From an uncultured Holophaga sp. (lineage in GTDB: Bacteria > Acidobacteriota > Holophagae > Holophagales > Holophagaceae), in contig OY761614.1 in assembly GCA_963664825.1 (NCBI GenBank), positions 3,264,001 through 3,328,000 on the forward strand: a stretch of 64,000 bases of DNA, given 5' to 3'. How positions within the stretch are numbered: position 1 is the stretch's first letter; every line of letters starts with the position of its first letter. Shown one piece after another: positions 1-64,000 of the stretch. Made by a program: the position numbers and the translations under genes. The notes below the pieces were generated by a model, which saw only the letters and a list, made by a program, of their open reading frames with translations, was not told where the DNA came from and searched no databases.

Positions 1-1
1 C

Positions 2-190
2 GATACCGTGCGGGCCCTCATGGTGGACGCTTCCACCGGCCTCCCGGCCCGGGAGGGCTGTCCTTTGAAGCGGGAGGCCTTTTTCGCCTCCGGCACCGAG
101 CCGACGGAGCCCTGTCCCCGGCATGAGGGGGAACCCGTCCTGAGACCCGATGAGCCGTCGGAACAGCAGGGAAGGGAGTCCGTTCCCTGA
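2..190 (+). CDS. C-terminal fragment of a class A penicillin-binding protein (PBP1A-like), truncated by the window edge
   Basis: VDASTGLPAREGCP..EAFFASGTEPTEPCPRH matches the D..TG...C...E.F..GTEP...C..H tail typical of PBP1A-family proteins. Confidence 0.6.
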   Translation, partial: DTVRALMVDASTGLPAREGCPLKREAFFASGTEPTEPCPRHEGEPVLRPDEPSEQQGRESVP

Positions 191-212
191 GGGCCGGGCG
201 ATCCAGGGGAGG

Positions 213-281
213 CGGATTCCCCTCGCCCTTGGGGGCTCGGGCCGCGGCATTCGTTCCGGCCGTGTCTCGACGCTCTCGCGT
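213..281. repeat. Truncated copy of tRNA-Gln-linked repeat
   Basis: 213-262 is identical (50 bp) to 2154-2203; 264-281 matches 2214-2231 with one mismatch. Confidence 0.9.
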
Positions 282-394
282 TGCTCCGCGGTGTGCTGCA
301 CCAAGAAAAGGCCAACTCCTAATCTCGCGTTGGAATCCTGATCTTGTCTCGCTCGAAGCTGGTTCCGGACGACGATCCGGTCCTCTTTTTTGTT

Positions 395-1819
395 TCAGCG
401 TGTCGTGAAAGTCACCTGGGTGGGCCTCAGAGGGCGATCCTGGGTGTCCATGAATCCGATGCACTGGGGATGGTTCACCCAGAAGGAGTAGGTGGTGGCC
501 GGTTTTAGGCGGATCGCGAAGGTAAGTGTGCGCTTTCCCGAATCCCAGGTACCCTTATCCACAATGTCGAGTTCCCCCGTGTTCACCATGGCCATGCCCT
601 TGCCCATGGGGCGATCAGAGCGGATGCGCAGTGCAGTGGTTGTCGGATCCACGTCCTTGGCGCTGTTAGCAGGCTCGATGCTCAGCAATTGTGGACCCTC
701 GGCATAGGCCTTCTCCTGGCGGGCCTGTTCTGCGGAGTCGCTGGCCTCACGGAGTTCCTTGGCCCTGGTAGCCCAGCCCTTGAATGCAGCGACAAGACGA
801 GGCGTGAAAGCTTCTAACGTTGGAAAGCGGTCCCGACTGGAGGTGTATTCACCAAGTAGCTCAGCCAGGGGACTGACCCAGTAGAAGCCGCGCTGGGCGT
901 GCATCTGTTGTTCGCTTTCGGCGATCTTTGTGTCGCTGTGTTCCTGGAAGTAGCGGATGGTAAAGGCACGGACCATGGACTCCTTGAGGGCGATTGGGCC
1001 ATCCCCATAGGCCTGTTGGCGCATGCGCTCGATGACCGGAGCATTCAAACTCTCGCCAGCATCCCGGAGTTCGGTGATGTGTCGCTCCACCCAGGGATTA
1101 GCGAAGCTGTGTAGGAACTCGTGGACCAAGATGGGCAGGCCGCGAGCGTCGAAGCTAGGCATTCGCCCATTTTCCGCTTGATTCGTGCCCATGAAGGCAT
1201 ACAGATCCCGACCGCCACCAGCATTCGGGGCGGCGGGCCCATAGTTGCCACCACCGTTCAGGGGTGCCACACAGAGAATGAAAGTATCCCGGTCCCGGGG
1301 ACCAAAGGTGCGAGTAAACCAGTTTCGATCCAGGGGCTTGAGTAGAGCCTCCCGGCAATCTCGAGTCAGCCGATCGTAGAAGGGCGCCTGGGCTGCGAAG
1401 AAGGCCTCAGCCTTGGCGTCCTTGGCGAAGGCGGTCATCAAGACTAGGAAGCGGCGGGCCGTCTCCGGCTTCCAGCGAGTGTCCAAAGCGCTCTCCATGG
1501 TCTTGGCATCGCAGATGGGCTCGAAATTTACGGCATCTTTCGTCAGTATGGCTAGGTGTGGAATGGCATCGTAGCCGACCTCGGGGCGAAGTTCTCGGGC
1601 CATGGCCACAGCTGGATGATCCTTGAATGGACCGAAATGAGCGTCCACAGCGCAGTTGTAATCCGCAATAGCCCCATGAGTGTATTCCTGGAAATTCGCC
1701 AGTCTAAATACAATGGACATCAACTCGAAGCGGCGGTCCACTCGCACCTCAAGGAAGTCAGGCGCGGCTTGGGGAATGGCCACTAGACCTGGGAGGAAAA
1801 GCATGGGAATGAATGGCAT
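395..1819 (-). CDS. DUF4932-like exported protein, putative HExxH zinc metallopeptidase with C-terminal Ig-like domain
   Basis: VDRRFELMSIVFRLA start, HEFLHSF motif, downstream E in LKESMVRA, C-terminal PAN.AKDVDP Ig-like domain; hydrophobic N-terminus; GGAG precedes ATG at 1819 (ORF open to 1897). Confidence 0.75.
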   Translation of the reverse strand: MPFIPMLFLPGLVAIPQAAPDFLEVRVDRRFELMSIVFRLANFQEYTHGAIADYNCAVDAHFGPFKDHPAVAMARELRPEVGYDAIPHLAILTKDAVNFEPICDAKTMESALDTRWKPETARRFLVLMTAFAKDAKAEAFFAAQAPFYDRLTRDCREALLKPLDRNWFTRTFGPRDRDTFILCVAPLNGGGNYGPAAPNAGGGRDLYAFMGTNQAENGRMPSFDARGLPILVHEFLHSFANPWVERHITELRDAGESLNAPVIERMRQQAYGDGPIALKESMVRAFTIRYFQEHSDTKIAESEQQMHAQRGFYWVSPLAELLGEYTSSRDRFPTLEAFTPRLVAAFKGWATRAKELREASDSAEQARQEKAYAEGPQLLSIEPANSAKDVDPTTTALRIRSDRPMGKGMAMVNTGELDIVDKGTWDSGKRTLTFAIRLKPATTYSFWVNHPQCIGFMDTQDRPLRPTQVTFTTR

Positions 1820-1922
1820 GTGAGCTCTCCGGGGAGCGGTGGACATCAGGGTCTCTTGGATCGAATTATGGTTGGTGCCAGACTCGCGTGGCTTCATTTC
1901 AATTGGCTGCGTCGACGCTAAG

Positions 1923-1968
1923 CAAAGCTGGAGATTCCCCGGCTCTGCCGGGGGGGGCAGTAGCTTTG
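1923..1968. mobile_element. Possible IS200/IS605-type end hairpin remnant
   Basis: CCCCGGC-TCT-GCCGGGG hairpin (1937-1953) inside outer CAAAGCT...AGCTTTG arms; no transposase nearby. Confidence 0.35.
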
Positions 1969-2115
1969 GCGATTAAGACGGGGTGCTCGGCACCTGTTCG
2001 GGAATTCGTTTCCAGCCTGTCACTGTTTTTTACGATCCATTTTTCTAAAGGTTAGAGGCCCCGGATTCCCAGTCAATTCTCGATGCAGGGAGGTCGGGCC
2101 CTCACAAACCCCAGG

Positions 2116-2311
2116 CTGCGGCCCCCACGGGGCCGCAGCCTCTGTTGGGAAGACGGATTCCCCTCGCCCTTGGGGGCTCGGGCCGCGGCATTCGTTCCGG
2201 CCGGCGCTGATCCGTCTCAACGCTCTCGCGTCTCGACGGGCGCCTACCGCCGGGCGAATGCCGATTCGAATCCTTCCTCCCGATAAAACTGCGGCCCCCT
2301 CGGGGCCGCAG
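2116..2311 (-). repeat. tRNA-linked structured repeat: terminator, antisense tRNA segment, long hairpin, degenerate tRNA 3' end, second terminator
   Basis: CTGCGGCCCC..GGGGCCGCAG hairpin occurs twice (about 2116-2140 and 2289-2311); 2265-2281 is inverted relative to 2322-2338. Confidence 0.85.
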
Positions 2312-2315
2312 AATC

Positions 2316-2390
2316 TGGTTGGGGAGGAAGGATTCGAACCCTCGATACGCAGGATCAAAACCTGCTGCCTTACCACTTGGCTACTCCCCA
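2316..2390 (-). tRNA. tRNA-Gln (TTG)
   Basis: Reverse complement TGGGGAGTAGCCAAGTGGTAAGGCAGCAGGTTTTGATCCTGC...GGTTCGAATCCTTCCTCCCCAACCA folds as a cloverleaf with encoded CCA. Confidence 0.97.
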
Positions 2391-2401
2391 GGGGTTGAAA
2401 A

Positions 2402-2430
2402 AGTCTAGCGTGGGGGGGGATTCGGGTCCA
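2402..2430 (-). promoter_or_regulatory. Putative sigma70 promoter of tRNA-Gln
   Basis: TGGACC-17 nt-TAGACT on the minus strand just upstream of the tRNA. Confidence 0.5.
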
Positions 2431-2431
2431 G

Positions 2432-2791
2432 TCAGGGATTGGCCTTGGGGGCAAATCCGAATTCCTCCACGCCGAGGAGATCCGGGCGCACCGTCGGTAG
2501 TTCGCCGGTCTCGAGGCGCGAAATGGCGCGGATTCCCGTGGCGGTTTCGAAGGCCAGTAGCACTTTTTGTTCGATATATTCCCGGGCCTCGTTGACCAGG
2601 GGGAAGGCGATGTCCTTGAAGGAACCGTCCCGCTTGCGCTTGCTGGGCATGGCGACGAAGTAGCCGTCTTCGCCTTCGACCACCCGCAGATCCCCCACCA
2701 GGAAGCATTCGTCCAGCACGATGGCCGCGAAGGCTCGGAGTTTGTCGTCTCCCTCGATCTTGGTGATGCGGACATCGGTGATGTTCAACAT
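2432..2791 (-). CDS. spoVG: SpoVG family nucleic-acid-binding protein
   Basis: ITDVRI...LRAFAAIVLDECFLVGDLRVVEG..GYFVAMPSKR..DG.FKDIAFP signature. Confidence 0.95.
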   Translation of the reverse strand: MLNITDVRITKIEGDDKLRAFAAIVLDECFLVGDLRVVEGEDGYFVAMPSKRKRDGSFKDIAFPLVNEAREYIEQKVLLAFETATGIRAISRLETGELPTVRPDLLGVEEFGFAPKANP

Positions 2792-2893
2792 GGGGCTCCC
2801 GGGGCTCGCGAATCGGCGAGTTTCGGCCTTCAGTCTACCGCTCCAAGCCAAGGCCCGATGCTAGCATGGAGGGAAATCCTTTGTGGAGCCGCC

Positions 2894-3892
2894 GTGCCGC
2901 AGGAAAACCTTCCATCGAGTGCGCCAGATCCTCGTCCTGAGGCCGCTGCGACCGTTCTTCGAGCGGCTCGAGCGGCTCTCGGCGCCCTGGAAGCCAGCTG
3001 GGACCCGGCCGTGGTCGAGGCTTGGACCACCCATGTGGCCCGCAGCCAGGGCAGGGTCATCGTCTGCGGGATGGGAAAATCGGGGCTCATCGGGCAGAAG
3101 ATTGCCGCCACCCTGGCTTCCACGGGATGCCCCAGCTTCTTCATGCATCCGGCCGAAGCGCTCCACGGGGATCTCGGCATGGTCACGCCCCAGGACACGG
3201 TGCTCCTCCTCAGCAATAGCGGAGAGAGTGAGGAGGTCCTGCGCCTGGTCCCGAGTCTGGTGCGCATTGGCGTATCCATCGGCGCCATCACCGGCCAGAA
3301 GGAGAGCCGCCTCGCTCAGGCCGCCAGGTGGTGCTTCACCTACGCGCTGCCCGAAGGCGAGGGCTGTCCTCTCCATTTCGCGCCCATGGCCAGCACCACC
3401 CTCCAACTCGTCTGGGGGGATCTCCTGGCGGCCTACCACATGGTGCATACGGGATTCACGCTCGAGTCCTTTGCTCAATTTCATCCCGCTGGAAATATTG
3501 GATCCAGACTCCTGAAAACAAAAGAGTTGATGCATGCGGACTTCCCGCGGGTCCTGGGCTCCATGGATTTGGTGGGCGTTCTGGGAGCCATGACCCGAGG
3601 GCGGCTCGGCATGACCACCGTGATCGAAGATCGGGAACTGGTGGGCGTTGTCAGTGACGGGGATATCCGTCGGGCCCTGGAAAGAGCCCAGGCTTCCGGG
3701 ATCAATCCCTTGATGCTCACGGCTCAGGACATCATGACGCCTCAACCCGTGGGCGTATCGCCCGACACCCTGGCCGTGGAGGCTGCCCAGATCCTCGAGA
3801 CCCGGAAAATCACCTTCCTGGTCGTGCGCGAGAGCGCCCAAGTCGTCGGTGTGCTGCACATCCATGATCTCTTGGCCGCCAAGGTGATCTGA
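2894..3892 (+). CDS. kdsD: KpsF/GutQ family arabinose-5-phosphate isomerase (SIS + CBS)
   Basis: GMGKSGLIG.KIAATLASTG, HPAEALHGDLG, SNSGES, C-terminal CBS pair; GTG start after GGAG. Confidence 0.93.
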   Translation: MPQENLPSSAPDPRPEAAATVLRAARAALGALEASWDPAVVEAWTTHVARSQGRVIVCGMGKSGLIGQKIAATLASTGCPSFFMHPAEALHGDLGMVTPQDTVLLLSNSGESEEVLRLVPSLVRIGVSIGAITGQKESRLAQAARWCFTYALPEGEGCPLHFAPMASTTLQLVWGDLLAAYHMVHTGFTLESFAQFHPAGNIGSRLLKTKELMHADFPRVLGSMDLVGVLGAMTRGRLGMTTVIEDRELVGVVSDGDIRRALERAQASGINPLMLTAQDIMTPQPVGVSPDTLAVEAAQILETRKITFLVVRESAQVVGVLHIHDLLAAKVI

Positions 3893-3943
3893 GGTGGTCT
3901 ACGCTCAAGGTTACATAATATACATTATCGAAAGCTGACCCAG

Positions 3944-6166
3944 GTGCTTCCAACCCTTCCGCGCTACTTCCTCAAACGCTGGTCCTACCCCTTCCTGGGC
4001 GCCCTCTTCTTCTATGGGGGGCTGCTGTTGGCCTGGGAGATGGTGGTCCAGTCCAAGCAGATCTTCTCCATCGGCGCTCCCTTCCATTGGCTGATCCCAG
4101 CCTTGCTCCTCCAGGTGCCCGAGACCCTTGGGATCGTCTTCCCGATGGCAGCGGTCCTGGGGGGGCTCATGGGGAGTCAGCACCTCTCCGAGGGTTCGGA
4201 AATGGTGGCCTCCCAGGGGCTCGGGGTCGGAATGCGAACCATCCTCCGGCCCTGGTTGCTCATGTCGGTGATCCTGCTGGTACTGACGACCCTGAACGCC
4301 CACTTCCTGGTGCCCAAGGTCAATTCCTTCCAGCAAGCCATCCAGGCCCGCATGGTCGACGCCGCCCAAAACCAGTTCCTGAAAGTCGGGAGTGCTCCCT
4401 ATTTCCCGCCTCAGAACCCCAATACGGCCATCTGGATCGACGCCTCAGGCGAAATCCACCTCATGGAATCCAGTGCCCAGGGAGTCCAGCACTTGGTTGC
4501 CCATTCCATGGAATGGACTCGCACCGAAAAGGATGGGCAACTCTCTTCCATCAATATGGAACTCAAGGAATTAAGCGGCTCCCTGGTCCAGAGATCCAAT
4601 GGAAGTATTGCTCATATCCACCAGAAAACGCTCACGTTCCCCATCTCGGTGGCCGCGCCGGCGCGCCCCATCCTGGCCTCCACCCCCGTGCGCTACCATT
4701 CCACCTCGGAGCTCCTGAGCCATCGCACCCCCCAGGGCCTCAATGAATTGGGGCTGCGTTTCTCCCTGCCCTTCGCCACTTGCGCCCTTCTCCTCCTGGG
4801 CATTGCCCTGGGATTGGGCCATCCCAGGTTCCAGCACGGGGGGGCCATTCTCAAGAGCCTGAGCGTCATCCTGGTCTACTACTTGATCCTCGAACTCTCC
4901 AAGAATCAGATTAAAGCTGGGAAAGCTGGAATGCTTGCCGTGGTCCTGCTCTTGCCCTGGGTCTTCCTGGTCCTGGGGTTCTGGCTGCTCCGGCGGCGTC
5001 TCCACCCCCATCGTGCGGCTCCGGCTCTTTTCCGCCGCAGCCTGGATTGGCTGAAGGGGGAGGCGATCCTGAGAACAGGTCCCTCGGTCCAGCGGGCCCT
5101 CGAGGCCCTGAAACAGGCCCTGCCCCATCCGATGCGTTTCCTGAGATGGTTGCAGGGAAGGCACAGGGATCAGGGAACCTTGGGCCGCTGGACCCGGAGC
5201 CTCTGGTGGAAGAGCTGGGGGGCCACCCTGGGCACCTTCCTCACCCTGGATCTGCTCCTGGAATTCGCCAAACTGGCCGGTGATCTCTCCAAGAACAAGG
5301 TCTCCATATGGGTCTTCATCCATTACTGGCTCTGGAATCTCCCTCCCTTCCTCGTGGTCGTGCTTCCCCTGGCCTTTCTCTTCGGGGGAGTCCTGGTCCT
5401 TTCCGAGGCCACGGTCTCCCGGGAATGGGTCGCCCTGAGGGCGGGCGGCACGAGCCTCCTCCAGTGGACGAAGTCCGGTGTGAGAGCCTGGGGGGGGATT
5501 CTTGCCCTAAGTTTGATCCTACAGACCTTAGTAGCGCCCACTGTGATCGGGAAAGCGGAATCGCTCTATGCCCAGATCTGTGGCAAGTCAATCAAACCTG
5601 TGAGCGCAAAGCCATGGCTTTACTTGAGTTCTACTGGCGTTCTCTGGCATCTGGACGGGGCCACCCGCTGGGGCTTCCCCCTGCAACCCCAACGCCATGG
5701 ATGGCCGATCCTCTTGAAATGGAGGATGCCGGATCTCCGTTCGGAGGCCTTGGCCTGGAATGCGCTGGGATGGGCCCCCAGCCTGGAGGCCAGTCGCCTA
5801 TTTCCAGACCAAGCGCTCCGGGAGGTCGCCGAGCCCGATGAGGCCAGTACCCTGGAATTGATTCACTGGCAGCGCTGGGCTCCGGACCCCGAGAGGGCCG
5901 CCATGCTCTGGGGGCGATTGTTGGATTGGCTGGCGGGCCCCTGCCTGATCTTTGCCATGCTGCCCTATGCCTTTCCGACCCCCCGGGGGGGCCGCGGCCA
6001 AGCCCTGGGCCTCAGCCTGGTCGCCGGGTTGCTATTCATGGGCGCCCAGGCCTTGTTCGGCGGGGCGGCCAAGGCCGGGGGCATCCCCGGCTTCTGGGGC
6101 GTGGTAGCCCCTCTCGCTGCCCTCCTGGGGATGGGATTCCTGGGCCTTCGACGGTTGAGGACCTAG
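3944..6166 (+). CDS. Fused LptF/LptG LPS export permease
   Basis: Two YjgP/YjgQ halves (SEMVASQGLG; REWVALRAGG), multiple TM helices, downstream of kdsD. Confidence 0.85.
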   Translation: MLPTLPRYFLKRWSYPFLGALFFYGGLLLAWEMVVQSKQIFSIGAPFHWLIPALLLQVPETLGIVFPMAAVLGGLMGSQHLSEGSEMVASQGLGVGMRTILRPWLLMSVILLVLTTLNAHFLVPKVNSFQQAIQARMVDAAQNQFLKVGSAPYFPPQNPNTAIWIDASGEIHLMESSAQGVQHLVAHSMEWTRTEKDGQLSSINMELKELSGSLVQRSNGSIAHIHQKTLTFPISVAAPARPILASTPVRYHSTSELLSHRTPQGLNELGLRFSLPFATCALLLLGIALGLGHPRFQHGGAILKSLSVILVYYLILELSKNQIKAGKAGMLAVVLLLPWVFLVLGFWLLRRRLHPHRAAPALFRRSLDWLKGEAILRTGPSVQRALEALKQALPHPMRFLRWLQGRHRDQGTLGRWTRSLWWKSWGATLGTFLTLDLLLEFAKLAGDLSKNKVSIWVFIHYWLWNLPPFLVVVLPLAFLFGGVLVLSEATVSREWVALRAGGTSLLQWTKSGVRAWGGILALSLILQTLVAPTVIGKAESLYAQICGKSIKPVSAKPWLYLSSTGVLWHLDGATRWGFPLQPQRHGWPILLKWRMPDLRSEALAWNALGWAPSLEASRLFPDQALREVAEPDEASTLELIHWQRWAPDPERAAMLWGRLLDWLAGPCLIFAMLPYAFPTPRGGRGQALGLSLVAGLLFMGAQALFGGAAKAGGIPGFWGVVAPLAALLGMGFLGLRRLRT

Positions 6167-6193
6167 ACTGCACTCAGGTCCCCGGAGAACCCC

Positions 6194-6394
6194 ATGCCTG
6201 ATCCTGTTCAGCCCCCCCTGCCGGAGTTCCATCGCCTGCGGAGGGTGGAACACTACACACTGTTCCTGCTCAATTCCATGGCCGCCGCCGGAAGCGGGGC
6301 CCTCAGTGATGGCGATATCGACTACGCCATCGATATCGCGGAGCGGGTGGTGGAAAAGCTGGTGGAGCGAGGCCATCTCCAGCCCCACGAGTAG
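6194..6394 (+). CDS. Small hypothetical protein
   Basis: 66 aa ORF with GGAG RBS and GC3-rich codons. Confidence 0.6.
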   Translation: MPDPVQPPLPEFHRLRRVEHYTLFLLNSMAAAGSGALSDGDIDYAIDIAERVVEKLVERGHLQPHE

Positions 6395-6474
6395 ATATCA
6401 CGATGGCCCTGAGGCGCCGATGGGATCAACTCCATCGGTGTGAATCAGTGCCGTCCTTTATTCCAAGACCCTCC

Positions 6475-7572
6475 TCACTGGCCGTCATCGCCTCCCAGGA
6501 TCCGCTGGATCCGTTCCCGACGCCTGCCCAACAGACCTCCATCCGCCGGGGCCCTGACTACGCGGATCTCCCGTTGGGGCACCTTCCCGGAGGCGAAGGC
6601 TGTCCAGTTGTTCTCCGTCCAGAGGGGTTCGGCGCGGACGGATTCCAGTTTGGCTGAGCCTCCCGGATCCTTCCGGAAGACTGCCACCAGGGCGGCGCCA
6701 TCGCGATTGTCCCCCTCGGCCTCGTTCATGACGCCCTCGTATTTTCGGTCCTGGTTGCTGATGAAGTTGCCGAGGGAGAAGGCGACGGCTCCCTTGCGCC
6801 CATTGGCTTCCAGCCATACCAGGGGCTGGAGCACGTGAGGGTGGTGCCCGATGATGAGATCGGCCCCGGCTCCGATCATTCCCAGGGCCAAGGCGCGTTG
6901 GCGGGGGCTGGGTCGATGTTCGTATTCGTTGCCCCAGTGAGCGCTCACGACCACGAGATCGGCCTGGGGCCGGGCCGATCTCAGGGCTCCCAGCGCAGCC
7001 TCCTCAGTCAGGCGCCGGACCCAGGGCCCCTTCCCTGGCTGATTCAAATTGGCGTTGAAGAGGTCCGTGAAGGCCAGAAAGGCGATCCGGATGCCCTTGC
7101 GTTCCAGGACCCGCACCGTTTCAGCCTGGGCGCGATCCCGTCCGCTTCCCACGCTGGAGAGTCCCGCGGCCTCCAAGCGCTCTAGCGTCTCCAGCACGCC
7201 CTGGGTCCCCTGATCGTAGGCGTGGTTATTGGCCGTCGATAGAATCGTGAATCCACTCTTCTTGAGGGCTTCCGGCAACTCGGCCGGAGCGTTGAACACG
7301 AAGGGGCGACCGGGGGACCCGGAGCTTGGAGCGATGGGCGTCTCCAGATTCCCGAACACCACATCGGCCTCGGCGAAGACCGGTTTGAGATCCCCCCAGA
7401 GGCCTTGAAAACCGCCTGAGTGCTCCCGGGCAGCCTGTTTGACATCCTGGTGCATGAGCAGATCCCCCACGGCCACCAGGGTCAGGCGCGTGGGCCGAGG
7501 GGGGGCTTCCGGCCTCTTCCCCCGGCAGGCGATGAGGGCCAGGAGGAGGCATGGCAGGAGCCATCTACGCAT
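6475..7572 (-). CDS. CapA/PGA_cap family metallophosphatase, lipoprotein
   Basis: GDLLMH, GNLETP, ANNHAYD, HWGNEY, GHHPHV, SLGNF; lipobox LIAC. Confidence 0.9.
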   Translation of the reverse strand: MRRWLLPCLLLALIACRGKRPEAPPRPTRLTLVAVGDLLMHQDVKQAAREHSGGFQGLWGDLKPVFAEADVVFGNLETPIAPSSGSPGRPFVFNAPAELPEALKKSGFTILSTANNHAYDQGTQGVLETLERLEAAGLSSVGSGRDRAQAETVRVLERKGIRIAFLAFTDLFNANLNQPGKGPWVRRLTEEAALGALRSARPQADLVVVSAHWGNEYEHRPSPRQRALALGMIGAGADLIIGHHPHVLQPLVWLEANGRKGAVAFSLGNFISNQDRKYEGVMNEAEGDNRDGAALVAVFRKDPGGSAKLESVRAEPLWTENNWTAFASGKVPQREIRVVRAPADGGLLGRRRERIQRILGGDDGQ

Positions 7573-8446
7573 GCGCTCCGCCGGGCCCGTAGAAGACCTC
7601 CACGGGCAGGTCCGGAAGGGTGCGAGCGATCCGCGCCGCGAGAGCATCCAGTGCTTGGGCTCCCAGGGGCCTAGCCTCGGCCTCCGGGGTCGGCCGCGCC
7701 ACGGTGTAGAGCTGGAGGCCCTGGATCTGGGCCCCTGATTCTCGAAGGGCCTGGAGGCAGGCCTCGTAGGCCTCCAGTTCGCCCTCGGAAGGGGCCTGGC
7801 CCTTCCATTCCAGAAATAGGGTCTGGATCGTGAGGGGCCATCGCCTTCCCGCGCATTCCAGGTTCTCCAGGATGCGGGTGAAGGGTACTTGGCTGCGATT
7901 GATCTCCCGGTAGTGGGCCTCGGTGCCCGCATCGAGCTTGGCCCAGATCTCGCCACCATGGGCCATGAGGAGATCGATGCCCCGGATTACCCCGGGGGCC
8001 TGAAGCCGTGTGGAATCCGTGATGAGCACCAGCTTGACATCCTTCAGCCCCCGGGAGGTCTTGAGGCGCACCAGCCGTTCCACGGCTTCGGGGAATTCCT
8101 TGGCCAGGGTGGGCTCGCCATCACCGCTGAAGGCGATGTCATTGAGACGCCGCTGTTCGGGGCGGGCCGAATCGAAGGGCGCTGTCTCAAAGATCTCTCC
8201 AGAGATCGCCAGGTCCAGCAGGGCCGCCATCTCGCCTTCGAGCTGGTCCAGGTCCAGGTCCCTGCGCCGGGCGGGGTTCACCCGGTCCACCTCGCAGTAG
8301 ACACAATTGAAATTGCAGATCTTGTCGGGGTTCAGGTTCACCCCCAGGCTCAGACCCTTGCTCCGGCGGCTGAGGACGGGGTAGCAGTAATCGAAATCCT
8401 GCCAGATGCGCCGGTGATCCAGGTGGGCCTTCACGAGTGGTTCCAT
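7565..8446 (-). CDS. Radical SAM protein
   Basis: CNFNCVYC motif, SRRS.GLSLGVNL, FSGDGEPT, KLDAG. Confidence 0.9.
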   Translation of the reverse strand: MEPLVKAHLDHRRIWQDFDYCYPVLSRRSKGLSLGVNLNPDKICNFNCVYCEVDRVNPARRRDLDLDQLEGEMAALLDLAISGEIFETAPFDSARPEQRRLNDIAFSGDGEPTLAKEFPEAVERLVRLKTSRGLKDVKLVLITDSTRLQAPGVIRGIDLLMAHGGEIWAKLDAGTEAHYREINRSQVPFTRILENLECAGRRWPLTIQTLFLEWKGQAPSEGELEAYEACLQALRESGAQIQGLQLYTVARPTPEAEARPLGAQALDALAARIARTLPDLPVEVFYGPGGAHA

Positions 8447-8637
8447 GGGTCCAGGATACCGAGCCCCCAAGGCTCTCGACCAGCTTGGAAGGCCTGTTCA
8501 CCCCGGTGATCCCCCTCGGCCTGACATTCCGGGATGTTCATGCCCTTTCCGGCAAAGGGTCCCGGAGGGCATTTCAGCCTTGGATGGCGGCGGGGACTCC
8601 CCTTCCTCGCTAGAATCAGACTGCATCCGGAGATCTC

Positions 8638-10143
8638 ATGGCACAGCTTGACCGGCTCCTTTCTCACCTCGCCCCCCGGGGTGCGGTGGCCCTATGGATG
8701 GAGCCCAACCAGCCGCCCATGCTGGAATCCCCGGAGGGAGCCGCGACCCCCCTGCTGCCCACGCCGGTGCCGCCGACCCTCCTGGAACATCTCGTGAAGG
8801 AGATCCTTCCGGGGAGCCAGGCCGAGGGCCTAGCCACCCACGGGGAAGCGGGTTTCCGCCACCAAGCCGGTGACCAAACTTTTGATGTGAAGGTGACCCG
8901 GGGACCCCTGGGATTCAGTCTGCGGGCGACTCCCGCAGACCCGGCGCCGAAGGCTGGCCTGGAACTGGCTGCGGAGACGCCCGTTCCCTCCGCGACAGCC
9001 CTGCCCGTGGCCGTGACGGCCGCGGCCCGGACCCACCCTCTGGCCGAGCGACTCTTCCGCGCCCTCCTGGACCACAAGGGTTCGGATATCCATTGCAGTT
9101 CCTTCGAAGTTCCCCTCGTGCGCGTCCATGGGGATCTGGAGGACCTGGAGGACTTCCCCCCCCTGGGGCCCAAGCAGCTCCTGGACCTCATGGAGGGCAT
9201 CGCGACCCCCTTGGCCTGGCAGAGCTTTGAAACCAAGCATGACGCGGACTTCGCATACGCCTATGAATCCGGCGGTTGCCGCCTGCGGGTCAACTTCTTC
9301 ATGGATCGCATGGGGCCCGGTTTCGTCTGCCGGGTGATCCCCAACGAGATCCCCGACCCCGATCAGCTGGGCATCCCGGATCCCGTCCGGCGTTTGGCCG
9401 AACTACCCAAGGGACTGGTGCTGGTGACGGGCCCCACGGGCAGCGGCAAGTCCACGACGCTGGCGGCCATCATCGATCTGGCCAACCGCAAGCGCACCGA
9501 TCACATCCTGACCATCGAGGATCCCATCGAGTTCGTCCACCCCCGGAAGAAATGCCTGGTGAACCAGCGGGAGGTCGGCACGCACACCGAGAGCTTCAAG
9601 ACTGGGCTCCGGGCCGCCCTACGGGAGGATCCCGATATCGTTCTCGTGGGTGAGATGCGCGACCTGGAAACCATCGCCATCGCCCTGGAAACGGCCGTCA
9701 CGGGCCATCTCGTCTTCGGCACGCTCCACACCAATAGCGCCATCGGAACCATGGATCGCATCGTGGATCAGTTCCCGGCGGATCGCCAGCAGCAGATCCG
9801 CGTCATGCTGGCCGATTCCTGCAAGGCCGTCATCAGCCAGATCCTCCTGAAGAAGATCGGCGGAGGCCGCGTGGCGGCCCTGGAGACCCTCTTCATCACA
9901 CCGGCCATCTCCAATCTGATTCGCGAGGGCAAGAACTTCCAGATCCCCAGCGCCATGCAGACCGGCCGGGCCTTCGGACAGAAACTCATGAATGACGCCA
10001 TCCTGGAGCTGGTCCAGTCCAAGATCGTCGAGCCCCAGGAAGCCTACATGAAGTGTCCAGACAAGGAGACTTTCATGGCCGCCCTCAAACGCGCCGATAT
10101 CGACTGGGATCCCCGCGGTCAGGACAGACCCATGGCGCTGTAG
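8638..10143 (+). CDS. pilT: Type IV pilus retraction ATPase PilT family
   Basis: GPTGSGKSTT, TIEDPIE, ALREDPD.VLVGEMRD, GHLVFGTLHT, AISNLIRE. Confidence 0.92.
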   Translation: MAQLDRLLSHLAPRGAVALWMEPNQPPMLESPEGAATPLLPTPVPPTLLEHLVKEILPGSQAEGLATHGEAGFRHQAGDQTFDVKVTRGPLGFSLRATPADPAPKAGLELAAETPVPSATALPVAVTAAARTHPLAERLFRALLDHKGSDIHCSSFEVPLVRVHGDLEDLEDFPPLGPKQLLDLMEGIATPLAWQSFETKHDADFAYAYESGGCRLRVNFFMDRMGPGFVCRVIPNEIPDPDQLGIPDPVRRLAELPKGLVLVTGPTGSGKSTTLAAIIDLANRKRTDHILTIEDPIEFVHPRKKCLVNQREVGTHTESFKTGLRAALREDPDIVLVGEMRDLETIAIALETAVTGHLVFGTLHTNSAIGTMDRIVDQFPADRQQQIRVMLADSCKAVISQILLKKIGGGRVAALETLFITPAISNLIREGKNFQIPSAMQTGRAFGQKLMNDAILELVQSKIVEPQEAYMKCPDKETFMAALKRADIDWDPRGQDRPMAL

Positions 10144-10169
10144 GGCAGGACACCGAAAGGTGCGTCTTT

Positions 10170-11165
10170 CTAGGTGCTGCGCTCCAGCAGGAGCTCGGGG
10201 ATATCCTGCAGGAGCTTCTGGAACTTCCGATCACCGGGAAGGCTGGCGATGGCTTCGGAGGCGGCAAGGCTGGCCTTGCGGGCGAGCTGCCGGGTTTCCG
10301 AGAGGGCGTCATGGCGGGCGATGAGCGCCTTGAGCTGGATTTCTTCGGCCTGGGGGATGGGCACTTCCTCGCCGCGGTCCCAGATGGTGCGGATGAGCGG
10401 CCGGACCTCGTCCGGTGAGCGTTCCATCAGGGTCAGCATCGGCAGGGTCAGTTTTCCTTCCCGCAGATCGGAGAAGGCGGGCTTTCCGAGCTGTTCGCTG
10501 GTGGCGGTGAAATCCAGCAGATCATCGGTGAGCTGGAAGGCCCGGCCGATGCCCAGGCCAAAGTTCCGCAGCGCAAGGCACTGGGAGGCTTCGCGGCCGG
10601 TCAAGACACCGGCCGTTTCGGTGCATCCGCCGAAGAGCAGGGCCGTCTTCCGCTCCTGGATATCGAAGTAGTCCTTGCGGGAGGTATCGAGCTTGAAGAG
10701 CACATCGTTCTGGATCAATTCCCCTTCGGTCATCCGGGTCGTGACCTCGGCCAGGATCTCCATCAGGCGCCAGTTCCGCCCCTGGATGGCGCTGGTCATG
10801 GCCTGCATGTAGAGGAGATCCCCGAAGAGCACCGTGAGCGTGTTGCCCCAGAGCCGATTGAGGGTGGGTTTGGCTCGGCGCAGTTGGGCGTGATCGATGA
10901 CATCGTCGTGGATGAGGGTGGCGGTGTGGATCAGTTCGAAGACCGCGCCGAAGCGCACATCGTCGTCGCCCTCGTAGCCCATGAATTTGGAGGCGAGGAG
11001 CACCAGCGCGGGCCGGAGGCGCTTCCCCTGCCCGCCCCTCACATGGGCCGCCAGCTTTTCCACCACCGGGACATCACCCTGGAGGAGGCTCTGGAGCTCC
11101 CGCTCCACCCGCGAGAGCTTGCCGGCGATGGGCGCGAAGTAGCCGAGGAGATCCAGCCGCGACAA
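10170..11165 (-). CDS. ispB: Polyprenyl diphosphate synthase
   Basis: GKRLRP, DDVID, KTA, FQLTDDLLD, GK...SDLREGK.TLP. Confidence 0.88.
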   Translation of the reverse strand: MSRLDLLGYFAPIAGKLSRVERELQSLLQGDVPVVEKLAAHVRGGQGKRLRPALVLLASKFMGYEGDDDVRFGAVFELIHTATLIHDDVIDHAQLRRAKPTLNRLWGNTLTVLFGDLLYMQAMTSAIQGRNWRLMEILAEVTTRMTEGELIQNDVLFKLDTSRKDYFDIQERKTALLFGGCTETAGVLTGREASQCLALRNFGLGIGRAFQLTDDLLDFTATSEQLGKPAFSDLREGKLTLPMLTLMERSPDEVRPLIRTIWDRGEEVPIPQAEEIQLKALIARHDALSETRQLARKASLAASEAIASLPGDRKFQKLLQDIPELLLERST

Positions 11166-11169
11166 GGGC

Positions 11170-11667
11170 CTAGCTCCGGAAATTCGTGAACTGCAGTTCC
11201 AGCCCCTGGTCGTTCTTCTTGAGCAGGGCCATGGCTTCCTGGAGATCGTCCTTGTTCTTGCCGGAAACCCGAAGCTGATCGCCTTGGATGGCCGCCTGCA
11301 CCTTCAGTTTGGCGTCCTTGAGCACCTTGACGAGGCCCTTGGCCTTCTCGGCGGGAATGCCCTGGAGGAGCTTGATCTCCTGGCGGACGGTGGCCTTGGT
11401 GGCGCCTTCGACCTTGCCGTATTCCAGGTTCTTGATGCTCACGCCGCGCTTGAAGAGCTTGGACTGGAGCACATCGATGACGGCCTTGAGCTTGATCTCG
11501 TCGTCGCTCTTAAGATGGAGCACAGCGTCATCCTTGAGCTCGATATCGGAGATGGAGCCCTTGAAATCGTAGCGCTGGGTGATCTCCTTCATGGCCTGCG
11601 CCAGGGCATTCTTCACCTCGGCGATGTCGACCTTGGACACCACATCGAACGAACAATCACTGGCCAT
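11170..11667 (-). CDS. yajQ: YajQ family cyclic di-GMP-binding protein
   Basis: [34 protein letters not shown]. Confidence 0.95.
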
Positions 11668-11714
11668 CGGTCCCTCCAAGTCAATACTCTAGCGCATCGG
11701 CGGTGGCCGATGAT

Positions 11715-12326
11715 TCAGTTCGAAGACTCGAGCCGTTTCCGGAAGGCCTCCCAACCTTCCCAGAGCCCCAGCCGGTAGAGGATGGCCAGGACCAGCGCGT
11801 GGTGGACCTCGCCACTATGGAGCTTCTCCTGCCATTCCCGCCAGGGCACGGCCCAGACTCTCAGTTCTTCCGAAGGATCCAGATCGAGATCAGCCACCGA
11901 GCGGCAATCCAGGGCCAGGAAGAAATGGCAGCGGTTGTCCTGGACGGCGGGGTTGGGTGTGCTCCAGCCCAGGGAGACCCAGTGCTCGCTGCGGTGCCCG
12001 GTCTCTTCCAGGAGTTCCCGGCGCGCGGCACCTGCGGGGTCCTCGCCGGGGTCGCAGACGCCTCCGATGGATTCCAGGGTGGAGGCGTCGATGCCATGGC
12101 GGAACTGCTCGACCACCAGCAGCTCGAGCCCCTCCGTGAAGGCGATGACATTGACCCAGTCCGGGCATTCGAGGCGGGTGAAGTCGTGGGTCCTCCCCGT
12201 ATGGGGCGAACGCCGCACCACGCCAATCTGGCGGAAGAGGCGCGTCTCGCCGCGGATGACGGCCGTCTCCCCTTCCCAGGCCCGGGAAGGATCGAAGTGG
12301 GGCGAATGCTGGGCCAGGAGGCGCAC
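11715..12326 (-). CDS. NUDIX hydrolase (ADP-ribose pyrophosphatase-like)
   Basis: Nudix box GGVCDPGED.AGAARRELLEETG; QFRH motif. Confidence 0.9.
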   Translation of the reverse strand: MRLLAQHSPHFDPSRAWEGETAVIRGETRLFRQIGVVRRSPHTGRTHDFTRLECPDWVNVIAFTEGLELLVVEQFRHGIDASTLESIGGVCDPGEDPAGAARRELLEETGHRSEHWVSLGWSTPNPAVQDNRCHFFLALDCRSVADLDLDPSEELRVWAVPWREWQEKLHSGEVHHALVLAILYRLGLWEGWEAFRKRLESSN

Positions 12327-12332
12327 GAGGTT

Positions 12333-12980
12333 CTACGCCTCCCGGAGCGGGTAATGGAAGAGGCTGAGCGCGTGATGGGTGATCATATCCAGGGCCTTTT
12401 CGTTCTCGGCCCCCGTGGGCACGATCACATCCGCCCAGCGTTTGCTCGGCTCGACGAATTCCAGATGCATGGGCCGGACGGATTCCAGGTACTGCTCGAT
12501 CACACTATCCACGTCCCGACCGCGCTCCTTGGTATCCCGCTGGATGCGCCGGAGGATCCGGATATCGGCGTCGGTATCCACGAAGATCTTCACATCCAGC
12601 TGCTCCCGCAGTTCGGGCAGGGCGAAGAGGAGGAGGCCCTCCAGGATCACCACCTGGGCCGGCGGCATTGGTTCCTCCCAGCCCACCCGGTCGGAGACGT
12701 TGAAATCGTAGATGGGTTTGCGGATGGCCTGCCCCTTGCGCAGCTTGGCGAGATGGGTGGCCATGAGCTCCAGATCGAAGGCATGGGGGTGATCCCAGTT
12801 GATGGCCCGACCATCGAAGCGGTGCTTCACCACCTCCAGGGGTGCGTAGTAGGCGTCCATGTCCAGGAGCAGGACACTCACACCATCCAATTGCAGGCGA
12901 CGGATGAGTTCCTGGGCAATGGAGGTCTTGCCGCTCCCGGAACCCCCCACGATCCCCATCAGCCAGCTTCGTTCAGGCAT
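12333..12980 (-). CDS. udk: Uridine kinase
   Basis: GGSGSGKT, NWDHPHAFD, ILEGL, RRIQRD..ERGR, EPSKRWAD. Confidence 0.95.
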   Translation of the reverse strand: MPERSWLMGIVGGSGSGKTSIAQELIRRLQLDGVSVLLLDMDAYYAPLEVVKHRFDGRAINWDHPHAFDLELMATHLAKLRKGQAIRKPIYDFNVSDRVGWEEPMPPAQVVILEGLLLFALPELREQLDVKIFVDTDADIRILRRIQRDTKERGRDVDSVIEQYLESVRPMHLEFVEPSKRWADVIVPTGAENEKALDMITHHALSLFHYPLREA

Positions 12981-13056
12981 CGAGCCCCCCTTCCCTCTAT
13001 CCTAACCCGCCCGGTGGCCCTTCATCCCGAGGGTGGATGGTGTTATCGTTCCGCAT

Positions 13057-13680
13057 ATGCTTCGCCCATACGTCCTTGCCCCGGCCGTTCTCATGCTCCT
13101 CGCGGTCTCCTGTGAATCAGAGGACCCCCGCCTGCCCCAGAATCTGTTGGACGAGGCGCAGCGACTAAGCCGGGACGGCAAGACCCTCGAAGCCAAGAGC
13201 ATGCTGGAGCGCATCGTTCAGCGCTACCCGGATACCCCCATGGGGAAGCAGGCCTACAACGACCTCTTCATCATCCAGAGCGCCCTCAAGCAGGAGATGC
13301 AGGAGAAACAGCGCCTGGTGCGGGCTTCCCTGCGGAGGGTCGTGGACGCCCTCACCCGCTACAAGACCAAGCACGGCGAATACCCCTGGACCCTCCAGGC
13401 CCTGGTGCCCGATTACCTGGACCTGGTGCCCGAGACCCCCTGGGGCCATCCGTTCCTGTACCGCCCCTTCGTGCCCAACCCCATCGAAGAACTCCGGGAC
13501 AAGCGCGGCCATATCACCCAGCGCATCAACACGCACTATGAGAGCTACCATCTGGCCTGTCTGGGCACGGATCTCCAGCCCGGTGGCGAGGATCTAGCCC
13601 AGGACACCCTGGTCATCGATGGCGACTTCATCAAGGAGAAGGTCTTCCCGCCCATCCCCATGCCCCAACCGGTGAGATGA
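13057..13680 (+). CDS. Lipoprotein with TPR-like helices and a GspG (T2SSG)-like C-terminal domain
   Basis: Lipobox LAVSC; Y...HGEYP..LQALV..YL...P.TPWG.PFLY...LGTD.QPGGED. Confidence 0.7.
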   Translation: MLRPYVLAPAVLMLLAVSCESEDPRLPQNLLDEAQRLSRDGKTLEAKSMLERIVQRYPDTPMGKQAYNDLFIIQSALKQEMQEKQRLVRASLRRVVDALTRYKTKHGEYPWTLQALVPDYLDLVPETPWGHPFLYRPFVPNPIEELRDKRGHITQRINTHYESYHLACLGTDLQPGGEDLAQDTLVIDGDFIKEKVFPPIPMPQPVR

Positions 13681-13685
13681 TCTGT

Positions 13686-13731
13686 CCTGAATGAAGAAGC
13701 GGCCCATCAGTGGGCCGCTTCTTCGTTCAGG
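13686..13731. terminator. Bidirectional intrinsic terminator-like hairpin
   Basis: CCTGAATGAAGAAGCGGCCCA-TCAG-TGGGCCGCTTCTTCGTTCAGG between convergent genes. Confidence 0.75.
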
Positions 13732-13745
13732 GTCCTAATTGGGGT

Positions 13746-14777
13746 TTACTTCACGCCCCAGTCCAATACCACCTTCCCGCTCTTTCCGCTGCCCATGGCC
13801 TCGAAGCCGGCCTTGAAATCCTCGATGGGGAAGCGGTGGGTGATGACCGGGCTGATATCCAGGCCACTCTGGAGCATGGCGGCCATCTTGTACCAGGTCT
13901 CGAACATCTCCCGGCCGTAGATGCCCTTGATGAAAAGGCCCTTGAAGAGGACCTTGCTCCAATCGATGGCGACATCGTCGGCGAAGATGCCGAGCATGGC
14001 GATGCGGCCGCCGTTAGACATGGCGTCGAGCATCGAACGGAAGGCCTGGGCATTGCCGCTCATCTCCAGGCCCACATCGAAGCCCTCGGTCATGCCCAAT
14101 TCGCGGGTGACGTCCTGGAGGTTTTCCTTACCCACGTTCACGGCGCGGGTGGCGCCGAGCTTGCGGGCCAGATCCAGACGGTATTCGTTCATGTCGGTGA
14201 TGACCACATTGCGGGCGCCCACATGCTTGGCGATGGCCGCCGCCATGATGCCGATGGGACCGGCGCCCGTGATGAGCACATCCTCGCCCACCATATTGAA
14301 GGAGAGGGCCGTGTGGGCGGCGTTACCGAAGGGATCGAAGATGGAGACCACGTCATCGGGGATCTCTGGGGGCACGGGGAAGACGTTTTCCGCCGGGATC
14401 GCCAGGTACTCGGCGAAGGCTCCCGGCCGATTTACGCCTACGCCCACGGTATTAGGGCAGAGATGACGCTTGCCGGCCCGGCAGTTGCGGCAATGGCCGC
14501 AAACGATGTGACCCTCGCCAGTGACCCGCTCGCCGCCCTTGTAGCCGGTCACGGCGCTGCCCACCTTTTCGATGACGCCCACGTATTCGTGGCCCACGTG
14601 CATGGGCACGGGGATGGTCTTCTGGCTCCAGGTATCCCAGTTCCAGATATGCATATCCGTGCCGCAGATGGCGGTCTTGTGGATGCGGATCAGCACATCG
14701 TTGGGTCCGACCTCGGGCACAGGGACATCCAGCATCACAAGGCCGGGTGCGCGTTCAGTCTTGACGAGGGCTCGCAT
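13746..14777 (-). CDS. tdh: L-threonine 3-dehydrogenase
   Basis: [31 protein letters not shown]. Confidence 0.97.
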
Positions 14778-14814
14778 GGTTCCTCCTAGAGGAGTGAATT
14801 ACGACGAAAGCATT

Positions 14815-14888
14815 TCACCACGGAGGCACGGAGGGAACAGAACAAAACTGAATGATCTTTCTCCGTGGCCTCCGTGCCTCCGTGGTGA
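14815..14888. repeat. Intergenic palindrome with CACGGAGG subrepeats
   Basis: 20 bp perfect arms at 14815-14834 and 14869-14888. Confidence 0.85.
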
Positions 14889-14894
14889 TGTTCT

Positions 14895-16097
14895 TTACTT
14901 GATGACGCCCAGTTCCCGGCCCACCTTGGCAAAGGCCGCCACGGCCAGATCCAGGTCCTCCTTGGTGTGGGCCGCGGACATCTGGGTGCGGATCCTGGCC
15001 TGGCCCTTGGGCACCACCGGGAAGAAGAATCCCGTGACGTAGACGCCTTCATCCAGGAGCTTGGTGGCGAAGGTCTGGGCCAGGGGCGCATCAAAGAGCA
15101 TCACCGGCACGATGGGGTGCTCGCCGGGCTGGAGCTTGAAGCCCAGGGCCTCCATCTTGGTGCGGAAATAGCGGCCGTTTTCGTGAACGCGCTTGATGAG
15201 ATCGCCACTGGTTTCCAGGATCTCCAGCGTCTTGAGGGTGGCGGCCACGATGGAAGGGGCCACGGAATTGGAGAAGAGGTAGGGGCGGGCCTTCTGGCGC
15301 AGCCAATCGATAACCACCTTCTTGCCGGCGATGTAGCCCCCGCTGGCGCCGCCCATGGCCTTGCCGAAGGTGCCGGTGAGGATATCGATCCGGCCCATGA
15401 CGCCGCAGTGTTCATGGGTGCCGCGGCCATGTTCGCCCATGAAGCCCACGGCGTGGCTATCGTCGACCATGACCATGGCGCCGTATTTTTCGACCAGATC
15501 GCAGATCTGGGGCAGCTTGGCGATGTAGCCGTCCATGCTGAAGACGCCGTCGGTGACCACCAGCACGAAGCGGCAGGTGGAGGTGGCCTCCTTGAGTTGG
15601 GCCTCCAGATCGGCCATATCGGAATTGGCGTAGCGGAAGCGCTTGGCCTTGCAGAGGCGCACCCCATCGATGATGGAGGCGTGATTGAGGGCGTCGGAGA
15701 TGATGGCGTCCTCCTCTCCCAGCAGGGGCTCGAAGACCGCGCCATTGGCGTCGAAGCAGCTGGAGTAGAGCTGCGAATCCTCCATACCCAGGAAGGTGGC
15801 GAGCTTCTTCTCCAGTTTCTCGTGGATATCCTGCTTGCCGCAGATGAAGCGCACGGAGGCCATGCCGAAGCCATGGTCGTCCATGACGTTCTTGGCGGCC
15901 TGGATGATCTCTGGATTATTGGCCAGGCCCAGATAGTTATTGGCGCACAGGCACACGACCTTCTTGCCATTGGCCACCATGCGGGGCTGCTGGGGGGAGG
16001 TGATGGTGCGCTCGTTCTTGTAGAGGCCCTGATCCTTGAGGTTCTGGGTCTCGGTCTGGAGATGCTTCAGGAATTTAGGATTCACGGGGCTCCTCAC
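14895..16097 (-). CDS. kbl: Glycine C-acetyltransferase (2-amino-3-ketobutyrate CoA ligase)
   Basis: [41 protein letters not shown]; upstream of tdh. Confidence 0.97.
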
Positions 16098-16207
16098 GGG
16101 ATGAAAGCTACAGCAGCCAGTCTAGACCCGCCCTGGCCCCCTCCCCGTGCCCTAGGTCACAACCCCCGTGGCTTCGTGGCAGGATAGGAGCGTTCCCCGG
16201 AGACCCC

Positions 16208-16753
16208 ATGCGGCGCCTGCTGATCCTTCCCGTTCTCGTGCTCACCATGGCCTGCGGATCTTCCCGCCTGAGCCGCCGCGAGGCCGAATCCGATATCAAG
16301 AAGGACTACCCCGTGCGGGTAGCCCTCCGGGTGCCCGAAATCGCCAGCGCCCTGAAAGGCAGTCCCGAACATGCGCGACTGGTGCGCATGGAAGAGCAGC
16401 TCACCAAGAAGGGCTGGTTCGCCGTGGCCCGCACCATGGAAGGGGACCGGGAGCGCTTCATGTTTAAGGTCCTGGCTCAGGCCCCCAAGGATTTCCGCAC
16501 CGGAGCCAAGGGCATGGAGATTCCAGCCGCCGAGGCCCAGTTCCTGCGAGCCACGGGCATGGAAGCCACCCGGGACGGCGCCAGGGTGACCTACCAAGTG
16601 CGGCTGACCAACCCCACGGCCTACTTCCCCCTCTTCCAGGCCATCTATAACGCGCGCATCGGCGACACCAAGGAGCGCCACGCCACCTACCGCAAGGAGG
16701 GCCGTGCCTGGATGCTCCAGGACACAGACGAGACGTTCAAGAAGGCGGAATGA
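16208..16753 (+). CDS. Hypothetical lipoprotein
   Basis: MRRLLILPVLVLTMAC signal peptide with lipobox; GGAG RBS. Confidence 0.75.
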   Translation: MRRLLILPVLVLTMACGSSRLSRREAESDIKKDYPVRVALRVPEIASALKGSPEHARLVRMEEQLTKKGWFAVARTMEGDRERFMFKVLAQAPKDFRTGAKGMEIPAAEAQFLRATGMEATRDGARVTYQVRLTNPTAYFPLFQAIYNARIGDTKERHATYRKEGRAWMLQDTDETFKKAE

Positions 16754-16791
16754 CCCGTCGCTCCGGTATCCTAGGGCTACCGGAGCCCATC

Positions 16792-18321
16792 ATGCATCAT
16801 GAGCGCATCGCCATCCTCGACTACGGCAGCCAATACACGCGGCTGATCACGCGCAGGCTGCGGGAGCTGGGGGCCTTCGGGCTGGTCTATGGACCCGCCG
16901 CCACAGCCGAGGAGATTGCCGGTGCGGACCTGAGGGGCGTGATCCTCTCCGGCGGTCCCAATTCCGTGCTGGAGGCCGGGGCCCCCCCGGTTGACCCGGC
17001 CATCTTCGAATTGGGCGTGCCCATCCTGGGCATCTGCTACGGCCAGCAGCTCATGGCCCGGGATTTCGGTGGCCAGCTCCACCGGGCGGCCAAGCGCGAA
17101 TACGGCAAGGCCACCATCCAGGTGAGCGATGCCGATAGCGTCCTCTTCCAGGGCATGGAGAAGGACCAAGTGGTCTGGATGAGCCACGGCGATCACGTGG
17201 AAGTGGCCCCCGAGGGCTACCGGGTCACTGCCAAGACCCCGGGGGTTCCCGTGGCCGCCATGGAACACCGCGGCCTGCGGCGCTTCGGCATCCAGTTCCA
17301 TCCGGAAGTGACCCACACCCAGCATGGCAATGCCCTGCTCCTCAATTTCCTCCATGTCTGCGACATGAAGCTGGACTGGAACGCGGGCCACTTCATCGAA
17401 CAGAAGGTGGAGGCCATCCGCCGACAGGTGGGCCCAGGCACCGTGGTGCTGGGCCTCTCCGGCGGGGTGGATTCCAGCGTGGCCGCCCTCCTCTTGCACA
17501 AGGCCATCGGGGCCCAGCTCACCTGCGTCTTCGTCGATACCGGCCTCATGCGCAAGGACGAGATGAAGCAGGTCCAGGAGGCCTTCGCTCCCTTCGATCT
17601 GAAGGTGAAATGGGTGGATGCCTCCCAGGCCTTCCTCCGGGAACTCAAGGGCGTGAGCGACCCCGAGCAGAAGCGCAAGATCATCGGCCGGGTCTTCATC
17701 GAAGTCTTCGAGCAGGAGGCCAAGGCCACCCAGGCGCAGTTCCTGGGACAAGGCACCCTCTACCCCGATGTCATCGAATCCAGCGGCATCGGCGGGGCCG
17801 TGCTGGTGAAGAGCCACCACAACGTGGGAGGCCTGCCCGAGCGCATGAACATGCAGCTGGTGGAGCCCCTGCGGGAGCTATTCAAGGACGAAGTGCGCCG
17901 GGCGGGGCTCGCCCTGGGCCTGCCCGAGGACATGGTCTGGCGCCACCCCTTCCCAGGACCTGGCCTCGCCGTGCGCATCCCCGGCCCCATCACGCCTGAA
18001 CGCGTGAAGATCCTCCAGAAGGCCGACGCCATCTTCATGGAGGAGCTCAAACGCAGCGGCTGGTACAAGCTCAGCAGCCAAGCCTTTGCCGTCCTCCTGC
18101 CCGTGCAGACCGTGGGAATCATGGGCGATGAGCGCACCTACGAGAACATGTGCGCCCTGAGGGCAGTCACCAGCGAAGACTTCATGACCGCCGACTGGGC
18201 ACGCCTGCCCCACGAGCTCCTGGAAACCTGCGCCCAGCGCATCGTCAACGAGGTCAGGGGCATCAACCGCGTGGTCTTCGATATCACTTCCAAGCCGCCG
18301 GCGACGATCGAATATGAATAG
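16792..18321 (+). CDS. guaA: GMP synthase (glutamine-hydrolysing)
   Basis: GICYG, QFHPEV, SGGVDSSV, KSHHNVGG, HPFPGPGL, SKPPATIEYE. Confidence 0.98.
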   Translation: MHHERIAILDYGSQYTRLITRRLRELGAFGLVYGPAATAEEIAGADLRGVILSGGPNSVLEAGAPPVDPAIFELGVPILGICYGQQLMARDFGGQLHRAAKREYGKATIQVSDADSVLFQGMEKDQVVWMSHGDHVEVAPEGYRVTAKTPGVPVAAMEHRGLRRFGIQFHPEVTHTQHGNALLLNFLHVCDMKLDWNAGHFIEQKVEAIRRQVGPGTVVLGLSGGVDSSVAALLLHKAIGAQLTCVFVDTGLMRKDEMKQVQEAFAPFDLKVKWVDASQAFLRELKGVSDPEQKRKIIGRVFIEVFEQEAKATQAQFLGQGTLYPDVIESSGIGGAVLVKSHHNVGGLPERMNMQLVEPLRELFKDEVRRAGLALGLPEDMVWRHPFPGPGLAVRIPGPITPERVKILQKADAIFMEELKRSGWYKLSSQAFAVLLPVQTVGIMGDERTYENMCALRAVTSEDFMTADWARLPHELLETCAQRIVNEVRGINRVVFDITSKPPATIEYE

Positions 18322-19567
18322 GTTAGCAGCCCGGTTCCCCTTCGGGATCGGGCCGTCGATCCTCGGTGCCTTGCTGCTGCTGGGCTGCGAACCTGTAACC
18401 CAGCCACCGGCCCAACCTGCAGAGGTGAAACAGTTCGCGGCGGACAACAACCGCTTCGCCTTGGATCTGTTCCGGGACCTGGCTCGGACTCCGGAGAACC
18501 TGGTCTTTTCGCCTTACGGCATCTATGAGGCCCTGGCCATGACCAGCGCCGGGGCGTCGGGAACCACGGCTGCGGAATTCCGGACCCTGCTGCACACGAC
18601 CCTGCCCGAGGAGCGGCTCTTCCGCGCCGCCGCCACCCTGGACGAGCAACTGAAGACCATGCCGGGCTGGCCGAAGGCGAAGACCCCCTCCAGCTTCCGC
18701 GTCAGCAACGGACTCTGGATCGACAAGGGATGGCCCGTGGTGCCCGCCTTCCGGAGGACGATGGAGACTGCCTTCCAGGCGGCTATCGAGAACCTGAATT
18801 TCAAAGGTGAACCCCGGGAAGCCCTGCGCCGCATCAACGGATGGACCTCCCGGGCCACGGAGGGGCGCATCCCGACCATCCTCGAACGTGTTAAGCCCGA
18901 TACCCGCGTGGTGCTCACCAACGCCGTCTCGTTCAAGGGCGGCTGGACCATCGAATTCCAGAAACAGAGCACAAAGCCCGGACCCTTTTTCCCACTGGAA
19001 GGCAGCAAGGAAGAAGCCCCCTTGATGCATGGCGGCAGCATGTTCGACTACGCTGATGCCGAAGGCTGCCAGACACTCGCCATGGATTTCATGGAGGGTC
19101 CCTTTCGCATGCTGGTCATCCTGCCCGAGCGCGCGCGGTTCCGAGCCTTCGAGGAAGGCCTCAGACCGGAGCGTTTGGAACGAATCATCGAGGCCCTTCA
19201 TGCCCATCACGGCGATTGCCTGGTCAATGTCACATTGCCCCGCTTCAAGTTCGAAACCAGCCCCACTGTGCAGAAGACCCTCCAGTCCCAGGGGCTGAAG
19301 ACGGCCTTCACGGATGGCGCGGACTTCAGCCGGATGTCCAAACGCCCGTTGAAGATCGACGAGGTCCTGCACAAGGCCTTCGTTTCCGTGGACGAGAAGG
19401 GCGCCGAGGCGGCGGCTGTGACTGCGGTTGAGATTATTGAGCTCGGGATAAAAGAAGAGGGCAAGCCGAAGATCGTCGAATTCAGGGCCGATCACCCCTT
19501 CGTCTTCCTCATCCAGGATCGAAGCAGCGGCGCGATCCTCTTCATGGGGCGCTACCTCCATCCCTGA
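18314..19567 (+). CDS. Serpin family protease inhibitor, lipoprotein
   Basis: NLVFSP, INGW....TEGRIP, NAVSFKG.W, DEKGAEAAAVT hinge, FRADHPFVFLI..ILFMGR; lipobox LLGC. Confidence 0.95.
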   Translation: MNRLAARFPFGIGPSILGALLLLGCEPVTQPPAQPAEVKQFAADNNRFALDLFRDLARTPENLVFSPYGIYEALAMTSAGASGTTAAEFRTLLHTTLPEERLFRAAATLDEQLKTMPGWPKAKTPSSFRVSNGLWIDKGWPVVPAFRRTMETAFQAAIENLNFKGEPREALRRINGWTSRATEGRIPTILERVKPDTRVVLTNAVSFKGGWTIEFQKQSTKPGPFFPLEGSKEEAPLMHGGSMFDYADAEGCQTLAMDFMEGPFRMLVILPERARFRAFEEGLRPERLERIIEALHAHHGDCLVNVTLPRFKFETSPTVQKTLQSQGLKTAFTDGADFSRMSKRPLKIDEVLHKAFVSVDEKGAEAAAVTAVEIIELGIKEEGKPKIVEFRADHPFVFLIQDRSSGAILFMGRYLHP

Positions 19568-19635
19568 GGACGGTTCGTTGGATCTCGGGAAACGCAGGTC
19601 TTCACCCAGCTCCACTGACAGATCCTCGGCAGGCC

Positions 19636-20436
19636 TCAGGGGAAGGCCGAAGGGCCAGCGGCCAACCGTCTCAGGTGCGCAGCAACGTCCGCTGGAACCG
19701 CATGGTGGGCCTCCAAAGCCGCCAGCAGCGCCAACGCGGCGGGCACCGTGCGTTCATAGCCCCCGGCCCAGGTGGGCAGGGCCGAGGCGGCCTGGGAACA
19801 GCGCATTTCGATCCGTCGATCAACGTTGAAGGGATCCCGGGCCCCAGCCGAGTCGTGGGAGGGCGCTTGCTGCTGCTCCAGGAACTCGAGCACCCGGTCC
19901 AGGCAATGGACCTGAACCAGGCGCATCGCCGAGAGCTTCTCGCCTCTGGCATGCCGATGGAGACCCACGATCAGGTTCGACAACGCTTCACCGATGAGCC
20001 AGTCGGCATCGTGCCGGGCAGGCAGGGGCCGCTCAGCCCAGGCGAGGGCCTCGTCGACCCCATCGCGGCGCCAGATGAAGCGACCGGGTGCGTAGGGGAC
20101 GCCGCTCAGTTCCTGGATCTCGAACACGGCAAATTCGCAGAAAACCCCGTCGGCCATCAGCGCCTTGTGCCCGTCGACGGTGTTCTGGAAGTGCCAGAGC
20201 AAGGGATGGGCCCCGGCGAGCCAGTCCAGGTTCCCCACGTAGCGTCCCTTGGCGCCTTCGCCGACCAGCACAAAGAAATCCAGGTCAGACCAGGCGTCGA
20301 GGCGGTCGGTTTCAGCACCGACAGACCCCAGTCCCAGCAAGGCGAGGGCATCCTCGCGCCCCGAAAGTTCGCGAGCAATGGATGCAAGGCGATCCTGCAG
20401 GAGGCCGGGCGTGACGAACGAAGTGGTGGCGCGCAT
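19636..20436 (-). CDS. Pol-beta superfamily nucleotidyltransferase (LinB/ANT(6)-like)
   Basis: LGLGS...DAWSDLDF motif and a helical C-terminal domain with RGE. Confidence 0.65.
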   Translation of the reverse strand: MRATTSFVTPGLLQDRLASIARELSGREDALALLGLGSVGAETDRLDAWSDLDFFVLVGEGAKGRYVGNLDWLAGAHPLLWHFQNTVDGHKALMADGVFCEFAVFEIQELSGVPYAPGRFIWRRDGVDEALAWAERPLPARHDADWLIGEALSNLIVGLHRHARGEKLSAMRLVQVHCLDRVLEFLEQQQAPSHDSAGARDPFNVDRRIEMRCSQAASALPTWAGGYERTVPAALALLAALEAHHAVPADVAAHLRRLAAGPSAFP

Positions 20437-20634
20437 GTGAACCATGAGGCCTGAGACGGTTGCTGCTTGCAATGCTAATTGGCGTTGGTGAGTCCCATCC
20501 GTGTTCGAAGCATGCCGAACCGTATTCCGGGAAGGAAATTTTCGGAGGGGACTCCGTGGATGAAGGCGAGGAATCCTCCCCCCAGTCCTGAGAGACTGGA
20601 CCTCTGGACCATTCTCTTGAAGGGCGGAAAGCAC

Positions 20635-21786
20635 ATGAATCCCTGGAAGGGCCTCTCGGGTCTCCCCCGTTGCATCTGGATGCTCGCCCTGAGCACCCTC
20701 ATCAACCGCCTGGGCACGATGGTGATGTTCTTCATGACCCTGTACCTGGTGCAGGGCCGGGGCTGGAAGGAGGCGGAAGCGGCCACGGCCATGCTCCTCT
20801 ACGGCCTGGGCGCGCTGGCGGTGAGCCCCTTCTCGGGACGGCTGGCGGATCGCATGGGCCACCGGCGCCTGCTGGCCTGGAGCCTCGTCAGTTCGGCCCT
20901 GGTGCTGATGCTGATCCCCTGGGCGGGATCCAAGGCCCTGTTCTATCCGCTGGTTGTCCTCTGGTCAGCCCTCAACCAGGCCTTCTGGCCCGCCTCCGGA
21001 GCCCTCATCGCCGATCTCACGGCGCCGGAGCAGCGCAAGCAGGCCTTCGTCCTGCACCGCCTCGCCTCCAATCTGGGCATCGCCCTGGGCCCCGCCGCAG
21101 GGGGCCTCATCGCCCAGCATTCCTTCAGGGCCCTCTTCTGGATCGATGGGCTCACGACCCTCCTGGGCGCCGCTGTGCTGGTGGCCTGGGTGCCCGCCAC
21201 GGCCGTGGTCGCCCATGAGGGCGGGAGCCTGAGCGGATGGCGGGACCGGAACCTCCTCTTCCTCCTCCTGGGACTCCTGCCGGTCACCCTGGTCTTCACG
21301 CAGATCCACGGCAGCCTGCCCCTCTGGGTGAGCCGGGATCTGGCCTACGGCCCCAGGATCTTCGGCCTGGTCTTCACCTTGAACACGGTCCTCATCCTCC
21401 TGTTGGAAGTGGCCCTCAACACGCGCCTGGCCAACTGGCGCCCGGGCCGCCAGTTGGCCCTGGGCAGCCTCCTCATCGCCATGGGGTTCGGTTTCACGGG
21501 ACTGGCCCAGACCCTGCCGCTGCTGGCCCTCACGGTCATCGCCTGGAGCCTGGGGGAGATGATCCTGCTCCCCGCCTCCAGCGAGGCCGTGGCCTCCCTG
21601 GCGCCTGCGGATCGTCGAGGCGAATACATGGGCCTGTATTCCCTCAGCTGGACCCTGGGCATGACCCTGGGACCGGGACTGGGGCTCCTGATCTATGCGG
21701 GGTCGGGTCCCCGCGTGCTCTGGCCCGCCTGCGGCGCCTTCGCCCTCCTGAGCACCTTCGCGTTGGCGCGCTTCAGGCCCCGGTAG
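20635..21786 (+). CDS. MFS transporter
   Basis: GRLADRMGHR motif A, about 12 TM helices, AP...RGEYMG. Confidence 0.92.
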   Translation: MNPWKGLSGLPRCIWMLALSTLINRLGTMVMFFMTLYLVQGRGWKEAEAATAMLLYGLGALAVSPFSGRLADRMGHRRLLAWSLVSSALVLMLIPWAGSKALFYPLVVLWSALNQAFWPASGALIADLTAPEQRKQAFVLHRLASNLGIALGPAAGGLIAQHSFRALFWIDGLTTLLGAAVLVAWVPATAVVAHEGGSLSGWRDRNLLFLLLGLLPVTLVFTQIHGSLPLWVSRDLAYGPRIFGLVFTLNTVLILLLEVALNTRLANWRPGRQLALGSLLIAMGFGFTGLAQTLPLLALTVIAWSLGEMILLPASSEAVASLAPADRRGEYMGLYSLSWTLGMTLGPGLGLLIYAGSGPRVLWPACGAFALLSTFALARFRPR

Positions 21787-21824
21787 CGCTGGACACACTC
21801 CTGCGGGAATGTTCGACTGGTTCC

Positions 21825-22271
21825 ATGGCCAAGCGCATCGAACGCATTCAAAAATCCGTGAAGGAGATCCTGGAGGACCTCCTCGCGGGCCACCGGGAGG
21901 CGGCCTTCAATGGCCCCGCCTCGGCCCTCAAATACCTGAACCGCACCTTGGAAGGCCAACAGAGCTTGCCCAATGGCGTGAAGGCCCTCGCCTTCGATCT
22001 CATGGCCGAGGCCAAGGCCCAACTCCAGGACTGGGAGGGCGTGGAAGAGGCCCTCCAGGGATTCCTGATCCATCTGCCCGCCATGGAGGAGGCCCTGGGA
22101 CACCAGTTCCGCGCCACGCTCGAGGCCACCACCGCCCTGGAACGGGGCGTCCAGGCCAGAAGCGAGATGGGCGACTTCCACGGCGCCCTGGAACTCTGTG
22201 ACAGGGCCATCGCGCTGGAACTGGGCGCCCACTGGCAATCCAAGCGGGATAGCCTCGACTGGGCGCGGTGA
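21825..22271 (+). CDS. Hypothetical helical (TPR-like) protein
   Basis: GC3-rich ORF; C-terminal GDFHGALELCDRAIAL is TPR-like. Confidence 0.65.
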   Translation: MAKRIERIQKSVKEILEDLLAGHREAAFNGPASALKYLNRTLEGQQSLPNGVKALAFDLMAEAKAQLQDWEGVEEALQGFLIHLPAMEEALGHQFRATLEATTALERGVQARSEMGDFHGALELCDRAIALELGAHWQSKRDSLDWAR

Positions 22272-23018
22272 TCACCCCACACCCGAATCGCTCCCGGGCC
22301 TGAAGCGTGTGCCCAGGCGGTAGCGGCTGCCGGGGTGGATGCAGCGCACGAAGGTGACGCAAAGGCCCCGGGTCCAGGTGCGGCGCGTGAGGACGAGACA
22401 GGGTGATCCCACCGGCAATCCCAACCTTTCCGCCTGCTCGGGTGTGGCCGCCGTGGCATCCACCACATGTTCGGCCTCGTCCAGGGGCACGGCGCCCAGC
22501 AGGTATTCGCCGGGGAGCACGGAGCGAAAATCCTGTTCCAGGAAGCCGGGGGCGGCCTTGGGATTGACGTAGCGGTCCTCCAGCTGCATGGGAACACCAT
22601 CCTCGAAGTGGATGCCGGCCACATGGAAGACCGAATCCCCTGTCGAGACGCCCAGGGCCGTCGCCACCTCCAGGGGCGCCGATTCCCGCACCGATTCCAG
22701 CAGCAGGAATCGGTATTCATGGCCCCTGGCCCGGATCTCCTGGGCGATATTGACCACCTGGAGCAGGCTGGATTCGGCCTTGCCATCGGCCACGAAGGTG
22801 CCGACGCCGGCCACGCGCGTGAGCAGCCCCTCGGAGGCCAGCTCCCGCAGCCCGCGATGCACCGTCATGCGGGAGATGCCCAGTTCGGCCACCAGTTCGT
22901 GTTCGGAGGCGATGCGGTCCCCCACCTTCCAGGCGCCGGCCTGGATCTTCTGGCGGACCAGTTCCTTGACCGCCAGGTACAGGGCGCCCGAGGCCTTCTC
23001 CTTGAATGTCCTAGGCAT
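22272..23018 (-). CDS. hutC: Histidine utilization repressor (GntR/UTRA)
   Basis: SEHELV...[35 protein letters not shown]; hut context. Confidence 0.95.
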
Positions 23019-23961
23019 GGGACTCCCTGTGGGCCACGACGCGCCCCAGGATCCGAGCGGCCAGACGCGCCGTGCGGTGATCCTCATCCAGGGAGGGGTT
23101 CAGTTCGGCGATATCGGCCAGGCGCAGCTTGCCACTGGCGCAGGCGGCGTCGAGGATCTTCTCCAGCACCTCCAGGGCCACGCCCCGGGCCGAAGGCGCG
23201 CTCACCCCCGGCGCGTCGGAAGCGGGCAGAACGTCCAGGCAGGTCGTGAGATAGAGGTGATCCACACGGATCAGGAATTCCATCACGAAGGCCAGGGCAT
23301 CCGGCAGATCCGCAAAGCCCATGGCCTCGTCCAGGCGCCAGGTGGCCCCCAGATCCCGGGCCGCCTGGAAGAGGGCCTCGGTGTTGGCGAAGGCGCTGAT
23401 GCCCATCACGGCGTAGTGGAAGGGCCAGGCCTTCTCCTGGCAGGCTCGGGCGATCTGGCGGAAGGGCGTGCCCGAACTGCCGCGCTCCGCGGAGCGCAGA
23501 TCGAAGTGGGCGTCCAGGTTCAGGATGCCGATGCGGGGCGCGGTGCCGAGAGCTTCAAGATGCCTGGCCAGCCCCATGAAACTGCCCCAGGCGATCTCAT
23601 GACCGCCCCCGAGGCCCACGGGGAGGAGCCCCTGATCCAGCAGGGAGGCCACCCGGGCGGCGTAGGCACCCTGCCCCGCCTCCAGGTCGTCGCCCTCCAC
23701 CCGCACCGTGCCTGCGTCAAAGAGCGCCTGGCCGGACCGGGCCGGGAGATTGGACAGGAACCGTCGCAATTCGAAGGGGCCCTCTGCGGCACCGGGACGC
23801 CCCTGGTTGCGCCGCACACCCGCATCGCAGGCGAAACCCAGTAGCGCCACGCCCGAGGAGGCCTCCGGTGTCAGGGGCCGGACCACCTGGTGCCAGCGGA
23901 GGGCCTGTTCACCCTCCACCGCGTCCACACGCCCCCGCCATGGGGACATATCCACATTCAT
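23011..23961 (-). CDS. hutG: Formimidoylglutamase (arginase family)
   Basis: [42 protein letters not shown]. Confidence 0.95.
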
Positions 23962-24024
23962 CGGTGTTCACCCGCAATGGGTTCAGCCCATGTTCTCATT
24001 TGGATCCCAGTGGATAAAGGAACG

Positions 24025-24136
24025 GAACCGCAGAGGGCACAGAGAGAAAAGGAGAGAGCGCAGAGAAAAGAAATCCCAGTGCCTGCCCGTTTCTTCCTCA
24101 GTGCCCTCCTGCTCTTCTCAGTGCCCTCTGTGGTTC
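24025..24136. repeat. Long imperfect intergenic palindrome with purine-rich CAGAG subrepeats
   Basis: GAACCGCAGAGGGCAC...GTGCCCTCTGTGGTTC arms followed by a T-run. Confidence 0.8.
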
Positions 24137-24168
24137 ATTTTTTTTAAAACCCATTCCACAACCCGGAA

Positions 24169-25878
24169 TCAGTCCTTCAGCATGGGTAGCTTGAGGCCCT
24201 TGGTCTTGGCGGTCTGCTTGGCGATCTCGTAGCCCGCATCCGCATGGCGCATGACGCCGGTGCCGCAGTCGTTCCAGAGCACGCGCTCCAGGCGCTTGGC
24301 GGCCTCAGGGGTGCCATCGGCCACAATGACCATGCCAGCGTGCTGGCTGTAGCCCATGCCCACGCCGCCGCCATGATGGAGGCTCACCCAGGTGGCGCCC
24401 CCGGCCACGTTCAGCATGGCATTGAGCATGGGCCAATCGCTGACGGCGTCCGTGCCATCCAACATGCTTTCCGTTTCCCGATTGGGGCTGGCCACGCTAC
24501 CCGTATCCAGGTGGTCGCGACCGATGACGATGGGGGCCTTCAGCTCGCCGGTGCGAACCATCTCGTTGAAAGCGAGACCGGCGAGGTGGCGCTCCCCCAG
24601 GCCCAGCCAGCAGATGCGGGCGGGCAGGCCCTGGAAGGCGATACGCTCCCGGGCCATGTCCAGCCAGCGATGCACGTGCGTATTCTCGGGGAAGAGTTCC
24701 TTGAGCTTGGCGTCGGTCTTATAGATGTCCTCGGGATCGCCCGAAAGGGCCACCCAGCGGAAGGGGCCCTTTCCTTCGCAGAAGAGGGGCCGGATGTAGG
24801 CGGGCACGAAGCCCGGGAAGTCGAAGGCGTTGGCCACGCCGTTGTCCTTGGCCACCTGGCGGATGTTATTGCCGTAATCCACCACGGCGCTTCCCAGGGC
24901 CTTGAAATCGAGCATGGCCCGGACATGCACGGCGCAGGATTTCCCTGCGGCGGCCTTCAGTTCGGCATGCTTGGTCTCGTCGAGCTGGGCGGCCTTCCAC
25001 TGGGGCACGGTCCAGCCCATGGGCAGGTATCCGTTCACCAGATCGTGGGCGCTGGTCTGATCCGTGACGATATCGGGGCGGAGCCCGCCCTGCTTGGCGC
25101 GCTTCACGAGTTCCGGCAGGATCTCGGCAGCGTTGCCCAGCAGGGCGATGGAGACGGCCTCCTTTTTGGCCGTGTGCTCCTTGACCAGTTCCAGGGCGTG
25201 ATCCAGGTTCCTGGCCTGCTTATCCACGTACTTGGTGCGCAGACGGAAATCGATGGAAGTCTGCTGGCACTCGATATTGAGGCTCACGGCACCGGCGAAG
25301 GTGGCCGCCAGGGGCTGGGCGCCACCCATGCCCCCGAGGCCGGCCGTGAGGATCCACTTGCCGGCCAGACTGCCTCCACAGTGCTGGCGACCCGCTTCGG
25401 CGAAGGTTTCGTAGGTGCCCTGGACGATGCCCTGGGCGCCGATGTAGATCCAGCTGCCGGCCGTCATCTGGCCGTACATGAAGAGCCCCTTGCGATCCAG
25501 TTCGTGGAAATGCTCCCAGGTGGCCCACTTGGGGACCAGATTGGAATTGGCGATGAGCACGCGGGGGCTGTCCGGCGTACTCTTCCAGATGCCCACGGGC
25601 TTGCCGGATTGGATGAGGAGCGTCTCGTCTTCCTCCAGGCCCCGCAGGCTCTCCAGGATCTGGTCGTAGCATTCCCAGTTCCGGGCGGCGCGGCCGATGC
25701 CACCGTAGACCACCAGGCTCTTGGGATTCTCGGCCACTTCGGGATCCAGGTTGTTCTGGATCATGCGGTAGGGAGCCTCGATCAGCCAATTCTTGCAGTG
25801 GAGTTCCGTGCCCCGGGGGGCGCGGATCACGCGGCTCTCGTCGCGGCGGGGATCATTGGATGGGAACGGGGAGCTCAT
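24169..25878 (-). CDS. hutU: Urocanate hydratase
   Basis: [42 protein letters not shown]. Confidence 0.98.
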
Positions 25879-25906
25879 GGGGGGCCTCCAAGAAACCTGC
25901 TCATAC

Positions 25907-25919
25907 CTGTCTATACAAG
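25907..25919. promoter_or_regulatory. HutC operator
   Basis: CTGTCTATACAAG (reverse CTTGTATAGACAG) fits the TGTA-N2-(T/G)ACA HutC site, between divergent hutU and hutH. Confidence 0.85.
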
Positions 25920-25962
25920 TTCCGAATCGCGTGCAAGGATATTCTCGAAACCTGGAGCTCCC

Positions 25963-27450
25963 ATGATCCGTCTCGACGGCAAGACACTCAACGCGGCTTC
26001 CCTGGAGGCCATCGCGGCAGGAGAACCGGTGGATCTCGATCCCGCGGCCCTGGCCCTGGTGAAGGAGAATCGCGCCGTCATCGACCGCATCCTTTCGGAA
26101 AAGCGGGTGGTCTACGGCATCAACACGGGCTTCGGCCAGTTCGCCACGGTGGTCATCCCCGAGGATCAATTGGCCCAGCTCCAGCTCAATCTGGTGCGCA
26201 GTCACGCCGCCGGCGTGGGCGAGCCCCTCCCCATCCAGCAGACCCGCGCCCTCATGGCCGCCCGCATCAACTGCCTCCTGAAGGCCCACTCGGGCATCCG
26301 CGTCGAGCCCATCGAGCTCCTGAAGGAATGCCTCAACCGCAATATCGTCCCGGTGGTGCCCTGCCAGGGCAGCGTGGGCGCTTCCGGCGATCTCGCGCCC
26401 CTGGCCCACATGGCCCTGCTGCTCGTGGGCGAGGGACTGGCCTGGGATTGCGGGAAACACGTTGCCGGAGGCGAGGCCCTGAAAAAGGCGGGTCTTGAGC
26501 CCATCCGGCTCCAGCCCAAGGAGGGCCTGGCCCTCATCAATGGCACCCAGCTCATCACGAGCCTCGGCAACCTGGCCGTGGCGCGGCTCCGGAAACTCCT
26601 GCCCCTGGCCGACGAAATCGCGGCCCTCTCTCTCGAGGCCCTGCACGGCACTTCGGCGGCCTACGACGCGCGCATCCACAACGCCCGGCCCCATCCCGGC
26701 CAAATCGAAGTAGCCGCCCATATGCGCGACCTCTTGGCCGAGGAGAGTGAGATCCAGGAGAGCCACAGGGACTGCACCCGGGTGCAGGATGCCTACAGCC
26801 TGCGCTGCCTGCCCCAGGTCCACGGCGTGACCCGCGACGCGCTCAAATTCACGAGCGAAATTCTCGAGCGGGAACTCAATAGCGCCACCGACAACCCGAT
26901 GATCTTCACCGATACCCAGGAGAGCCGCAGCGGCGGCAACTTCCACGGCCAGTACCCGGCCTTCGCCTGCGATGTGCTCGCCATCGCCGTCTGCGATCTG
27001 GCCAGCATCTCCGAGCGCCGCCAGGAACGCATGGTGAACCCGGCCTATTCCGATCTGCCCGCCTTCCTCACCCAGCAGGGAGGGCTCGAAAGCGGCTTCA
27101 TGATGGCCCACGTCACCAGCGCGGCTCTCGTCTCGGAGATGAAGGGCATCGCCCATCCCGCCTGCGTGGACACGATCCCCACCAGTGCCGGGAAGGAAGA
27201 CCACGTCTCCATGGGCCCCATCGCCGCCCGCAAGCTGCTGCGGGCCGTGGACGCGCTGGAGCACGTGCTCTGCATCGAGGCCCGCATGGCCCTCGAAGGC
27301 GTGCGCATCATCGGCTTGAAGCCCGCCCTGGGCGTCCGTCCCCTCTTCGATCGCCTGGCCAAGGCCTGCGCCCCCTGGCATGACCGCGCCATGTATGAAG
27401 AGATGGACAAGACCCTCGAGGCCCTGCGGGAGCACATGGCCGCGTTGTGA
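25963..27450 (+). CDS. hutH: Histidine ammonia-lyase
   Basis: [21 protein letters not shown] (MIO ASG), [23 protein letters not shown]. Confidence 0.98.
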
Positions 27451-27464
27451 TGTAAGAATCCACC

Positions 27465-28220
27465 ATGCTCTTTAGCCTCCAGAAGACGCTGGCGATGCTC
27501 GTCATGCCCCTGGGGCTGGTGTGGGTCCTGCTCGCCGGGATGACGCTCTGGAGCCAGAAACTCCGCAGGCCCGCCTTCACGGCGGGCCTCGGCTTTCTGT
27601 GGATCCTCCTGGCCCTGGCCGGGAATCCCTGGGTGGGACGGCGCATGATGGCCCACCTGGAACAGCAAATCCCGACACCGGATTTGGAGCGCGGCCCCGT
27701 CCTGGACGCCATCTGCGTGTTGGGAGGCGGCACGGAGCTGGACGCCCAGGGACGCCCCCACTTCGGCATCTCCGGGGACCGTCTCGCCGAAGCCGCGAGG
27801 CTCTGGCATTCCGGGCGTGCGCGCTGCCTGGTGGCCAGCGGGCGGGGCAACGATGGCCTGCACGGCGACCGAGATCTGGCCCAGGAGACGCGCACCCTGT
27901 GGATGGGCCTGGGAGTGCCCGCGGCGGCCATCCGCGTGGTGGAGACCCCCTGCTTCATCACACGGGACGAGATCGCCGCCTATCGCGCCATGAGCGAACA
28001 GCAGCACTGGGGGCGGGTGGGGCTCCTGAGTTCCGCCTGGCATCTGCCGAGGGCCATGAGCCTGGCCCGGAAGGCCCGCCTCGACGCCATGGCCCTGCCC
28101 TGCGATTTCCAAGGGAGGCCCCGCCGCTTCCGCCCCCAGGAGTTGGTGCCCCAGATGGAAGGCCTCCGTCTCACCCAATTGGCCGCCTGGGAGATGCTGG
28201 GGCAGATGGTGGGGCGCTAG
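27465..28220 (+). CDS. YdcF/DUF218 (ElyC-like) family protein
   Basis: Two N-terminal TMs, [21 protein letters not shown]. Confidence 0.88.
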
Positions 28221-28280
28221 GCACTCTGCTCCAGCCAAGGATCCCTTGCATCCCGCCAGGGCCCATGCTGATCTGGATCC

Positions 28281-29417
28281 ATGCTGCGAGCCACGCTCTT
28301 CATCAGCCTTGCGCTCCTGGTCTTGGGAGGCGCCTTCACCTACATGGCCCGGCGCTCCATGGCGCTCTGTCCCGCCCTGGCCCGCCATCCACGCATGATC
28401 TGGGGTTTCTTCGGGCTCTTTCTCGCGCTCCTGTTCCTGGTGCCCCTGGTCAATCGCCTGGTGGATCACCGGGCGGATTTCCTCTACTGGTTGAGCTACG
28501 GGCTCTTCAGCTTTGTTTCCACCTATCTGGTCTATCTGGCGGCGGCCGATCTCCTACGGTTCCTACTGCGCCGCCTGGTCCACGCCCCCCAAGGCCTCGG
28601 GCTCTGGGCCTTCCAAATCGCCTTGTGCGCCGCGATGCTTTCGGTCCTGATCGGCCTGGTGACGGCCCTGCGCCCTCCGGCCCTCAAGGAGGTGAACGTG
28701 CCCATTCCGGCTCTTCCCTCAGGGCTGGAAGGATTGCGCATCGTGCAGATCTCGGACCTGCATCTGGGTCCTCTCGTTTCCAGGGCCCAGGTGGACGGTC
28801 TCGTGGCCCGCACCAACGCGCTCCATCCCGATCTCATCGTTTTCACCGGGGATCTGGTGGATGGGGAGACCGATGGCGTGAAGGGCAAGGTCGAGGCCAT
28901 GGGAGCCCTGAGGGCGGCTCATGGGGTGTATTTCGTCACGGGCAACCACGAATACTATTCCGGCATCGCCAAGTGGATCCCCATCATCCAGGGCCTGGGC
29001 TGGAGGATGCTGAACAATGAACATGTAATGATCGAACGGAAAGGCGCCCGACTCGCGGTGGCGGGCCTGCCCGACCCTGCCGCCCGCGGCCGACGCGGCA
29101 GCACCAAGGGGCCGGATCTGGCGAAGGCCCTGGCGGGCCTGCCCTTGGACGCCACCAAGATCCTACTCTTCCACCCGCCCACCGGTTATGAAGCCGCCGA
29201 AAAGGCAGGGGTGCGGCTCCAACTCTCCGGTCACACCCACGCAGGCCAGTACTTCCCCTGGAGCCTCCTGGTGCAGTCCCTCTACCGCTTCCCCAAGGGA
29301 CTGCACCGCTTCGGGGGCATGTGGATCTACACCAGCGTCGGCACGGGGTTCTGGGGGCCTCCCAACCGCTTCCTGGTGCCGCCGGAACTGACGTTGCTCA
29401 TTCTGGAGCGCGCCTGA
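28281..29417 (+). CDS. Membrane-anchored metallophosphoesterase (YkuE/YaeI-like)
   Basis: SDLH, GDLVD, GNHE, SGHTHAGQ; N-terminal TMs. Confidence 0.92.
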   Translation: MLRATLFISLALLVLGGAFTYMARRSMALCPALARHPRMIWGFFGLFLALLFLVPLVNRLVDHRADFLYWLSYGLFSFVSTYLVYLAAADLLRFLLRRLVHAPQGLGLWAFQIALCAAMLSVLIGLVTALRPPALKEVNVPIPALPSGLEGLRIVQISDLHLGPLVSRAQVDGLVARTNALHPDLIVFTGDLVDGETDGVKGKVEAMGALRAAHGVYFVTGNHEYYSGIAKWIPIIQGLGWRMLNNEHVMIERKGARLAVAGLPDPAARGRRGSTKGPDLAKALAGLPLDATKILLFHPPTGYEAAEKAGVRLQLSGHTHAGQYFPWSLLVQSLYRFPKGLHRFGGMWIYTSVGTGFWGPPNRFLVPPELTLLILERA

Positions 29418-29517
29418 GGATGACCTCCCGGGAGCATGGAGGTGTTAGACATTTGTCTTCATGCGATTATTATCCATTACTCGACAACCCACCTTGCCCG
29501 GGGCAAAAGCTGGCTTT

Positions 29518-29532
29518 TGGGATGGGAATTGC
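29518..29532 (+). promoter_or_regulatory. Possible sigma54 -24/-12 promoter
   Basis: TGGGATGGGAATTGC versus TGGCACG-N4-TTGC; GG-N10-GC spacing intact, two mismatches. Confidence 0.3.
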
Positions 29533-29645
29533 CTACGCTTGGAGTGCTCCATCGCGCGGAATATTACACTTCTCAACCAAGTATAAGAGGATAGATCCCA
29601 GGTCTCGGGTATCAGACAACCCCCAGCTATACAGGAGGAAGGACC

Positions 29646-31034
29646 ATGGCGAACCCGAATCCCTTTATGGCACCGAAATCGCCCTCGGTTGAGGATGAGG
29701 ACCCCCTGTCCCCGTCTGATGTGCTCGCCGGCGAAAATTACCCAGAATTGAAACTGCGGATGCCCTCGGAGGCCAAGGGCCGGGACGCCGCTCCTCCCGC
29801 AGTCCGGCAGGAGGATGAGAATCTCCCCGGTGAGACCGAAGAGGGCCCGGCCCAGGAGCGTTCCCCGGAGGCCTGGCAAGCGCATCTGGTCCAGTTCCTG
29901 AAAGAGGGCCGGATCTCGGTCTTCACCCGGGGCGCCGAGCAACTGATGGAAGGCCTCGAATCCGATCGGATCGAGACCCGCCGCTGGTCCCTGGAGACCA
30001 TCCGGGCCCTGGCCGAGGCCGATACCCATGCCCTCATTCCCCTCGCCACTCTCGCCCTCTTTCTCGGCGCCACGGGACGCTGCCTGAACACCGAAGCCGA
30101 CGAGGCCCTTCAAACCCTGGCCGAGGACTGCACGGCCCTGCTGCTGGGAGCGGTGGCGACCGCGGGAGACCTGGAGGGGGCCTGCAGCCAGCTGGCGCGG
30201 ATCATCCGCTACGCCGGGGCTGGGGGGCCCGCACTGCGGAAGCGCCTTCTCGCCTCGAAGGATCTGGGCCTCATCCCCCTGCGTCGCTATTTCAGGGAAG
30301 GCCGCGCCATTCTGGAGAGCCTCATCCTGCCCCTATTCCGAATGGCGGGCTCGGACGGCTGCCGCGGCCTGATCCGGCACCTGGAGGGCGAAGAAAACCG
30401 CCAGCGCCGGAGCCGCATCCTGGAGCTCCTGAAGGCGCTGGGGCCCATGAGCGGCGAACCGGTGAAGGAGGCCCTGGGCGCGGAGGCCTGGTACCTGGTC
30501 CGCAACGGCCTGAACCTGCTGGGGGAGCTCGGGGATCCGGATTCCTTCGAGACCGCCAGCCGCTTCCTGGAACACCCGGATCTCCGCATCCGCCGGGCCG
30601 CCATGCGGGCCTTCTGGAAGACGGGGGGGCTCCGCGCGGCTCCCTATCTCGTCGATCTCCTGCCCCGGTGCGACCCGGAAACCCAGGGCGATATCCTGGT
30701 GGGCCTGGCCCAAATCCGCGCCTCCTCGGCCGTGCCCGCCATCGCGGGCTTCGCCCTCCAGGCCGAGGAAGCCCTCCGGGTCAAGGCCATCGAGGCCCTG
30801 GGCCAATTGGGGCAGACGAGCGCCCTTCCCGCGCTGGCGGGGTTCCTGGAACAGAAGGGGCGGCTCCACAAGATCCGGCAATCCGCGCCCGTGCGGGAAG
30901 CCGCCGCCAAGGCACTGGTGGCCCTCGGAACCCCCGAGGCCCATGGCGTCCTAGCCCAGGCCATCCAGGAAGCGCCCCGGAATGGGGACCGGGAGACCCT
31001 TCAAAAGATCCTGGGCTCGCGCACCTGGGCCTGA
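29646..31034 (+). CDS. HEAT-repeat protein (paralogue A)
   Basis: WYLVRN.L.LLG, D.RIRR.A..A, LR.KA.EALG, VREAAAKAL repeats. Confidence 0.85.
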   Translation: MANPNPFMAPKSPSVEDEDPLSPSDVLAGENYPELKLRMPSEAKGRDAAPPAVRQEDENLPGETEEGPAQERSPEAWQAHLVQFLKEGRISVFTRGAEQLMEGLESDRIETRRWSLETIRALAEADTHALIPLATLALFLGATGRCLNTEADEALQTLAEDCTALLLGAVATAGDLEGACSQLARIIRYAGAGGPALRKRLLASKDLGLIPLRRYFREGRAILESLILPLFRMAGSDGCRGLIRHLEGEENRQRRSRILELLKALGPMSGEPVKEALGAEAWYLVRNGLNLLGELGDPDSFETASRFLEHPDLRIRRAAMRAFWKTGGLRAAPYLVDLLPRCDPETQGDILVGLAQIRASSAVPAIAGFALQAEEALRVKAIEALGQLGQTSALPALAGFLEQKGRLHKIRQSAPVREAAAKALVALGTPEAHGVLAQAIQEAPRNGDRETLQKILGSRTWA

Positions 31035-31140
31035 ATTCTGTGCAGTTGGTCCCGGAATAGCGCATCATCGGCGGGTTGGCAAAAACGACCCGCGTGGTCT
31101 GCCGTACAATGTCCTGGATATCCATGGAGGTCGACCCGAG

Positions 31141-31824
31141 GTGATTGGCGTATTGAAGCCCTGGCGCGAGGCCTGCGAGGCGGGCCTGCGGGCCCACTCC
31201 GAAGCCGATGCCATCCGGTTCTGGAGGGTGTCCCACGAAACCGAGGAAGGCCCCCAGGCCATCTTCGATTACCGCTTCGAGCACACCCTCGCGGTGGTGA
31301 AGCTGGCCCGCTGGCTCGCCCAGCGGACCGGCGCTGATCTGGAGATCCTCGAGTGCGGAGCCTGGCTCCACGATTGCCGCAAGCTGCTCAACACCCCCGG
31401 CGGCAAGGACACCCACGCCCGGGACGCCGCCGAGGCGCTGGAGGGCATTCTCGAGGGTTCGGATTTCCCCGTCGCCAAGCTCCCGGCGGTGAAGCAGGCC
31501 ATCCTCCAGCATGTGGGTCTGAGCCTTGCGCACCCCTTGGAGCCCCTGGAGGCCGCCTGCCTGTGGGATGCCGATAAGCTGAGCAAGCTCGGAGCGGCCA
31601 GCCTGGTTCACTTCGGCTGCATCAGCGGAGGCTTCGGCCCCGTCGACACCGCCCATATCCTGGAACGGGGCCAGCGCTGGCTCGAACTCGCCCGGGGCAT
31701 CACGGAGAGTCTGAACACCCCCATCGCTCGCGAAGAAGGCCAGCGCCGTTACCGCTTCCTCGTCCAGCACTACGCCCAGCTGCGGCGGGAGTGGAGCGAC
31801 CCCATGCAGGAGAGCCTGCCGTGA
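31141..31824 (+). CDS. HD-domain metal-dependent phosphohydrolase
   Basis: EHT...LHD...H...WDADKL; GTG start after GGAGG. Confidence 0.88.
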   Translation: MIGVLKPWREACEAGLRAHSEADAIRFWRVSHETEEGPQAIFDYRFEHTLAVVKLARWLAQRTGADLEILECGAWLHDCRKLLNTPGGKDTHARDAAEALEGILEGSDFPVAKLPAVKQAILQHVGLSLAHPLEPLEAACLWDADKLSKLGAASLVHFGCISGGFGPVDTAHILERGQRWLELARGITESLNTPIAREEGQRRYRFLVQHYAQLRREWSDPMQESLP

Positions 31825-34043
31825 ACTTCATCGACCTCGTGCAGGCCCTGCAAATGACCCTCAAGGCCCTGCAGATGTACACCGATGCCCACCCCCGGGC
31901 CCAGGAATCCCTGGGCATCCTGGCCCAGGGCCTGTCCGACTGGCTGGAGGAGAAACCCTCCCTCCACATCGCCACCTCCGGCGGCAAGCTCTTCCTGGAC
32001 GGGGCCCCTACCGAGGGCCAGAGCCTGCATACCATCGCCTTGGCCCGCCAACTCTCCGAACGCCAGATCGCCGGTTTCGTTCTCCAGCGCGGCGTGACCC
32101 AGGCCGAGCTCCTGGGGATGCTGAAGATCCTCATCCTCAAGCCCACCAAACTGGAGGAATTGGGGGGGGTGGCCAAGGTCATGGCCGACCAGAGCCTCCA
32201 GCACATCACCCTCAGCCAGACCCAATACAAGGAGATCCGCGAAGGCGAAGCCGAGGGCAAGGGCGATGTGGAATCCGCGGAAGCCCTGGCCGCCCAGCTC
32301 CAAGCCGCCACGCCCCTCCTCGCCGATATCGCCAGCATGCTCCAGCGTTGGCAGGAGGGCCTGAAGGCCGGCCTGGAGAGCCGCGAGGATGCCATGACCC
32401 GGGATCTCGCCTTCCTTGGGCCCATCGCCGAGGAAATGGGCTGGGGAAACGGATTCCCCGCCGCCCCTCAGATCGAGGCCCTGCGCCAGGCCCTGCAGGC
32501 CCTTCCCGGTAAGGCCCTGCTCTCCATGCTGGGGGGGCTCGAGACCCTGCCCGAGACGCCGCCCTCCCTGGGTCTGGCCTTTCAATCCCTGGTCCCCGAA
32601 CTCCTGGGCCATGCGGCCTCTAGTCTCCTCCAAGAGGGCACCTCCTGGGCCGACTTGAAGGATTCCCTCTTTGAACGGATCAAGGCCTCCCCCCAGCGCG
32701 AACTCATGCTGGCCCAACTCCAGGGCCAGGGGCTGGAATCCGAGCGGATGCAAGAGCTTCTGAAGCAGCTCGACTGGGATAACCAGACCCTGGACGAGAA
32801 GGTGAATCGGGCCACCACGGAGGCCGCCCTCTGGAACCTGAGCCCCGATCAGCGCCTATCCTTGCTCCGGGATCTGCTGGACCTGAACCGCCCGGAGCAA
32901 TTCCTCCAGCTGCTCGAACTCTTCTTGGAACAGCTCACCTCCGAGGACGCGGAAAGGCGCCGGGGGGCCGCCAAGGGACTGGCGGCCGTGGCCCAATGGA
33001 TGGAGGAACCCGGTCTGCCCCTGGAAGCCCAGGGGCCGCTCATCCAGGGACTCGTGGCCCACTTCGGCTGGGAGCCCCTCGCCCCCCTTCATGCCATCAC
33101 CACCGAGACCCTGGAAGGCATCCTGGCCTGCCTGGTGAACCTGGGGGAATTGCCCCAAGCCCAGAGCGTATTCCTGGAACTGGAGGGCCTCTGCGCCTTC
33201 CTGGACGATAACCAGGAGTGGCGGGGCCTGGCCCTGGCCAAGCTCCGGGGACGCCTCACGGCCGGGGATCTGATGGGGGCGACCGTGGGCAGGCTCCACG
33301 CCGTGGAGGCCGAGGAGATGCTCACCACGCTCATCCCCTACTTCGAATTCCTGGGGGAACCCGCCGCACGCTACCTGGTCAATATCCTGGGGGAGGAACC
33401 GGATCGCAAGCGCCGTGGGCGACTGCTGGATGTCATCCGGGTGATGGGCCCCATCGCCATTCCCGCCCTCCAGGAGGGGCTCCATTCCCCCACCTGGTAC
33501 TTCGTCCGCAATACGCTCAATCTCCTGGCCGATATGGGCGATGCGGGGCTCCTCAGCGATGTGGAGGCCTGTCTCCGACACGCCGATGGCCGTGTGCGCC
33601 GCTCGGCGGTGCGGGCGCTGTGGAAGCTGGGAGGCCCCGCCGCTGGTGAACCCCTCTTGGCTTGTCTCCCGGGCACCGATCCCGAAACCCAGATGGAGAT
33701 CCTCTTCGGCCTGGGCCAGATCCAGGTCCCCGAGGCCGTCCCCAATATCCTGGAACTGGCCAAGCATGCCGGAACCTCCGAGCGCCTGCGGATCAAGGCG
33801 ATCGAGACCCTGGGCCAGATCGCGTCTCCCGCCGCCGTGCCCGGGCTCCTGGAGCTCATCCGCCGCAAGGGGCGCATCTTTACCAGCGCCGAGGCCACCG
33901 AGATCCGGATCGCCAGCGCCCGCGCCCTCTTGGCCATCGGAACGCCCCAGGCGGAGCTGGGGCTCCGACAGGTGGTGGCCGACGAATCCCGTCACCAGGA
34001 CCGGGACGCCCTCCAGCGGATCCTGGACCTCTCCAAGGCCTGA
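31821..34043 (+). CDS. HEAT-repeat protein (paralogue B)
   Basis: N-terminal MYTDAHP domain; C-terminal WYFVRN HEAT repeats; GTGA overlap with the HD gene. Confidence 0.87.
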   Translation: MNFIDLVQALQMTLKALQMYTDAHPRAQESLGILAQGLSDWLEEKPSLHIATSGGKLFLDGAPTEGQSLHTIALARQLSERQIAGFVLQRGVTQAELLGMLKILILKPTKLEELGGVAKVMADQSLQHITLSQTQYKEIREGEAEGKGDVESAEALAAQLQAATPLLADIASMLQRWQEGLKAGLESREDAMTRDLAFLGPIAEEMGWGNGFPAAPQIEALRQALQALPGKALLSMLGGLETLPETPPSLGLAFQSLVPELLGHAASSLLQEGTSWADLKDSLFERIKASPQRELMLAQLQGQGLESERMQELLKQLDWDNQTLDEKVNRATTEAALWNLSPDQRLSLLRDLLDLNRPEQFLQLLELFLEQLTSEDAERRRGAAKGLAAVAQWMEEPGLPLEAQGPLIQGLVAHFGWEPLAPLHAITTETLEGILACLVNLGELPQAQSVFLELEGLCAFLDDNQEWRGLALAKLRGRLTAGDLMGATVGRLHAVEAEEMLTTLIPYFEFLGEPAARYLVNILGEEPDRKRRGRLLDVIRVMGPIAIPALQEGLHSPTWYFVRNTLNLLADMGDAGLLSDVEACLRHADGRVRRSAVRALWKLGGPAAGEPLLACLPGTDPETQMEILFGLGQIQVPEAVPNILELAKHAGTSERLRIKAIETLGQIASPAAVPGLLELIRRKGRIFTSAEATEIRIASARALLAIGTPQAELGLRQVVADESRHQDRDALQRILDLSKA

Positions 34044-34049
34044 GCCCAG

Positions 34050-35114
34050 ATGCCCGCCACCCCCGAACCCCGGCAACTGATGGAGGCCTTCGAGGCCTTC
34101 ACCGCCGCCAGCGAACAGCTCCAGGAGCGCTACGAATCCCTCCAGGGCCAGCTCAAGCGCCTTCAGAGCGAACTGGAGACCGTCATCGAGGCCGTGCCCT
34201 TCGCCATCTGGGTGCTGGGCGAGGAAGGCGAATTGCGTTTCTCCAACCGGACCGAGGGCATGGCTGGCACCTTCCAGGATGGTCCCCCCCCTTGGGCCCC
34301 CGGCGCTCCCGCGGGGCTTCGCCGCCTCCTGGATGCGGAGGGGCACGAGCGATTTTTTGAACAGGAGAGCCGCCCGACGGGTTCGGGCCGCATCATCACC
34401 CTGCGGGATGTCACAGAGGCCCATCTCCGGGCCCAGCAGGCCACCCGGGAAGAGCGCCTGCAGGCCATGGGCCTCATGGCCGCCGAACTGGCCCACGAGA
34501 TCCGCAACCCCCTGGGCAGCCTGGCGCTTTTTTCGGGGATGCTGGTGGAGGATCTCGCGGAGCAACCCGCCCAACTGGAACTCGCCCAGCGTGTTCAGGA
34601 GGGCGTCCAGCGCATGAATACCCTGGTGACCAATACGCTCACCTTCAGCCGGGATCTGACGCCCAAGGTTTCCCCTTTGCCCCTGGCGGCCTTCTGGGAG
34701 AGCGTCAAGGCCTCCTCGGGCCTTCCCGAGGCCATTGCCTGGGAGAACCGGATTCCCCCAGAGGCCCTCTGGAACGCCGATCCGGACCTGATCCGCCAGG
34801 TGGCCGTGAATCTCCTGCAGAACGCCTCCCGGGCCATGGAGGACCGGGATTCGCCCCGGCTCATCCTCGGCGCCGTCCGGGAGCTCCTGGACGGCGTTCC
34901 CCACTGGCATGTAGTGCTGGAGGACAACGGCTGCGGCATTCCCCCGGAGGCCCTCACCCGCATCTTCGACCCCTTCTTCAGCACCTTCGGAGGGGGAACA
35001 GGGCTCGGCCTGGCCGTGAGCCACCGCATCCTGGTGGCCCATGGTGGACTCCTCCACCTCGAGAGTCGGGCCGACCGGGGCACCAAAGTCCATCTCAGGT
35101 TGCCCGCAGCCTAG
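34050..35114 (+). CDS. Cytoplasmic sensor histidine kinase, FleS/FlrB-like
   Basis: AHEIRNPL H-box, NLLQNA, DNGCGI, FDPFFST, GTGLGL; N-terminal EAFEAF..ASEQL...Y coiled coil; no TM. Confidence 0.9.
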   Translation: MPATPEPRQLMEAFEAFTAASEQLQERYESLQGQLKRLQSELETVIEAVPFAIWVLGEEGELRFSNRTEGMAGTFQDGPPPWAPGAPAGLRRLLDAEGHERFFEQESRPTGSGRIITLRDVTEAHLRAQQATREERLQAMGLMAAELAHEIRNPLGSLALFSGMLVEDLAEQPAQLELAQRVQEGVQRMNTLVTNTLTFSRDLTPKVSPLPLAAFWESVKASSGLPEAIAWENRIPPEALWNADPDLIRQVAVNLLQNASRAMEDRDSPRLILGAVRELLDGVPHWHVVLEDNGCGIPPEALTRIFDPFFSTFGGGTGLGLAVSHRILVAHGGLLHLESRADRGTKVHLRLPAA

Positions 35115-35130
35115 GCTAGGATAAAAGGGC

Positions 35131-37584
35131 ATGATCAACCCCAAGTCCCTGACCACTCTCGCCGAGCTGCTCCATCGAGCACTCAAGGCGCAGTCTCACT
35201 ACGCCCAGGATCATCCCCAGGCGGTGCAGACCGTCGAAGCGGTGCAGGCCTGCCTGGATGGGCTCCTGCGGGAGGAGAGTCCCCTCATCCTCACCTGTTC
35301 CCGGAACAAGCTCTGGTGCCAGGGCCGTTGCCTGGAAGGGGCTCCGAACGCCACCCAGGCCCTCGCGAAGGAACTGGAGAGCCGGAGCATGGGCGGCCTG
35401 GTCTTTCATGCGGGGCTCGACACGGACGAATTGCAGCTCCTCTTTTTCGCCCTCCAGCTTCGCCCCCAGCGCCTTCAGGAGATGGGCGGGCCCGATAGCC
35501 TCTTCCCCGAAGGGAGCAGCCTGCGGGCCCTCCGACTGGAACCCCTCGCCGGGGAGTCTGAGGCCCTGCCGCCCACGGTGGGGGGAGGCCTAGCCCCCGA
35601 GCACCTCCCGCCCCCCACGGTTTCGAGCGCCACTGGCTCCATTCCACTCATTCCCCTGGATGAAGTCTGGGCGGGCACCTTCCCCACGGAAGGAGGTCCC
35701 GCGCCCACGGCTGATCCGGTCCCGGCGCCGCTTCCCACACCCGAGCCTGCGCCCGAGCCCGTGGATGAACCACCTTCCCCGGCGGCCCTCAAGGTCGATC
35801 TCCGCAGCCTCTTCGGCGCGGTGGTCCAGATGACGGCCGTTCCCTTGAGGCCCTCTGTCGACTCACCCTGGTCCTCGGAGCAGCGCGAGGTGCTCAAGGA
35901 ATGCGGTTTCCTCCAACCGGATTTCAGTTCCATCGCTGGCACCAGCGCCCAGCTCGGACTGGGGCGCATGGACCCGGTCACCCTGCGGGATGCCCTCCGG
36001 GGAGCCCTTTCGGCGCTGGACCCCATGACCCAGGGCCACATTCTCCTGGGACTCCCCACCTTCCCTTCGGAAGAGCAGGCCCTCCGTCGCGCCCTGGATT
36101 ACCTGGGGCCCGAACTCCTCGCTACAGCCGTAGCCGATGTCCATGTGCGCCTGGCCCCCTCCCGCTTCACCCTCGCCCTGTTGGTGGCCTCCCTCCTCCA
36201 GTGCGTCAAGGATCGCGAGCTCTCCCTGGAAGCCATCCGCGGACGCCTCCAGTTCGAAGGCTGGACTATCCAGGATGTGGATGCCCTCAAGGACGCCATC
36301 CTCTGGGAATGCCACGGCACCGACACCAAGCTGCGCATGAGTCTCATGGATCGCGGCGTCTTCGAGCTGGATGCCCACCAGGTGACGATCCTCCTCCGCC
36401 AATTGGTACGCGGGAAGCGGGGCGAGGGTCTCAAGGACCTCCTCAACCAGTTGCAGGGCGGCTTCGCCAGCCCGGAGGTGCGACGCCGCCGCCTAGCCTC
36501 CGAGATCGTGGCCGATCTCGCCGAATGCCTAGACGAACCGGCCCTGACTTCGGAGAACATCCTGAGCCTGGAACGGACCCTGCACGAGCACATCCTCCAG
36601 GAGAGCGATCCCCAATCGGGTCTCTGGAGCTGCCAATCCATGGAGGCGCTGCTGGGCCACTGGCTGCGCAAATCGAATTTCGAGGGCGTCTACCGGGAGA
36701 TGCTGGCCCTGGGCGAACTGGCCCTCACACGTACGGAAACGCCCGAATGGAAGGCCCAGGCCGTGCGGGATCTGCTCTTCCGCATCGCGAGCCCCGGCAA
36801 CATGGCCACCCTGACCGATCTGCTCCATAACCCCGACACCCAGATCTCCAGGAGCCAGCTCCATTCCCTCCTGGCCTTGCTGGGGCGCCCGGCGGCGGCG
36901 CATCTCACCATGTGCCTGGAGATGGAAGAGAACGCGGGACGCCGTGCCAACCTCGTCGACGCGCTGCGGGCCATCGGGCGCAACGCGGTGCCGGCCCTCA
37001 AGGAGGCCCTGGCCTCCCCCAATCCCTCCCACGTGCGCAACGCCCTGCTCCTGCTGGGGGAGATCGGCCACAAGCCGGCCTTCCCCGATGTGGCCCTGGC
37101 CCTCGAACATCGGGATCTGCCCGTGCGCCGAGCGGCGGTGGCGGCTGTAGCGGTCCTCGGGGAAGGCTCCCAGGCGGCCCAGGCCCTCTCGGCGGCCCTG
37201 GGGCGTTCCGAACCGGGACTCCAGTTGGAGATTCTCGCGGTCCTTTCGGACCTGAAGGATGCCGTCTCCGTGCCAGCCGTCGCCGAACTGCTGCACAGCG
37301 CCAAGGGTTCCACGGAGGAATCCACCCGGATTCGCCTCCGGGCCCTGGAGACCCTGGGCATCATCGGGTCGCCGGAGGCCATCCCACCCCTCCAGGATAT
37401 CTTCCGAAAGAAGGGCATCCTGGGCGGACGCGAAAGCACGGCCCTCCGGCTCGCCGCGGCCAAGTCCCTGGCGGCCATCAATACCCGCGAGGCCAGGGAG
37501 GCCATTGCCCTGGCCATGGACGGGGAACCCCACGAGGAAGTCCGCGCTGTCCTGCGCCAGTATTTGGTCGGCGGGAACGCCTGA
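35131..37584 (+). CDS. HEAT-repeat protein (paralogue C)
   Basis: N-terminal HYAQDHP domain, Pro-rich linker, C-terminal HVRN HEAT repeats. Confidence 0.87.
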   Translation: MINPKSLTTLAELLHRALKAQSHYAQDHPQAVQTVEAVQACLDGLLREESPLILTCSRNKLWCQGRCLEGAPNATQALAKELESRSMGGLVFHAGLDTDELQLLFFALQLRPQRLQEMGGPDSLFPEGSSLRALRLEPLAGESEALPPTVGGGLAPEHLPPPTVSSATGSIPLIPLDEVWAGTFPTEGGPAPTADPVPAPLPTPEPAPEPVDEPPSPAALKVDLRSLFGAVVQMTAVPLRPSVDSPWSSEQREVLKECGFLQPDFSSIAGTSAQLGLGRMDPVTLRDALRGALSALDPMTQGHILLGLPTFPSEEQALRRALDYLGPELLATAVADVHVRLAPSRFTLALLVASLLQCVKDRELSLEAIRGRLQFEGWTIQDVDALKDAILWECHGTDTKLRMSLMDRGVFELDAHQVTILLRQLVRGKRGEGLKDLLNQLQGGFASPEVRRRRLASEIVADLAECLDEPALTSENILSLERTLHEHILQESDPQSGLWSCQSMEALLGHWLRKSNFEGVYREMLALGELALTRTETPEWKAQAVRDLLFRIASPGNMATLTDLLHNPDTQISRSQLHSLLALLGRPAAAHLTMCLEMEENAGRRANLVDALRAIGRNAVPALKEALASPNPSHVRNALLLLGEIGHKPAFPDVALALEHRDLPVRRAAVAAVAVLGEGSQAAQALSAALGRSEPGLQLEILAVLSDLKDAVSVPAVAELLHSAKGSTEESTRIRLRALETLGIIGSPEAIPPLQDIFRKKGILGGRESTALRLAAAKSLAAINTREAREAIALAMDGEPHEEVRAVLRQYLVGGNA

Positions 37585-37630
37585 GCTATCCTAAGGGTTA
37601 GTGGATCTTTGAACCGGAATTGGAGGAAGC

Positions 37631-38146
37631 ATGTCCCTGCACATGATCGGCCCTGGCGTTAATGCCCCTGATATCGTCAACGCGGTCGTCGAGATCCCTT
37701 TCGGCTCACGCATCAAGTATGAGATCGACCACGTGACCAACCTGGTCAAGGTGGATCGCGTATTGTATTCGCCCATCCACTACCCCGCGGAATACGGCTA
37801 CATCCCCCACACCCTGGCCGATGATGGCGATCCCCTCGATATCCTTGTGCTGATCCAGGGCGCCACCTACCCCGGCGTGGTCATCGAGGCCCGGCCCATC
37901 GGAGCCCTGAAGATGCGGGACGACAAGGGCCAGGACGACAAGATCATGAGCGTGGCCGTCCATGATCCCAATTTCGCCCATGTCTTCGAGCTGAAGGATC
38001 TCGCCCCGCACATGCTGCGCGAGGTGGAGCACTTCTTCCTCACCTACAAGAACCTGGAGGCCAAGGATGTCCAGAGCCAGGGCTGGGTCGGGCTGGAGGA
38101 GGCCCGGGAGATCATCACCCAATCCACCCTGGCCTTCCGTTACTAG
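37631..38146 (+). CDS. ppa: Inorganic pyrophosphatase (family I)
   Basis: KYE.D, DR.L, YGYIP, DGDPLD, DDK, FF..YK. Confidence 0.96.
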   Translation: MSLHMIGPGVNAPDIVNAVVEIPFGSRIKYEIDHVTNLVKVDRVLYSPIHYPAEYGYIPHTLADDGDPLDILVLIQGATYPGVVIEARPIGALKMRDDKGQDDKIMSVAVHDPNFAHVFELKDLAPHMLREVEHFFLTYKNLEAKDVQSQGWVGLEEAREIITQSTLAFRY

Positions 38147-38164
38147 GGAATGATTCACCACCAG

Positions 38165-38206
38165 ACGCGGAGGAGGGCCCCAAGGCATTCCTCCGCGTTC
38201 TTTTTT
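38165..38206 (+). terminator. Intrinsic terminator after ppa
   Basis: ACGCGGAGGA...TCCTCCGCGT stem followed by a T-run. Confidence 0.75.
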
Positions 38207-38241
38207 CAGAGATCTCGGCTGTGAACCCGAGGCGAGGCCCC

Positions 38242-38928
38242 ATGAGCGTGATCTGCTTCGATCTGGATGGAACGCTGGTCAACCCGCTGCCGGCGGTGGC
38301 CTCCTGTGTGCGGAAAACCTGCGCCAACTTCGAGCTGCCCTGCCCGAGCCTGGAGGAGATCCGGCCCTTCATCGGCCCCACGGTCCGAGGGCTCTTCGCG
38401 GAGCGCCTGGGACTCCAGGCCCCCGACCGGTTGGACGAGGTCATGGCCGCCTACTGGGAAATCTTCGGCGAGGAGGGCATCTTCCAGCACCAGGTCTACG
38501 ACGGCGCCCAGATGCTCTTGGGGCGCCTCAAACGCCAGGACCACCAAATTTTTGTGGTGACCGCCAAGCCGGCCCCCTTCGCCCGCCGGGTGGCCCATCA
38601 TCTGGATCTGAATCTGCTGATCGACGAGATCTTCGGTCCGGCCCCCAGCGAGGCCTGGCCGGGCAAGGTCGCCTTCATGAAGGCCCTCTGCAAGGGCGGC
38701 GCCTTCAGCCAGGGTGGCTACCTGGTGGGCGATCGGGGCGCCGATATGGAGGCCGCAAGAGAAGCTCAGCTCCGGCCCTTGGGCGCCACCTGGGGCTTCG
38801 GCAGCCCAGAGGAGCTGCTCCGGCACGGCGCCGAGCGACTATTCGACGGAATTTCCTCTCTGGATGCCTGGTTCGGCCAGGAACTCCCGGGCCCGGAGTC
38901 CCATGATCTGATGACGCGGGCCGAGTAA
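38242..38928 (+). CDS. HAD family hydrolase (phosphoglycolate phosphatase/5'-nucleotidase-like)
   Basis: FDLDGTL, T.K, GDR..D, WGFG. Confidence 0.88.
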   Translation: MSVICFDLDGTLVNPLPAVASCVRKTCANFELPCPSLEEIRPFIGPTVRGLFAERLGLQAPDRLDEVMAAYWEIFGEEGIFQHQVYDGAQMLLGRLKRQDHQIFVVTAKPAPFARRVAHHLDLNLLIDEIFGPAPSEAWPGKVAFMKALCKGGAFSQGGYLVGDRGADMEAAREAQLRPLGATWGFGSPEELLRHGAERLFDGISSLDAWFGQELPGPESHDLMTRAE

Positions 38929-39104
38929 GACTTCATTCAAAACCAAAATCGCCTTGAAATGCGGGCCTCGCACAGGCGACGGGCGGCATTTCGAGTCGCG
39001 GCGCATGTCTTCCTGTTGCCATATCCGCAACTGGTAGTAAAACTGTGCTGAAGAATCCAGACCAGCTGTCCTGAATCCCTTCTGGAACGCTAAGGAGAAA
39101 AGTC

Positions 39105-41144
39105 GTGCCTAAGTCCCCTTCTGCACCACGGGTCGCGGCAATCGTCGGCCCCTTCATGTCCGGAAAGACCACGTTATTGGAGAGCCTGCTCTTCGCGTCC
39201 GGCGCCATCCCGCGCAAGGGCTCGATCAAGGAAGGCAATTGCGTGGGGGATTTCTCTCCGGAATCCCGGGCCCGGCAGATGAGCCTCGATGCGGACGTGG
39301 CCAGCATCAACTACCTGGAGGAAGCCTGGACCTTCATCGCCTGCCCCGGTTCCGTGGAATTCCGACAGGAGATGGACGGCGCCCTGATGGTGGCCGACGC
39401 GGCCATCGTCGTGGTGGAGCCCGATCCCAATCGCGCCATGATGGCCGCTCCCATCCTGAAGTTCCTCGATGAGCGGCAGATTCCGCACCTCATCTTCGTC
39501 AACAAGATGGATGGCGCGGAAGCCGCCAAGTACCTCGGCGCCACCGTCGAAGCCCTCCAGACCTGGTCGGCCAGCCCGCTGGTGCTGCGTCAGTGCCCCA
39601 TCATCGAGGGCGATGCCCTGAACGGCTACGTGGATCTCTCCTTTGAGCGCGCCTTCCACTACAACCCCCACCAGGAATCCACACGCATCGAGGTGCCCGA
39701 CAACCTCAAGGCCGAGGTCACGGCGGCCCGCCTGGAGATGCTGGAGAAGATCTGCGCCCTGGACGACGACCTCATGGCCATGCTGCTCGACGAGCGCATG
39801 CCCGGCATGGAGGAAGTCTTCAAGGTCATGCGGGGCGGATTCCAAGATGCCAAGCTGGTGCCCGTCCTCTTCGGCAGTGCCGAGCGCGATGGTGGCGTGC
39901 GGCGCATCCTCAAGCTCCTGCGCCATGAGGCTCCCGAGGCCCCTGTCACCGCGGCCCGCAACAACCTGCCCTCGGACACCACCTTGGCCCAGGTCTGGAA
40001 GACCGTCCATGCCGTGCATGTGGGCAAGCAGAACTACGTGCGGGTCTGGAAAGGCGAGATCAATGACGGCGCCACCCTCGGAGGCGTGCGCGTCTCGGGT
40101 CTGAACAAGCTCTTCGGCCAGAAGCAGGACAAGGTGATCAAGGCCGTCGCCGGTGAGATCGTGGCGCTGGGTCGCATGGACCCCATCAAGACGGGCCACG
40201 GCCTCACCGCCCAGCTCCAGCCCCTCGAACTGGATTGGCCAGCCTCGCCCCAGCCCGTGCTGCCCATCTCCCTCAAGGCCACCAAGGCAGGCGAGGAAGT
40301 GAAACTCTCCAGCGCGCTGGCCAAGCTGGTGGAGGAGGATCTCTCCTTCCGGCTGGAGCAGAATATCGAGACCCAGGAACGCATCCTGTGGGGCCAGGGC
40401 GAGATCCACCTCAAGAACGGCGTGGCCCGGCTGAAGTCGAAATACAACGTGGAAGTCGCCTCCGAGAAGCCCCTGGTGCCCTACCGGGAGACCATCAAGA
40501 AGGGCTGCGAAGTCCACGGTCGCCACAAGCGCCAGACCGGCGGCCACGGCCAGTTCGGCGATGTCCACTTCCGCATCAAGCCGCTCCTCCGGGGCGAAGG
40601 CGTCCACTTCAGCGAGGAGATCGTCGGTGGCGTCGTGCCCCGCAACTACATCCCCGCCGTCGAAGAGGGCGTCATCGACTACTGCAAGCAGGGTCCCCTG
40701 GGATTCCCAGTGGTGGATCTCTCCGTCTGCCTCTTCTTCGGCAGCTACCACGACGTGGACAGCTCGGATATGGCCTTCAAGACCGCGGCGCGCATCGGCA
40801 TGCAGGAGGGCCTGCCCATGTGCACCCCGGTATTATTGGAGCCCATCCTGGAGATCCAGATTTCCGTTCCCAGCGAGCACACCAGCAAGGCCCAGCGCAT
40901 GGTGACGGGCCACCGCGCCGGTCAGATACTGGGCTATGACGCCAAGGAGGGCTGGCCCGGCTGGGACGTGGTCAACGCCTACCTGCCCCAGAGCGAGATG
41001 AACGATCTCATCATCGAGATCCGCTCCCAGACCATGGGCGTGGGATTTTTCACCTGGGCCTTCCATCACCTGGCCGAACTCGAAGGCCGCGACGCCGACA
41101 AGATCGTCGAAGCCCGCAAGAAGTCCCTGGAACACCACGCTTAA
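39105..41144 (+). CDS. Elongation factor G paralogue (EF-G II-like)
   Basis: SGKTT, NKMD, GQGEIHL, VPYRETI, KRQTGGHGQFG, GSYHDVDSSDMAF, LLEPI. Confidence 0.92.
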   Translation: MPKSPSAPRVAAIVGPFMSGKTTLLESLLFASGAIPRKGSIKEGNCVGDFSPESRARQMSLDADVASINYLEEAWTFIACPGSVEFRQEMDGALMVADAAIVVVEPDPNRAMMAAPILKFLDERQIPHLIFVNKMDGAEAAKYLGATVEALQTWSASPLVLRQCPIIEGDALNGYVDLSFERAFHYNPHQESTRIEVPDNLKAEVTAARLEMLEKICALDDDLMAMLLDERMPGMEEVFKVMRGGFQDAKLVPVLFGSAERDGGVRRILKLLRHEAPEAPVTAARNNLPSDTTLAQVWKTVHAVHVGKQNYVRVWKGEINDGATLGGVRVSGLNKLFGQKQDKVIKAVAGEIVALGRMDPIKTGHGLTAQLQPLELDWPASPQPVLPISLKATKAGEEVKLSSALAKLVEEDLSFRLEQNIETQERILWGQGEIHLKNGVARLKSKYNVEVASEKPLVPYRETIKKGCEVHGRHKRQTGGHGQFGDVHFRIKPLLRGEGVHFSEEIVGGVVPRNYIPAVEEGVIDYCKQGPLGFPVVDLSVCLFFGSYHDVDSSDMAFKTAARIGMQEGLPMCTPVLLEPILEIQISVPSEHTSKAQRMVTGHRAGQILGYDAKEGWPGWDVVNAYLPQSEMNDLIIEIRSQTMGVGFFTWAFHHLAELEGRDADKIVEARKKSLEHHA

Positions 41145-41228
41145 AATTACCTTCGGTAATTTTAAAAGTTACAAAAGAAGCGCCCCGGCCCTGTCGGGGC
41201 GCTGCGCGTACGGGGCTATTCTTGAGTC

Positions 41229-42479
41229 ATGCGCATCGAAGCCATCGCCATCGGAACCGAACTGCTCACCACGGGAAGGGTGGATACGAATTCCGTCTGG
41301 ATCGCCCAGCGACTGGCGGATCTGGGGCTGGGCTTCCACCGCAAGAGCGCCGTGGGCGATGACCGGGAGGATCTGCGAAGCCTCTTCCTGGAGGCCCTGG
41401 ACCGCTCGGATCTCATCGTCTGCACCGGCGGCTTGGGGCCCACCTTCGATGATTTCACCAAAGAGTTGTGGGCCGAAGTCCTGAATGCCCCCCTGGTGGA
41501 GGATCCCGCCAGCCGCCGGGCGATCGAGGACTTCTTCCGGGACCGCCATCGCCCCTGCCCTCCCAGCAATTTCAAGCAGGCCCTTGTGCCCCTCGGGGCC
41601 GAGGCCCTGCCCAATCCCGTCGGCACGGCCCCGGGCATTTACTGGGGAGCGCTGAAGGGCTATCCCGGCACGGCCATCATCCTGCTGCCCGGCGTGCCCC
41701 GGGAGATGAAGCGCATGTGGGTGGACCAGATCGAGCCCCGGCTGCGATCCCAGGCGGGTCAACCCACCCAGACCCTCCGGATGCTGGTGGGCTCCGTGGG
41801 GGAGAGCGCCCTGGAGGAGCGCACCACTCCCTTGAGGGAAAAGCATAGCCACCTGGACTGGACCATCCTGGCGAGCCTGGGCCTGGTGGAATTGGTGGCC
41901 CGCAGCCGCGATTCCGCGGCGTTGGAGGCCGCCCGCCGGGACTTCGAGATGGAGCTGGGTCAGGACCTGGTCTGCACGGGCAACGGCCGCTTGGAAGAGC
42001 GCGTCCTGGAGCAATTGAAGCGCCGAGGTCAGACCCTGGCCCTGGCCGAGAGCATGACGGGGGGGCGCATCGCCACCCTCCTCACCGGAGTGCCGGGAGC
42101 CAGCGAAGCCTTCCTGGGGGGCGCCGTGGTCTATTCCCCGGGCGCCAAGACCGAACTGGCGGGCCTTTCTCCAGAATTTATCCGGGAACACGGCACGGTT
42201 TCCGAAGCCACCACCCGGGCCCTGGCCGAGGGCATTCGCAGGCGCCTGGGCACCCATTGGGGCCTGGCCATCACGGGGAATGCGGGCCCCAGCCTGGATA
42301 AGGATGGGCCCGGCCAGGACGAGGCTCCCGTGGGCAGCTCCTTCATGGCTGTGGCCGGGCCCGCTGGCACCCAGTGCCAGGTCCACCATTTCCCTGGGGA
42401 AAGGGCTGATATCCAGGCCCGAGCTACCGTCCTGGCCCTGGACTTCCTGCGGCGCCAGCTGGACGCATTTCGCGCATAG
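41229..42479 (+). CDS. cinA: CinA family protein (NMN deamidase-related)
   Basis: IGTELL.G..DTN, GGLGPT.DD, LPGVP.EM, AESMTGG, ITG.AGP. Confidence 0.93.
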   Translation: MRIEAIAIGTELLTTGRVDTNSVWIAQRLADLGLGFHRKSAVGDDREDLRSLFLEALDRSDLIVCTGGLGPTFDDFTKELWAEVLNAPLVEDPASRRAIEDFFRDRHRPCPPSNFKQALVPLGAEALPNPVGTAPGIYWGALKGYPGTAIILLPGVPREMKRMWVDQIEPRLRSQAGQPTQTLRMLVGSVGESALEERTTPLREKHSHLDWTILASLGLVELVARSRDSAALEAARRDFEMELGQDLVCTGNGRLEERVLEQLKRRGQTLALAESMTGGRIATLLTGVPGASEAFLGGAVVYSPGAKTELAGLSPEFIREHGTVSEATTRALAEGIRRRLGTHWGLAITGNAGPSLDKDGPGQDEAPVGSSFMAVAGPAGTQCQVHHFPGERADIQARATVLALDFLRRQLDAFRA

Positions 42480-42503
42480 ACATACGTGCGCTAAAGTTTA
42501 TCC

Positions 42504-43166
42504 ATGCATACACCCAACCTGAACACCTTCCTCCTCTGGTGCCTCGGGGCCTACCTGGCCGGGAGCATCCCCTTCGGACTCCTCCTGGTGAAGCTGGCCG
42601 GCAAGGGCGATGTGCGCTGCCAGGGTTCTGGCAATATCGGCGCCACCAATGTGCTGCGCACCGGCGGCAAGACGCTGGGCATCCTGACGCTTCTGCTGGA
42701 CGTGGCCAAGGGCTTCGCGCCGGTATGGCTGGCCAAGCACTTCGGATTTCCCGCCGAGGCCCTGAGCTGGGTGGCGTTGGCCGCCACCGCGGGCCACATC
42801 TTCTGCCCCTGGCTGAAATTCCAGGGCGGCAAGGGCGTGGCCACGGCCCTGGGCGCCATCCTGGGCTATCACCCGGCCCTGGCCCTGCCCAGCCTTGCCT
42901 CCTTCGCGCTTCTCCTGGGCATCTTCCGGTACGTGAGCCTCGGCAGCGTCGTGGCGGCGCTGGTACTCATCCCGGCCGCCCTGGGGTTCTTCGGCGCCTG
43001 GGCCTGTCAGCCCTTCCTCATGGGAGACCTGGCCCGCTATGGCATTGTGGCCTGGGTCCTCCTGCCCATGCTGGTGGTCCGCCGCCACGCCGCCAATCTC
43101 CAGCGCCTCTTCAATGGCACCGAATCCAAGCTCTGGGGGACCCCCAAGGAGCCCCGTCATGACTAA
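42504..43166 (+). CDS. plsY: Glycerol-3-phosphate acyltransferase
   Basis: GSIPFG, GSGNIGATN..R, D..KG, GH, GGKGVAT, H..N..R. Confidence 0.96.
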   Translation: MHTPNLNTFLLWCLGAYLAGSIPFGLLLVKLAGKGDVRCQGSGNIGATNVLRTGGKTLGILTLLLDVAKGFAPVWLAKHFGFPAEALSWVALAATAGHIFCPWLKFQGGKGVATALGAILGYHPALALPSLASFALLLGIFRYVSLGSVVAALVLIPAALGFFGAWACQPFLMGDLARYGIVAWVLLPMLVVRRHAANLQRLFNGTESKLWGTPKEPRHD

Positions 43167-44163
43167 CCGTCGACCCGATCTGGCCATCTTCGGCTCCGGC
43201 GCCTGGGGCACGGCCCTGGCCATCGCCTGGGCCCGGGAGGGCGCCCACGTGGCGCTCTGGGGCCATCCAGCGGAAGCCGTGCGGGAATTGGCCACCACCC
43301 GCAAACACCCTCGGCTCTCCGGAGCCGAACTCCCGGCCAATATCACCCCCCATGCGGATCCGGAACCGGCCTTTCAGGCGCCCATCTGGATCAGCGCCCT
43401 GCCCACCCAGATCACCCCTGGGATCTGGGAACGCCTGGCCGCCTCCACGCCCCAGCGCCCCGAGATCCTGATCCACGTGAGCAAGGGGCTCCTCCAGCAC
43501 CAGCATCAGCGGATCTCGGAGGCCCTTGCCCCGATCCTCCAGGTGCCCATCGGCGTGCTCTCCGGCCCCTCCTTCGCCGATGAAGTGGCCCGGAACCTTC
43601 CGGCGGCCATCGTGCTGGCCCTGCCTTCGGAGGTGGAGGAACCCCGGGCCCGGCAGCTTCAGGCCCTCCTCTCCACGCCCCGCCTGCGGCTCTACCTGAG
43701 CCGGGATATCGTGGGGGTGGAACTCTGCGGCGCCCTCAAGAACACCCTGGCCATCGCGGCAGGACTGGTGGAATCCCTGGAGCTGGGCTACAACGCCCGG
43801 GCCGCCCTCCTCACCCGGGGCCTGGCCGAGATGGCCCGGCTGGTGGAGAAGCTGGGCGGGCGCACCGAAACCGTCATGGGCCTGGCGGGCATGGGCGATC
43901 TGCTCCTCACCGCCACGGGCCCCCAGAGCCGCAACCGCCGCTTCGGGGAGATGGTCGGACGGGGCGTCAGCCCCACCCAAGCCACCGATTCCATGGGCGA
44001 ACAGGTGGTCGAAGGCGTCTCCAGCACAGAGGCCGCCATGGCCCTGGCCGGGTACTGTGGTGTGGATCTTCCCATCACTTCGGAAGTGGCGCGCCTCATC
44101 AAGGGAGCCGATCCTCAGGAGGCCGTGGCGCGTCTGATGAAGCGCTCCCTCAAGTCCGAGTGA
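43159..44163 (+). CDS. gpsA: NAD(P)H-dependent glycerol-3-phosphate dehydrogenase
   Basis: GSGAWGTALA, SGPSFA, GALKN, GMGDL..T....SRN, EG. Confidence 0.96.
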   Translation: MTNRRPDLAIFGSGAWGTALAIAWAREGAHVALWGHPAEAVRELATTRKHPRLSGAELPANITPHADPEPAFQAPIWISALPTQITPGIWERLAASTPQRPEILIHVSKGLLQHQHQRISEALAPILQVPIGVLSGPSFADEVARNLPAAIVLALPSEVEEPRARQLQALLSTPRLRLYLSRDIVGVELCGALKNTLAIAAGLVESLELGYNARAALLTRGLAEMARLVEKLGGRTETVMGLAGMGDLLLTATGPQSRNRRFGEMVGRGVSPTQATDSMGEQVVEGVSSTEAAMALAGYCGVDLPITSEVARLIKGADPQEAVARLMKRSLKSE

Positions 44164-44255
44164 AATGAACCGACGCTTTTCCCTTCCAGTCACCCTCCTG
44201 GGAGGCGGCATTCGTACCAGGCCCTAACACACGGCACAGGCCTCCGGAGGCAGCC

Positions 44256-44723
44256 ATGGAACTACACATGGAACTGCGCATCACAGCCTTCCCCCAGCAA
44301 GGCAGCATTCCGCGGGCCTTCACCGCCGATGGCGCCGATGTCTCGCCAGCCCTTGCCTGGCGGGAGGCTCCCGAGAAGACCCGGGCCTTTGCCCTGATCC
44401 TGGAGGACCCGGACGCCCCGGCGGGCCCCTGGACCCATTGGACCCTCTACAACCTTCCCTTGGACGCAACCTCCCTCGCCGAGAACCAGCCCAAGGTTCC
44501 AACCCTCACCAATGGCTCCCGCCAGGGCAAGAACACCTGGGGCCGCCTGGGCTACAACGGCCCCGCCCCGCCCCCCGGCAGGAGCCATCGCTACTTCTTC
44601 AGGCTCTATGCCCTTGCCCAGCCCCTGGAATTGGAAGCGGGCGCCACGCGCCAGCAGGTGGACGCGGCCCTGAAGGGCAATGTCCTCGCCGTGGCTGAGT
44701 GGGTGGGGGTCTACGGGCGCTGA
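44256..44723 (+). CDS. YbhB/YbcL (PEBP) family protein
   Basis: SP.L.W, DPDAP..W.HW, Y.GP.PP...HRY.F.LYAL. Confidence 0.93.
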   Translation: MELHMELRITAFPQQGSIPRAFTADGADVSPALAWREAPEKTRAFALILEDPDAPAGPWTHWTLYNLPLDATSLAENQPKVPTLTNGSRQGKNTWGRLGYNGPAPPPGRSHRYFFRLYALAQPLELEAGATRQQVDAALKGNVLAVAEWVGVYGR

Positions 44724-44748
44724 AGTCCCCCTGTCGGCACCAAAAGAA

Positions 44749-44864
44749 GAACGCGAAGAGCGCCAAGGAAGCGAAGGGCGCGAATGGGAGCTCTGGAAGA
44801 GGGGGAATGCCTGGAAGCCCTTGCCTTCTTCGCGCTCTTGGCCCCCTTCGCGGCCTTCGCGTTC
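44749..44864. repeat. Intergenic palindrome with 9-nt CGCGAAG-type subrepeats
   Basis: Imperfect arms at 44749-44784 and 44829-44864 between convergent genes. Confidence 0.8.
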
Positions 44865-44932
44865 CTTTCTTTCCTGCTATCGAAACCCGTGTCCTCCCCA
44901 ACCTGGGTTATGGGCGCTGCAAGATCGAGCGC

Positions 44933-45808
44933 CTATTCCAGGTTGGCTCCCTGTTCCCGGATTTGGTCCAGGACGCCCTTGGCTTCCATGACGGCGCGGG
45001 TCATGGCAAGCCGCTTGCACTTCGAGCCGCAAGTGTTGAGTTCCCTTAGCACTTCCTGGCACCAGACATCGAGGCTCTTGCCGCCCAGGTTGCCCTTTCC
45101 CAGGCGTTCCCCGAAATCGTCCAGATGGGCCTCCAGCCTCACCAGTTCCTCCCGCACATCCTGGCGCTCCGCCAGGGCCCCGGCCTCGGCCACGATCCGC
45201 TCGGCGGGAAGCTGGCCCTGCAATTGGGCGTCCTTCAGGATCTGATCGAGCTTTTGCCGGTATTGGGCGGGCAGTTCGGCCACCTGCCCCTCCGCCTCAG
45301 TCAGGATGGCCTGCCTCAGGTCCCGCAAGCGACCCAGGGCCTCCCTGAAGAAGGGCTCAAGGCGCTGGGCCTCCCGGTCCCGGCCTTCGTTCCAGCGCTT
45401 CAGGAGTTCCGCGAGGCCCTCGCTCACCGAGGCTTCCATCCGTTCGGCCAGATCGGAGGCCGGGGGCAGCCAGGCGCCGGGCAGGCGGAAGAAGGCCTCT
45501 GCCGTCAGGGGCGGCAGATTGAGCCATTCGGCGTCCTCCTGCCAGGCCTTGGCCACACTGCGCAGCAGGGGGCGATTGAGCTGGAGTTCCAGGCTGGGCT
45601 CGTCCAGGACCTCGAGGGTCAGATCCAGCTTGCCGCGACTAGCGGCCTCCCGGACCCGAGCCCTCAGGGCGTTCTCCAGGGGGAAGAGGGCCGGATGCAG
45701 GCGCACATTCAATTCCAGCCCCTTGTGGTTCACGCTGCGCAGGGCGAGTCGCAGTTGCCCCTGTGCCAGGGGACGGATGATTTCGGCATAGGCTGTCATG
45801 GAGCGCAT
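44933..45808 (-). CDS. yicC: YicC/YloC family endoribonuclease
   Basis: SMTAY, RSVNH, RGK.D, DV.EE..RL..H, QE..RE.NT.GSK, DQIREQ..NLE. Confidence 0.93.
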   Translation of the reverse strand: MRSMTAYAEIIRPLAQGQLRLALRSVNHKGLELNVRLHPALFPLENALRARVREAASRGKLDLTLEVLDEPSLELQLNRPLLRSVAKAWQEDAEWLNLPPLTAEAFFRLPGAWLPPASDLAERMEASVSEGLAELLKRWNEGRDREAQRLEPFFREALGRLRDLRQAILTEAEGQVAELPAQYRQKLDQILKDAQLQGQLPAERIVAEAGALAERQDVREELVRLEAHLDDFGERLGKGNLGGKSLDVWCQEVLRELNTCGSKCKRLAMTRAVMEAKGVLDQIREQGANLE

Positions 45809-45839
45809 ATCGGTCCTCGTGAAATGGAATTCCCGTGCT

Positions 45840-47222
45840 TCACCGTTCATCCCCGTAGGCTTCCTCGGTCTTGGCCTTCAGCCACGACTTTCCCCGGAGG
45901 CGCTCGACGCTGAGTTCCAGGAAGAGCTCCAGGCCCGCGCCGCCCTCCAGCCCCATCCGAGGCACGGCGGCCCGTTCGAAGCCCATCCGGGCGCCTTCCT
46001 GGATGCGCAAGGGGAGCTGGGCCACGGGACGGACCTCGCCGGTGAGCCCCACCTCGCCCATGAAGAGGCAGCGATCGGCCAGGATCCGGCCCGTGGCGCT
46101 GCTGGTGAGGGCCGCCACAACCGCTAGATCGGCGGCCGGGTCCTCCACCTCCAGACCGCCAGCCACGTTCAGGTAGATGTCCCGGTCGTGAAGCTGCACG
46201 CCCCCGCGGCGTTCGGCCACGGCGCATAGCATCGACAGGCGCTGTCCATCAATGCCGAGAGCCGTGCGACGCGGGATGCCGAGACCCGCGGAAGCCACCA
46301 GGGCCTGGATCTCGACTACCATCGGGCGGGTGCCCGAAAGCACCACCGTGGCTGCGCAACCAGGCCGGGGCTCGGCATCCAGGAAGAAGGGGTTGCCCTC
46401 GGCGGGGATCAGCCCCCTACCCGTCATGGCGAAGACGCCCAGCTCGAAGGCCGCGCCGAAGCGGTTCTTGAGGGCCCTCAGCAGGCGGTGATGGTGGTGC
46501 CGGTCCCCCTCGAAGGCCAGCACCGTGTCCACCAGATGTTCGAGCACCTTGGGGCCCGCCAGGCTGCCATCCTTGGTCACGTGTCCCACGAGCACTAGGG
46601 GCGTGCCACTGGCCTTGGCCCAGCGGGCGAGTAGCGTTGCGCATCCGCGCACCTGGCTGACGCTGCCGGCGCTGGATTCGAAGTCCGGATCGAAGAGGGT
46701 CTGGATGGAATCCACCAGCAGCAGGGAGGGCTTCATCCGTTCGGCCACTTCCAGGATCCGGCGCACATCCGTTTCGGCAAAGAGGTGAATATCGGGGCTC
46801 TCGGCGCCCAGCCGCTGGGCCCGCAGCTTGATCTGGCGCTCGCTTTCTTCACCGCTGGCGTACAGGACAGTACCTGTCGATGTGGCCGCCCATTGCAGGA
46901 CGAGGGTGGATTTGCCGATGCCCGGTTCCCCTCCCAGGAGCACCACCATGCCCGGCACCACGCCCCCACCCAGCACTCGGTCCAGCTCGGCCAACCCCGT
47001 GGGCACGCGCTCCGACTCGCTGATCTCCACCTCCGTGAGGGGGATGGGTCCCGTGTATTGGCTCTGGGCGAAGGCGCTGCGAACGCGGTCCAGATCCTTG
47101 CGCAGGGAGCCCTTCACCTCCTCGATGCTATTGAAGGCTCCACAGGCGCCGCACTTGCCCATGCCCTGGGGATACCGCGCACCACAGGCGGTGCATTCGA
47201 AAACGGGAGAGGTCTTGGCCAT
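45840..47222 (-). CDS. radA: DNA repair protein RadA/Sms
   Basis: C4 zinc finger, GEPGIGKST, DSIQT, GHVTK, KNRFG, Lon-like C-terminus. Confidence 0.97.
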   Translation of the reverse strand: MAKTSPVFECTACGARYPQGMGKCGACGAFNSIEEVKGSLRKDLDRVRSAFAQSQYTGPIPLTEVEISESERVPTGLAELDRVLGGGVVPGMVVLLGGEPGIGKSTLVLQWAATSTGTVLYASGEESERQIKLRAQRLGAESPDIHLFAETDVRRILEVAERMKPSLLLVDSIQTLFDPDFESSAGSVSQVRGCATLLARWAKASGTPLVLVGHVTKDGSLAGPKVLEHLVDTVLAFEGDRHHHHRLLRALKNRFGAAFELGVFAMTGRGLIPAEGNPFFLDAEPRPGCAATVVLSGTRPMVVEIQALVASAGLGIPRRTALGIDGQRLSMLCAVAERRGGVQLHDRDIYLNVAGGLEVEDPAADLAVVAALTSSATGRILADRCLFMGEVGLTGEVRPVAQLPLRIQEGARMGFERAAVPRMGLEGGAGLELFLELSVERLRGKSWLKAKTEEAYGDER

Positions 47223-47299
47223 GGTTCCAGCCTAGCTCAAGCAGCCGAGGATCGAAGCCTCCCTGGAAGAGGGCTCCAGGGGCCCAGAACCTTTTCTTG

Positions 47300-47510
47300 G
47301 GGGGTGTGCGGATAACTTGGCGGATTTCCCCCGGAATCCCCCCCTAAAGTCCATCATTTCTTCCGCTTCGGCGCGCTGCAACACTTACCGGGCATCATCA
47401 TATATATGTGCAACAAAACAAGTTACTCTACATTCCCATTTTCGGGATAGCCGTTTGCGCCCTGGGAGGTTATCCACAATTTCTGGTTAAATTCGCGTTG
47501 ACAACCCGAA
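47300..47510. promoter_or_regulatory. DnaA boxes flanking an AT-rich tract (oriC-like or DnaA-regulated region)
   Basis: TTATCCACA at 47470-47478 (perfect), TGCGGATAA at 47307-47315 (one mismatch), AT-rich CATCATCATATATATG between them. Confidence 0.5.
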
Positions 47511-47565
47511 TGGTTTTTCACGGGAAGGGCGGTACCGGAAAACATCCCCTCGATTCGACCGCCCC

Positions 47566-50500
47566 TTAGACGAGCTGTTCGGCATCCCGGAGTTGCACGC
47601 TCACCAGCCGACTGATGCCCCGCTCCGCCATGGTGACGCCGTAGAGCGTGTCGGCAGCCACCATGGTGGACTTCTGGTGGGTGATGACGATGAACTGGGT
47701 ATCCGTCTTCATCTTCTGCACGAGCTGGGCAAAGCGGACCACGTTGGCCTCGTCCAAGGGGGCATCGACCTCATCCAACACGCAGAAAGGGCTTGGCTTA
47801 AAGCGGAAAATGGCGAAGAGCAGCGAGATGGCCGTGAGGGCCTTCTCGCCCCCTGAGAGCAGCGTAAGGGCCTTGGCGCTCTTTCCCGGAGGCTGGGCCG
47901 TGATCTCGATGCCGCATTCCAGGAGATCCTTGGGGTCCTGCAGGGAAAGGTGTGCCGCCCCTCCCCCGAAGACTTCCCGGAAAACCTCGGAAAACCGCGC
48001 GTTCACGAAATCGAAGGCCTCTCGGAAGCGTTCCTCGCTGGTGGCATTGATCTCCTTGATGGTGGATTCCAGATTGCCGATGGCGTCCAGCACATCCGTG
48101 CGCTGCTCGTTCATGAAGGAGAGCCGGGATTCGGCCTCTTCCAGCTCCTGAATGGCCAGGGGATTGACGCTGCCCAGATCCAGGCGCCGGCCCTGGAGTT
48201 CGCCGAGGGCCGTCTGGTGCACCAGTTCCCCCTGGCCCCAGGCCGCTCGTTCCTCTTCCGTGATGGAGGCCAGAAAATCCGGGACCGTGTAGGACAGGGC
48301 CAGTTCCACTTCCTTGGCCATGGCCTCTGTGCTGCCCTGGACCTGGGCGGCTGAAATCAGCGACTCCTGGTGAAGCTGCCGGGCATTCTCCAGGGCCTGC
48401 TGGAACTCCCGGGCCATCCGCTCCTGGACCCGGAGGACCTCCGCGGCGCGCTCCAGCTCAGGCTGGGCCTGGCCCTGCTGTTCCACGAGGGCCAGGCGTT
48501 CCTGGAGCCGCTGCTGGGTCTCGGCCTCGAGCTCCTGAATGCGCTGGGTCGCTTGGGCCACCCGCTGCTGGGCCTGGTCGATATCGTCCTGCACCCGCTT
48601 TTTCTCGGCTTCCAGGTCGAAGGTGCCGCGCTGGATCTGGAGCACCTGGCGCTGGAGGCTATCCCGTTCCGCCCAGGCGGAGGCGCGAACCTGGGTGGCC
48701 TCCATGAGGACTTGGCGACGGCGTTCCAGTTCGGCCTGGGCCTCCTGGTGCCTCCCCTCGACGCCCTGGATGGATTCCATGATCGCCACCGCCTCGGGAT
48801 TCGCCTCGGGCACCTCGAAGCCCCGCAGCCGGGTGCGGAGGGTCTCGATTTCCTGCTCGAGCTGCTCCCACTGGAGATCGGCCCGCTCCTGAGCCTCCTG
48901 GATCTCCCGCAGCTGACCGCGGACGGAGGCATGGCGCCCCTTCAGATCCTCCAGGGTCCGCCTAGAGACGAGGCGATCCTCCTCCATCTCCCGGGAGCGC
49001 TCCGAAACTTCCTGGAGGCGCTGTTGGTACTGTTTGACCTCGGCTTCGAGGGCCTCGGTGCGGTCCAGGAGTTCCTCCCGGAGCCTCCGACAGGCCTCTA
49101 GTTCGCTGCGCAGCTTCAGGGGCGAGGCCGCCGGGGCGCGAACGCCCACCTGGATGGGGCCGTAGGGCAAGCGCAGCAAACCGGGGGCGACGAAGCCCAG
49201 GCTTGGATACTGGGCGGCAAGCCCCGGCAGAGCGTCATCCGAACAGCGGAAGACACGCGCCAGCAGGGATTCCAGGGGGCGCGCCTTCCCGCTCCGCCAC
49301 CGGAAATGCGGGGCCAGGGCCTCGCATCCGGCGGGCGTCTCGGGCACTTCGGCCATGTCCGGCACGGCGACATAGAGCTGCCCGGGGGCCTCGCCAATGG
49401 ACTTCAGCGCCCGGTCCCCGAGGGCCACGGATTGGATCCAGCTCCCCAGCAGCCGCTCCACCTCCGCAAGGGTCTCCTCGTCCACCGAAAGAGCTTCGGC
49501 CAGGGAGAAGGGATCTTCCCCCAAGTCATTGAGCCACAGGAAGGCCTTCTGGACCTCCTCGGAGCCCGTGACCTGCCGCAGGGCATCCCCCAACTGCTTG
49601 AGACGGCGCTCTTCGGCATCCAGCGCGCCTTCGGATTCCCGCAGGGAGGCCGCCGCCTTGCGATGGGCTTCGAGGGCTTCGGACTGGAGGCGGGACTGCA
49701 CCAGCACGGCCTCTTCGACCTGCTCGGCACGGCTCTCGGCCCCTTCCAGCTCCCGTCCCAGCCGGAGATCGTCGGCCTGAAGGCCCTCCAGTCTCGGGGA
49801 GCGCACGGATTCCTCATGGTTCAGGGCATCCAGGCGGCCCTCCGCCTGGGCGATCTGCTGATGCAGGGCCTGGCGCTGCTGTTGGAGGGCCAGGGCGGCG
49901 CGCTCGGCTTCCACCCGGCGGGCGCGGAGTTCCCGCAATTCGGTCTCGATGTGGCGCAGGGCGCCCGCCGCCAGGGCCACGGCCTCTTCCGAATCACCGA
50001 CGAGGGTCTCCCGGGCCTCCAGGGCCTTCTCGGCGACCGCGAGGGAAGCCTGCAACTTCAGGGCCTCGGCCTCGGAATCCCCGGAGCGATGGGAGAGTTC
50101 CTCCAGGCGGGAGGCCAGGATTCCCCGCTGTTCCTGGGCTTCCTGGGCGCGTTCCTCCTGGAACCCGCGGTCCTGGTCGGCTAGGCCGAGGCGTTGATCC
50201 AGCGCCAGGATGGCCCTGCCCCGCCGGTCCTGCGCGTGGTTGAGCTCATCGAGGGCATGGCGCTGCTGCTCGACTTCGCTGGCCTTTTCCGAGGCCTGGG
50301 CCGTGAGGGAAGCGATCTGGCGTTCGAGGGCATCGAGCTGCTCGAGGATCCGCTCCTTGGCGGCCTCCAGCTCCATGGCCTTGCCCGCCAGGAGAATGCG
50401 CTGGGTGGCCTTGATCGCCTGGTCTAGATCCTGGGCCCGCCGGGCCTTGGCCGCCTGGCGCTTCAGGGATTCCTGCTGCTTGCCGAGCTCGTGGAGGATA

Positions 50501-51078
50501 TCGTCCAGGCGCTGGAGATTGGCCCGGGTCTCCTCCAGGCGTCGTTCGGCTTCCGTGCGGCGGAGCTTGTAGCGGGTGATCCCGGCGGCCTCTTCCAGGA
50601 GGGAGCGGCGGTCCTTGGGCTTGTTCGAAAGGATCAGATCGATCTGCCCCTGCTGGATGAAACTATAGGCCCGCGTGCCCATGCCGGTATCCATCAGCAG
50701 ATCCTGGATGTCCTTGAGACGCGTCTCCCGACCATTGATGCGGTACTCGCCCCCTGTGTCCCGGTAGAGGCGCCGGGAGAGGGTGACCTCCTTGGTGGCG
50801 CCGGCCAGAGCCGGATCCGGCATCTCCAAGGTGAGCTTCACCTCGGAAAGGCCCATGGGCTTGCGCTGGCTGGTGCCCGAGAAGATCACGTCGGACATGT
50901 CGTTGCCCCGCAGCAGGGTGGCCCGCTGTTCGCCGAGGACCCAGGCCAGCGCATCGGCGATATTGGATTTCCCGCAACCGTTGGGACCCACGACGGCCGT
51001 CATGCCCCCGGGGAAGACCAGCTTCTGGGGGTCGGCGAAGGATTTGAAACCGTGCAGTTCGAGGGCGATGAGGCGCAA
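47566..51078 (-). CDS. smc: Chromosome segregation protein SMC
   Basis: GFKSF, GPNGCGKSN, EEAAGI, long coiled coils, LSGGEK, LDEVDAPLD, ITH. Confidence 0.97.
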   Translation of the reverse strand: MRLIALELHGFKSFADPQKLVFPGGMTAVVGPNGCGKSNIADALAWVLGEQRATLLRGNDMSDVIFSGTSQRKPMGLSEVKLTLEMPDPALAGATKEVTLSRRLYRDTGGEYRINGRETRLKDIQDLLMDTGMGTRAYSFIQQGQIDLILSNKPKDRRSLLEEAAGITRYKLRRTEAERRLEETRANLQRLDDILHELGKQQESLKRQAAKARRAQDLDQAIKATQRILLAGKAMELEAAKERILEQLDALERQIASLTAQASEKASEVEQQRHALDELNHAQDRRGRAILALDQRLGLADQDRGFQEERAQEAQEQRGILASRLEELSHRSGDSEAEALKLQASLAVAEKALEARETLVGDSEEAVALAAGALRHIETELRELRARRVEAERAALALQQQRQALHQQIAQAEGRLDALNHEESVRSPRLEGLQADDLRLGRELEGAESRAEQVEEAVLVQSRLQSEALEAHRKAAASLRESEGALDAEERRLKQLGDALRQVTGSEEVQKAFLWLNDLGEDPFSLAEALSVDEETLAEVERLLGSWIQSVALGDRALKSIGEAPGQLYVAVPDMAEVPETPAGCEALAPHFRWRSGKARPLESLLARVFRCSDDALPGLAAQYPSLGFVAPGLLRLPYGPIQVGVRAPAASPLKLRSELEACRRLREELLDRTEALEAEVKQYQQRLQEVSERSREMEEDRLVSRRTLEDLKGRHASVRGQLREIQEAQERADLQWEQLEQEIETLRTRLRGFEVPEANPEAVAIMESIQGVEGRHQEAQAELERRRQVLMEATQVRASAWAERDSLQRQVLQIQRGTFDLEAEKKRVQDDIDQAQQRVAQATQRIQELEAETQQRLQERLALVEQQGQAQPELERAAEVLRVQERMAREFQQALENARQLHQESLISAAQVQGSTEAMAKEVELALSYTVPDFLASITEEERAAWGQGELVHQTALGELQGRRLDLGSVNPLAIQELEEAESRLSFMNEQRTDVLDAIGNLESTIKEINATSEERFREAFDFVNARFSEVFREVFGGGAAHLSLQDPKDLLECGIEITAQPPGKSAKALTLLSGGEKALTAISLLFAIFRFKPSPFCVLDEVDAPLDEANVVRFAQLVQKMKTDTQFIVITHQKSTMVAADTLYGVTMAERGISRLVSVQLRDAEQLV

Positions 51079-51270
51079 GCCGATTCTCCGGCGGGAACTT
51101 TGTCCCCGATGTTTTCATGACTGTCCGGGAGGTCGGCCCTTGGGATCGGCCTATCCAAGACGGTAGACTGTCATTTTCCCCACTTCTGGAGTTTCCGTGA
51201 CCCCCCTTCCTATGATTTCGTACCAGGCAGAGGTTCCCCCGCAGCACCAGGGCCTCTGCAGGGAGGGGCA

Positions 51271-52002
51271 ATGCGCGGACTAAATTTCAAGTCCACCCCC
51301 GCCTCGGTGGTCTGGATGGAACCCCACCGGATCATGGCTGGCGGGAAGGCGCGGACCCTGGACGGCCTCCCCAGCGAAGACCTGCTCGGTCCCGTCCTGG
51401 TGGACCTGCCCCCCAGGCCCACTGCCTGGATCGTGGATGATCTCTGGGCTCCCTCCCTATTGCTACGGGATATCGTGACCCTTCCCGAGGGGGCCGAGGC
51501 CCGGGAAGCCTTCTTCCGCTGGAAGTTCACCCAAAGCCTCATGCTGGAGGCGCCCCAATCCGTCCAGGCCCTGGAACTGGGGGAGGGCGCCTGGCTCCTG
51601 ACCGGCATCCGGGAGGAACTGCGAGAAAGCTGGCTCTCAACTTCCGTGCGGCTGGCCCGCCCCATGCACAGCCTCCTGCCCCGTTGGCTCTATCTCTACA
51701 ACCGCCTGGCCCCCACCCGGGAACGCCCCGGCATGCTGCTCTCCCTCTGCCCTCATGCGGAGGGCGGGTATACGGGCACCCTGGCGGCCTGGGGCCGCAC
51801 CCTGACCCTCCTCCGGCAATGGGCTGAGCCCGCCGATCCCGAGACCTGGCAGCAGGAGCGGATCCTGCCCACCGCCGCCTACCTCCAACGGGATTCCCGC
51901 CCCCCCCAGGAACTCTGGGTCTGGGGCCCGACCAGCTGGCCGGAGACGGGGCTGCCGCTTCAGCTCATCCAGCCCGAGATTCCGGCCCAGGAGGCCCTCT
52001 GA
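51271..52002 (+). CDS. Hypothetical protein, possible divergent PilM/GspL-cytoplasmic-like component
   Basis: First gene of a tightly coupled secretin operon; assignment by position only. Confidence 0.45.
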   Translation: MRGLNFKSTPASVVWMEPHRIMAGGKARTLDGLPSEDLLGPVLVDLPPRPTAWIVDDLWAPSLLLRDIVTLPEGAEAREAFFRWKFTQSLMLEAPQSVQALELGEGAWLLTGIREELRESWLSTSVRLARPMHSLLPRWLYLYNRLAPTRERPGMLLSLCPHAEGGYTGTLAAWGRTLTLLRQWAEPADPETWQQERILPTAAYLQRDSRPPQELWVWGPTSWPETGLPLQLIQPEIPAQEAL

Positions 52003-52910
52003 TGGCCATTCCGGTCCTGAAGCTGAACCTGGCTCCCCCGCCTACCCTCTGGCACAGGCAGCATGCCCTCCTGAGCTGGTCGGTGCTGGGCCTCGGGGCG
52101 CTGGCCCTGATCCTGGTGAGCGGCCTCACTTGGCACGCCTATCGCCAAGCCAACGAGATGGGGCGCGGCGCCTTCCAGCTCTCCCGGCAGGCCCAGGAGG
52201 CCCAGGCCCGCCAGGGCAGTATCCAGGCCCAACTGCGGTCCATCAACGTCCAGAAGGAACTGCCCCGCTGGAAGTTGGCCGAGCGCATCCTGGGCGAACG
52301 CAGCAGCCCCTGGTCCCGCCTCACGGCCGAACTGGAGCGCAGCTTGGTCCAGGATGTCCGGATCCGGACCCTTCAGCGCACCCGGAGTTCCAGCCAGCAG
52401 GTGGCCGCCAAATTGAAGGGTGAAGCCAATTCACGCCAGGCGGAGGCGGCCTTCGTGGAATCCATCCAGAAGAACGCCTTCTTCTCCCAGGTGATCCTGG
52501 AGCGGGAATCCGAGCGGGCAGGCGGGGGCATCGAATTCGAATTCACCCTACCGGTAGCGGCGACTCCGCCTCCCTACACGCCCCTCCCGAAATACGGCCG
52601 CGCCTCCAAAGCCGCGAAGCCCGCCCCGGGAAAGCCGGTGGTGCTCTCCAAACCTGCTCCAATCAAGGCCACGCCCGTTAAACCGACACCAATCAAGCCC
52701 GCACCCACCAAGCCCCTGGCCCCTGCTCGCACCTCCATCGCCGTGCCTTCGGGCGCCACCCCCCCCGGGCCCCGCTCCCAAAACCCGCGGGAGCCCCGCC
52801 CCTTGCCCGGGAATCGTGAAGAGCTCCGTCGTCCCGGTGCGCAGGGCCGCTCCGGTGAAATGAACCGTCCCGGTGGGATGGAACGACCCGGCCAGGAGGT
52901 GCAGCGATGA
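52002..52910 (+). CDS. PilN-like inner-membrane protein with Pro/Lys-rich tail
   Basis: LNLA start, one TM, coiled coil, W..L..ELE..L..DVRI..L, F..V. Confidence 0.7.
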   Translation: MAIPVLKLNLAPPPTLWHRQHALLSWSVLGLGALALILVSGLTWHAYRQANEMGRGAFQLSRQAQEAQARQGSIQAQLRSINVQKELPRWKLAERILGERSSPWSRLTAELERSLVQDVRIRTLQRTRSSSQQVAAKLKGEANSRQAEAAFVESIQKNAFFSQVILERESERAGGGIEFEFTLPVAATPPPYTPLPKYGRASKAAKPAPGKPVVLSKPAPIKATPVKPTPIKPAPTKPLAPARTSIAVPSGATPPGPRSQNPREPRPLPGNREELRRPGAQGRSGEMNRPGGMERPGQEVQR

Positions 52911-53494
52911 ACCGCAGCCTTCGCGCCAGCACCCTGCGCCTCGGCGGGGGTCTGCTGCTGCTGATCGTGGCCCTGGCTGTGGCGATATTCATGCTGCCCG
53001 ACGCCAGCCAGAAACGAGTCCAGCAGGGCAAGGCCTTCGGCCAGGCCCGCACCCAGTTGAAGAACCAGGAGGATGAACTCAGCAAGCTGAAGGCCCGCGC
53101 CGAGAACATCCGCATCGGCCAGGAACACATGGAAGAAATCCTCTCCCAGATGCCCCAGGAGAACGAAGGGCAGCTCAAGTGGAAGCTCAGCCGCGCCCTC
53201 TATGATCTGGCCGCCAAGCACGATGTGCGGATCCAGGCCGTCAAGTACGGCGCCCCCACCCGGGAGGGCGCCAAGGGCACGGATCTCGAGGCCCTGGATG
53301 TGGAATTCGTCGCCTCCGGCATCTACAAGAGCCTGAAGGCTTTCATGCACGCCTTCGAGAGCAGTCATCTGCCCTTCGGCTTGGCCAGCGGGAAGCTCGA
53401 GGAGACTCCCGAGGGCGCCCGCATGACGATCAGCGTGCGGGCCTTCCGCCGCACGGGCCAAGTCAAGGCCGAGACCTCCGGGGAGGAATCATGA
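52907..53494 (+). CDS. PilO/GspM-like protein
   Basis: One TM, coiled coil, G.Y..LK.F....E pattern. Confidence 0.7.
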   Translation: MNRSLRASTLRLGGGLLLLIVALAVAIFMLPDASQKRVQQGKAFGQARTQLKNQEDELSKLKARAENIRIGQEHMEEILSQMPQENEGQLKWKLSRALYDLAAKHDVRIQAVKYGAPTREGAKGTDLEALDVEFVASGIYKSLKAFMHAFESSHLPFGLASGKLEETPEGARMTISVRAFRRTGQVKAETSGEES

Positions 53495-54159
53495 GCGGCC
53501 CCAAGCGCAGCAACGCCTCGGAAGGTCCGGAATGGTGGCAGGAGCTCAAGACCAATCGCCGAACCCAGGCCGGCCTTGGGGCCTTCGCACTGGCCCTGGC
53601 CTTCATGACCTACATGTTCTGGCCCGACGCCCCCAAGCGGCGCCCCACGCCGACCCTGGCGGCCCTGGCCACTGCGGGAGATGATCGTTCCCTCCAGGCC
53701 CTGGATAAGCTGCCGGACCTGGCCAAGCTCGGGCAGGCCGGGGAACTGCCCAACGAGGACAGGATGTACCGGGATCTCTTCACCTTTGAGGGCCCACCCC
53801 CGCCTCCTCCGCCGCCCCCCAAACCCCTGCCCCCACCCCCGCCTCCGACCCCGGAGCAGCGGAAGGCCATGGCGCTCCAGCAGGCGCAGGATGCCGAATT
53901 CGCCACCCGTCCCCAGGGGCTGCGCTACCTGGGCTACCTGGAACGAAAATCCGTGGGCCGCATCGGCGCCTTCATGAAGGGCGAGGAACCCGTGCCCGTC
54001 AAGCGGGGCGATACCCTGGGCACCTGGAAGCTCATCACCCTGACCGATACCCACGCGGAATTCCAGAACACCAAGTATCCGGACATGCGCCACTGCCGGA
54101 TCGATGCGACGGATGCCCCTGGTGGACCGCACGGCGCGGGCGCAACCAATCAATTCTGA
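53491..54159 (+). CDS. PilP/GspC-like protein with polyproline linker
   Basis: One TM, RDLF.F, poly-Pro, L.YLGY...V..GD.L. Confidence 0.55.
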   Translation: MSGPKRSNASEGPEWWQELKTNRRTQAGLGAFALALAFMTYMFWPDAPKRRPTPTLAALATAGDDRSLQALDKLPDLAKLGQAGELPNEDRMYRDLFTFEGPPPPPPPPPKPLPPPPPPTPEQRKAMALQQAQDAEFATRPQGLRYLGYLERKSVGRIGAFMKGEEPVPVKRGDTLGTWKLITLTDTHAEFQNTKYPDMRHCRIDATDAPGGPHGAGATNQF

Positions 54160-54172
54160 CCGGATGGACCTG

Positions 54173-56485
54173 ATGCCAAAAAATACCTCCATGCTTCGCG
54201 TTTTGGGACGCCCCGCCGTTCTGGCGGCCCTCCTCGTGTTCACCCTCGGATGCAGCCTCCATCGCGCCCGCAAGGCCTACGACGAGGGGCACTATGACGA
54301 GGCCGTGAATGCCTATCGCCATATCCTCCAGAATTCCCCCGGTAATGTGAGCGCCAAGATCGGCTACCGCCGCTCCGCGGCCAAGGCCGCGGAAATCCAT
54401 CTGGTCCGGGCCGAAGAGGCCAAAAAGCGCGGCCTCAGCGAACAGGAATACCTCGAGGTCCGCAAGGCCGTGGTCCTGGATCCCTCCAATGCGGTGGCCG
54501 TGGACTGGATCACGAACCTGGAGGCCGCCGCCCAGCAGAAGAAACTCCAACAGGATGCCGAGGAGAGCCTCGAGACCCAGCGGGCCAAGGCCGATCTCCG
54601 CCCGGGGGTGACGCTGAACCCCCGATCCATTGAGGGCATGGATCTCAATTTCGTCCGCCGCCAGAGTCTCCGGGAGATCTTCGCCCAGCTCACCAAGGCC
54701 ACCGGCGTCAATATCATCCTGCATTCCTCCTTCCAGGATATGCAGATCTCGGCCGATCTCCGGGGCCTGACGTTCCAGCGAATCCTGGACACCCTGATGC
54801 TCCAGAACGAACTGCTCTACAAGGTGCTGGACTCCAACACCATCATGGTCTTCAAGAACACGCCTCCGAACCGGGACCAGTTCGAGAACCAGTCCGTCAA
54901 GACCTTCTACCTCTCCAACGCCGATCCCCAGGATGTGCGGACTATCTTCCAGCAGCTCATGCCCCAGATAAAGCTCCAGCCCGATAAACGCATGAACGCC
55001 GTCATCGTCAAGGCCAAGCCTACGGATCTGGCCATCGCCAAACGCCTCGTGACCCAACTCGACAAGGCGAAGGCCGAAGTGATGATCTACCTCGAGCTCA
55101 TGGAAGTGACGGAAAACAGTGCCGAGCAGGTGGGTCTCCTGCCGGTGCTGGGCGCCGCCGACACCACGGGGGTCTACCGCCTCGGCGCGACCATCGACAA
55201 TACGGGCAGCGCCAATCAGAACAAGGGCGCCCTTCGCATCAGCAAGTCCGACGTGCGTTTCCTCTTTCCCAGCCTGGCCCTGGACGCGCTGAAGAGCAGC
55301 GGGGACGCCAAGCTCGTGGCCAGCCCCAACCTCCGCGTGGTCTCAGGCGAGAAGGGCGATATCAATATCGGCGAGAAGGTCTCCACCACCCAGTCCTCGA
55401 TCGGGCTTTCGAATACCTCTGGGACAGCCACGACTTCCAGCGCCGTCAGCAGCTACCTGAGCGGCACCTCTCAGACCCAGTACAGCTACGAGGAAGTGGG
55501 CGTCAAGATCACGGTAGAGCCCCGCGTCCACTTCAACGGCGATATCACCATCAAGATCAAATCCGATGTGAAGACGCTGAAGAGCGGCTCCACCGCCGGT
55601 CGACCCGATATGGGCCAGCGCGTCATCGAGACCACGGCGCGCCTGCGGGATGGCGAGACGGCCGTGTTCGCGGGCCTCCTCAAGGAAGAAGAGCAGAAGA
55701 GCCTCCAGGGCATCTGGGGGATTTCCGATATCCCCGTGATCGGCAAGCTGTTGGGCAGCAACAAGAGTTCCAAGGCCAAGACCGATGTGCTTCTCACCAT
55801 CCGCGCCGTGATCGTGCGCAAGCCCGATATCCAGCCCGAGGACTGGGAAGCTTTCGATCCCGATCAGGCCGCCGCCCTGGTGGGCCCCTTCGCCCCCAAG
55901 CCCGAGCCCAAGAAGATCCCGGTCGTAAAGCCCGAAGCCAAGGCCGCGCCCACTGAGACTAAGCCGGTTCCCGCAAAGCCCGAGGCCAAGCCGACGACGC
56001 CGAGTACGGTTCCAACCCCCACGCCTGCGCCGACTCCCACCCCTGCTCCTGACGCCAGTGAGGGCGAGGCCCTCGCCCCGGAGCCCCGGGAGGATAGTCT
56101 GGTGATCTTCCTGGCCCCGGTCTTCACGCCCCTCGCCAAGGGAGAACGGGTCCAGCTCAATCTGCTGGTGAGCAACGGGAAGGGCCTGACCAGCGGCACC
56201 ATGGAACTGCGCATCGATCCCAAGCTGAAGCTGGTCTCCATGATGGCGGGCGATTTCCTGACCACAGAATCCGGATCCCTGGATCAGAATCCCCCCAAGG
56301 ATGGCGTCATGAAGATCGCCTTCAAGCGCACTGGCAGCACCTCGGATAGCGGCACCCTGGCGACCCTGGAGCTCGAGGGCACCGCGCCGGGCAACGCGCC
56401 CGTGCTCATCCAGTCCGGAAGCTACATGATCGGAGCCAACCCCGTGTCGGCCCGGGTGGTCAACGCCCTGGTCACGGTGGAATAG
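54173..56485 (+). CDS. Secretin (GspD/PilQ family) lipoprotein with N-terminal TPRs and C-terminal cohesin-like domain
   Basis: Lipobox TLGC; K.FYLSNA N-domain; ASP.L, G....V.P.V, L.DGET...GL, DIP.IG.L; start may be 54164, 54173 or 54191. Confidence 0.9.
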   Translation: MPKNTSMLRVLGRPAVLAALLVFTLGCSLHRARKAYDEGHYDEAVNAYRHILQNSPGNVSAKIGYRRSAAKAAEIHLVRAEEAKKRGLSEQEYLEVRKAVVLDPSNAVAVDWITNLEAAAQQKKLQQDAEESLETQRAKADLRPGVTLNPRSIEGMDLNFVRRQSLREIFAQLTKATGVNIILHSSFQDMQISADLRGLTFQRILDTLMLQNELLYKVLDSNTIMVFKNTPPNRDQFENQSVKTFYLSNADPQDVRTIFQQLMPQIKLQPDKRMNAVIVKAKPTDLAIAKRLVTQLDKAKAEVMIYLELMEVTENSAEQVGLLPVLGAADTTGVYRLGATIDNTGSANQNKGALRISKSDVRFLFPSLALDALKSSGDAKLVASPNLRVVSGEKGDINIGEKVSTTQSSIGLSNTSGTATTSSAVSSYLSGTSQTQYSYEEVGVKITVEPRVHFNGDITIKIKSDVKTLKSGSTAGRPDMGQRVIETTARLRDGETAVFAGLLKEEEQKSLQGIWGISDIPVIGKLLGSNKSSKAKTDVLLTIRAVIVRKPDIQPEDWEAFDPDQAAALVGPFAPKPEPKKIPVVKPEAKAAPTETKPVPAKPEAKPTTPSTVPTPTPAPTPTPAPDASEGEALAPEPREDSLVIFLAPVFTPLAKGERVQLNLLVSNGKGLTSGTMELRIDPKLKLVSMMAGDFLTTESGSLDQNPPKDGVMKIAFKRTGSTSDSGTLATLELEGTAPGNAPVLIQSGSYMIGANPVSARVVNALVTVE

Positions 56486-56492
56486 AGGCACC

Positions 56493-56951
56493 ATGCGGCC
56501 CCACCAACGCGGATTCACCCTTCTCGAGATGGCCGTCACCGCCACGGTGCTTTTGGTATTGGCCTCGGCGGCCATTCCCATGGCCAAGAACGGCATCCGC
56601 CGCCAGAAGGAACTGGAGCTGCAGCGGGACCTGCGCACCATGCGCGACGCCATCGATGAATACAAGGCGAAGGTGGACCAGAAGAAGATCAAGGCGCCTC
56701 CAGCCGAGAACAACGGCTATCCGGAGTCCCTGGAGATCCTGGTGGAGGGCGCTCCCACCGACAAAGCCTCGGTGAAGATCCGGTTCCTGCGCCGAATCCC
56801 CCTGGACCCCTTCACGGGAAAAGCCGAATGGGGCCTGCGTTCCATCGCCGATGATCCAGGGAGCAGCAGTTGGGGCGGCGGCAACGTCTACGACATCTAC
56901 AGCAACGCCCCGGGCACCGGCTCCAATGGAGTCCCCTACCGGGAGTGGTGA
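56493..56951 (+). CDS. Type II secretion pseudopilin (GspG-like)
   Basis: QRG|FTLLE prepilin cleavage motif, GYP.SL..L, FLRRIP.DP. Confidence 0.9.
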   Translation: MRPHQRGFTLLEMAVTATVLLVLASAAIPMAKNGIRRQKELELQRDLRTMRDAIDEYKAKVDQKKIKAPPAENNGYPESLEILVEGAPTDKASVKIRFLRRIPLDPFTGKAEWGLRSIADDPGSSSWGGGNVYDIYSNAPGTGSNGVPYREW

Positions 56952-56974
56952 GCCAGGCCTGACGCAATTTTCCC

Positions 56975-57003
56975 TTGCCTGGTGGCCTGCGCCGCGCTAG
57001 GAT
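56975..57003 (+). promoter_or_regulatory. Putative sigma70 promoter of tRNA-Leu
   Basis: TTGCCT-17 nt-TAGGAT. Confidence 0.55.
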
Positions 57004-57047
57004 TTCCTTTCCCGTAAGCAGTCTCTCGAGGGAACTGCTGGGTCTTT

Positions 57048-57134
57048 GCGGATATGGCGGAATTGGTAGACGCGCTAGCTTCAGGTGCTAGTGACTTCAC
57101 GGTCGTGGGGGTTCGAGTCCCTCTATCCGCACCA
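57048..57134 (+). tRNA. tRNA-Leu (CAG)
   Basis: GCGGATATGGCGGAATTGGTAGACGCG; CTAGC-TTCAGGT-GCTAG anticodon arm; long variable arm; GTTCGAGTC; ACCA end. Confidence 0.97.
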
Positions 57135-57137
57135 CCT

Positions 57138-57167
57138 TCAGAGCGGCACTTCGGTGCCGCTCTGAAT
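57138..57167 (+). terminator. Hairpin after tRNA-Leu
   Basis: TTCAGAGCGGCAC-TTCG-GTGCCGCTCTGAA perfect stem; weak U-tract. Confidence 0.6.
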
Positions 57168-57292
57168 CTTCAAGTACGTACTCAAACACGTGAACTGTTG
57201 ACATGGGTGTCCGGCCCCCTCCGGACTACGACCTCCACGCGGCCCGGGGCTGCAAGGACGGTGACGGGTTCCCCCCCCGAAAAGGAGCCATC

Positions 57293-57562
57293 ATGGCCCT
57301 GAGCACCGAACAGAAGACCATCATCATCGAGGATTACAAGACCCACGCCACAGATACGGGTTCGCCCGAGGTGCAGGTGGCTCTGCTGACCAAGCGCATC
57401 AACGATCTCACAGAGCACTTCAAGACCCACACCAAGGATTACCACAGCCGCCGGGGTCTCATGGTCATGGTCAGCCAGCGCCGTCGCCAACTCGACTATC
57501 TGAAGCGCGAGAGCAGGGCTCGCTATGCCACCCTCATCGAGCGCCTCGGTCTGCGCCGCTAA
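57293..57562 (+). CDS. rpsO: 30S ribosomal protein S15
   Basis: [17 protein letters not shown]...H.KD.HSRRGL...LGLRR; AAGGAG RBS. Confidence 0.98.
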
Positions 57563-57578
57563 ACCATTTCCGCCACCG

Positions 57579-57610
57579 AGAACGCCCGCTTTCGCGGGCG
57601 TTCTGCGTTT
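57579..57610 (+). terminator. Terminator-like hairpin after rpsO
   Basis: AGAACGCCCGC-TTTC-GCGGGCGTTCT. Confidence 0.65.
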
Positions 57611-57658
57611 AGGTCCGCACGGCCTGTTCATCCCGTGACAACGACTTAGGGTAGAAAC

Positions 57659-58336
57659 ATGTCCCAGCTGCCGCCCCTGCCCGACCCCGCCCATCCGAAT
57701 CCCTACACCGTGACGAGCCGGGAGATGCTCTTTGATTCTCCCTGGATTCGGCTGCGGGAGGATCGCTTCCATCATCGGAAGGGCATCGATGGCCGCTACC
57801 CCATCTGCGGTTTCCGCCGCACGGCCTGCGGGGTCCTGGCCCTGGATGCCCAAGATCGCGTGATGCTGGTGGGCCAGTGGCGCTATCCGCTGGAGCAGTA
57901 TTCCTGGGAGATCGTGGAAGGCGGCGGCGAGGAGCACGAATCGCCCTTCGAATGCATCCAGCGGGAATTGGGCGAGGAGGCTAACCTCCAGGCGGGCCTG
58001 TGGGAACCCCTCGCCTATGCCAATCTCAGCAACTCCTCCACAGACGAGGAGGCCTTTCTCTTCCTGGCTTCCGATCTCTCCGCGGTCCAGGGCCACGAGC
58101 CCGATGCGGAAGAGGAACTATGTCTCCACCCTGAACCCTTCGAGAACTGCCTGCGCCGGGTTCTCTCTGGGGAAATCGCCGATGGCCTCACGGTCATCGC
58201 CCTCCTGTCCCTCCAGGCTCGGCGCAGCGGCATGACTGAACCCTTGGACCCGCCCCTCCTGGAACGCTTCTTTCAGCGTCCCAAGGACCGCCCCAGCCCT
58301 GGAAGGGCACGCTGGAGTACACTGGAAACGCCATGA
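57659..58336 (+). CDS. NUDIX hydrolase
   Basis: LVGQWRYP...WE..EGG......P....QREL.EE. Confidence 0.9.
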   Translation: MSQLPPLPDPAHPNPYTVTSREMLFDSPWIRLREDRFHHRKGIDGRYPICGFRRTACGVLALDAQDRVMLVGQWRYPLEQYSWEIVEGGGEEHESPFECIQRELGEEANLQAGLWEPLAYANLSNSSTDEEAFLFLASDLSAVQGHEPDAEEELCLHPEPFENCLRRVLSGEIADGLTVIALLSLQARRSGMTEPLDPPLLERFFQRPKDRPSPGRARWSTLETP

Positions 58337-58935
58337 TCGTCACGCTTCATCCCGAAACCCCTCAGCAGCGCCATCTCGAGCGCATCGTCGAAGTCCTGCA
58401 GAAGGACGGGGTCATCGCCTATCCCACGGATACGCTCTATGGTCTGGGTTGCCTGGTCTCCCGCAAGAAGGCCGTGGACCGGATTCAGATCGTGAAGGGC
58501 CGCGACCCCAAGAAGCCCATGTCCATCCTCTGCGCGGACCTGTCCATGCTCTGCCGCTACACCCAGCACCTGGACACAGCGACCTTCCGCATCCTCAAGC
58601 AGATGTTCCCTGGTCCCTATACGGCGATCCTGCCCGCCAGCCGCGAGGTGCCGCGCCATCTCCAGAACAAGCAGACCGTGGGCCTGCGCATCCCGGACCA
58701 CCCCTTCTGCTTGGCCATCACGCAGATGCTCGGCGAACCGATCATCACCACGAGCTGCAACCGCGCCGGGGAAGACCCGATGACGAGTTCTTGGGAGATC
58801 CAGGAGGAACTGGGCCACCTGCTGGATATGGTCGTGGACTGCGGCGAACCTTCAGGCTTGGGGAGCACGATCGTCGATCTGACTCAGGAGGAACCCGTCC
58901 TCCTCCGCCAGGGCGCCGGGGCTTGGCCGATCTGA
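58333..58935 (+). CDS. Sua5/YciO/YrdC family threonylcarbamoyl-AMP synthase
   Basis: YPTDTLYGLGC, KGR...KP, PGP.T.IL, VGLR.P, TS.N, STIVD, LRQG. Confidence 0.92.
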   Translation: MIVTLHPETPQQRHLERIVEVLQKDGVIAYPTDTLYGLGCLVSRKKAVDRIQIVKGRDPKKPMSILCADLSMLCRYTQHLDTATFRILKQMFPGPYTAILPASREVPRHLQNKQTVGLRIPDHPFCLAITQMLGEPIITTSCNRAGEDPMTSSWEIQEELGHLLDMVVDCGEPSGLGSTIVDLTQEEPVLLRQGAGAWPI

Positions 58936-58937
58936 GA

Positions 58938-59714
58938 TCAGGCCAGATCGAGGCTCACGGGACAGTGATCGGAACCCATCACATCCGGATGGATCTCCAC
59001 GTGCTTGGCCCGTTCCAATAGACCGGCACTGATGAGGAAATGGTCGATCCTCCATCCGACGTTCTTGGCCCGGGCACCCCCTCGTTGGGTCCACCATGTA
59101 TAGAGACCGACCGTCTCGGGATTCCGTTCGCGGAGCACGTCATGCAGGCCCTCCGCCAGGTAGAGCCTGAAGTCCTCGCGCTCTTCAAGCGTGAACCCTG
59201 GGTTCAGATGATTGTCCTTGGGACGCGCCAGATCGATCTCTTCAGGTGCCACGTTCATGTCCCCGGCGAGGATCACCTGCTTTCCCTCGGCATGGAGCGC
59301 CTTCACGTGATCGGCCAGCTGCCTGGCAAAGGCCCGCTTGTAGTCGAGCCGCACCAGCCCCGTCGAAGCATTGGGAAAGTAGCCCCCAATGAAGACCAGA
59401 TCGCCTCGCAGACTCTGGACCACCCTGCCCTCCTGATCAAAGGCCTCGATGCCCAGGCCCGGGGCATGGGTGAAGCCCAGTTCCTTCCGACTGAGGGTCG
59501 CAGTCCCCGCATAGCCCTTCTTGCTGCGGGCCGGGAACCAGCAAACGTCATAGGCGCTCTCCAGCTGGTGGCGCACCCCCAGATCGATCTCCTCCCATTC
59601 GCAGCGGATCTCCTGGAGGGAGATCAGATCGGGATCGGCCCCCTCCAGCCAGTCCATGAAGCCCTTTCTCAGGGCCGCACGGAAACCGTTCACGTTCCAG
59701 GTATAGAGCTTCAC
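58938..59714 (-). CDS. xth: Exodeoxyribonuclease III
   Basis: TWNVNG.RA, LQE, GY.G, GD.N, YTWW, GWRID, SDHCP. Confidence 0.95.
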   Translation of the reverse strand: MKLYTWNVNGFRAALRKGFMDWLEGADPDLISLQEIRCEWEEIDLGVRHQLESAYDVCWFPARSKKGYAGTATLSRKELGFTHAPGLGIEAFDQEGRVVQSLRGDLVFIGGYFPNASTGLVRLDYKRAFARQLADHVKALHAEGKQVILAGDMNVAPEEIDLARPKDNHLNPGFTLEEREDFRLYLAEGLHDVLRERNPETVGLYTWWTQRGGARAKNVGWRIDHFLISAGLLERAKHVEIHPDVMGSDHCPVSLDLA

Positions 59715-60070
59715 AGCGACTCCACAAGACGTTCCCACATACGATGCGAGCGGACCCGCCACCATCCCATCAGAAACAGCACGGGCCAGCCCTTGAAGGT
59801 CGCCCGATGGATGAGCAGCAGGCGCTTGCCCTCAGGCCGCGCCTGGAAGAAACCCCGTTCCTCCACGCCAAGGCAGGGCCGCAGGACGTATTCGGCTTCG
59901 AAGGCCTCCAAATCCTGAAGGCGAACACGCACCTCCACGGCCTTCAGTCGGGGATGCCAACGCCCATAGGAACGTCCATCCGAGAGGACCCGAGCCACCG
60001 CCTCCAGGGGCGCATTGGTGTCCCGCACCAGTTCGAGAGACCAGACGGGGCGTTTCACGGCCTCGCCCAT
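59711..60070 (-). CDS. Small hypothetical protein, SRPBCC-like
   Basis: AP.E.V...L.D...Y.RW.P pattern; stop overlaps the xth start. Confidence 0.5.
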   Translation of the reverse strand: MGEAVKRPVWSLELVRDTNAPLEAVARVLSDGRSYGRWHPRLKAVEVRVRLQDLEAFEAEYVLRPCLGVEERGFFQARPEGKRLLLIHRATFKGWPVLFLMGWWRVRSHRMWERLVESL

Positions 60071-60094
60071 CCCGGGCAGGGCTTCCAGCCCATG

Positions 60095-60408
60095 TTCACC
60101 GGATGAAGCCCGGCTTCGCATCCGCTTCGCCCTCCGGGCTCAGACCAGGAAGGAAGAGTGGCGCATTACGGTATTTCGAGCCGCAGCACTGCACAGTTTG
60201 GGCTACGCCCAAGCCTGTGCCGCGCCACTCTACGCCATCAGCCTGTCGGCTGTCGGCTACTCGAAATGCACGATCCAGGTTCACCGGACCACGAAGCCCG
60301 GCTTCGCATCCGCTTCGCCCTCTGGGCTCAGACCAGGAAGGGCGAGACGAGGGCATGGATACAGGTTCCAAGCGGCATTCACCGGACCACGAAGCCCGGC
60401 TTCGCATC
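60095..60408. repeat. Three direct repeats of the metG 3' end
   Basis: Copies at 60095-60153, 60280-60341 and 60378-60408 (last is the coding end of metG). Confidence 0.95.
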
Positions 60409-62355
60409 TTCCGGGGGGGCGATGAGGTAGGGCTTGCTGGCGTTGTCACTGGCACAGAGCAGCATGCCGTGGCTCTCGATGCCCATCATGGCCCGGGGCG
60501 CCAGATTGGCCACGACGACGACGCGACGGCCCACCAGATCGGCGGGCGCGTAGGCTTCCTTGATGCCGCCCAAGATCGTGCGCTGCTCGAAGCCCAGGTC
60601 CACCTTCATCTTGATGAGCTTCTTGCTCTTGGGCACTTCCTCGGCCTCCAATATCAGCCCCACCCGCAGATCGGTCTTGGCGAAGGTGTCGTAATCGATA
60701 TTCTCCTTCACGGGAGGGAGGTCCAGAGGCTGGGGGGCGGCGGGCTGAGGGGCGGCTTCCGCGCGGATGGCTTCGATTTCGTTCATGGCAGTTTCCTTGT
60801 CGATGCGGGCGAAGAGAGGTTTGGGATCGGATACGGGGCCTGGGGCGGGGGCTTCCACATCGAGATCGGCGAAGCGCAGATCCATCACATGGCCCGTGAG
60901 ACCAAGGCTTTCCCAGAGCTGCTGACAGAGCTCAGGCATGACGGGCCCGGCCAGCAGAGCGGTCAGACGAAGGGCACGGTAGAGCTGGGCCAGGACCGTA
61001 TCGAGCTTCTGGGCATTGGCCTCGTCCTTGGCTAGTTTCCAGGGTTCGGCCTTCACGATGTAGCCGTCCAGATGGCGCAGGAAGGCCCACAGCCCATCCA
61101 GGGCGCCATTGAAATCATGCCTGGAGGCCCGCTCCAGGTACTGCGGCGCCGCCTGGCGCAGGAGTTCGCGCACCTCCGTATCCGCCGCGTCATACTGGAC
61201 GGGCTCCACCACCACACCCTTCCGGTAGCGCTGCAGCATGCTGATGCTGCGGCTCGCGAGATTGCCCAGGCCGTTGGCCAGGTCTGCGTTGAGCCGGTCG
61301 ATGAAAGCCTCGAAGGTGAAGGCGCGGTCGTGGCCGATATGCATATCGCGCAGGAGGAAGAAGCGCGCGGCGTCCGTGCCGAAGTGGAGCAGTTCCTTGG
61401 GACGCACGATATTGCCAAGGGACTTGCTCATCTTGGTCTCGCCCATGAGCCACCACCCGTGGGCCAGAATGGTCTTGGGCATCTGCGCGCAGATGCGATC
61501 GGGCAGTGCGCCCTTTAGGTCATCGCCCTCCTGGCGGTAGATGGCCATGAGGAAGGCGGGCCAATACACGGCATGGAAGCGGAGGATGTCCTTGCCCACC
61601 AACTGCACCGCCGGCGGCCAGTGGCCTTGTTTGGAGGCGCTGAGGTAGTTCAGCAGGGCGTCGAACCAGACGTATACCACGTGTTTCTCGTCCCCCGGCA
61701 CAGGGATGCCCCAGGTGATGGAGGTGCGACTGATGCTGAGGTCCTGAAGGTTGCCGCGCTCGCCGCCGGGCGACACGAATTGTTTGACTTCGTTGAGGCG
61801 GAAATCCGGCTGTACGAATTCGGGACACTTTTCATAAAGCTGGATGAGCCAATTTTCATAGGAGGAGAGGCGGAAAAAGTAGCTCTCTTCTTCCAGTTCC
61901 ACCAGCTGATGGGCCAGCCCTTGGGCCTGCATCTCCTTGGCTTGGATCTCCGTCACATAGGCTTCGTCCGATACACTGTAGAGGCCCTTGTAGGTGGCCT
62001 TGTAGATATCCCCCCTGGCCAGCAGCTCCGTGAAACGCGCCTGCACCGTGGCTTTGTGCGATGCGTGGGTGGTGCGCACGAAGTGATCCACCGTGAGGCC
62101 CATCTGCTTCCAGAGGTTTTCGAAGTTGGGTGCCACCTCGTCCACTAGCTGCTGGGGTGTGATGCCCCGGCTGGCCGCGGTCTTCTCGATCTTCTGTCCG
62201 TGCTCATCGGTCCCGGTGAGGAAGTAGACATCCTCGCCCAGCATCCGGTGATGGCGCGCCAGGGCATCCGCCATGACGGTCGTATAGGTATGACCGATAT
62301 GGGGTTTGTCATTCACGTAGTAGATGGGGGTAGTGACATAGAAAGGCTTGGACAC
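60379..62355 (-). CDS. metG: Methionine--tRNA ligase with C-terminal tRNA-binding OB domain
   Basis: YVTTPIYYVN..PHIGH, TGTDEHG, YVWFDAL.NY, GKDI, KMSKS, C-terminal EMAP/Trbp domain. Confidence 0.98.
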   Translation of the reverse strand: MSKPFYVTTPIYYVNDKPHIGHTYTTVMADALARHHRMLGEDVYFLTGTDEHGQKIEKTAASRGITPQQLVDEVAPNFENLWKQMGLTVDHFVRTTHASHKATVQARFTELLARGDIYKATYKGLYSVSDEAYVTEIQAKEMQAQGLAHQLVELEEESYFFRLSSYENWLIQLYEKCPEFVQPDFRLNEVKQFVSPGGERGNLQDLSISRTSITWGIPVPGDEKHVVYVWFDALLNYLSASKQGHWPPAVQLVGKDILRFHAVYWPAFLMAIYRQEGDDLKGALPDRICAQMPKTILAHGWWLMGETKMSKSLGNIVRPKELLHFGTDAARFFLLRDMHIGHDRAFTFEAFIDRLNADLANGLGNLASRSISMLQRYRKGVVVEPVQYDAADTEVRELLRQAAPQYLERASRHDFNGALDGLWAFLRHLDGYIVKAEPWKLAKDEANAQKLDTVLAQLYRALRLTALLAGPVMPELCQQLWESLGLTGHVMDLRFADLDVEAPAPGPVSDPKPLFARIDKETAMNEIEAIRAEAAPQPAAPQPLDLPPVKENIDYDTFAKTDLRVGLILEAEEVPKSKKLIKMKVDLGFEQRTILGGIKEAYAPADLVGRRVVVVANLAPRAMMGIESHGMLLCASDNASKPYLIAPPEDAKPGFVVR

Positions 62356-62634
62356 GAGGACTCCATGACCTTCCAGTCTACCGGAGGTCGCCAAGGCCAT
62401 CAGCTCCTGGGCAAGAAGAATATGGCCCCGAGGTTTCACGCGGGCAGGGCAGGCCTTGGAACTGAATTCGCCCGAGAGAAGAAGATGAACGGCCGTGACG
62501 AGGGGCTTCTGATGTCAGGTATTTCCTAGCCATCTTCTCCTGGCGTTGACGGTTCGGCCGACTTATATTGTGCATCCTCCCCCCAATCTGTGAAGCACCC
62601 GATGGCTCATGCCCCTCTTCCATGTGAGCTGTTT

Positions 62635-64000
62635 ATGCGATACATACCTTTTTCCCCATTCGGCTGGATCCCCCGGGTTGCGAGACACCCGGTCTTGCGG
62701 AGATCTCTAAAAATAGCCTTCGATCTGGCTTTAGCATTGGTGTCGATGCGTTTAGCGAACGCATTAATCTTGTATTCAAGAACCATTGGCCCCCAAGATT
62801 TGGTTTGGTTCGGCTTGGCCATGGGCATGAACGTTCTGTTTGGAATGCCCAACCAGCATTACAGGACCTTCGGGGTCCGGGATCTCGTGACCCTCTTTAA
62901 GGTTTCTGTCCTCGCCCTTCTGCCCTTGGGATTCCTACAGACCCTCAACCCCAACCTGATGAGCATCCAGGTCCCCGAGAACTGGCTGGCGGCCACCCTT
63001 TTGACCTTGCTCTCCTGGACCCTGCTCCGCCTGATCTGCCGGATATACCATGAGCGAAAGGAAATCTTCTCGTCCTCTTCCCGCAGTTCAGGAAAACGGG
63101 CCCTCATCCTGGGGGGCGGCTACGCCGGACTGCAGGTGGCTCACGAGTTGCAGCACAATCACAGCCTCGGTGCTCAGGTGGTGGGGTTCCTGGATGACGC
63201 CCCCGATATGCAGGGCCTGCGAATCCAGGGCATTCCTGTCCTGGGCACCACAGCCCAACTGCCTGAAATCGTGGCCCGGTACCAGATCCAGCAGGTGATC
63301 ATTTCCATCCCCAGCGCCAAGGGCAGCACCATACGCAACTTTGCCAAGCGGGCCCATGAGGCCGGTACCCTGGTTTACACCGTCCCCGGGCTATGCCAGA
63401 TGCTCCAGGGGGAGACCTGGAAGCCCATCCTCCAGAAGATCTCCATTGAGGATCTGCTCCGCCGCGAACCCATCGAGCTGAACCATGCCGCCCTGGGTGA
63501 GCACCTGCGGGATACCGTGGTAATGGTCACCGGCGCGGGCGGTTCCATTGGATCCGAGATCTGCCGCCAAGTGGCCGCCTTCGGTCCTAGCCGCCTAGTA
63601 CTCCTGGGACGCGGCGAGGGAAGTCTCTGGAAAATCGAACGCGATATCCGGGATCTCTTCCCCAGCCTGCCCATCACCCTGGAGCTCTGCGATATCCGCA
63701 ACCCGCGGCGTCTGAAACAGGCCTTCCTGCGGTGGAGGCCGGAGATCGTCTTCCATGCGGCCGCCCACAAGCATGTGCCCTACCTGGAAGAACACCCGGA
63801 AGAGGCCATGGAGAACAATATCTTCGGGACCCAGAACGTCGTTCACGCCGCCGTGAGCGTTGGAACCCGAGTGTTCGTGAACATCTCCACCGACAAGGCC
63901 ATCAATCCCACCAACGTGCTGGGAGCCTCCAAATACATCGCCGAGCGCGTCGTCCTCATGGGTGCTCAGGATGCCCCCACAGGCTCCCGCTACGTCACTG
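62635..64000 (+). CDS. Nucleoside-diphosphate sugar dehydratase/epimerase (CapD/WbpM/PglF family), runs off window end
   Basis: Hand translation (absent from ORF track): N-terminal TMs, GFLDD, IEDLLRR, VTGAGGSIGSE, FHAAAHKHVP, ISTDKA.NPTNV.GASK. Confidence 0.93.
   Translation, partial: MRYIPFSPFGWIPRVARHPVLRRSLKIAFDLALALVSMRLANALILYSRTIGPQDLVWFGLAMGMNVLFGMPNQHYRTFGVRDLVTLFKVSVLALLPLGFLQTLNPNLMSIQVPENWLAATLLTLLSWTLLRLICRIYHERKEIFSSSSRSSGKRALILGGGYAGLQVAHELQHNHSLGAQVVGFLDDAPDMQGLRIQGIPVLGTTAQLPEIVARYQIQQVIISIPSAKGSTIRNFAKRAHEAGTLVYTVPGLCQMLQGETWKPILQKISIEDLLRREPIELNHAALGEHLRDTVVMVTGAGGSIGSEICRQVAAFGPSRLVLLGRGEGSLWKIERDIRDLFPSLPITLELCDIRNPRRLKQAFLRWRPEIVFHAAAHKHVPYLEEHPEEAMENNIFGTQNVVHAAVSVGTRVFVNISTDKAINPTNVLGASKYIAERVVLMGAQDAPTGSRYVT

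Follow-up and report, generated by a model that had tools for sequence, protein, structure and literature searches.

A hairpin-ended cassette of near-fixed length at gene ends in Holophagaceae genomes

The methionyl-tRNA synthetase gene (metG) of an uncultured Holophaga sp. carries at its 3' end a small non-autonomous cassette, which sits at a purine-rich RARRA core, supplies the working end of the gene and leaves the old end displaced behind a 21-nt hairpin (M). The locus lies in a 64,000-nt stretch of contig OY761614.1, the whole of which is referred to here as the window (Table 1). Read in gene direction, the order is gene end, filler, M (GGTCTGAGCCC-NNN-GGGCGAAG) and then a repeat of the last 11 codons of the gene, an arrangement that occurs twice, with periods of 98 and 188 nt; M is the right end of the cassette. 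A first-pass annotation of the window had reported copies of a short motif beside duplicated gene ends at two loci, metG and a tRNA-Gln gene, and all four copies are found at the places and gaps it gave, with the same orientation to the target gene in every case: on the + strand at 60127 and 60315, 4 nt from the metG 3'-end copies 60096-60122 and 60281-60310 (original 60379-60408), and at 223 and 2164, 3 nt from tRNA-Gln 3' fragments. The GCCC/GGGC mini-hairpin that it described does fold, if weakly when taken by itself (z +1.1). Pieces of the metG structure are present with zero differing letters in contigs of two other sequencing runs (runs with small word shares were left out as evidence), and the structure is therefore not an assembly error.

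Table 1. Features of the window at the metG and tRNA-Gln loci, together with two sets of cassette loci from other genomes
Feature	Position (or loci)	Strand	Remarks
metG ORF, methionyl-tRNA synthetase, target gene	60379..62439	-	PF09334, PF01588
Cassette 1, 98 nt	60314..60411	-	working metG end X' (60379-60411) + filler Y' + hairpin M
Hairpin motif M1	60313..60334	-	in gene direction GGTCTGAGCCC-AGA-GGGCGAAG
Cassette 2, 188 nt	60126..60313	-	metG end copy (60281-60313) + REP-like insertion + hairpin M2
REP-like long hairpin, multicopy, separate family, inside cassette 2	60163..60271	.	z -2.7 and -3.7
Hairpin motif M2	60125..60146	-	loop GGA
Third metG end copy, displaced	60096..60125	-	shorter by one codon
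Mini-ORF 1, 33 aa	60281..60382	-	GTG overlaps metG stop
Mini-ORF 2, 62 aa	60096..60284	-	open through REP-like insertion
Mini-ORF 3, 14 aa	60055..60099	-	stop overlaps GTG of next gene
START/polyketide-cyclase-like gene	59711..60058	-	coupled to exonuclease III-like gene (58938-59714)
tRNA-Gln(TTG), target of a different element	2316..2390	-	
tRNA-Gln unit	2161..2336	-	tRNA 3' end, terminator hairpin 2289-2311, inverted tRNA-end copy 2265-2281
tRNA-Gln unit, remainder	about 2186-2262; 2161-2182	-	long hairpin; end motif
tRNA-Gln 3' fragment, displaced, decayed	2113..2160	-	with terminator hairpin
Second end motif, long-hairpin remains, decayed tRNA 3' fragment	203..281	-	end motif 220-241
DUF4932 gene between the two tRNA-Gln end motifs	395-1897		ORF
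Non-homologous cassettes at hppD-like loci	L040, L046, L049, L051, L056, L060, L125, L229		
Cassette extension of a presumed rimP-like gene	L158, L044, L053, L054, L204, L222		

Within the second metG cassette a REP-like repeat has landed. It belongs to a hairpin family of 110-125 nt with five near-full copies elsewhere in this genome (G000:C1:65427, 1813186, 2405579, 2549033 and 2868745), about 14 copies in a single other genome of the genus (G004) and few in the rest, and no M was seen in the flanks of the five near-full copies. The long hairpin said to accompany the motif is thus present at both loci, but the two are different in kind, the one at metG being this separate repeat and the one at tRNA-Gln the body of the element itself. 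At this locus metG is joined to the next gene through mini-ORFs of 33, 62 and 14 codons, each with a four-base overlap with the stop before it. The gap that separates the next gene from the last metG copy holds a 41-nt insert (60055-60099) between two GTGAA repeats; the insert contains a small hairpin and a coupled ORF of 14 codons, and empty alleles lack it.

Within this genome the short motif is not rare (15 matches, against 6.4 expected from hexamer counts), and five of the 15 abut a duplication, three at 19-20/20 identity and the two tRNA ones at 14-15/20. A further match is a decayed unit, in frame within a gene that we take to be rimP-like, and nine are chance-like. The same genome has a third clean unit, of period 97 nt, at the end of a gene whose translation we take for that of a sigma-54 activator. 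The longer pattern TGAGCCC-N3/4-GGGCGAAG has 73 matches in 47 of the 133 family genomes (reversed control, 2), each genome with M having one to five copies; in a scan across GTDB there were 59 loci, of which 35 came from Holophagaceae-type or other Acidobacteriota, and a metagenome scan added 37 more. Once contexts lying less than about 100 nt from a locus end had been removed, 54 of 127 distinct contexts carried a duplication at near-fixed distance, defined as at least 17 of the 24 bases after M being repeated upstream, as against 2 of 621 control sites; these 54 units are drawn from roughly a dozen loci, in genomes related to one another, and are not independent. Outside the family, the GTDB, viral and metagenome scans revealed a duplication beside the motif in no context, and matches there are either coding (in genes that are presumably hflX-like) or Veillonella palindromes. 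In the latter (L076, L086, L087, L092, L216) the same hairpin forms the loop of a longer palindrome, with neither a duplication nor an enzyme nearby.

The 54 units measure 95 nt (25 units), 96 (12), 97 (9), 98 (7) or 100 (1), a near-fixed length of which the earlier annotation made no mention. The cassette, of about 96 nt and without a gene, consists of the gene-end copy and filler, together about 74 nt, followed by the 21-nt hairpin, and its left junction is an invariant A in the RARRA core in 54/54 units. GNA triloops are stable in DNA, and the loop is GCA, GAA or GGA in 34 of the 54; this, together with M being in sense at some loci and antisense at others, argues for a reading at the level of DNA. 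Targets number at least 12 unrelated genes, are taken at both 3' and 5' ends and are in many cases non-essential. By Pfam assignment, the 3'-end targets, with M in sense, are metG, UDG, YceI and metK, while the 5'-end targets, with M in antisense, are DUF486, DAHP synthase, MFS and DUF58; to these are added the sigma-54 activator, a gene that its translation leads us to call transaldolase, and two unnamed genes. The suggestion that 3' ends of essential genes are singled out finds no support here, given that 5' ends, in opposite orientation, are equally common and that DUF486, MFS, DUF58, YceI and UDG are among the targets. The gene body always lies to the left of the unit, whose first 12-69 nt complete the gene, the shortest homology (12 nt) being at the DAHP synthase and transaldolase-like starts; all that the targets have in common is about 5 bases. 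Filler is mostly at about 0.25-0.35 identity to local downstream DNA, tandem copies excepted, the between-locus control being 0.30, and it reaches 0.52 among genomes at one locus, both for UDG and for metG. Some filler is partly like the local DNA (L050, 0.57; L227, 0.64).

Translational coupling is also found at 5' ends: of the 20 units there in which the old ATG is retained, 18 (a raw count, without a chance control) have a mini-ORF that begins at the displaced start and stops between 14 nt before and 1 nt after the new start. Among 3'-end units a coupled mini-ORF is present in the frame tested in 2/19, both of them at metG. At operon junctions, cassettes that keep such coupling would presumably be favored.

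A second, sibling family shares the GGYC foot and the core of the M cassettes but has a hairpin of 29 nt. In this genome its core-to-foot spacer is 75, 75, 75, 75 and 72 nt (one of the five sites being at 16/24 identity, and one further site not fitting), to be compared with a spacer of 73-79 nt, mode 74, for M. In relatives the sibling spacer is 73-75 nt in 4/26 contexts, those having a duplication at that range; the other 22/26 sibling-hairpin contexts lack one at this distance, and many of them derive from other repeats. The spacer being constant while unit length follows the hairpin, these observations suggest one superfamily and a measurement made from the hairpin foot. Length exceptions are the rpsA units, of 128 nt, and one sibling unit of about 157 nt. 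At a set of hppD-like loci (Table 1), M cassettes without homology to their site lie inside a dead hppD-like 3' end, a copy that was made by another element and that the cassettes' own conserved start of about 20 nt does not match. Such cassettes suggest that a whole unit can land at a bare core. A pattern search for their source gene gave 13 matches, 8 of which are known cassette loci.

Several further observations were made along the way. In a number of genomes an old cassette has seemingly been absorbed in frame as a C-terminal extension of the presumed rimP-like gene. At L065:2900-3100 the left half derives from the UDG cassette and the right half from the DUF486 start, with the joint at M, either by a rearrangement through two cassettes or by misassembly, and at L033:2-1465 a uracil-DNA glycosylase gene contains an intein (LAGLIDADG domain) and ends in an M cassette. 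The present genome has about 10 other gene-end duplications with hairpin-rich inserts of 133-221 nt that belong to other families (near G000:C1 391740, 518176, 1321559, 1612988, 1958626, 2111442, 2187943, 2225571, 2568689 and 3087905), several of which end in a motif like GGAGACGGGNCCC. Also present is a probable long CRISPR-like array of about 112 repeats with a period of 61 nt.

The history of the cassettes is best read from alleles that lack them. Filled alleles make up 6/30 of the nearest orthologues for DUF486, 4/30 for UDG and 1/22 of the relatives for metG, the last being a homologous 98-nt unit in one same-genus genome (L005), with the other 21/22 family loci empty. In two close filled/empty pairs (L369 vs L370, L348 vs L362) the right copy agrees with the empty sister's allele from its first bases onward and continues into the empty sister's downstream DNA, whereas the left copy is foreign; what was inserted at the core is therefore the left copy, the filler and M. 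Differences between the two copies fall 27/18/71 by codon position over 446 codons in 46 units (8 of the 54 were dropped as tandem or frameless, and 3 misframed ones were kept), and this third-position excess indicates that both copies were working alleles, rather than a fresh duplication and its decaying twin. On gene trees, which rest on short alignments and have many weak forks, the filled state needs 6 changes for DUF486 and 4 for UDG, and a single filled clade is rejected for each (p-AU 1e-52 and 0.0015, respectively). Cassette identity drops with gene-body identity (0.98 to 0.95, 0.88 to 0.76, 0.85 to 0.60), a scaling that counts against long-range transfer. On these comparisons the distribution fits repeated gain and loss among close relatives. 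A crossover inside the homology had been suggested by the pair L005 vs L012 and drew no support from two closer filled/empty pairs.

Neither an enzyme nor an ORF-holding cassette was found in the family, GTDB, viral or metagenome scans, and the long-range gene-end repeats of this genome include no autonomous partner. The 47 proteins flanking or near cassettes at the loci scanned include no integrase or recombinase, the window ORFs scanned no integrase, and the 127 contexts no M unit with cargo or integrase; the linked tyrosine recombinase, HUH or GIY-YIG gene that the first reading of this DNA had anticipated stands beside none of the cassettes examined. The Y1 transposase domain PF01797 has no match in this genome and is present in 22 of the 133 family genomes, five of them among the 47 that are motif-positive, and no convincing M hairpin occurs in 30 Y1 loci. 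Small GIY-YIG genes are found across the family at about one per genome, with an M hairpin at 0/30 of their loci. The motif is on the G-rich strand at 14/21 loci, and at 4/4 in this genome, counts that do not establish the lagging-strand bias expected of HUH elements. Neither a circle nor an excision junction turned up in the assembled contigs.

We consider it somewhat probable that the hairpin is bound by a trans-acting enzyme, which would release the roughly 96-nt piece as a single strand or a small circle and place it at an RARRA core where the bases next in line can pair with the start of that piece. Such an account takes as observed the anatomy, the near-fixed length, the core, the filled and empty alleles, the host origin of the displaced copy and the coupled mini-ORFs, and would add to these the enzyme, the intermediate and the pairing. 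The enzyme would cut at the core behind the hairpin and again some 74-75 nt upstream of the hairpin foot, and the cassette would then move, single-stranded or circular, to an empty allele with which its own first 12-60 nt could pair, so that site choice would lie in the cassette itself. A locus-specific cassette would persist through repeated homing into, and loss from, the empty alleles of close relatives. Survival would be confined to cassettes near gene ends, the only places where 74 nt suffice to restore a gene. We put forward more tentatively, and with doubt outweighing conviction, a broader proposal: that M and its sibling form a superfamily of self-guided cassettes without an enzyme of their own, on each of which a trans enzyme recognizes the hairpin, takes a length of about 74-75 nt from the hairpin foot and places the piece at any site where, behind the 5-base core, the first 12-60 nt of the piece match. 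Cassettes of this sort would swap protein N- or C-termini between strains and be reprogrammed by the sequence they carry, and would thus amount to a natural DNA-guided, break-free editor of gene ends.

Three other accounts of the M units deserve weighing against trans mobilization. That they are what is left of the attachment sites of larger islands with a tyrosine or serine integrase, with the cargo deleted and the hairpin an arm or end site, would explain why a gene end is replaced and the old end displaced, this being the layout of gene-targeting integrative elements, and the tRNA-Gln locus does carry a 1.9-kb cargo unit with a DUF4932 gene; but cargo or integrase is present in 0/127 M contexts, deletions at a dozen unrelated genes would not all end up at 95-98 nt or give one spacer for two hairpin lengths, and the targets have only about 5 bases in common. 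We judge this origin unlikely. We regard as improbable the notion that staggered cuts let a tiny hairpin insert and duplicate about 74-78 nt of the target site, the whole unit then staying put under decay and selection. It offers a simple account of the fixed length, agrees with the filler that is partly like local DNA at L050 and L227, and may describe the birth of a new locus. It is at odds, however, with copy differences that concentrate at third positions, with filler that is for the most part unlike local DNA and alike at one locus (UDG and metG, against the between-locus control), with a displaced copy that agrees with the empty sister's present allele while the cassette is common to other lineages, with the foreign left copy in the two close filled/empty pairs, and with the cassettes in non-homologous sites at hppD-like loci. 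Passive spread by natural transformation or homologous recombination, with the units kept as regulatory or coupling modules whose hairpin acts in RNA, is in keeping with the patchy distribution, with the mini-ORF coupling in the window and at 5' ends, and with a divergence that follows the host lineage. Yet the orientation of M differs between 3' ends (sense) and 5' ends (antisense), so that no single RNA form is common to the cassettes, and homology is sometimes as short as 12 nt. Passive spread also leaves the core, the length and the appearance of cassettes at a dozen loci without explanation. We hold it to be quite improbable.

There is finally the question of whether metG and tRNA-Gln are units of one family with one signal, as had been proposed at the outset. 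The inner hairpins are near-identical and point the same way, and each of the outer stems is closed over two GA mismatches; what is shared is architecture only, namely a small GA-mismatch/GNA hairpin that abuts a copy. At the 27 of 30 orthologous tRNA-Gln loci that are readable (three were missed by the anchor and left out), 14 relatives have the element and 12 are empty, and not one of the 14 units has the M-type motif. Those units end instead in varied other hairpins and are often tandem (L165-L188), and the GAGCCC/GGGCGA form of the end occurs in this genome only. The tRNA-Gln unit is, moreover, about 165-200 nt long, includes a fold-back copy of its target that M cassettes lack, and has neither the GAGGYC foot nor the RARRA core. 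From these comparisons a single family seems very improbable indeed, and the tRNA-Gln units appear to be a separate fold-back element with a look-alike end. What stands of the proposal is a small non-autonomous element that regenerates a gene end, seen at metG, at the third locus of the same genome and at dozens in relatives, though not as one family with tRNA-Gln. An Rfam search returned two tRNAs as its sole matches. The inverted copy of the tRNA 3' end lies directly behind the terminator (in the unit at 2161-2336), as though it had come from fold-back synthesis. Cumulative GC skew reaches its maximum at about 3100 of the window (G000:C1:3267103), and the replication terminus region therefore probably adjoins the tRNA-Gln locus.

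If an enzyme does move the M cassettes in trans, it would be a programmable integrase whose guide is the cargo itself, and it would open an unrecognized route for the exchange of termini between housekeeping proteins and for the gain of mini-ORFs by operons. In the small mobile repeats known so far the body is conserved, and they either stay out of genes or disrupt them, whereas M cassettes have almost no conserved body, three quarters of each being a locus-specific replacement of a gene end. Their most unusual feature is a matter of length, the near-fixed distance from the hairpin that is common to two hairpin types. Given the small size of the cassette and its defined parts (hairpin, core, homology and spacer), trans mobilization is directly testable in cultured members of the family.

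Among known systems, integrative elements that target genes or tRNAs regenerate their site as attL and attR, supply a gene end of their own, displace the old one and may accrete in tandem. The M cassettes resemble them in that the gene end is regenerated and the old end displaced, as the filled/empty pairs show, and in tandem accretion; they differ in that no integrase or cargo was found in the contexts surveyed, in their size of about 96 nt, and in having more than a dozen unrelated targets for one hairpin family. The tRNA-Gln unit is closer to such elements than the M cassettes are. In GIY-YIG-linked palindromic repeats a small GIY-YIG gene is flanked by the repeat; the M hairpin, unlike these, is linked to none of the 30 small GIY-YIG loci. 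Insertion of restriction-modification genes with long target duplication, as set out in the accessible part of its description, involves long and variable duplications around a kilobase-scale gene set, the repeats listed there being near-identical (Furuta et al., 2010; PMC2853133). Here, too, an insert is flanked by long direct target repeats, without a mobility gene and with an empty allele in relatives; M units, unlike the insertions reported in those passages, are gene-less, have a conserved hairpin, measure 95-100 nt and carry copies that are different working alleles (PMC2853133).

The element IS608 has been engineered, according to the portion of the report available to us, so that added complementarity aims it at sites of 12-17 nt (Morero et al., 2018; PMC5934647), and M cassettes would do naturally what the engineered element does in this way. 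As far as that portion goes, a subterminal hairpin by the cut site and a short core are likenesses to the IS200/IS605 group with its TnpA, to which belong, on the insertion-sequence side, a circular intermediate and target choice by base pairing (PMC5934647). Unlike that group, the cassettes have no tnpA, only one conserved end (the right), a left end that resembles the target and a long target copy inside; Y1 genes are unlinked to them, and the strand count on the G-rich strand is the 14/21 given above. REP sequences and REPINs are small, non-autonomous hairpin DNA thought, in the sections available of two papers, to be moved in trans by RAYTs, as is proposed for M (PMC3116915; PMC3733652). 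M differs from them in having a single hairpin rather than an inverted doublet, 1-5 copies per genome, a position inside gene ends and a body that differs at each locus, in a genome without a RAYT/Y1 gene.

The MIRUs of mycobacteria have, in the accessible text, an ORF of their own and insert at start codons, where a mini-ORF with a -4 overlap keeps translation going (PMC12548453). Short repeats at gene boundaries and translation kept through such a mini-ORF are common ground with M (PMC12548453), for which coupling of this type comprises the window's chain of three -4 overlaps, 18/20 5'-end units and 2/19 3'-end units. Compared with MIRUs as that text presents them, M cassettes have a filler identity of 0.30 between targets, a junction 12-69 nt inside the gene at either end, and a locus-specific copy. 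A published description of the M element was not found in the part of the literature searched. Since it departs in a defining feature from each of the systems compared, the M cassette is, to judge by its sequence, regarded here as new by its anatomy.
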